Below are positions 1-40,802 of a stretch of DNA of 40,802 bases, in pieces. The notes beneath the pieces were generated by a model that was not told where the DNA came from, searched no databases, and worked only from the letters and a program-made list of their open reading frames with translations. The DNA comes from Octopus bimaculoides. Its lineage: Eukaryota. The first letter of the stretch is position 1. The number at the start of each line of letters is the position of its first letter. The translations under genes and the position numbers were made by a program. The stretch is from assembly GCF_001194135.2 (NCBI RefSeq), contig NC_068982.1, positions 81,964,728-82,005,529 of the forward strand, written 5' to 3'.

Positions 1-42
<42 letters not shown>

Positions 43-476
43 ACTAAACCGGATTAACTAGTGACTGCTGGGAATAGACCAGGTAATAAATAGCCAGGAA
101 TTTAATGACTATTTGGAAAGTTAGTTGACAGCACGAAATGATGGCATGCAGGGGAAGTTGAGCCAGCAACACGATTTGCAAACTATTTCCTGCAGACAAA
201 CTAGATGAAGCATACCTACAGTGGGACTCATTAGTGTGGTGAGGATGAAGTCCCCAATAGGACAGATTTCGTCCCAAGCAAGCAGAAAAAAATACAAGGG
301 ACATAGTGTGCGTATGCAGTTAAGTGTACAAGAACTTTCTGGGCCTAAAAATCCCTCAGGCCACAATGCAATGGCTGGACAAGGAGAATTGGATACAACA
401 CATAGGAGCACACGTGTTTCTGTGGCCACTTGTAAGTGACTATCTAGTAGTTATGCTTGTGGGTTTCAGTGTTTAT

Positions 477-635
477 ATATGTCCGAGTGACCAAGAAGTT
501 TCCTTAGCAATCATGATGTACCGAGTTCGATACGACCATTGGTATCAAGGACAAGTGTCTCTTATCTTAACCTTAGCTCCACCCATGCCCCGTGAACATT
601 ACTGGGTAGACGGGAACTGTGTGGAGACCCGTCAG
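477..635 (+). mobile_element. Diverged tRNA-derived CORE-type SINE, 5' half
   Basis: Colinear with the SINE head at 12155-12330: caagaagtttcct...gagttcga (B-box-like)...caagtgtctc...gtagacgggaactg...gacccgtc. Confidence 0.65.
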
Positions 636-999
636 ATAGGTAATACTTGTAATTCAATGGGTCTGTCTTGTAGTACAATGTGCCACGTTGATTCGACCTC
701 AGATTTCAACTAAAGGTACATCGTATATACAGCCACCTATATTTTTAGTAATTCCATTGGTTGGGGGCTCAACTGAGTAAACACGGAAGTATTTATCGCC
801 GAAATCGACGAAGGATCTATTTACACTTTGATCTGTATATGCGCGTATATGGGCATCTGTGTGTATGCGTGTGTGTGTGTGTGTGTGTGTGTGCTATTCG
901 ATGTATGCTTGGGAGCATATTAATATACTTATGTGAGTACTAACGTGCACATACTCACACCCGCACACAAATGCAAGTACAAATGCAAGCACAACGACT

Positions 1000-1260
1000 C
1001 CTACCTTCTCCTCACTACACGAGTCCGGCGATAGCCCAGTCTGTTGGAAACCATCTCTTAACCTGACATTCATGGGTTTTCCCTTAGGGTCTACTGCTGT
1101 ACCGTCTGTCTTACTGGACACACCCACAAGATATCTGGGTTGCCCCCTATCTCTACATAAAGAATGTCTCCATATAGTGAAAGAGCTCCATTTATTGTCC
1201 ACCTAGCGAGATGCTTTCACAACAGCTAGGGTTACACATTCCTAAAGTGGTCTTACAACA
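1000..1260 (-). mobile_element. Decayed RTE-clade LINE, C-terminal ORF fragment
   Basis: Minus translation HLAR-/-DNKWSSFTIWRHSLCRDRGQPRY resembles the RTE C-terminal motif GHxAR-DNRW...W.P...R.RGRP..RW; frameshifted. Confidence 0.45.
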
Positions 1261-1615
1261 GCTTATTAACTATTTCCTGTATTTTTATGTCCACGTTAGA
1301 TAATACACGTTAAATAGCGATCATCTATCTTTTGACGCATCTTGTCTGGGCTTCTGCTGAGCAGCCCTCTACTCCTTCAGTCCAGCCTGCTGCGAGGGAC
1401 ACCGTTTGGTCAACAACGACCAAATTATGGAACAGGTTCTACTGGAGTACAATGCTACTTGCAGTGTTCACAAACACACACTAATTCAACTGTTTCCTTC
1501 TCTCATTCTCCACCTCCAAACTTACTACTTGTCTAGATCTCTGCCTATATTTGTGTTCCTCCATGTCTCACTAAATTAATCTATTTTTATATATCTGTCT
1601 GATGTGTGTGTGCGC

Positions 1616-1647
<32 letters not shown>

Positions 1648-2716
1648 NNNNNNNNNNNNNNNNNNNNNNNNNNNNNNNNNNNNNNNNNNNNNNNNNNNNN
1701 NNNNNNNNNNNNNNNNNNNNNNNNNNNNNNNNNNNNNNNNNNNNNNNNNNNNNNNNNNNNNNNNNNNNNNNNNNNNNNNNNNNNNNNNNNNNNNNNNNNN
1801 NNNNNNNNNNNNNNNNNNNNNNNNNNNNNNNNNNNNNNNNNNNNNNNNNNNNNNNNNNNNNNNNNNNNNNNNNNNNNNNNNNNNNNNNNNNNNNNNNNNN
1901 NNNNNNNNNNNNNNNNNNNNNNNNNNNNNNNNNNNNNNNNNNNNNNNNNNNNNNNNNNNNNNNNNNNNNNNNNNNNNNNNNNNNNNNNNNNNNNNNNNNN
2001 NNNNNNNNNNNNNNNNNNNNNNNNNNNNNNNNNNNNNNNNNNNNNNNNNNNNNNNNNNNNNNNNNNNNNNNNNNNNNNNNNNNNNNNNNNNNNNNNNNNN
2101 NNNNNNNNNNNNNNNNNNNNNNNNNNNNNNNNNNNNNNNNNNNNNNNNNNNNNNNNNNNNNNNNNNNNNNNNNNNNNNNNNNNNNNNNNNNNNNNNNNNN
2201 NNNNNNNNNNNNNNNNNNNNNNNNNNNNNNNNNNNNNNNNNNNNNNNNNNNNNNNNNNNNNNNNNNNNNNNNNNNNNNNNNNNNNNNNNNNNNNNTATAT
2301 ATATATATATGTCTGTCTCTGTGAGTGTGTTTGTGCGTGTGTACATTCGCACTCACACACACACACACATATATATATAGGCATGCATACGCATACACGC
2401 ACATATAGGCATATATTGTTATTAGTCTCATAATTACATTCGTCAGCATAGCTGAATACAGGAATGCCTAGAATACTCTCTCTCTCTCTTTCTCTCTCTC
2501 CCTCTCTGTCTTTCTTCCTCCCCCCCTCTCTCTCTCTAAGTTAACTAATTAAACAAAACTACGCCAATTTATATTTGACAACCATTCAGTCAGTGTCATT
2601 TATAAACATAATTAATACACTTAATTAAATCAAATTAGCTTTTTTAAAATAAAATTTTAATTTAGTTTCAGGATTAATTGAAGATTTTAATGGAAGAGTC
2701 GTGTTTTAAAGAAAGT

Positions 2717-2734
2717 TGGAACACACATACACAC

Positions 2735-2765
<31 letters not shown>

Positions 2766-2886
2766 TGTATGTGTGAATGTATGTATGTGTGTATATATGT
2801 ATGAATGTATGTATGTATACATGTGTGTGAATGTGTGTGTATCTCTCGCTCTCTCTTTCTCTCTCTCTATATATATATGTGTGTGT

Positions 2887-2974
<88 letters not shown>
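2717..2974. repeat. Compound microsatellite (TATG)n/(TG)n/(CT)n
   Basis: Directly visible; pure (GT)n run at ~2892-2974. Confidence 0.95.
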
Positions 2975-2976
<2 letters not shown>

Positions 2977-3329
2977 CACTCGGTCTCATGTTACTTTAAG
3001 TTTCGCGGTTGTAGGACACAACCACCTTGCCGGGCGTTCGGAAACAAGGTTGAGATTGAAAGGAAATCAAAGCGGCTTCTAAATACTCAGACCTTTATTG
3101 ATCAGCTCAGGTCATATGGTCGTAATGCTTTCAAAGCGACATCAGTTATTTTCTTTAGTTTTAGGATCAAATATTGCGGCCAGGATATATTCAGCTCGGT
3201 ACCTCAAGTGGTGGGGGTAGAAAAGATATTGGCGCCAGTCAGTCGATCAATCATCATCCTGTAAAGTTTGAAAACATTAACGATAGTTGTCATTACGTAG
3301 TGCTTCAAATGAGGTCACATGACCAAAAT

Positions 3330-3600
3330 GAATAGGCTCTAGTCTATACAGACAACTGGAATTATATACCCAACATCTGAATGGTGATCAGCTAGGCCTA
3401 GGGTGGTATATCTGGGTTATCAGAAGTTGATTAACAAGTCGAATGTTTGGTAGCAATAATAAGATAAACCATTCTTCCTATAAGTGGATACTGCGGGCTA
3501 GTGGAGTAACTGCAGTTTCTCACGGATGGAGAGTTGGCAATTATGAATTCCTGATGCGCAAGGAGGAGGCCTTATTAAGGCTACTTCCTTTGATATTGGT
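3330..3600 (-). mobile_element. Decayed APE-endonuclease fragment of a LINE
   Basis: Minus translation TFDLLINF**PRYTTLGLADHH resembles the APE C-terminal TLDL...LG.SDH motif; contains stops. Confidence 0.4.
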
Positions 3601-4118
3601 GAAATCATTTCGATGGGTTCACAGTTTTCAGATGAAGCGGAACTGGGAGATAGAATTTTCCTCATCGTTACATCTGCTCTCCTTCAGGTTTAAGGATGAG
3701 GAACATAATATACTTCAAAGAAGATAACTTTGTGTCCAGTGTTTTCTCATAGTTATATCTCATAGTTTTCTCATAGTCATCTCTATCTCGATATATATGA
3801 CTTTGTCTACTGTTATTATCTGTTAGCATCGGTGGCAGTGATTCATAGAAACGCTTAACGAGAAGAATAGTGCGTGACAGGAAGATGAGCACAAGAAGGG
3901 TACATAAAAGAAATGGTTATGAGGTCTGAAATACAGGTTGTGTGCATACGAGAATGAACAATTCTAAAAATTATGCAAATGAAAAATTCAATCTACAACG
4001 AAATTCCATCTTCGGTCTAAAAGTGTTGCAACAGACATCTAATGTTCTGTAGCTGACCAGTTAGCAAGTGAATATATGGGAGATAATCTTCTGTTAGAAA
4101 GGAAATACAATTTTTAGT

Positions 4119-4122
<4 letters not shown>

Positions 4123-4217
<95 letters not shown>
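4123..4217. repeat. (TAA)n microsatellite, first of a series (also 4813-4874, 5824-5909, 6520-6543, 6957-7038, 8640-8697, 9286-9337, 10362-10434)
   Basis: Directly visible. Confidence 0.97.
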
Positions 4218-4227
4218 NNNNNNNNNN

Positions 4228-4440
4228 TACTGTCTATGTGATCTCAAATTTTAAAACAAACATAATTTTCTTATGGTCTCTTAAACATTCTCTAGAACAA
4301 CACTATGTACAAATCCAAATATATGGTACCCTAGGCATAACACCTACATGAACTTCTAACTTGTCTCTTGAGGTCTCTGGATGAGACTTGGATCCAACTT
4401 GTACAAATGCAAAACAAAAGTCAAACATAAAATAATAATA
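4228..4440 (+). mobile_element. 3'-UTR-type fragment of an R4-like element or its SINE-like derivative (family X, copy 1), ending in an AAT tail
   Basis: Near-identical to 5677-5823; contains stem-loop AGGTCTC-TGGAT-GAGACTT; ends in aaaataataataat. Confidence 0.6.
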
Positions 4441-4811
4441 ATGAAATGATAAAATAATTAAATAAGTAACAAAAAAGTAAGTATACATGATATACAATTA
4501 AAAGGAAGGGAAATATACTTAGTATACAAAGATTAAAAAAAAAAGGAACGGTGATAGAGATGTAGTCCTCTTGATACAGGATGACCTCTAAGGGTAATCG
4601 AGGAACCCCACTGTCCGAGATCTCCCTGAACACCAAGAGTAAGTGCCTTCTCCAATTCCCTTTCCCCAACACACAGATCTACACTTAGGGAAGTACTATC
4701 CACTCTTGCCATATTTACGACTTTCACCTTTCAGTAAACTCACTCGAGGACAGCACTTCCTTCTCCACCCGCAATTTCTTTTTCAAGTGACACTTGAACA
4801 ACAACAACAAC

Positions 4812-4876
<65 letters not shown>

Positions 4877-4878
<2 letters not shown>

Positions 4879-5165
4879 TGTTCCTGTTAAAATAGTTGCC
4901 CTAGGTATGATAAAAATGGGATGTCAGAAACATCTAAATAACATCCCAGGAGAACCATGTCTCAGAGAAATCCAAAAGATTGTGCTGCTCGCATCTATAG
5001 AAAAACCTTATCAATTTAAATGTCTCTCTTGTATTTCATAAAAATATTTCGCTAAAGCCTCTGGAACTTCTCCACCCCAAGCTTTCGGTCATAATATAAC
5101 ATCTCTTATCCTTCACTCACCTTAGGACGCTGGGTGCGTCTCGGCAAGCGAAAGTGCTACATTGA
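4877..5165 (+). mobile_element. 3' end of an R4/Dong-like RLE retrotransposon (family Y)
   Basis: VPVKIVALGMIKMGCQKHLNNIPGEPCLREIQKIVLL matches the RLE C-terminus (VPVVIGALG...IQK..LLG); begins right after (TAA)n. Confidence 0.75.
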
Positions 5166-5167
5166 AA

Positions 5168-5676
5168 ACTGTGCGAAAAGTGGGGGCTAGAGAGATTTAA
5201 GACGTGCTAGTCGAAGACTAGCAAAATCCTCTGGGATTTCCCAATCCAAACAAATCAGGTGCTAGTACATAACAGACCGGACCTATTGGTGGATGCCAAG
5301 ATGCACCACATGTGTTATATAGTTGATGTTGCATGCCCCTTTGACCTACGAATAGCCAAGAAGGAAGACAAAAATAAATAAATAAATAAATACAACCCGC
5401 TTAAGTACGAAATAGCCCGGCTATTGAAAATGAAGGTGAAGATAGTACCAATTATTGCTGGATCTTTGGGAACCGTATCAGAAGGAATATAAAAGAAATT
5501 GGAACAGAGTGCTCAGTAGAAATGTTAGAAAAGGTTTGCCTCTTTGATACGGCCAGAATAATCAGGAAAATATTAAATAGCTGAAAAGAACGGATAGTAC
5601 AGTACAGTAGGCTGAAGGTAGCCTGCTACGCAAGCAGGACTCTAAGAGTTCCAACAAGACCTGTGATAAAAAGAAA
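5168..5676 (+). mobile_element. R4/Dong-like RLE domain fragment plus 3' UTR (family Z), frameshifted
   Basis: KILWDFPIQTNQVLVHNRPDLL...IVDVACPFDLRIAKKED...KYNPLKYEIARLLKMKVKIVPIIAGSLGTV...LFDTARIIRKILNS: PD-(D/E)xK restriction-like endonuclease motifs. Confidence 0.85.
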
Positions 5677-5823
5677 ACATTCACTTGAACAAAACTGTAC
5701 AAATCCAAATATATGGTACCCTAGGCATAACACCTACATGAACTTCTAACTTGTTGTCTCTTGAGGTCTCTGGGTGAGACTTGGATCCAACTTGTACAAA
5801 TGCAAAACAAAAGTCAAACATAA
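5677..5823 (+). mobile_element. Family X 3' fragment, copy 2
   Basis: Near-identical to 4283-4440; followed by an (AAT)n tract. Confidence 0.6.
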
Positions 5824-5910
<87 letters not shown>

Positions 5911-6520
5911 TGCGCTGATGCAGTGCCAGACAGTGGTTCTCATGGCTTCTGATCTTAACTGTTGGAAGTGTTATCATGTACATTGTTTTGTCTTGGTATA
6001 AAAGATGAGCTACAGCAAATATTCTGCTTAATACAACAGATTTGCTTGTCAATTGTTTGACCTTAACCAGTTGAGCATGTCCATTGGTGGCTGACGATAT
6101 GTGCATCTCTGATAACGAGCAGAAGTAGTGGGGGAGCATCATAGCCATGTGTTGAGAGGGATTCTTTGGGGTTTGANNNNNNNNNNAAGTAGTGGGGGAG
6201 CATCATAGCCATGTGTTGAGAGGGATTCTTTGGGGTTTGAATAATTCACCTTTGTAAACATGGGTGTTTTGCTCAACATCCTTAAACAAACCTTATTCAG
6301 GGACCTTTGGAACGGGATGGGCCACTCGACCTGAAGAAAATTCTAACTGGGTCCCACCTGCCAGGTCATGCGCTGTTTATCTTGATATGAGATCACCATG
6401 TCGCGCACATATGGTTGTGATGCATGTGCTTGGTGTACCCTTATCAGACGGGTAGTCATGATGGGTATAATGGGCTTCGTATATTTTACCTCAGTGTCAC
6501 TTTGATGACTCTCTAACTCA
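5911..6520 (+). mobile_element. Non-coding interspersed repeat (family W), about 600 bp, flanked by (TAA)n; strand inferred from the AAT tail
   Basis: Clearly alignable to 8700-9100 over ~400 bp; no coding motif recognised. Confidence 0.65.
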
Positions 6521-6543
6521 ATAATAATAATAATAATAATAAT

Positions 6544-6953
6544 GACAACGTTTCCCTAAAAGAAATGAAGAAACTTTCAAAATACAAAGACCTGGAAATA
6601 GAGGTAACTCGAATGTGGAATCTAAAAACAGAAACAATACCTAACATAATAGGCGCCTTATGTATAATAAAAAGATATTCAGACAAATGCATAACAAAAA
6701 CACTAGGACTTACAAATATATATAACATACAGAAAATTGCACTANNNNNNNNNNNNNNNNNNNNNNNNNNNNNNNNNNNNNNNNNNNNNNNNNNNNNNNN
6801 NNNNNNNNNNNNNNNNNNNNNNNNNNNNNNNNNNNNNNNNNNNNNNNNNNNNNNNNNNNNNNNNNNNNNNNNNNNNCAAACCACAGCACATACCCAAGGC
6901 ACACAGAGCCACGCTCGGTAGTGAAATGAAAGCACGTTATAAAAATAAAACTA

Positions 6954-6956
<3 letters not shown>
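6544..6956 (+). mobile_element. 3' end of an R4/Dong-like RLE element (family V), interrupted by a gap
   Basis: KKLSKYKDLEIEVTRMWNLKTETIPNIIGALCII...NIQKIAL matches the RLE EK..KY.DL..E....W....IP.IIGALG motif; (TAA)n on both sides. Confidence 0.85.
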
Positions 6957-7038
<82 letters not shown>

Positions 7039-7039
<1 letters not shown>

Positions 7040-8639
7040 CAAGGAAACTCTTGTTCACCTGTATTATTTGTTATAGCCTTGATCTCAATTTCTGTAGTCC
7101 TACGTAAAATCAACGTGCGCTATGAGATGAGAAAGAATGAACTTCGTCTCAACCACCTTCTCTTTATGGATGATTTAAAACTCTTCGCAAAAACAGAGCC
7201 TGAAATGGAAAGGCTGGTTGCGACTGAGGAAATGTGCAGCAAGGATATAGGGTTGGAATTCGTTATCTCGAAGTGTGCGGTGCATACTTTGAAGCGGGGG
7301 AAAAGAATAATTTGTAGGGGCATAGAATTGCCAAATAGAGAGAGAATGGAAGACCCAGATGATGATGGGTTCAAGTACCTTGGGATACTAGAGCTGGGTA
7401 CAGAGAAATGAAAGACAAGGTCATCACTGCATATTTCAAGTGCCCCAAACTTCTCTTGAAATCAAAACTCAATTCAAAGAACCTTGTGGCTGCCATCAAC
7501 ATATAGACTGCTGCTATAGTCCGCTATAGTGCACCCGTCCTGAGATAGACACAAGCGGAGATTGACCAGTTCGATCACACTATCCGAAAGACAATGACAA
7601 TCCATGGTGCCCTCCACCCTAAGGCAAATGTACACAAACTCTTCATGAAGTGAGGTAAGGGTGGACGTGGGCTGATTAGTGTGCATCAACAGTGAAAGAA
7701 GAAACATGGCAGAATATTTGGTAAATAGCAAACAAGACCTGCTACAGTATGCTGCTAGTGCAGAAGGAATTAACAAAAATGGACTTGAAAGTGCTCATGA
7801 ATTCCGAAGAAGAACAGCCAACGAAAAAGAACCCTACTCCGTATGGAATTACATGGGCAGTTCCACTATGAAACCAACAAATTAAAAGACCAGGAAGCAT
7901 CATGGAGGTGGCTCCAGAAGGATGACCTAAAAAAGAATACTGAAAGACTAATCATTGCAGCCTAGGACCAGGCATTGAATACCAACTCAGTGAAAAAGAA
8001 TATATACCCCATAAGTGAATCGGACCATTGCAGAATGTGCTTGTGAAAGTCTTGCGCAGAAAGAGTAGAAGCGTAGACACGAGAAAGTAACCCCAAACCT
8101 CTGCTGGCTACTATGCCGTAAGTATGGATATGAGGTTACGGGTCCATGGTATCAACATACACCGGAAAAGGTAATGGATGAAAAGAGGAAGGCAAAAAAT
8201 CCTCTGGGACTTTGATTTCCAGATAGACAAAGTGTTAGAGCACCGAAGGCTGGATATAGTAACTTTTAGGAGGGACAAACAAGAGTACCTAATAATCGAC
8301 GTAGCAGTGCCAGGAGACCAACTTATCATCATGAAAGAAAGAGAAAAATTTGATGAATATGGAGACCTGAGAATTGAGATCGTTAAGAAGTGGCAGCTAC
8401 GAGAGTCGAACATTTATCCCTATTGTCATCGGAGCATTGGATTCAATACCACCCAATCTGAAAAAAACATCTGAAAACCTTAGAGATACCCTACAATCTA
8501 GATGTATTGCAAAAGTCGGCATTACTTGGAACTGCATGCATATTGAGGCCCTTGTTGTGACTTGACAAACAGTACAAACCCCCGGTAGATACAATATCTT
8601 CAATCAACAACCTCATGATATTGTATACTGTGCGACGTC

Positions 8640-8640
<1 letters not shown>
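7039..8640 (+). mobile_element. 5'-truncated, decayed R4/Dong-clade non-LTR retrotransposon (RT C-half, zinc-knuckle remnant, RLE) inserted in (TAA)n
   Basis: LNHLLFMDDLKLFAK (RT catalytic FMDD, 7150-7190), FKYLGILE, GGRGL, HGQFH, HCRMC, KRRHEKV, KILWDF...RRLDIV...IIDVAVPGD...KEREKFDEYGDL...IPIVIGALD; several stops and frameshifts; TAA tracts at both ends. Confidence 0.93.
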
Positions 8641-8697
<57 letters not shown>

Positions 8698-8699
8698 TT

Positions 8700-9100
8700 T
8701 TGTTTGTCAGTAGCTTAGCTTTAACCAGTTGAGTATGTCCCTTAGTGGCTGACGATATGTGCATCTCTGATCATGAGCAGAAGTAGTGGGGGAGCATCAT
8801 AACCATGTATTGAGAGGAATTCTTTGGAGTTTGAATAATTCACCTTTGGAATCATGGGTGTTTTTTTACTATCTTTAAACAAGCTTTATTCAGCGACCCT
8901 TTGAGCGGGTTGGGCTACTGGATCTGAAGATAATTCTAACTGGGCCGCACCTGCAAGGTCATGTGCTGTGTGGCTTGATGTAAGATCCATACGTTGCGCA
9001 CATATGGTTGTGATGCATGTGTCTGGTGTACTCTTATCAGATGGATTATCATATTTGTACTCCAGTCTCACTTTGATGGCATACACTGCTCTTTCACTCA
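8700..9100 (+). mobile_element. Family W repeat, second copy
   Basis: Alignable to 6050-6520; between (TAA)n and an AAT/GAT tract. Confidence 0.65.
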
Positions 9101-9152
9101 ATAATAATAACAATAGTAATGATAATAATGATGATGATTACGATGATGATGA

Positions 9153-9277
9153 TTTCAAGTTTTGGCACAAAGCCATCAATTTCAGAGAGTGGGTAAGTCG
9201 ATTACCTCGATCCCAGTGCTCATCTAGTACTTATTTATCGACTCCGAAAGGATGAAGAGCAAAGCCAACCTCGGCGA
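9153..9277 (-). mobile_element. tRNA-derived SINE (family S1), 3' fragment
   Basis: Shares tggcacaa..cc...gtcgatt...actt atttatcga..ccgaaaggatgaa...cctcggcg with the other S1 copies. Confidence 0.75.
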
Positions 9278-9280
9278 ATA

Positions 9281-9337
<57 letters not shown>

Positions 9338-9339
<2 letters not shown>

Positions 9340-10359
9340 ATACGCTACAAATATACTTCTCGATCTTCTCTTTGAGTGCTGTGCTTATAACACCGAGGAC
9401 TTGGTTATGACGCCATGTATATCTGCCCACTGCCAGCCTGCAGTTTGACAGGACATGTCTCATCTTAGCTTTCCGCACTTATATTCCTCAGCCGTTTGTA
9501 TGTTCCACCGGACTTACTTGGCCGGTCACGGCAAAACGTCGAAGGTGGACTTGATCAGGAAGAATATTCTTGCTTGTTCCCAAGCCCAAAGTTCTTTCCG
9601 TGTGATTTTGCGACTGACCACATATTCCTCCCATCTTAGGCAGTGTCCTTGTTGACTGCACTACACCAAATGTACATTTCGTCTTTCTTTTTCCTCTTTG
9701 AGACCATTCCGTCCCAAGTCATTATAAATGGTATTATTTTAACCTTATATCCTTTCATCTGTTTAATTTCTCTAGCAAGTCTATTATACTTTTGTATTTT
9801 TGTCATTTCAACTTTTTTTGTGGTTGTTATTCCAATTTCCATTCTTATTGATTCTTTTCTTTCGTGGTCAAATATTGTAATATCGGGTTTATTGTTTGGT
9901 GCTATTACTGAGCTATCTACTAAAATCTTAACCATTTCACTTGTTACCTTTTCTATTTGCACATTTCTGATTTTCTGGATTTTGGGATGTTATATTTCTG
10001 TAGTAAGTTCGCAAAGATCATCTTGGTTATCTCATCGTGTCTCTCCTTATATTTCGTGTGTGCTATTTTTCCATATTGTATTGCCATATGTTCGATACTT
10101 CCATAGTAGTTGTTTCTGTCTTGTAAATACTGTATAATATTTTATTTAATCTCTCATTGAGTATTTGCTTTGTTTTATAAATTTCAATGAGTCTCTTTTT
10201 GATACTGCTTCCTCATTCAGGTGTTTGAAGTATTCACCGGGTATTTCTTTGTGTGATTGTTCCTTAATTATTATTTTCTCCCTCGTATTTTTTGTATTCA
10301 TTGTCATTATTGATATTATTTTTTATGCATTCTTTTTTATTTCCATAATATCGTAACCC

Positions 10360-10361
<2 letters not shown>
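9338..10361 (-). mobile_element. Divergent RLE-type non-LTR retrotransposon 3' fragment, opposite orientation within (TAA)n
   Basis: Minus translation: KERHDEITKMIF...NNKPDITIFDHERKESIRMEIGIT...KIQKYNRLAREI...KIIPFIMTWDGMV (PD..E..K..KY RLE motifs). Confidence 0.8.
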
Positions 10362-10435
<74 letters not shown>

Positions 10436-10444
10436 TTTACCTAT

Positions 10445-10538
10445 GGTGAAATTTACCATGGTGGAATATACCGTGGTGGAATTAACCTGGTGAAATTTTC
10501 CGTGATGGAATTTACCGCGGTGGAATTTACCGGTCACC
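10445..10538. repeat. Six tandem quasi-palindromic 15-bp units (GGTGGAATTTACCGT), ending in GGTCACC
   Basis: Units start at 10445, 10460, 10475 (14 bp), 10489, 10504, 10519. Confidence 0.9.
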
Positions 10539-11189
10539 ATATAGACATACATATATGGAATATTTGTATACATACACACACAGATATATATAGAGAGACA
10601 TACGTATATACTAACATACATATAGACAGAGATAATTATATAAATACATCTATGCATACATACAATACACATACGCCCCCACCCCATATTTTAAAATACA
10701 TGATTCAACACAAGGCATCTTGGTGAAACATTCCGTTTAAAACTCCCACCTAGTCCAAACATAACAGGTTTGATATATTTGCCTCTGGTAGCAAAGGAAG
10801 ACTAAGTACAATGCTAAGTGTCAGATGTACCTTGATATCAGTGAGAAAGAGAGAATAATTATGGGTAGCTGCTTTGAAACCTATAGTGCCTCTACACAGT
10901 TTATACGTTCACGTTTAGTGAATCACAATGGTATATGAAGGAATCTCAAAAAGCTAACAGGTTTCAGACAAAAAACGAACCAGTTAACACGTTCTTTGCA
11001 AATACAATTTCTTAGTGAAACAGTAAAAATATGCAAGAATCTCCTAAAGTTCAACATGTAATTTTTCACTGTTGTTGTTGTTATGTAAATGATAAAAATA
11101 GAATTTTGTTTCTTAAAGTCCATCTTCTTTACAAGAATTATTTAAATAATTGAGATAAGAAATACAACAACCGCGCGCATGCGCGCACG

Positions 11190-11194
<5 letters not shown>

Positions 11195-11238
<44 letters not shown>

Positions 11239-11293
11239 ATGTTGTTGCACAGAAAGATGAAGAAGAAACATGCAGAAAACAGGAAAACACACA

Positions 11294-11345
<52 letters not shown>
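11195..11345. repeat. (CA)n tracts, with a CG/CA alternating stretch just upstream
   Basis: Directly visible. Confidence 0.9.
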
Positions 11346-11347
<2 letters not shown>

Positions 11348-11384
11348 GGACGTGGACACGCTCAGTTATCGAACAAAACTCCTC

Positions 11385-11500
11385 ACAATTTCGCTGTCTT
11401 ATCGATAATATTGTTCATTTTAGCACCGTCAAACAGCAAAACGTAGTTGGGATATAAGTGAGCGGCCATGAAGGACAGAATGAGAATAGTACAAAATGAA

Positions 11501-11535
<35 letters not shown>

Positions 11536-11765
11536 GACGGGGTCTGTAGACCGAACAGTAAAATATAGAAAAGGAACATCAAGGACGGTAACGAAAGCAA
11601 CTGAATAATAAACGACACAAGTATTATTTTATAGACATTCGTAGAAGGCCTTTCGGCTATAAGACAATTAGTACATGTGCAAAACGAAAACATAAGCAAA
11701 GAAAAATAACTCAGGAATTTCTTACATATAAATATACGCAGAAGGCCTTTCGGCTATAAAACGCT
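11385..11765. repeat. Dispersed repeat, copy A (homologous to 39639-39845), interrupted by (AAAT)n, with an internal 23-bp direct repeat (11640-11662, 11737-11759)
   Basis: Exact 19-mer cgataatattgttcatttt shared with 39659-39677, plus colinear downstream blocks. Confidence 0.7.
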
Positions 11766-12334
11766 AACAGGAAAGAATGACATGGGAGGAAAAGTAGAAA
11801 AGCAAGACAAACAGGGGAATAAAAGTAGATGCTATGGCGTCGGACTGAAAAAGACCCAACTGACCGAGTGAGTGGTCAGGCAGCAAAAAGGAGTGAAGAA
11901 ATGATATGGTCACGTGATACTTATATGGGAGGGAAAAGAGAGAACGAGCAATGAAGGGGAGAAATAAAGGCAGAGGAGACGGGAGAGCTGTACAAAGAGA
12001 AGAGAGAGTAGTGTTGGATAAATCGAAAGAGAGAGTTGAGAAGCTTGGTGCAGAACAGATACGAAGAAAGGAGGAGTGTGGAGAGAGAATGGAAAACTGA
12101 TTGACAAGAAATCGTTGACAGAGGTGAACAGAGGAAGAAATGAAAAGCTGCAGGTGTAGCTATAGGAGCAGGTGTGACTCTGTAAATAAGAAGCTTGCTT
12201 GCCAACCATTTGGTTCCGGGTTCAGTCCCACTGCGTAGCACCTTGGGCAAGTGTCTTCTACTATAGCCTCTGGCCGATCAAAGCCTTGTGAGTGGATTTG
12301 GTAGACGGAAACTGAAAGAAACCCGCCATGATAG

Positions 12335-12525
12335 ATCGCTAGCCACTACCCATTCTTTATTTTCTCTCCTTGTTTCTCCCTGTGTTCCTTTTTGTGGAAG
12401 AGCGTAGGCTTGAAACGTTAAAGACGTTTTCACATCCCGAGCGTTAAACTAATACATCTGCTTGTTGTCTACACCACCTGTCCACCTGTCTTCGTCTTTT
12501 GTTGTTTTTTTTGTGAATTCTCCCC
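12335..12525 (+). mobile_element. Penelope-like pseudo-LTR fragment carrying a decayed hammerhead
   Basis: Alignable to 23010-23155; contains GAGC-GTAG-GCTT-GAAACGT. Confidence 0.6.
12388..12423 (+). ncRNA. Decayed minimal type I hammerhead ribozyme
   Basis: Helix I CTTT/AAAG, core TTGTGGA (non-canonical), helix II GAGC/GCTT, GAAAC-GT-T, palindromic helix III ACGT. Confidence 0.55.
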
Positions 12526-13084
12526 TTGTATATATATATATATATATGGTTGTGTGTTCGTATTTGTATACCCCACCATCGCTTGACAACCGTTGTTGGT
12601 GTGTTTACGTCCCCCATAACCTAGCGGGTCGTCAAAAGACCCCGATAGAATAAGTACTAGGCTTATAAAGAATAAGTCTTGGGGTCGATTTGTTCGACTA
12701 AATGCGGTGCTCCAGCGTAGCCGCAGTCAAATGACTGAAAAAAGTAAAAGAATAAAAGAATAAAAGAATATATATATATATATATATATATGTATTTATG
12801 TATGTATACATATGTAGACATATACATACATAATACACACAGACACATATAATTTTGCGTGTGTTAGTATGAGAAAGTGTGCATGAATATGTGTCAGTAT
12901 GTGGGTATTANNNNNNNNNNGAAAAAAACCTCAAAATGAAAAAATAACGAAAAATTTCGTAATGAAAAAATTCATCATTTCTTCATAAATATAAATAATT
13001 ATATATAAATAATTATATATTAATACATAGTATTAGGGAAAAGAACCAAGGTTTATGAACTCATCGATGAAAATCCACTGTCAC

Positions 13085-13126
<42 letters not shown>

Positions 13127-13288
13127 TTATGTATGTATACATATGTAGACATATACATACATAATACACACAGACACATATAATTTTGCGTGTGTTAGTA
13201 TGAGAAAGTGTGCATGAATATGTGTCAGTATGTGGGTATTATGAGAGGAAGCTCATACTGTGGTTAAGCCCAGGATTCCAAATGGCCA

Positions 13289-13332
13289 CTAGTGATACTC
13301 GGAGGAATGGGAACTCTTCTGAGTATCACTGG
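13289..13332 (+). other. Isolated 18-bp stem-loop (pre-miRNA-like or palindromic element)
   Basis: ctagtgatactcggagga / loop atgggaac / tcttctgagtatcactgg; fully paired with three G-U wobbles on +. Confidence 0.5.
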
Positions 13333-13503
13333 AACTCATCACAATCATGAATTTGCTTCCTTTTCATTAAGGTTGACTGGACTCCATTGTTAACTCTATC
13401 CCTTGTGAAAATACGCCGTTTAATCCTTACTACAGATCATCCATTTTACACACTAAAACACATTTATTCACGCACAAACATATACACTTACCTTCACACA
13501 CGC

Positions 13504-13542
<39 letters not shown>

Positions 13543-14089
13543 TATGCATGCACCATGCACATGCAAATACACACACATATATATACGAGTGTCTGCATAT
13601 AGAGAAAGAGAATGAGAGGGTGGCAGAGAGAATAAGAGCGAAAAGGTGTGTGGAAAGAATGTAATAATGGGAGAAGGTGGTGGGTGTGCTTCATAAGAGA
13701 CATAAGAAGAAATAAAATAACGACAGGTTTGGGTGGAGTGTAAAATAAAGGTGAAAGGGCGAGAAAGGTAACATAAAAATGACAAATCTCTGATTAAAAA
13801 TTATGGCGTGTTTAGATGATGGTGGTGGCGGTAGCGGTGGTAATAGTAGTGATGGTGGTGGCACGGCGATGGCGACGGCGATTGTGACGCTGGCGGTGAT
13901 GGTGGGGGTGGCGGTGATGGTGTTGGCGGCGTCGGCAGCGGCGGTGGTGGTGGTTGTGACAATAATGGTGTTGTTGGTATTGGTTGTGCTGTCGTTTTTA
14001 AAGTTAGTCGTTGACTTTCCCGACCTTGCTGCTATCTCCACCTCCTCCGTTGTCGTTGTCGTTGTCGTCGTTGTTGCTATGATTATTAG

Positions 14090-14302
14090 TCTCAAAGTTT
14101 GGCACAAGGCCAGCAATTTCAAGGGAAGGGGAAAGTCGATTAGATTGACCCCAATGATCAACTGGTACTATTTTAATCAACCCCAGTAGGCTGAAAGACA
14201 AAGCCGGCCTCGGCGGAATTTTAACTCAGAACATAAAGACGGACAAAAGGATGCTAAGTATACTGTCCAGAGTGCTAACGATTCTACCAATTTGCCGCCT
14301 TA
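14090..14302 (-). mobile_element. tRNA-derived SINE S1, near full length
   Basis: On minus: A-box-like tggtagaatcgttagc, B-box-like gagttaaaattcc, 3' end ccttgtgccaaac. Confidence 0.85.
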
Positions 14303-15699
14303 TGTTGCTTATGATTACTGTTGCCTCAGTTCAACCGTGAACTTCCTTGTAGGAATTACATACTTTAGCCTTGTTTATTAAGATGGTCGGGAGTAATTGA
14401 AGTTTTAGTTGCTATTTCTTACAAACTAAAGACGTAGTTTAGTGTAAGACTGTGACAAATATCTTTGAAGAAATGGTTTTTGGCGAAGTGAATCCAGAAA
14501 CCGGTTTTTTGAATCTCAATTGAAACACATTCGTTTCCATAACTAATACTTCTATGAAAACCATGGCGAACACAATATTTCATTCCTTCATTTTTTTTAT
14601 TTTCTAAATTCTCGAGCGTCTGTGCCTTGTCATAGCGAAACCAATATTTTGTGAGGGATTTTAAAGAGAAATTTGATATAGAGCAGATGGGTCAAGAGTA
14701 AGGGTTAGATTTAACGAGAGGAGCAGTGGGTGAGTGGGAGGCAGCACGCAAGCTTTGAAGAGCAGTGACGATCTTCACTTCTACCCTCAGCTCATACGTC
14801 ATCGCAGAGAATATTATAAAATTGGTAAAGTAGATTTTAAAAAAAACAAAACAAATTAATACTGTACGAGCGTTGAAATATCAGTAAATAGAGGAAAATA
14901 CAGGAGGGAAAGAGGAAGGAAAGAGAGAGAGGGGGGAGNNNNNNNNNNNNNNNNNNNNNNNNNNNNNNNNNNNNNNNNNNNNNNNNNNNNNNNNNNNNNN
15001 NNNNNNNNNNNNNNNNNNNNNNNNNNNNNNNNNNNNNNNNNNNNNNNNNNNNNNNNNNNNNNNNNNNNNNNNNNNNNNNNNNNNNNNNNNNNNNNNNNNN
15101 NNNNNNNNNNNNNNNNNNNNNNNNNNNNNNNNNNNNNNNNNNNNNNNNNNNNNNNNNNNNNNNNNNNNNNNNNNNNNNNNNNNNNNNNNNNNNNNNNNNN
15201 NNNNNNNNNNNNNNNNNNNNNNNNNNNNNNNNNNNNNNTATATATATATATATATATATTCTGCATATACACCTGACACTTAATTGACGAGAAAAAAAAT
15301 GAATATTTGTTTGAAAAATTCAATTAGAAAATAGACAAATCACAGAATTCTTCTGATAGAAGACAATATAAAAACGGAACGAAATGGAAATTAAAAAATA
15401 AAAATTGCAGAGTTTTTCTGTTCCCTTAGAGATAAAGAGTGCTCCAACAAAAGGGGAAAAAATGTGCCACATATTTTAAGGAATTTCGAATTAATAAAAA
15501 CAAATTCAACAAAAAGCAAAGAAAGTTTCGACAGAGGTCTCCGAGCATAACAAATTAAAAAGTCTGAACATTGGAAAATGTCCTATTGAAATGCCATGAT
15601 TTGTAGTAGGTCTCTTGGAATTTTAATTTTTCAGGAGAAGAGTTAGTGCGTGGAACAAAATATCTCGATCCGTAACTTCTTTCTTTTTTCCAGTGTGAT

Positions 15700-15770
15700 C
15701 AATAAAATAAAACACCGGTCAAACGCTAGGGTTGACTCCACTGAAATATGGGGCCTTGTGCCACAGTCAG
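15700..15770 (+). mobile_element. SINE S1 3' remnant
   Basis: aataaaataaaacaccggtc...ggccttgtgcca. Confidence 0.5.
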
Positions 15771-16099
15771 AAATCGCAGTTACAAAACTGTCTCGTGTCT
15801 AGTAATCGAATGGAATCAATAAAATTTGAAAACATTCATACTCCCTAATACTAGAGGGTCCAGCCTGAAACCTTATGCATTTCTTCCTTACACGTAACAC
15901 TTGTTTGCTTCTGAGTATGCTACTTCGAGGTCAGGGACTTGATGACAAAAAGACAAGTGTCAGCCATCTGCGCATTAATAACAAGGAATAAAATAGCTTT
16001 CTATATATCATGCATAACGCATATACACCGTTGAGAGGTACGCTGCTGTGATTTTTGTCTGAGGAAAAAATCTCTTCATAACATGCTGGATTAAAAAAT

Positions 16100-16380
16100 T
16101 GCTAACCGAAACTAAACAACCTCAACTACAAACCGTCCACACATCATTATGCCTAAATGACGTCGTAGTTGACATCCACCACATTTGTGCCAGTAACAAA
16201 GCCGCACAACTACAAGGTTACAGCAAAAATCTAAAAATTGGCTCCTCAACAACACCATCTATCAAGTCCACCATCTACCTTGTTACCAACAATATAACTC
16301 GATATCAGATACAACCAACCCTCACATTCAACAATATAAAAATAACGCAGTTATATACAACACGTCTCGATGACATAGTA
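16100..16380 (+). mobile_element. Decayed LINE RT fragment (post-catalytic region)
   Basis: NDVVV...AAQLQGYSKNLKIGSS...KSTIYLVTNN...QPTLTFNNIKI resembles the DD..V / KS..L.T / P.L.LN..I region of APE-type LINE RTs. Confidence 0.4.
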
Positions 16381-16399
16381 AAGATTTGGCCCTTTCAAA

Positions 16400-16650
16400 A
16401 CACGGCACCTTTATAAGCTCGGCTCCTTCATACGCTTCGCCCCTTCGTTGGTTAAATCTCTTGCCACTGGATTGTGTTCTTGTTTTTGAAGGGGTTTCTT
16501 ACTTCATTTATGAGAAGTTTGTGGAGAATGGAGTCGAATGTTTTTCTAGTGTCGATGATAATAAAGTAAATAGTGCATGTATGCTCGACTGTTGTTTGTT
16601 TGTCCTTTGGTGCGAATTGAAAGTGGTATGGCCGTTGTTGCTTTTAGACG
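16400..16650 (-). mobile_element. Decayed LINE RT fragment (D..KAFD region)
   Basis: Minus: IYFIIIDTRKTFDSILHKLLINEV...TIQW matches lD..KAFDSI.H..L...W. Confidence 0.55.
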
Positions 16651-16722
16651 AATATTACCTATATTAAATAGATAAGCACGTAGGAGTATGCAAAAATAGA
16701 ACCTTACCACCCTTCATTTCAG

Positions 16723-16787
16723 TAGTAGTCTACAATGGAATACACTAGCCTATGTACGCGATTTTAAGACGATGCAGGTAGAGAAAG
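16723..16787 (+). other. Candidate 65-bp exon (unverified)
   Basis: Acceptor ccttcatttcAG (16722), strong donor AAG/GTAAGT (16788), one open frame SSLQWNTLAYVRDFKTMQVEK; no homology recognised. Confidence 0.2.
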
Positions 16788-17439
16788 GTAAGTGCTTTAA
16801 ATCCACGTGGAAAGGAGAGTGTTTTGGCTGCTGATATCAACTTTCCAAAGATTTTGTTTCTCAGGGTCTGTACCGGAGATTAGTGGGTCACTAATATTTC
16901 CCTTAGTTAAAATTTTGTAAGGCTTATATGTTGTATGTACGAGAAATTAGTGTAAGTTTTACATGCATTATACGCATATTAGGTAAGCTTCCGCATGTTA
17001 TACATATATTAGGTTGCTGTAAGTTTTACAAATGTTATATGCACGTTAAATTGTTTTACATCTGTTATACATTTATTACATAAGGCTACATATAGTTTCT
17101 GTTCATATTCCAAATTCTTAGAATTGGCAACGTTAATATGAATAATTAAAGATATTGTTTAGTGCAGTAATTCCATCAGGGATTGGTTGTTGCTATTAGG
17201 TATATTTTAGTGGCTTTCAATTTGGAGCTTCCTATTGATTTTTTAATTATCTGATGAGATTAAAGTGTCAAGGTCATTACTTCGATGGCACTAATGTATC
17301 TTACATTTTCGTGTAGGGCCATTGTTAACAAGTCTCCATGTTTCTGATTAATTTCTGTTATAATTTGCTACTTGTTTTCTCATTTATGTTTGGTATCATT
17401 ATTGACCAGTTTTCTGATTTTCTATCATTTTTTTTTCAC

Positions 17440-17580
17440 TCTCGTGGACTGGTACAGTCGTTAGAGTGTTGGTTAGAATGTGTCGCAGTATTTGTTTCAG
17501 GCTTCCGTGTTCTGATTCAAATCACACCTAAACAACTTTTACCTTTCATCCTTTCGGGGTCGGTAAAAAAATGTACAAAT
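17440..17580 (+). mobile_element. Diverged SINE S1, 5' part
   Basis: tggtacagtcgttagagt...gttctgattcaaat...cctttcatcctttcggggtcggtaaa. Confidence 0.65.
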
Positions 17581-19703
17581 ACAAGGTGGTGGATTCGCGG
17601 AACGGTTAAAGGAGCCGGATGAGATACTTTGCAATAGCTGTCCCTATTCTTTGGATTCTTATACTACCTGTCCCACGACAACGTTAGTGTCAAGCTACAG
17701 TGACACAAACCAGAAACCTTTCACTTAAGTAAACTTAGGTGGCGCTAAAGGGAGTCTTGTATCAACATAAACATGTATGTCTTTAACAAAATGTCTTGAC
17801 CTCCTTCGAAGTATGGTTGTTTGTTGTTGAGTTGTATTTTTTACTGGTGTTTTGTAGAGAAAGTTTTTCTAGTTTTTAACGGATTTCCTCCTTAGAATTG
17901 TAATTGATTCACGTTGTCTTGTAGTGTGTGCTTCATGGGAGTCTCTTCAATTATTTTCTAGAGTGTATTGCACTGAATTGTCTAAAGTGATTGTGGGGTT
18001 GTTGAATATATTGTACTGGAGTTAAGATCTCAGCATTTGAGGTACAATGATAAAGTGAGTTGCAATAAATACCAAATTTTCATAGCAGGAAAGGTTTGTG
18101 CTGAGTTGGCCTACCAACAATGTTTCATTGTTGTACTGTCTTTGAATTCTATGAACGACTAGGCGTTGAATGCTGATAGAGAAGAGTTCTGAAACCCAAT
18201 CAATTTAAATAAACCAAATTACAATAAGAACATTGTATGTCAAGGTTAAACAGACAAACTAACTTCATATTAGAAATTAGTTAATTATTGAACTATAATT
18301 TAATAGCCATCAGTAAATAGAACAGCGAGAATCTAAACAATGACATGTATATTCATCCTTTATACGCTTCGGCTGATTTGGACGTGAATATGCTAATCGC
18401 TGTAGTACTTCATATTTGGACAACTTTTCCTTTCAGACGATATGTCATCATAACACACTCAATTCACTGATATAAGGGCGCTTGGAGACTGTTTCAAACT
18501 GGTAGTGTCTTTTCAGTTAAAGGTAGTCTCGTACCAATAAATCTAAGCAAGTGTAAAGGCTCTTGCTTACAGAATTCAGAAAACTGACTTTTGCCGATGA
18601 GTTAGAAGCAAGATTAGTTGTACGAATCAGATAAATAGAGCCAGTAAGTTCTACTATTTAAACAAAGCAGGATGTCTCTAAAAAGGTAAAGAATGTTTTA
18701 TTGCATGCAGATTCTACTTTCGCTTGAAGGTGTTAAAGTGAAATAAGTTTAAAAGAAATAAGTTTAAATTAATACAGGAACATTTTGAACCACGAAGACA
18801 AATCTACATTCATTAGGGTTGTGTATCAGGAGATAACACTTCATTCGTGCATCTCAGTTGGTTAAGTAATACTGATATATATATANNNNNNNNNNNNNNN
18901 NNNNNNNNNNNNNNNNNNNNNNNNNNNNNNNNNNNNNNNNNNNNNNNNNNNNNNNNNNNNNNNNNNNNNNNNNNNNNNNNNNNNNNNNNNNNNNNNNNNN
19001 NNNNNNNNNNNNNNNNNNNNNNNNNNNNNNNNNNNNNNNNNNNNNNNNNNNNNNNNNNNNNNNNNNNNNNNNNNNNNNNNNNNNNNNNNNNNNNNNNNNN
19101 NNNNNNNNNNNNNNNNNNNNNNNNNNNNNNNNNNNNNNNNNNNNNNNNNNNNNNNNNNNNNNNNNNNNNNNNNNNNNNNNNNNNNNNNNNNNNNNNNNNN
19201 NNNNNNNNNNNNNNNNNNNNNNNNNNNNNNNNNNNNNNNNNNNNNNNNNNNNNNNNNNNNNNNNNNNNNNNNNNNNNNNNNNNNNNNNNNNNNNNNNNNN
19301 NNNNNNNNNNNNNNNNNNNNNNNNNNNNNNNNNNNNNNNNNNNNNNNNNNNNNNNNNNNNNNNNNNNNNNNNNNNNNNNNNNNNNNNNNNNNNNNNNNNN
19401 NNNNNNNNNNNNNNNNNNNNNNNNNNNNNNNNNNNNNNNNNNNNNNNNNNNNNNNNNNNNNNNNNNNNNNNNNNNNNNNNNNNNNNNNNNNNNNNNNNNN
19501 NNNNNNNNNNNNNNNNNNNNNNNNNNNNNNNNNNNNNNNNNNNNNNNNNNNNNNNNNNNNNNNNNNNNNNNNNNNNNNNNNNNNNNNNNNNNNNNNNNNN
19601 NNNNNNNNNNNNNNNNNNNNNNNNNNNNNNNNNNNNNNNNNNNNNNNNNNNNNNNNNNNNNNNNNNNNNNNNNNNNNNNNNNNNNNNNNNNNNNNNNNNN
19701 NNN

Positions 19704-19810
19704 AGTTATCCGGCCATTGAAAATTCCTCACAGAAATTTTCAATGGCCGGATAGCTTTCGGATAATGGCCGGATAATGTCCTCACAGGAATTTTCAATGG
19801 CTGGATAACT
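19704..19810. repeat. 24-bp inverted repeat: arm 1 19704-19727, arm 2 19733-19756, arm 3 19787-19810; loop TCACA
   Basis: agttatccggccattgaaaattcc versus gaaattttcaatggccggatagct and ggaattttcaatggctggataact. Confidence 0.92.
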
Positions 19811-19864
19811 GAAGAGATGTTGGCGTGGGCTCCCACCCCGGAATCCGAAACTCGGAGTTTTATC
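19804..19864 (+). ncRNA. Type I hammerhead ribozyme with intact catalytic core (Penelope pLTR-like context)
   Basis: Helix I GATAA/TTATC; core CTGAAGA (19809-15); helix II GAT.TTGG.GTGG[GCTC]CCAC.CCGG.ATC; GAAA (19847-50); helix III ACT[CGG]AGT; GUU triplet, cleavage predicted after 19859. Confidence 0.8.
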
Positions 19865-20149
19865 ATGGCTACCAAATAAGTGTCACATATTTTTACAGAT
19901 AAATTCCTCTATTTACATAATATCGAGGTCTCTTTCTTTCTTTTGTTGTCCTTATATATATATATAAGTGTATGTGTGTGTGCGTGTACGTACGTGCGTG
20001 TGTGTATGTGGCTGTGTGTGTGTGTAAAAGGGAATGATAAGGGAACAGGAATTATGTAATCAACTTAATTAACTAACAGCTGTTTCTGCAATAGAATGCA
20101 GTGCACTCAGAGCTGAGAGTTTGTGCATCATCTCATAGTTTCTTCAGAG

Positions 20150-20685
20150 CGCAACAAACTACTATAAACAACCTCCAAAGAAGATTATGCTTCCAATTTG
20201 GTGGGATTGGATGGATGTTGTCTTTTACATGCTTCTTCCCACGAACAGGACCATCAATTTGTGATCAGCTGGACAAATTAAACGCAGCGAACCCCGAGAA
20301 GCGCCTAGAACTAATTCTAAGAGCATTGTCTTTAATCATAACAATGTCAAACCGCACATTTCTCTGCAAACGTAGCAGAAGTTTATGGGCTTTTATCGGG
20401 ACGTTTTGCTGTACCCTCCATATACGACCACCTTGCACCTTCAAATCTCAACCTGTTTTGGTCTATTAAAAATTCATTGAATGGACAGACCTTCAACTCT
20501 GAAGAGGATGTAAAACTTCGCCTTGAAGAGTTTCTCACCAGTAAAAACAGGAAATTCTTTTAGCAGATTATAATGGGTCTGCCCACTAGATTGCAGAAGA
20601 TACTGGAACGAAATGTCATTGATTGAATAAATCGCTTTGTGTCTTGCTTAAAAAACCGAACGGACTCTTTGGCCAATTCTGTATA
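20150..20685 (+). mobile_element. Decayed mariner (D,D34D-type) transposase C-terminal half plus probable right terminus
   Basis: KKIML.IWWDW...QLDKLNAA.PEKR.EL...HNNVKPH...YPPY-DLAPS...LF.S..NSLNGQTFNSEEDVK...LP.R.QKI; frameshifts and stops. Confidence 0.85.
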
Positions 20686-21040
20686 AATGTTTTAATATTT
20701 GTTTTGTTTCATTCATTATACGTCGGCCATATTTAGTTACAACCTTGAAAGGTTTAGTCGATCGAATTGACTCCTATAACCTTTTTTAATCTGGTATACA
20801 CACACATACACACACACATGCACAAACACACACGCACACACACACACACACACGCACACAAGTGGATTTGTGTAATATAGTATTTAAACCTTAAGGTTTG
20901 GTTTAAAACGAAATGATAATGTTGGGAGGAACTGTCCATTAGTTTACGTTTCTCCCGTCACAGATACTGTACTCCAGGTTTAACCTACTAAATGTCTCAG
21001 AAATGGCAATAGAAGTATCAAACAGGAGGTAAAATAATGA

Positions 21041-21190
21041 TTTCGAATATTGGCACAAGGCCAGCAATTTTGGGTGAGCAGGAATTCGATTACATCGACC
21101 CCTAGAGCTCAGCTGGTATCTATTTTATCGGCCTCGAAAGGAAGAAAGGCAAAGTTGACTTCGGCGGAATTTGAACTCAGAATGAAAACT
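21041..21190 (-). mobile_element. SINE S1, 3' two-thirds
   Basis: ttggcacaaggccagcaatttt...ttttatcggcctcgaaagg...cggcggaatttgaactcagaa. Confidence 0.85.
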
Positions 21191-21419
21191 GAGAGTAAAA
21201 TATTAAATAGTAAGGCACTTCTAGTAATTGCAATTATCCTGGTCCCTCTAGTCCACCTTCGCCACCGTGGTAACTGATGTACAGACTTGGACCCTTAGAT
21301 ATGAAATGGGATCCATGAAAATAATTAAATTTTTAACGGAGAACAACTTTTTCTTTTAAATTATGGGTCTTTATAACGTATGGTAAAGATTCGGCACTAT
21401 ATCATTATGGCTTTTAGAA

Positions 21420-21960
21420 AGGTGTATGACAGGAGAGAGAGAGTGTGTCTTGAGAAGTAATGAGAGAGGGAGAGAGATATGAAGAGGAGAGAGATGAGGG
21501 AGAAAGACAGAAAGAGAGAGAGAGAAAGAGACAGAGAAAGAAGGCGTGAGGAGGAGATGAATGAGAATGAGAAAGAGAGAAACTGAGAGAAAGAAAGGGA
21601 GAGACAGGAAGAGTGACATATAAATAGGAAGTGAAATGGGAGAGAGAGATAGAGAGGAGAGGGAGGCGGGAAGAGAGTAACTGTAAGAAAAAATGAAGAT
21701 TGCAGAAAGAGCAAAATATGTAGGAGGTATAGTTTGAGGCGGGGAGAAGTTAGAGGAGGAGAGATAAGGATATAAGATGGTTAAGAGACAGAGAGAGACG
21801 GAGAGGAAGGGGTATACGGACAAGGAGGAGCATAGACATAGGAAGACGTAGAATGAGAGATATATGGAGAGGGAGAGAGAGTGGAAGGGAGAGAGAGAGA
21901 GAAGAAAGGGAAAGAGAAAGATGTAGAGGGAAATGAAGAGCTGATGATCAGACAAAATGG
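21420..21960. repeat. Purine-rich (GA/GGA) low-complexity tract
   Basis: Directly visible. Confidence 0.85.
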
Positions 21961-22090
21961 CGATGAGAGAATTTATTTCCTCATAAATGAATAAACATAG
22001 TAAAAAAAAAAACAAATGTAGGATTTACGTATATGACATTGAATAGTTGTGCTGGTAGCGGTGGTAGAAGTGGTTGTATTGTGGTGGTGC

Positions 22091-22124
<34 letters not shown>

Positions 22125-22609
22125 NNNNNNNNNNNNNNNNNNNNNNNNNNNNNNNNNNNNNNNNNNNNNNNNNNNNNNNNNNNNNNNNNNNNNNNNNNNN
22201 NNNNNNNNNNNNNNNNNNNNNNNNNNNNNNNNNNNNNNNNNNNNNNNNNNNNNNNNNNNNNNNNNNNNNNNNNNNNNNNNNNNNNNNNNNNNNNNNNNNN
22301 NNNNNNNNNNNNNNNNNNNNNNNNNNNNNNNNNNNNNNNNNNNNNNNNNNNNNNNNNNNNNNNNNNNNNNNNNNNNNNNNNNNNNNNNNNNNNNNNNNNN
22401 NNNNNNNNNNNNNNNNNNNNNNNNNNNNNNNNNNNNNNNNNNNNNNNNNNNNNNNNNNNNNNNNNNNNNNNNNNNNNNNNNNNNNNNNNNNNNNNNNNNN
22501 NNNNNNNNNNNNNNNNNNNNNNNNNNNNNNNNNNNNNNNNNNNNNNNNNNNNNNAAACAGACAAGTCCAGAAGTTACACATAGACCTTTATATATACATA
22601 TATTCATCT

Positions 22610-22703
22610 ACATACTCTCTCTATGTCTCTCTGTCTCTCTCCCTGTCTCTCTCCCTGTCTCTCTCCCTGTCTCTCTGTCTCTCTCTCTGTCTCTCTCTCT
22701 GTT

Positions 22704-22734
<31 letters not shown>

Positions 22735-22865
22735 GTCTCTCTCTCTGTGTCTTTCTGTCTCTGTCTCTCTGTCTCTCTGTCTCTCTGGCTCTCTCTCTGT
22801 CTCTCTGTCTCTCTCTCTCTGTCACTCTGTTTCTCTGTCTCTGTCTGTCTCTCTGTCTCTCTCTC
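22610..22865. repeat. Pyrimidine-rich (CT)n/(CTGT)n compound microsatellite
   Basis: Directly visible. Confidence 0.9.
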
Positions 22866-23009
22866 ACACGCACACACCACATACACACACACAACTCCAT
22901 AAACATATCTCTACATACATACACCTCCATGTATATGTGTATACATTCGCCATGTTGGACCACCATCGCCACGTTGGGCTGCTGAACTCAGCAAGTTTTT
23001 TCATTTTCT

Positions 23010-23155
23010 CTCCATTTATTTTTTCTTATTTCTTTCAGTTGAAGAGCGTAGGCTCGAAACGTACAAGACTTTTTCATTCTTCCCGAGCGTCAAACTTATA
23101 CACTTGCTTGTTGTTCATACACCTGTACTCGTCTTTTGTTTTTCTATAAATTTCA
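23010..23155 (+). mobile_element. Penelope-like pseudo-LTR fragment, same family as 12335-12525
   Basis: gaagagcgtaggctcgaaacgt...tcccgagcgtcaaact...cacctgt...cgtcttttgtt shared. Confidence 0.6.
23032..23067 (+). ncRNA. Decayed minimal type I hammerhead ribozyme
   Basis: Helix I CTTT/CAAG (one mismatch), core CAGTTGA, helix II GAGC[GTAG]GCTC, GAAAC-GT-A. Confidence 0.55.
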
Positions 23156-23636
23156 ACTATATGTATATATATCTGTCTGTCTTTGGTGTATGTATGCACG
23201 CATGTCTATCCGTCTGTCTGTCTGTCTGTCTGTCTGTCAGTCTATTTGTATGTATGTATGGAAAATAATAGGGAAATGAAAAATAATAATAAGGCAGAAT
23301 GCTAAACTAAAAGCATATTTTAATATAGATTTCTAACCGGCTTTCATTGCATGGCAAATTTTCAAGACGAGGGAGAATGAAAATGTTTTTTACAAAAAAG
23401 TAAAAAATAATATATATAATATATATATACNNNNNNNNNNNNNNNNNNNNNNNNNNNNNNNNNNNNNNNNNNNNNNNNNNNNNNNNNNNNNNNNNNNNNN
23501 NNNNNNNNNNNNNNNNNNNNNNNNNNNNNNNNNNNNNNNNNNNNNNNNNNNNNNNNNNNNNNNNNNNNNNNNNNNNNNNNNNNNNNNNNNNNNNNNNNNN
23601 NTATATATATATATATATAAGCACACACACACACAG

Positions 23637-23667
<31 letters not shown>

Positions 23668-24033
23668 CATATATACATACATACATATGTATACACGCAC
23701 GCACATACATATTTATACATACCTATATCTATATATCTATACAGTGAGAAAAAAAAACGGCTGCGTTGTGTTCCAAATACCATTGGGAAAAGAGTCACAG
23801 ATAGACATTAAAGAAGTTACCGAGAAAAAAAGAAGCACACATGGAAGTGCACAAGTCCACTGATTCTTTCATTAGGTGTCAAGTAGAAAACATTACAATT
23901 TCGACACTTCGACAATAGTGTTCATTCCAGCAGTGATCGCAATATATTTGAGCTTTAACATCTGAAAATTGAACAAAGACAACAAAAATGAGTTTACAGG
24001 GTTCGTATTGGAAATATATAAAGTGAAACGAAC

Positions 24034-25650
24034 GGCTGTAGTAGGGACAAAGATTTTGGCAACCTGGGGCTATGTAGAAAAACAGGCATTGTTCAGCGCA
24101 TGGCTATGATAGAATTTGTTCAGGCAGGAACTAAAAGGAAATGTGGCTTTGTTCAGCGCAGGGTTTAAGTTCAGCCCAAACTTATAGAGAATGTGAGGCA
24201 TTGATCAATGAAAATCCATAGTAGAAGACAAGATTTGATGACTCAGACCTGTTGAACAAAATAACGATTTGAACAGCCACGCGCTACATTAGAAGACAAG
24301 GCTTTAGTAAGCATATGGCTGACAGGAAAGAAGTCTTCGGTCAGTCCTGGTCTCACAAGAGGCAAGTTTTGCGATCGGCTGATACTATGGTAAGAGGCAA
24401 GTTTTGATCAGGCCACGGCTTGCTAGGAGAAAGGAATTTGATCGGTTCGAGACTATAATGGAAAACAAGGTTTTGGTTAGACCAGAGCTCGCAGGAAACA
24501 AAGCTTTAAACACGCCCGTGCTGAAAGCAAGCGAAGTTTTGGTCACCTCGAGTTTAACAGGAAATTGACTAAGGTACAGTGTAAGTCTTTGGTCAAACAT
24601 GATAATTATTAAAGATATAACTTTGTTCACCTTGGATTTAAAAGTGCCAAATCATTGCTCTACCCAGCACCATAGTAGAAGACATTGGTTTGGTCAACGG
24701 GAGACTAATTTACAAGATCACGATTTCGTCGTTCTGGGGCTGTTAGAAAACAAGGTTTTGATCAACCTGAAGCTAACAGCAAACAAAACTTTAGCTAGCG
24801 AAGGACCAACGGGAAGCAAGGCTTTGGTAAGTCTACGGCTGTAGTAGAGACTAATGTTTGGTAAACCTGGGACTATATAAAAGGAAATGTTTTCTTTAAC
24901 TCGAAACAAAAGTAGAATTTATATATTCAGGCCAAAGAATAAAAGAAGAAAAGTCTTAGTCAACTCGGGGCAGACAGGCATAAAGTATTTTATGAGCCCG
25001 TCTTTGGTCAGTTCGTGGCTATAGTAGGGAAAAAAACTTTTGGCAGTCTCGGAATATGTAAGAGAAAAAACATTGAACAAACCCCCGGCTACTGTAGTAG
25101 ATAAGGCTTTGTTTAGGCTGTAGCTAAAGTAGTTGAAACAGATATGATCAATCCGGGGTTAACTAGAGAAAAACCTTTGCTCAACTCGGTGCTATAATTC
25201 AATACAAGACGGTGGTCAACCCATAGCTATATAGAACACAAAGCTTAGGTCAGCCGGAATTTATAGTAAAATACAAAGATTTTATGAATTAGAACTTATT
25301 AAAGCTATAATGGTTTTGACAGCCATGTGCTATATTAGAAAGTAAAGGTTTAGTAAGAGTGTGACTCACAGAAAACAAGACTTAGGCCAGGCCTGGTCTA
25401 GTAGGAGACAAGTTTTGGGGTCAATCGAGGTTACAATAATTCTTAAGGCTTTAGTCGGGACGGAGCTACGTAGAAAAGAAAGCCGAGGTTACTTTTTGAT
25501 CATCCCGAAGCTATAAAGACAAGGTCTTGGTCAGATCAGTGCTAACAGGAAACAAAGTTTTGAGCATTTCGGTGAGAAAAGAAAACAGTCAGCTCAGTTT
25601 TAACAGGAACAAAATCTCTATTCAGACTGGTGTTAAGTTACAAGACAACT
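24034..25650. repeat. Degenerate minisatellite, roughly 45-48 units of 33-35 bp (CAAGGCTTTGGTCAGCCCGGGGCTATAGTAGAAGA-like and CAAGGTTTTGGTCA..C.GAGCTAACAGGAAA-like)
   Basis: Recurrent CAAG/AxTTTGGTCA anchors; 33-bp spacing at 24466/24499/24532 and 24751/24784/24817. Confidence 0.85.
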
Positions 25651-26490
25651 GACAACAGAATGTCCTCCTATATATAGACATTTGTCCGGACCAGTGCCTT
25701 CTATATTAAATTACTAAAAAGGTTAGAAATTCTACAATAAAATTTTTTTTTAGACCTTGGTACATCATCAATCATGTTCCTAATCACTAATAACACAATG
25801 TCCTGTAAAATATTTTAATCTTGAAAATGTTTTTGTGTTTTTGTAAAATCTTCCAAAAATATCTGGTTTAGTTCATTTTTTTTTTTTTTTTTGCAAATCA
25901 GGTCTGTTAGTTCATACTGCCCTTAAGTGCTTATAGGCAAACGCCCCAGTTAAGCATCTCTGACCTTGAAGGACGGATATATCGGTTAATGTAGTCCGAG
26001 ATGGATGAGGCCTGAAAAAGAAAGACAGGAGTCTTAAGTCGTCTGCTCAGTCAGAGCTGAGGTAGTACAACATCAACAACAACAATAGCATCAGCAGCAG
26101 CAGCAACAATAGCAACGGCAGTACATCTATTTAATCACACGAACACCTTGTGTATATAAATACATACTATCAAGTATTTCCAGATTCACTCCCATACGTA
26201 TGTGGGTGTGTGCGTGCGTGCGCGCATGAGTTTACACGCGCGCGCGCGTCTAAATATATATGCATTCACACACACACANNNNNNNNNNTAAATATATATG
26301 CATTCACACACACACACATACACACACACACATACACACACACACATACACACATACACGCACATACACACACACACACATATATACTTACATACACATA
26401 ATCATGGTATGCGAATGTCTTGTGTGTATGTGCGCATATATGTGTGTGTATGTGAGTGTATATGTGTATGCGTGTGATTTTAAGTGTACA

Positions 26491-26718
26491 TTATAAACAT
26501 GATCACACATATATACGTATGCATGTATATATGAATGTATATATATATATATATATATATATNNNNNNNNNNNNNNNNNNNNNNNNNNNNNNNNNNNNNN
26601 NNNNNNNNNNNNNNNNNNNNNNNNNNNNNNNNNNNNNTATATATGTAAGTATATATATATATATATATATACATTCATATATACATGCATACGTATATAT
26701 GTGTGATCATGTTTATAA
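26491..26718. repeat. Perfect ~68-bp inverted repeat flanking a 75-N gap
   Basis: 26491-26560 is the reverse complement of ~26650-26718 (about 48 bp complex sequence plus (AT)n). Confidence 0.85.
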
Positions 26719-27189
26719 CATACATATATATACACGTGTATATATGTATATGTATATATATATAGATATGTATGTATGTATGTATGTATATATATATATA
26801 TATGCATTTATATACGAGCATATATATGCATATATATATGTATTTATATACGAGCATATATATACATACACATATATATATGCTTGTATGTATGTATGTA
26901 TGTATGTATGTATGTATGTATATGTGTATGATGTGCGTGTGAGTATAAACGTATGTCTACCTAATTGCCACTGTTTATATATAGATCGCAGTGTATGTAT
27001 AAACAGAGTTGCAGTTATATCGGAAACTGGTATACCCTGGCGGCCTTCGTCGACGTCAACGGAGCGTAATCACAGACCACCCGGGGTGTGAAATGGAATA
27101 AAACGGATGGAGAACGGGGTAGGGAAGGATCGGAGACAGCGAGGGAGCGATTTTACACGATGCGGAAGAATGACTCAGTCATGAAGGTG

Positions 27190-27758
27190 GTGGCGTTGGT
27201 GAGGTTGTAAAAAAAAAAAAGTGGTGGTGGCGGTGGTGGCGGTAGTGGTGATAGTGAGTGGTGGTGAGTGGTAGTGGTTAATGATGTGAGGGATAATATC
27301 GTATCTGGTGATGGTGTTAGTACTGTTGGTGGTGGTGGTTGATTTAGTGTAAGATGGTAGTGGAGTTGGGGTGGGTGGAAGTGGTGGTGGTGGTGGTAGT
27401 TGTGGTAGTGGCGATGAAAGTAATAGAAGGTAGTGGTAGGGATGGAGGTACTAATACTAGTAGTGGTGGTGGTGGTGGGAGTGGCAATGATCTAGCTTGA
27501 GTGATATAACGTCTGCCGATGATAGGCGCGTCGTGGTTGCGGCAGTAGTGGTGGTTTGTTGTATAAGGTGGTTGTAGCGGTGGTAGCGATAGACTCTGAT
27601 ACTGGATCTGCTGGTTGTGGTGGTGGTGTAACTCTCGGCTGGTTACGAGGTCACTGTAGCAGTGGCGGTAGTAGTCGTATTAATAGTAGAAATGGTAGTA
27701 GTACATGAGAGTAAGTATTGGTGGTAATTGCCCTCCGGTGCTTTTAGCCATACTATCG

Positions 27759-27809
<51 letters not shown>

Positions 27810-28035
27810 CGTGATGTGTAACCTTGTGGTGTTAATTTAGTGGTGGTGTGGGGTATAGTGATGGTGGTGGCGGTGGTGATTATAGTTTAGAATGGTAATA
27901 CGTTTGCTGATTGTGCTAGTATTGTGATAGTAGCGGTGGTGTTGGTGGTGTTGGTGGTGGTGGCGGTGGCGGTAGTGGAAGTTGTGGTGATTGTTAAAGG
28001 GATAGGAGGAGGAAGTTGTTAGTGGAAGGATGAGG
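27190..28035. repeat. (GGT)/(AGT)-rich low-complexity tract incl. pure (TAG)n at ~27760-27808
   Basis: Directly visible; similar tracts at 28500-28780 and 38580-39390. Confidence 0.85.
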
Positions 28036-28394
28036 TGGTGACTATATGTGTGCATACACATACATGTAAACATACATACAAATATAAATACAAATACACC
28101 CCCCCGTACACATACACATACATACATACANNNNNNNNNNNNNNNNNNNNNNNNNNNNNNNNNNNNNNNNNNNNNNNNNNNNNNNNNNNNNNNNNNNNNN
28201 NNNNNNNNNNNNNNNNNNNNNNNNNNNNNNNNNNNNNNNNNNNNNNNNNNNNNNNNNNNNNNNNNNNNNNNNNNNNNNNNNNNNNNNNNNNNNNNNNNNN
28301 NNNNNNNNNNNNNNNNNNNNNNNNNNNNNNNNNNNNNNNNNNNNNNNNNNNNNNNNNNNNNNNNNNNNNNNNNNNNNNNNNNNNNNNNNNNNNN

Positions 28395-28433
<39 letters not shown>

Positions 28434-28914
28434 GTATACATATACATACATACACATGTACATACATTCATACTATTGTATGTATATACTTATAAGTAAT
28501 GTATAGTGGTAGTAATCGTTATTATGTTAGTGGTCTGTGGCAATGGTGGTAGAGGTGGTGGTAATGATGGTGGTGATGGTGGTCATAGTAGTTAGTGGTG
28601 ATTGTGATCGTGTGGTCATGATTGTGGTAGCAGTGGCAGTGGCGGCGGGAGTCATGGTGGCGGTGATAGTAGTAGTATATGTGGAGGTAGTGATAGTGGC
28701 GGTGGCGGTAGTGGTAGTGGGGACGGTGGTGATGGTGATGATGATGGTGGTGGTGGTGGTGGCGATGGTAGTATTTGACAATTGTTTAGTATTTCTAACG
28801 GAAGCATCACTGGCGCAGGGAGATATGGGTAACGGCTTTTCTAGTGATGACAGAGATGATGGGCGGGGTAGTGGAGTTGACGGAGGTTGGCAGTAAAATG
28901 ACAGTCAAACTCCG

Positions 28915-29180
28915 GCACCACCACCACCACCAAAACCACCACCACCATCACCACCACCACCATCACCACCACCATCACCACTACCACCACCACNNNNNNN
29001 NNNNNNNNNNNNNNNNNNNNNNNNNNNNNNNNNNNNNNNNNNNNNNNNNNNNNNNNNNNNNNNNNNNNNNNNNNNNNNNNNNNNNNNNNNNNNNNNNNNN
29101 NNNNNNNNNNNNNNNNNNNNNNNNNNNNNACCACCAACACCACCACCACCACCACCACCACCAATACCATCTCCACCACC
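28915..29180. repeat. (CAC)n tract interrupted by a gap
   Basis: Directly visible. Confidence 0.9.
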
Positions 29181-29289
29181 ATATTTTACAAACTGTACAC
29201 ATGATGGAATTACCAATGCACTTCCAGTCTGGTTGCTTGGCAACATTGATGACTTGCTGCTTTCGATGATAAAATGTAAATATATTACA

Positions 29290-29470
29290 AGAATCAGTAG
29301 AGCATCGAATATAATACTTCGTGAGATTTAGTAGGACTGAGTTCGCTTCAAGCCGACGTTGACTTTTACTTTCATAGCTTTTGGTGTCAATAACTTTATC
29401 GACACCAAAATACTGCACTTTCATAATGTCTCTTACAATGTCTGGCCTTGTGCCAAAGTTAAAAATAGAT
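29290..29470 (+). mobile_element. Old diverged SINE S1 copy
   Basis: ctgagttcg...gccgacgttgactttt...ttatcgac...ggccttgtgccaaag. Confidence 0.5.
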
Positions 29471-29524
29471 ATCGGAACGACTACTACTACTGCTGCTGCT
29501 GTTATTATTGTTGTTGTTGTTGTT

Positions 29525-29745
29525 GTTGGCAACGAGATGGTAGAATCGTTATCGCATCGGACTAAATTTTAAGCGGCATTTCTTCTGGTACTTTCCGTTC
29601 TGAGTTAAAATTCCGCCAAGGCTTTTCATCCTTTCATAGTCGATAAAATAAAGACTACTTGAGCACTGGGATCGATGTAACTGACCAGCCCCCGGCCCCT
29701 CCACCAAATAAAATAAAATAAAAAATAATAATAAATTCAAGCCTT
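29525..29745 (+). mobile_element. SINE S1, near full length
   Basis: A-box-like tggtagaatcgtta, B-box-like gagttaaaattcc, gtcgataaaataa...gagcactggg..cgatgtaa. Confidence 0.8.
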
Positions 29746-29829
29746 GTGTTTATAGTAGAACGAATTGCTATCATTATTTATAATAGTGTTACCATTCCAA
29801 GGGTCGAAGAATCTGCAATCTTTCTGAAC

Positions 29830-30350
29830 AAATATTTAAACTACGGCTCAATACATTGAATAGTTCTCCCACCTATTTCGCACCCTCGTCCACTTCGGTC
29901 CAATCTGGGGTCCATACATCACCACCTATTAATCATATATGCCACAGCCCTAGCCTCTCTCTTCTATCCAGTCTATATGCTGCTATATTCAAAATTGTGT
30001 CCTAAAAGGTGGTATAGACCCAAATCTAAAACACCTCTTCCTACGATTCGTTTTTCTCATCTTCAGCATTAGGGTGCAATGGTCTCACAAATCAGCTTTA
30101 AGGCGCATTGGTTAATCACATCGACTCACTGGCAGACTGCGATCGATTGCCCAAACCTTAAATTCTTTCAGTTTGATCCGAGACAGTAGTTGTGTCAGAG
30201 ACACGAGATGCAGAGGGTCGTGAAACAACAACTGCAACTACATATGTCTACCAACATTGTCTTCCAGGAATCTCTGAAGGTGTATCGGCTTCAGAGTAGG
30301 CATGTTACATCATGAGCAGCGGTATTCCAAGACCCTACTCCTGGAGTAGC
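29830..30350 (+). mobile_element. Heavily decayed CR1/L2-like LINE RT fragment
   Basis: SVQSGV-/-HLLIIYATAL...LYAAIFKI in shifting frames resembles SGVPQGS.LGPLLF.IY.ND...LYADD.KI. Confidence 0.35.
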
Positions 30351-30398
30351 TGTTGGCAGTAGATGGGTTTCTTAACCAGCAAAACCTTTCTTTTTACA

Positions 30399-30399
<1 letters not shown>

Positions 30400-30476
<77 letters not shown>
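30400..30476. repeat. (GT)n microsatellite
   Basis: Directly visible. Confidence 0.97.
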
Positions 30477-30483
<7 letters not shown>

Positions 30484-30562
30484 TTGCGTGTGTGTTAAAT
30501 AAAATGAGACAACAAAGCCAGGACTGTATGGGATTTTCAGGACATTTATAAAGAGAAAGTTA

Positions 30563-30610
30563 GTCTTACAGCTGTTTCTGGGATATCAGGGATATCCCTT
30601 CATCGGAGAC
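30563..30610 (-). ncRNA. Minimal type I hammerhead ribozyme with a single U4C core change
   Basis: Minus: GTCT CCGATGA A GGGATATC[CCT]GATATCCC A GAAAC AGCT GTA AGAC; palindromic helix III ACAGCTGT; GUA triplet. Confidence 0.75.
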
Positions 30611-30889
30611 GATGTGAGATGATTAAATAGAGGGGAATATTAGAGTTCAGTATAAGGAGTATAACTCAGGAGTTATTTTGGAAAAGGAAGGACATAAGGA
30701 GTATATAAGGAAATAGGAGAATGAATGTAGAAATAAAAATAAAGATTAAAATATATAAAGATGTTATAGTTGCAGTTCCATTATCCAAGGAAAGTGGTGT
30801 GTAGAAGTGGTAGAAATGCTTCTTGTTCGTGGTATATAAATTCCAATAGGAGTTCATATTTTGCCATGATAAATGGAAAGTGTGGAGAC

Positions 30890-30890
<1 letters not shown>

Positions 30891-30968
<78 letters not shown>
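30891..30968. repeat. (TA)n microsatellite
   Basis: Directly visible. Confidence 0.97.
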
Positions 30969-30976
<8 letters not shown>

Positions 30977-31381
30977 CACACACACACATATACATATGCC
31001 CAGTCTGGTTAGATACTTCCGTCAACAAGACACCACGGTGAAACAGTTGTAGTGTGAGTGTTAGCCATTCCCGACATGATCATACTAAATGACTGTGCAT
31101 AAGTGAAGAAGCGGGGAACTAAGCAATTACATCGTCTTCGATGCTGAACTGAAAATATAATAAATATCAGAAAGAGTGGAAGGACACATAAATATTTTTA
31201 TGAAGAAATAGACATAGACACGTTCCAGAAAATGGTAATGCTGATGCCTGTAGATATTGGTTTTATTTTCTTAGACAAAAACAACGTTGAATAATTTATG
31301 AACGTTTCCAAGATGGACTTAATTCCTGTTTTACAAACGAAACACTGGACGTATTTTTTAAATCATCAAAAATAATAATAA

Positions 31382-31560
31382 TAATCCTTTCTATTAAAAG
31401 CACAAGGCCAGAAATTTTTGGGGAGCGAACTCAGTATTTCACTGGTATTTAATTTATCGGCCCCGAAAGGATGAAAGGCAAAGTCGACCTCGGCGGAATT
31501 TGAACTCAGACCGTAACGACGCCTGGCGTCCTAACGATTTTGCCAGCTTGTCGCCTTAAC
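31382..31560 (-). mobile_element. SINE S1 copy with internal deletion
   Basis: gcacaaggccagaaatttt...cggccccgaaaggatgaaaggcaaagtcgacctcggcggaatttgaactcag. Confidence 0.85.
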
Positions 31561-31627
31561 AACAGCAGCAGCAGCAACAACAACAACAACAACAACAACA
31601 ACAGAACAATAATGATAATAATGACAA

Positions 31628-31794
31628 TTTCAAATTTTGGCACACGGCCACCAAGTTCGGGGGAGGAGGCAAGTCGATTACAGCAGCCCCAGTACTCAAC
31701 TGGTACTAATTTTATCCACCCCTAAAGGCAAAGTCCACCTCAGTGGAATTTCAACTTAGAACGTAAAGACGGACGAAATACCAGCTCGCCACCT

Positions 31795-31795
<1 letters not shown>
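31628..31795 (-). mobile_element. SINE S1 copy
   Basis: tttggcacacggcc...gtcgattac...ccccagtactcaactggtact...ttagaacgtaaagacggacgaaatacc. Confidence 0.85.
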
Positions 31796-31835
<40 letters not shown>

Positions 31836-32186
31836 ACAGCAACAACAACAACAACAATAACAACAGCCACGACGATGATGACAAGAACAATTGTAGCAAC
31901 AGAACTTTGTATCAATACAAACAGCAAAGTATGATTTTTTTTTAATTACGAGAAGTAATTTGACAAAATATTCCTCCAAGAACTTCTAGAACAATTTTGA
32001 AAAAAATATTTCACAGACTTTGTAACGAGAGAAAGAGAGATAGGTAGATAAATAGAGAGAGGGGGTAGAGAGAGAGGGGGAGGTGAGAGAGAGAAAGAGA
32101 AGGAGAGTGAGAGCGAGAAAGAGAATGAGAGTGAGAGAGAGAAAGAGAGGCAAAGAATGGTTTTCGTAGATCTGTTGTAATTCGCA

Positions 32187-32268
32187 GCTGATTGGAGGAA
32201 ACAGATTGATACAAACAAACGGTGCACAATGGGAGTGGAAAATCACTGGAGACAGAGAGCGCCATCTA
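32187..32268. promoter_or_regulatory. Possible CCAAT box (GCTGATTGG) and CTCF/YY1-like motif (AGCGCCATCTA) in a unique segment
   Basis: Motif matches only; no transcript evidence. Confidence 0.2.
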
Positions 32269-32489
32269 TTTAGCAGTAAGTTTGATTATCTTCAGGATAT
32301 TTGCAAGGTCATGCAAACTGGGAATATGTATGTAACAGACAAAATGCTGTGAAAAAAGGGAAAAAGGTTTAGGAAAGCAAACTGCTGCCTGATCTGCATA
32401 TAAGAAAAAATTGTTAAGAAAAATACAAAATGAATGAATAAATAAATAACAACTAATATTAATAACGACAACGACGGCGACGATGGTGG

Positions 32490-32529
<40 letters not shown>

Positions 32530-32573
32530 AACAACAACAACAACAACAACAATAATAATAATANNNNNNNNNN

Positions 32574-32604
<31 letters not shown>

Positions 32605-33585
32605 TGATAATAATAATAGATGCATAAATGAAAGAAAATAAGGCTGTAATGATATTGAAAGAAAAAAAATGGCGATATTTATAACAAGTAAATCCTTTGA
32701 AATAAAGTTTGAACGACATGAAATATGCAAGTTGCTTGTGGGTATGAGAATTTTGTATCTTATCTAGATACATTATAAAATCAAAGTCTGTAAACCCTGC
32801 TGCGATATCGGAAGCAACCATCTGTGGTTGACCAAGTTAGGAACTGACGACGGGTGTAAAGGTCTACGATGTACGATGTCGGATTTAAAAGGCACCACGT
32901 AAAAACAATGAAAAAATTGGTAGCAAAACTTTTCCTGCAAGAACAGTAACAATAACAACCATGATGATGATGATGGGGATTATGATGAGGATGATGACGA
33001 CGACGATGATGATGATGATGATGATGATGATAGGTGGTAATGATCATGGAAGCGTATTGGTCTTGGGAGGGGGTGGGGCGATAACGGTAAATTCTGTTCA
33101 ACGCATCGTCATATTTCAGACCACCAATGGAGAAAGATTATAAAAATGTGTGAGCTGTTAGCCACATTGAAAAGTATATTGAAGCATGTATGTATAACGG
33201 TGAGTGTATGTATATATGTAGGTGTGTATGTAAATGTGTTTGATATACATAAACATTTGTACATATACATACCTATTTATACACAAAAGCAGTGCAGAAA
33301 TGGGCTGAAAGAAAAGAAAATGTAAAACCGGGAAATTCTCAATTATGATCATCGAAGAGATATGACACACGGTGGAGTACAGACGCACAGTCACGCTCAC
33401 AAACCATTACACATAGTCATGCAATAGATACATGCATACATACACACATACATACATAATACATACATACATACATGCACACATACATACATGCATACAC
33501 ACATAAATACATATATATAAATAATATATACATATATGCCCGCATACATGCATAAGTACATACGTATACACACACATATATAAAT

Positions 33586-33619
<34 letters not shown>

Positions 33620-34279
33620 GTATATATATGTATATATAATAGAGTTATTAATATTTCTAAGTCTCTCTAAAGGAGACTACGGCAACGGTACTGGAAATTA
33701 ATAGTTATCGCCAAGCCAACATGGCAGTCCCAAAATTAGGACGAAAGCTGCCGTGAATTAGCTCCAAGAAGCCATCGCCTCTAGCTAGCTATGTGACACA
33801 CGAAACCTGTGTCCTTTATAACCTTCGAACAGGGGAGGTCAGCAGTTTCCCCNNNNNNNNNNNNNNNNNNNNNNNNNNNNNNNNNNNNNNNNNNNNNNNN
33901 NNNNNNNNNNNNNNNNNNNNNNNNNNNNNNNNNNNNNNNNNNNNNNNNNNNNNNNNNNNNNNNNNNNNNNNNNNNNNNNNNNNNNNNNNNNNNNNNNNNN
34001 NNNNNNNNNNNNNNNNNNNNNNNNNNNNNNNNNNNNNNNNNNNNNNNNNNNNNNNNNNNNNNNNNNNNNNNNNNNNNNNNNNNNNNNNNNNNNNNNNNNN
34101 NNNNNNNNNNNNNNNNNNNNNNNNNNNNNNNNNNNNNNNNNNNNNNNNNNNNNNNNNNNNNNNNNNNNNNNNNNNNNNNNNNNNNNNNNNNNNNNNNNNN
34201 NNNNNNNNNNNNNNNNNNNNNNNNNNNNNNNNNNNNNNNNNNNNNNNNNNNNNNNNNNNNTACACACACATATATAAAT

Positions 34280-34330
<51 letters not shown>

Positions 34331-34664
34331 CATACATACATATGTACGTATATGTGTATTCATATCAATGTATTCACATAAAAATATGTGTCTGTGTGGG
34401 TGTCTATTTTTCTCTCTCCTTCCTTCTCTATTATATATATATATATTTAAACAACTTACAGTCATTGAAAATTAGGCATAGTAGGACTCAATATGTAATT
34501 AGTCGTTCATATCAACCCCGGTACATATTTCAGTCTGGGATTTATTTTATTGGTTGCCATTTGTAGAATTGTTAAACTAGTGCTTATTACATAAAGGGGC
34601 TCACATACATACATAACCGCGCGCACACATTCACATACATTCATATATTTATACATATATACTA

Positions 34665-35960
34665 CTTGTTCGAAGGTGTGCTGATTTGCTTGAGGTTAGG
34701 AATTATTGAATAGGATAATCTAATTGTATTCTTGTTAAATCCTGATAAAGATGTTATAATCCTTGTGTTAAATTCTGCCAACAATAGTTTCTTTATTAAA
34801 GAAAAGATTTTAGCCATAGGTCTGCTCTCTTTCATATCAAATGGTGGGTTATACCAAATAATGTGTTAGTCCTATTCTATCTAATCCTACATTCATTTTG
34901 ATTTGAAACCACAATGAACCAAAGCTTCGTTAAAATAGATGAGTAATCCCTAAATATCTGCTTGTTAGACACAACCAAGGTAATCTGAGTGAGATATTTT
35001 AAAACTCACTTAAAAATGTTCATGTTGTTTGGATGGTTAGAAAATTTATTGCTATAAGACGGGTTTTCTATGTAGGGAAAAATAATCCATGAGAGATTCA
35101 GGGCCATTTTCTGGAAATTCACAACAGATAAGTTCGCGTCATGTGTAATCGACATGTTAACATCTTTAAAAGAGTTAATCAGGTCCTTCCTGAATCTGTC
35201 GATAGTCGGGTACTGCAACTAGTCATTGTCAACAGGCCATCATCTCTATAAAAGCCGCCTTCCAAATAGATAAATTCATCAATAAAGTTAGTTACCTCAG
35301 TCGAATCACTTTCATCCACACTCACGTCAAAAGGAGTAGTTGTGGATTTTTAAAAATCCAAATTGAATTATTATGAGTTATGAGTTTTCTATGGATGATA
35401 ATCAAATCAACTTTGGTATCACTAATCTCAGTTATTGTTTACAGTAAGATCAATATCTCTACGTAGTAACGGTAATGTGATTGCAGTATAATAATTATTT
35501 TGTATTATATTGAATAAATCTTGTGCATACCTTATAAGTGATATTTTTCAAGTAGTCTATCACCGGAAAGGAATTACTCCACAGGATTAAAGGGGCTCCT
35601 TCCCCGAGCTTAGCTGATATACATTTGCTAAGTTTACCTATATCTTATTTAATAGGGTTAACCAGCCTAATAGATGGGTTATTATTGAAACCCGGTATAT
35701 GACTAGTGAGTGTGAAATAAGGGGTTATGGAGTGGTTATGTTCGATTCTGGTTATGTAATTCGGAAGAAATTGTAAATCCAGAATTGTTGATACAGTTCA
35801 ATATTTTCTTTTACGCCAATATTTGATAAGCGCATTGTAATAACCATTCCTGCCAGAATAAAGATGGACGACATTCGAATTCTTCATCTTTCTAACACAG
35901 GTTTTTAAATCATTTTGCAATGTGTTTTCCTAGTGAATTTAATATTTTTGATAAGTACTT
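34665..35960 (-). mobile_element. Decayed Penelope-like element, RT and thumb/linker region
   Basis: Minus: FNNNPSIRLVNPIK*DIGKLSK, FDVSV..SDSTEV, GGFYRDDGLL (catalytic YRDD, ~35240-35265), FKDVNMSITHDANLSVVNF...FSNHP, WYNPPFD, FNKNTIRLSYSIIPNLK; many stops and frameshifts. Confidence 0.88.
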
Positions 35961-36086
35961 CTCGAACAACGCCAACGTAGGCTAGAAGAACATGTAGGAT
36001 TTCAATATAAGTATCTCATCGATATTCTGTCTATTACTCATACAGACACACACAAAGTTTAACTATTACTCACACACAGATGCTGG

Positions 36087-36215
36087 AAAATACATACACA
36101 TGTATGCATGTATGTATGTATGTATGTATGTATGTATGTATGTATGTATGTATATGTGTGTGTGCGTATGTATGTATGTGTGTGTGTATGTGTGTGTGCA
36201 TGTACGTGTGTGTAT
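36087..36215. repeat. (TATG)n/(TG)n microsatellite
   Basis: Directly visible. Confidence 0.9.
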
Positions 36216-37460
36216 ACACGCAAACATTAAGCAAAAAGTACTGACATAACATCAGATAACATACACACCACACACACCCGACTGAGTCAATGCAATGTAC
36301 ACACATACATACTCAAATTGACATATACATATACATACACATACATACTCACACACACACACATACATACACACCCATACATACCTAGATACACAAACAC
36401 ACACACTCACAAACGCGATTGACAGTTCTAAGTTTCGCCAGACGGTTCCTCAGATTGTGTGACTATTGTATATTCTGTATAGAATTCTACAACAAATAAT
36501 GGTTATTTTACTGTATACATGTATATAAACAGCCTTGTATGTTAAAATCTAACGGCATTACTCTCTCTTTCCCACTCTGTCTTTCTCTCTCTCCCTCTGT
36601 CTCTCACTCCTTCTTTCTCTCACTCTAATATAGATATATATATGAATATATATATTCTGAGTGTATTGAGTTGATGTTTTGAATTACCATGAAGCGTTCA
36701 GAAGATTGGTCTGTTTGTTAAATAACAACACACACANNNNNNNNNNNNNNNNNNNNNNNNNNNNNNNNNNNNNNNNNNNNNNNNNNNNNNNNNNNNNNNN
36801 NNNNNNNNNNNNNNNNNNNNNNNNNNNNNNNNNNNNNNNNNNNNNNNNNNNNNNNNNNNNNNNNNNNNNNNNNNNNNNNNNNNNNNNNNNNNNNNNNNNN
36901 NNNNNNNNNNNNNNNNNNNNNNNNNNNNNNNNNNNNNNNNNNNNNNNNNNNNNNNNNNNNNNNNNNNNNNNNNNNNNNNNNNNNNNNNNNNNNNNNNNNN
37001 NNNNNNNNNNNNNNNNNNNNNNNNNNNNNNNNNNNNNNNNNNNNNNNNNNNNNNNNNNNNNNNNNNNNNNNNNNNNNNNNNNNNNNNNNNNNNNNNNNNN
37101 NNNNNNNNNNNNNNNNNNNNNNNNNNNNNNNNNNNNNNNNNNNNNNNNNNNNNNNNNNNNNNNNNNNNNNNNNNNNNNNNNNNNNNNNNNNNNNNNNNNN
37201 NNNNNNNNNNNNNNNNNNNNNNNNNNNNNNNNNNNNNNNNNNNNNNNNNNNNNNNNNNNNNNNNNNNNNNNNNNNNNNNNNNNNNNNNNNNNNNNNNNNN
37301 NNNNNNNNNNNNNNNNNNNNNNNNNNNNNNNNNNNNNNNNNNNNNNNNNNNNNNNNNNNNNNNNNNNNNNNNNNNNNNNNNNNNNNNNNNNNNNNNNNNN
37401 NNNNNNNNNNNNNNNNGATCAGAGTAAACCTGGGGTTAAACTGCGACACATGGGCAGAAT

Positions 37461-37461
<1 letters not shown>

Positions 37462-37515
<54 letters not shown>

Positions 37516-38135
37516 GGAGAGAGAGAGAGTGGAAGAGAAATACAGAGAGACAGAAAGACCTAGAAAGGCAAAAATATTCACACAACTTCAAACGCACCAC
37601 TTCACGTCTTCATATCCAATAAAAAAATACATACAATACACACATGCAGGTATACACAGCCATATACATACAAGTACACATATACATACACCCATACACA
37701 AATACACACACATATGCATACATAGACAAACGCATACGTACAAACACACACATACGCAAACAGACATACACGCATAAGACAACATACACATAAGCAAACA
37801 TACGCATGCACACACATACACATACCGACATACACATATATATTTATGCATACGGAGTTATACACATATGCACACATGAACACACATTGATGCATATACA
37901 CACATACATATACAGATACGCACAAATATACACAAGTATACATATACATTCGAACGCATATGCACACGCGAACACTCTCACAAGTATAGATATACATACA
38001 CAGGCATACGTATACAGATACACACACAAACATACTCGTATACATACACAGGTACACATATGTACACATATACATACACACCCGAACACATATATACACA
38101 CAAAGCCATGTACGCCCCGCTACACATCTACACCA
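37462..38135. repeat. (GA)n followed by CA/TA low-complexity tract
   Basis: Directly visible. Confidence 0.85.
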
Positions 38136-38579
38136 CACCCCTTCTAGTAGGCCCAAACAACCAACAACACTAGAAGTTTCCACATCGTATTATAGGGGCG
38201 GAAGGAGGTCCCTGGAGTGATGACACGCGATATGTTGGAACAGGAGACGGGAGGTGCGGTGTATTGTGTGTGTGTGTCCATGTGTGTGTCTGAATGTGAG
38301 TGTGTGTCAGTGTGTGCGTGTATCAATGCATTTATATGAGGGTATAAGGCTCAGTAAATATATGTGCACACGTCACTATGTGCGTATGTAGGAATATTTG
38401 TGTATGTGTATGTGTGGGTGCGTGAGTATGTGTGTGCTGTGGTGTTTAATTTCAGAAGCAGGAGCAGCAACAGTAGTAGCAGTAACATCATCAGCAGCAG
38501 GCATCAATTCTAATGTCAGACTCATTATATGGAATACCAACGATGGTAATGAGATAATGGTAGTGCCATTATCAGACAG

Positions 38580-38642
38580 AGCGGGGTGGTGATGGTGGTG
38601 GCCATGGTGGAGGCGGGGGTCGCCGCCGTCGTCGTCGTAGTG

Positions 38643-38691
<49 letters not shown>

Positions 38692-39390
38692 GTAATGATG
38701 GTGGTGGATGTAGTGGTAATGGTGATAGAGGTAGTGTTGGCGGCGGTATTTGCGGTGGTGGTCCTAGGGTTGTAAAGGAGCTGTTGTTGTTGTTGCTGTT
38801 GGTGGTAATAGTAGCATAGGAGGTGGTGGAAGAGTAGTGACGGTAAAAATGTCGGTACAGTGTTGCATTATGGAAGGAGGTGGCGGTGAAGAATTTGTAC
38901 TAATTATGGTGTAGTGTTGGTATACACTGGTGTTGTAGTATGGGCAGTAGTAATAGTGGTAGATGGATACTGTGGTGATGATAATGGTGTGGTGCAGTAA
39001 CAGTGTAGTGATGGGGTGTATGGTGGTCTAGTGTGGGTGTTGTAGTTGTAGTGTATATATGATGATGATGATGATGAGGATGGTGGTGATGGTGATATGG
39101 TGGTGGTGGTGATGTAGTGCTGTGATTCAAATGTTGAGACCAGATTCAGAGAAGGATTATCATGTAGTAACGATTGTTTTGACAGTGGTGGTTGTGGTAG
39201 TAGTTGTGGTGGAGGTGCGATGAATGTTATAAAGGAATGGAGAACTTGGAGTGGAGCAATGGTTGTGGACATTGTAATGGAGTTTGGGGCTATTGAGGTG
39301 GTAGTTGTAGTAGTGGTGGTGACGGTGGTGGTGGTGATGGTAGTAGTAGTAGTAGCAGTAGTAGTAGTAGTTGTTGTTGTTGTAATTGCT
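38580..39390. repeat. (GGT)/(GAT)/(GTA) low-complexity tract
   Basis: Directly visible. Confidence 0.85.
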
Positions 39391-39638
39391 CGTCGGTATG
39401 ATGGTGGTGATTTTATATGTATGAAGTCATTTAAAAATAAATTAATTGGAGGAGAGAGAAGATTAAAATGCATACCTTTTTTGTTTGTTTATTTATTGGT
39501 TGTGTTGTGAGTCGATGCAGTTTAAGATTTAGTTTGAAAGAACAGTTATAGAGGCACCTTTCTAGGTGGAATTGTAAAAGTCTGTGGTTTTAGACAGGAA
39601 ACTTTCTGCGTCAGTTATCATCCAAAAAAAACAAATCA

Positions 39639-39910
39639 TTACAATTTCACGCCCTTAACGATAATATTGTTCATTTTTGGTGGCGTTAACAGTGAAAAGT
39701 TCCTGGGAATATTGGGCAAACGTTAAAGACAGTGACGAAAGTAAACACGACACAGGTAGTGGATGCGAATATAAATGTAAATATACAAACAACATAGATA
39801 TACAATATAGTGACAGAATAAAGCCTTGCGGCTTTGAGACAACAGAAGGTGTATGTATAAATAACACAATGAGGAAATGCTCTATAAGACTGGAAACGGA
39901 AAGTGGACAG
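39639..39910. repeat. Dispersed repeat, copy B (homologous to 11385-11765); + frame is open and Cys-containing, so a coding exon is not excluded
   Basis: Homology blocks as listed for copy A; open frame KSSWEYWANVKDS...GCEYKCKY...PCGFETTEGVCINNTMRKCSIRLETESGQ with AG at 39691-92 and CAG/GTGAGA at 39911. Confidence 0.55.
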
Positions 39911-39914
39911 GTGA

Positions 39915-39990
39915 GAGCGTTTCTCAACCGGGGTTCCCCGGAACCCTAGAGATCCGCAAAAGGTTCCTAGGTATTCCGCGAGAAGGATTG
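39915..39990 (+). mobile_element. hAT (Charlie-like) DNA transposon terminal remnant
   Basis: gagcgtttctcaaccggggttccccggaaccctag resembles Charlie-type termini CAG.GTTTCTCAACC.GGG.TCC..GGA.CCC. Confidence 0.5.
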
Positions 39991-40019
39991 AGATAAGCTA
40001 ATGCTAATTTCATGATCGT

Positions 40020-40054
40020 AACACACACGCACGCGCACGTGCACGCACGCGCAC

Positions 40055-40105
<51 letters not shown>
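40020..40105. repeat. (CA)n/(CG) alternating purine-pyrimidine tract
   Basis: Directly visible. Confidence 0.9.
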
Positions 40106-40106
<1 letters not shown>

Positions 40107-40802
40107 CCAAATTTAGGGAATGGAGTACCTAAAATCTAGGCTACATATGTTTTCTAGCTTGCAAAACCTCGGAAATAGTAACTACTCAAACGAGGGCTAC
40201 TTCCCTAACTACTCATCATTTGGCCTGGTGAGTAACTAGCGGAGTACCTCCTCGCTTAAGTAAATGCCGCTTCTGAGGTTCTTCCAGCTAGGAATATACG
40301 TAGCTTGGATTTTATCGATTCCATTCCTAAAACTTGGATTTTTATTAGCATACACACCAACCCCAGTTGCTAACCGTGAACTTCGATATGGGAAACATTT
40401 ACGACCTTCTACGTCAATAAACCACTATTGTTCCTGAAAGTTGTTTTTATACCTTCTACTGAATGTTGGAAGCTTACGAACTTCCTACACCTTGATCCTT
40501 GGATCTTACCTTTACATATTATTATATATACATATATTGTAGAATTAAAAATAGAAAGTTCTGGGTAGAATATATATTTGAAAAAACAAAAAAGGACTAG
40601 AAATGGCTTATTTAATAATTTTTGCACTTTAATAATTAGATGTTTATAAATTATTAGGCGTTTACAAATCGTAAAATACATAATGATTTATAAACATCTA
40701 ATTATTAAAGTGAGAAGATTATCAGAAAAGCCATTTCTATTAATGACGCTCCCCATATCTATTGAATTTTAAATATATATATGCGCGCGCGCACACACAC
40801 AC

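What the first reader, a model, noticed from the sequence alone, without database searches (positions are those of the whole stretch)
24034..25650. 1.6-kb minisatellite whose unit is the central domain of the local SINE
Seen: about 45-48 diverged units of 33 or 35 bp. The 35-bp unit matches the reverse complement of the SINE central segment at 12253-12289; unit 24817-24848 matches at 24 of 32 positions. The SINE segment starts with ACA and ends in GACAC on that strand, a microhomology that could seed tandemisation at the observed AGAAGAC|AAGG junction. A second 33-bp variant (...CTAACAGGAAA) occurs in runs. Inference: this conserved SINE domain was amplified alone into an old satellite, or the SINE acquired it from such a satellite. 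High unit divergence with retained TTTGGTCA and TAGTAGA anchors may indicate a clustered protein- or RNA-binding array.
Basis: partly seen in the sequence, partly recalled or inferred. Interest (0 to 1): 0.7.

Follow-up and report, generated by a model that had tools for sequence, protein, structure and literature searches.

The report
Old minisatellite from an octopus SINE
A 1.6-kb stretch is a real but old and heavily mutated tandem repeat whose 35-bp unit was copied from the middle of a common octopus SINE; it looks like neutral decaying DNA rather than a functional array, so it is an ordinary example of a known process.

Summary
Window 24034-25645 carries about 47 head-to-tail units of 33-36 bp. 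They are about 66% identical to their consensus and 56% to each other. Tandem Repeats Finder misses the array, but autocorrelation, wrap-around alignment and profile scans all show it. A profile built from the units alone finds, as its best hit elsewhere in the 40.8-kb window, the 38-nt segment 12252-12289 of the single local SINE copy, in reverse orientation. A profile built from six SINE copies finds the array units in turn.

The SINE family occurs in Octopus vulgaris and O. bimaculoides. It carries a MIR/CORE-like motif just 5' of the copied segment.

The reading "SINE piece amplified into an old minisatellite" is supported. The reverse reading, that the SINE borrowed from a satellite, is unlikely.

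The suggested binding-site array is not supported. The "anchors" are the A/T positions of the unit, which survive AT-biased decay (83% kept, against 60% at G/C positions).

The 33-bp variant does not occur in runs. Its spacing reflects one later duplication of a 346-bp block, 30 units downstream.

This is a new member of a known kind, of low to moderate interest.

The parts
24034..25645 (-). Decayed minisatellite of about 47 units of 33-36 bp. The + strand consensus is ACAAGGCTTTGGTCAGCCCGGGGCTATAGTAGAAG. The units lie antisense to the SINE, so the SINE-sense strand is minus.
   Evidence: Autocorrelation; wrap-around layout; unit profile; nhmmer with a SINE profile puts 15 of the 19 hits after the SINE copy itself here, all on the + strand and all at model positions 50-98.
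24218..24563 (.). Block A, about 10 units (roughly numbers 6-16): one copy of the internal segmental duplication.
   Evidence: blastn of the array against itself gives 72.9% over 155 bp, E 2e-19. Local alignment gives 247 matches, 78 mismatches and 43 gap columns, 76% identity. Unit distance 30 has mean identity 0.652, z 5.5, while distances 1-28 stay within about +/-2.
25263..25609 (.). Block A', the second copy of the duplicated block, about 1,045 bp (30 units) downstream of block A.
   Evidence: The 33-bp variant units 9, 14 and 16 reappear as units 39, 44 and 46.
12252..12289 (+). The SINE segment homologous to the unit: TGTCTTCTACTATAGCCTCTGGCCGATCAAAGCCTTGT. It is 38 nt, which is 35 nt plus the 3-nt TGT/ACA overlap.
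   Evidence: Best hit of the unit profile outside the array, with the score plateau over rotations 0-3. The consensus matches it at 31/35.
12147..12346 (+). The only copy of this tRNA-derived, CORE-like SINE family in the window.
   Evidence: nhmmer with a 6-copy profile: E 3.2e-56, aligned 12153-12342. blastn finds no second copy. Its antisense-frame peptide is 80-81% identical to Octopus vulgaris and O. bimaculoides proteins.
12240..12252 (+). The ACCTTGGGCAAGT motif, just 5' of the copied segment. It matches the hallmark of the MIR/CORE domain.
   Evidence: The literature places octopus OR1/OR2 among the CORE-SINEs.

Best explanation
This is a neutral, old minisatellite derived from a SINE fragment.

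A 35-bp internal piece of the body of an Octopus tRNA-derived SINE was duplicated head to tail. The piece lies just 3' of the SINE's CCTTGGGCAAGT, CORE-like motif. The SINE sequence carries ACA at both edges of the piece, so the junction reads GAAGAC|AAGG. The first duplication most likely arose by replication slippage or microhomology-mediated repair. The array then grew to tens of units by slippage or unequal exchange (inferred).

Turnover then stopped and the units decayed independently under the genome's AT-biased mutation. Pairwise identity is now 56% and shows no neighbour effect. Later, one block of at least 346 bp (10 units, possibly 17) was duplicated again 30 units downstream, and the two copies are now 76% identical.

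Using the published O. vulgaris calibration, the founding amplification would be roughly 90-125 My old and the block duplication roughly 40 My old. Both dates are rough.

Nothing indicates a present function.
For: The array and its period are real.

Homology to the SINE body holds in both directions. The unit profile finds 12252-12289 at 42.6 bits against a null maximum of 26.4. Profiles from SINE-blind seeds give the same hit. A profile of six SINE copies hits 15 array units and only at model positions 50-98.

The SINE is a widespread Octopus family. There are 46 protein hits, the best from O. vulgaris and O. bimaculoides, and diverged DNA copies occur in Logan contigs.

The array consensus translates to QGFGQPGAIVED. 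Both residues that differ from the commonest SINE peptide (GFGRPEAIVED) occur in other SINE copies, as GFGQP... and ...QPGAIV....

Decay is AT-biased and mostly explained by base identity.

Unit relationships are star-like except for one duplication at a 30-unit offset.

The consensus trimer is mildly hairpin-prone as single-stranded DNA (-17.8 kcal/mol, z -2.5), which is compatible with slippage.

Precedents: SINE-derived satellites in squamates, PcH-Sat derived from a Nin-SINE in limpets, and tandem SINE structures in bivalves.
Against: No SINE head or tail adjoins the array. The head should have been detectable (expected score about 39, observed 20, null 20 +/- 3). So the seeding SINE copy cannot be shown, unlike most squamate sSats.

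The residual heterogeneity among columns (chi2 58, 31 df, p 0.002) is not fully explained. Part of it comes from the 33-bp variant and from pseudo-replication caused by the duplicated block.

Copy number in the genome, presence in other species, and transcription were not testable here.
Confidence: 0.8

Rival explanations
1. The array is one member of a multi-copy family. It would be either the VNTR-like internal region of a larger composite mobile element, or one of many SINE-derived satellite loci spread through the octopus genome, rather than a one-off local event.
For: In squamates, SINE-derived satellites occur at tens to thousands of loci per genome. SINEs make up about 11.6% of the O. 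vulgaris genome, so there are many opportunities. The 33-bp subtype shows that the array had some turnover before it froze.
Against: No other unit or array exists in the remaining 39 kb of the window. The flanks 23742-24040 and 25640-26278 match nothing else in the window apart from low-complexity runs. Neither flank has a SINE terminus, a terminal inverted repeat or a tail. The only homopolymer run nearby, T17 at 25876-25892, lies on the wrong side for a 3' tail of an element that carries the units in SINE-sense orientation.
Confidence: 0.2
2. The array is a functional cluster of degenerate binding sites for a protein or RNA, maintained at the TTTGGTCA and TAGTAGA anchors.
For: Columns differ strongly in conservation under a uniform model (chi2 154, p 3e-17). 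A small excess remains after correcting for base identity (p 0.002); C14 and C24 are kept somewhat more often than other C positions (z about 2.1-2.3). The array has survived a long time.
Against: The anchors are simply the A/T positions: 83% kept against 60% at G/C positions, and 63% of changes are GC-to-AT. The G positions inside TTTGGTCA are kept at 67% and 52%, like other G positions. Only 4 of 47 units keep an intact TTTGGTCA, and only 4 keep an intact TAGTAGA. Unit lengths drift from 26 to 47 bp, so there is no phasing. There is no homogenisation.
Confidence: 0.05
3. The direction is reversed: a pre-existing 35-bp satellite supplied the SINE's central segment.
For: The SINE holds just over one unit (38 nt). 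On its own this is symmetric with respect to direction.
Against: The segment is flanked in the SINE by a MIR/CORE-like motif, and its first 13 nt (TACTATAGCCTCT) align with MIR TACTTAACCTCT (the MIR sequence is from memory). Octopus CORE-SINEs are documented in the literature. The segment is present in all SINE copies examined, including copies only 73-78% identical to the local one. Published cases run from transposable element to satellite.
Confidence: 0.04
4. The resemblance between the array unit and the SINE is chance or an assembly artefact.
For: TRF does not call the array. The scaffold is a draft with 16 runs of N.
Against: The profile hit lies about 10 sd above the null mean (42.6 against 15.0 +/- 2.8; largest of 60 shuffles 26.4). 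It is reproduced from SINE-blind seeds. It is also reproduced from an independent SINE profile. There is no N inside 23602-26278. Units only 56% alike cannot result from a collapsed or duplicated assembly.
Confidence: 0.01

Closest known systems
SINE-derived satellites (sSats) of squamate reptiles (Vassetzky et al. 2023, PMC10702118)
   Same: Tandem repeats whose unit is a portion of a tRNA-related SINE, for example 67 nt of Squam3 covering box B and part of the body. They arise independently in different lineages. Locus-specific unit subvariants occur.
   Different: The unit here is shorter (35 bp) and purely internal. No longer terminal unit runs into a SINE terminus. The units are far more diverged: 56% pairwise, against 82-94% in cobra loci. 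There is no homogenisation. The host is a cephalopod. The number of loci is unknown.
PcH-Sat of the limpet Patella caerulea, derived from a Nin-SINE (PMC11121367)
   Same: A mollusc tandem repeat that contains a segment of a SINE with a conserved central domain.
   Different: PcH-Sat is a 179-bp, highly homogeneous (91.6-99.8%) pericentromeric satellite making up as much as 10% of the genome. The array here is a single 1.6-kb decayed array of 35-bp units.
Tandem-like SINE structures in bivalves (PMC11481361)
   Same: SINEs with highly conserved domains, in molluscs, forming direct tandem arrays. Unequal recombination or microhomology-mediated repair is discussed as the cause.
   Different: There the repeating unit is a whole or 3'-truncated SINE of at least 150 bp, with target-site duplications, in 2-15 copies. 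Here only a 35-bp sub-fragment repeats, about 47 times.
CORE-SINE superfamily (MIR; octopus OR1/OR2)
   Same: The source SINE has a B-box-like GGTTCAGTCCC followed by ACCTTGGGCAAGT, as in MIR. The literature lists an octopus SINE among the CORE-SINEs.
   Different: The array unit leaves out the hallmark motif and covers only the part 3' of it.

Membership tests
Minisatellite (tandem array of 10-100 bp units) | Head-to-tail repetition of a unit with significant periodicity | tested here: met
   Lags 33, 34 and 35 give z 7.7, 7.4 and 5.6, with harmonics. The layout shows 47 contiguous units.
SINE-derived satellite (sSat sensu Vassetzky et al. 2023) | The repeat unit is homologous to a portion of a SINE present in the same genome | tested here: met
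   The unit profile hits SINE segment 12252-12289 at 42.6 bits against a null maximum of 26.4. SINE-blind seeds give the same hit. A SINE profile hits 15 units.
SINE-derived satellite (sSat sensu Vassetzky et al. 2023) | A longer terminal unit that continues into the SINE up to its terminus (seen in most but not all sSats) | tested here: not met
   Right flank against the SINE head: score 20 against a null of 20.1 +/- 3.2. Left flank against the 3' part: score 16 against 15.1 +/- 2.2. nhmmer finds no hit outside model positions 50-98 in the flanks. The 56-nt 3' part would be hard to detect at this level of decay.
SINE-derived satellite (sSat sensu Vassetzky et al. 2023) | Several loci per genome, with homogenisation of long loci | tested here: inconclusive
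   Homogenisation is absent within this locus (56% pairwise, no neighbour effect).
CORE-SINE superfamily (for the source SINE) | A CORE domain of about 65 bp, homologous to that of MIR, downstream of a tRNA-related head | tested here: inconclusive
The literature lists an octopus CORE-SINE. No curated consensus was available.
CORE-SINE superfamily (for the source SINE) | A tRNA-derived head with A and B boxes | tested here: inconclusive
   ARAGORN and Rfam report no tRNA in the copy. A B-box-like GGTTCAGTCCC can be read directly in the sequence at about 12208-12229.
Functional array of binding sites | Conservation at particular positions beyond what mutation bias explains, with sites kept in phase | tested here: not met
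   Base identity explains most of the heterogeneity (chi2 falls from 154 to 58). The anchors are intact in only 4 of 47 units each. Unit lengths range from 26 to 47 bp.

The most novel reading that the evidence does not exclude
Octopus genomes may hold a so far undescribed family of minisatellites built from the 3' half of the CORE-like domain of their major SINE. This locus would be an ancient member, retained across Octopodidae because the clustered domain copies still recruit whatever factor binds the SINE's conserved domain. The array would then be a natural multimerised probe for the unknown function of SINE central domains.
Probability: 0.05. Interest if true: 0.6.

Novelty: new member of a known kind. 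Interest (0 to 1): 0.25.

Why it matters
The finding adds a cephalopod case to the small set of documented SINE-to-tandem-repeat conversions, which so far cover squamates, a limpet and bivalves. Here only a 35-bp internal sub-fragment of the conserved body was amplified.

It shows that arrays this old are invisible to standard TRF-based annotation. Part of the "unknown repeat" or "unique" fraction of octopus genomes may therefore be decayed tandem DNA.

It is also a caution. Conserved-looking "anchors" in a decayed repeat can result from AT-biased mutation and need not reflect binding sites.

There is no indication of a new mechanism or function.

Tried and rejected
- TRF at minimum score 30 gave no call for the array.
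- The repeat finder on the whole window was swamped by microsatellites and runs of N.
- Rfam (gathering threshold on the window; E-value threshold on the SINE) and ARAGORN found nothing relevant.
No reads could be laid, and read laying was not used.
- The look-up of encoding contigs for two window ORFs found nothing on record.
- The search for homologous proteins with the local SINE peptide found no candidate.
- The search for homologous proteins with the RT ORF 7079-7411 gave a best identity of 57% and no cephalopod name. Its best locus, L038 (GCA_949826985.1), has no SINE and no nucleotide similarity to the window.
- Scans of metagenome and viral contigs for GGCTATAGTAGAAGACA gave 32 and 5 loci. 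All are chance 17-mer matches with no extension.
- A full-text search for six strings from the SINE sequence found no papers.
- One literature search timed out.
- PMC15861 (Gilbert & Labuda 1999) and PMC4795812 (Albertin et al. 2015) are not held.
- Higher-order periodicity: the lag-454 autocorrelation peak is only in-phase unit identity. Only the 30-unit offset is real.
- A periodicity control on other 1.6-kb windows was confounded by dinucleotide microsatellites and is not used.
- A search for arrays with a consensus-translated query was considered and dropped. The consensus has stop codons every 105 bp on both strands, so a negative result would mean nothing.

Full report
**Observation.** The sequence from 24034 to about 25645 is a genuine, highly diverged tandem array. 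TRF, even at minimum score 30, reports nothing with a 33-35 bp period there. This fits its stated blindness to arrays less than about 70% alike. The autocorrelation of the region peaks at lags 33, 34 and 35 (match 0.356, 0.341, 0.324; z 7.7, 7.4, 5.6 against 200 shuffles), with harmonics at 68 and 101. Wrap-around dynamic programming started from five raw 34-mers of the region converges on the same cyclic consensus. The final layout has 47 units between 24047 and 25645, preceded by a partial unit. Lengths are mostly 33-36 bp. Mean identity to the consensus ACAAGGCTTTGGTCAGCCCGGGGCTATAGTAGAAG is 66%, and mean pairwise identity is 56%. No run of N lies inside 23602-26278, and units this different cannot come from an assembly collapse.

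**Link to the SINE.** I built a position weight matrix from the units and scanned it over the rest of the window, on both strands and in all 35 rotations. Its best hit is 12252-12289 on the minus strand, at 42.6 bits. Sixty block-shuffled windows gave maxima of 15.0 +/- 2.8 (largest 26.4). My first consensus had been guessed by eye, so I repeated the test with matrices seeded from three raw units. The same site is the top hit each time, at 30.9-39.0 bits against null maxima of at most 24.1. The score is flat over rotations 0-3 and falls outside them.

The reverse test gives the same answer. A profile HMM of six SINE copies (the window's copy and five from public contigs) finds the window's copy at E 3e-56. 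Fifteen of its next nineteen hits lie inside the array. All fifteen are on the + strand and all fall at model positions 50-98.

**What the SINE is.** Only one copy lies in the window, at about 12147-12346 on the + strand. Its antisense reading frame is open for 61 codons. A full HMMER scan of 1.84 billion representative proteins found 46 proteins carrying the same peptide. The best, at 80-81% identity, are Octopus vulgaris proteins CAI9725719.1 and CAI9739595.1. Others are O. bimaculoides XP_014769661.2 and A0A0L8G9M0. The family is therefore an Octopus SINE, and the window is very probably from an Octopus genome.

Logan contigs from runs SRR118693xx carry DNA copies 73-78% identical to the local one, so the family is old and diverse.

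Immediately 5' of the segment copied into the array, the SINE reads ACCTTGGGCAAGT, preceded by a B-box-like GGTTCAGTCCC. The literature places an octopus SINE (OR1 or OR2) in the CORE-SINE superfamily. I treat membership of that superfamily as likely but not proven. On this reading the array unit is the part of the conserved body just 3' of the hallmark motif, not the whole domain.

**Direction of derivation.** The copied segment is embedded in a longer conserved SINE body. It is present in every SINE copy examined, including very diverged ones. The array consensus translates, in the SINE's open antisense frame, to QGFGQPGAIVED. The commonest SINE peptide is GFGRPEAIVED, but both differing residues occur in other SINE copies, as GFGQP... 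and ...QPGAIV.... The array consensus therefore lies within the family's variation. The array's boundaries are an arbitrary ACA...ACA pair inside the domain. Together with the published precedents, in which the SINE is the source, this favours SINE to array. A capture by the SINE from a satellite is not excluded, but I give it about 4%.

**Flanks.** Unlike most squamate SINE-derived satellites, which keep a longer terminal unit running into the SINE terminus, this array has no detectable SINE head on its right flank and no 3' part on its left. The local alignment scores equal the shuffle means, and the SINE profile finds nothing outside positions 50-98. At the array's level of decay the 122-nt head should still have scored about 39 against a null of 20, so its absence is meaningful. 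The 56-nt 3' part would be undetectable. The flanks are unique within the window.

**Internal history.** Unit-to-unit identity does not depend on distance for offsets of 1 to 28 units (z within about +/-2). There was therefore no local homogenisation and there is no short higher-order repeat. The autocorrelation peak at lag 454 is only in-phase unit identity. At an offset of 30 units, however, mean identity rises to 0.652 (z 5.5). blastn aligns 24218-24371 with 25263-25417 at E 2e-19. The full local alignment joins 24218-24563 to 25263-25609 with 247 matches, 78 mismatches and 43 gap columns, which is 76% identity. Non-overlapping control offsets score 49 against 114.

It occurs in units 9, 14, 16 and 22 and again in units 39, 44 and 46, which is 9, 14 and 16 plus 30. 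The variant shares a 2-bp deletion and several substitutions, so the array had at least two unit types before it froze.

**Age.** Jukes-Cantor distances are 0.33-0.45 per lineage for the founding amplification and 0.145 per lineage for the block duplication. With the O. vulgaris calibration (JC 0.09 is about 25 My; 0.2 is about 56 My; PMC13282606), these correspond to roughly 90-125 My and 40 My. The figures are rough. Alignment of short diverged units inflates identity, and the rate may not apply to this locus.

**Function.** Columns do differ greatly under a uniform model (chi2 154, 34 df, p 3e-17). But consensus A and T positions are kept in 85% and 81% of cells, and C and G positions in 62% and 59%. 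GC-to-AT changes are 287 of 454 substitutions. The array has drifted from 54% G+C in its consensus to 40%, close to the window's 37.5%. With a separate retention rate for each base, chi2 falls to 58 (31 df, p 0.002). The largest residuals are the columns affected by the 33-bp variant. The two G positions inside TTTGGTCA behave like any other G. Only four units keep each anchor intact, and unit length wanders from 26 to 47 bp. I conclude that the anchors are the mutationally stable A/T positions of the unit and that there is no evidence of constraint.

**Mechanism.** Shown: the unit, its source segment, the ACA overlap, the star-like decay, and the later block duplication. Inferred: the first duplication arose by slippage or microhomology-mediated repair between the two ACA triplets. 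A 3-nt repeat is weak evidence, since such repeats are common by chance. Also inferred: expansion by slippage or unequal exchange. A trimer of the consensus folds moderately better than shuffles as single-stranded DNA (-17.8 kcal/mol, z -2.5). The folding comes from its near-palindromic AGCCCGGGGCT core and would favour slippage, but this is only suggestive.

**Comparison and novelty.** Tandem repeats derived from parts of SINEs are documented in squamates: 67-nt and other units, up to thousands of loci, 82-94% unit similarity. A limpet satellite contains 118 bp of a Nin-SINE. Whole-SINE tandem structures are described in bivalves. I found no report for cephalopods in the searchable library. 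That is absence of evidence in a limited corpus.

The present array differs from these cases in five ways. Its unit is short and purely internal. SINE termini are absent. It is very old. It shows no homogenisation. So far it is known from a single locus. It is a new member of a known kind. It is not a member of the squamate sSat class in the strict sense, because the terminal-unit feature was tested and not met and the multi-locus feature is untested.

**Limits.** No octopus genomic DNA other than the window and a few 1-1.8 kb Logan contigs could be reached. Paralogous arrays, orthologous loci and copy number therefore remain open. They are the decisive next checks.

Noticed in passing
window 7079-9962 (ORFs 7079-7411 +, 8178-8474 +, 9636-9962 -): Fragments of a reverse-transcriptase (LINE-like) element. 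The 110-aa ORF has 597 homologues carrying PF00078, but the best is only 57% identical, so this is an old, decayed copy. The best-matching locus, L038 (GCA_949826985.1), shares no nucleotide similarity with the window.
   Followed up: partly
protein P0135 (ENA contig of 28,379 bp; not in the window): A 1,017-aa predicted ORF made of about 16 tandem units of about 61 aa. Each unit contains ...LTHEPNGWSSLFSLSL..., which matches the head (B-box region) peptide of this SINE (11 matched stretches, E 4.5e-8). It may be a satellite derived from a tRNA or a SINE head in another organism. Its source organism is unknown.
   Followed up: partly
proteins P0123 (O. bimaculoides XP_014769661.2), P0128 (O. 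bimaculoides A0A0L8G9M0, UBC core domain protein), P0121, P0122 and P0125 (O. vulgaris): Annotated Octopus proteins contain the antisense translation of this SINE, often preceded by (IY)n translated from a TA microsatellite. This suggests either exonised SINE copies or gene-model artefacts.
   Followed up: no
window 1648-37416 (16 runs of N, 4,112 N in total): The window is a draft scaffold with many gaps, most of them next to microsatellites. None lies inside the array; the nearest are 23431-23601 and 26279-26288.
   Followed up: yes
window 13816-14076, 27215-28011, 28514-28777, 39257-39388 (complement-type runs at 28916-29181): Recurrent degenerate G/T-rich arrays based on trinucleotides (GGT/GTG/GTA, with 9-39 bp higher periods). 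They resemble one another and may form a dispersed family of cryptic simple repeats.
   Followed up: no
window 10444-10532: A short tandem repeat of a 15-bp unit, TGGTGGAATTTACCG, in 6 copies (also scored as two copies of 44 bp), directly after an (ATA)n run.
   Followed up: no
window 22615-22865: A 250-bp (CTCTCTGT)n-like array with a 44-bp higher-order period (TRF score 303), next to a 430-bp gap.
   Followed up: no
window 4122-10435: Eight (AAT/ATA)n microsatellites of 24-96 bp within 6.3 kb. Their flanks share no sequence, so they are not tails of one retroposon family.
   Followed up: yes
window 25876-25892: A T17 run about 230 bp to the right of the array. It lies on the wrong side to be the poly(A) tail of an element carrying the units in SINE-sense orientation.
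   Followed up: partly
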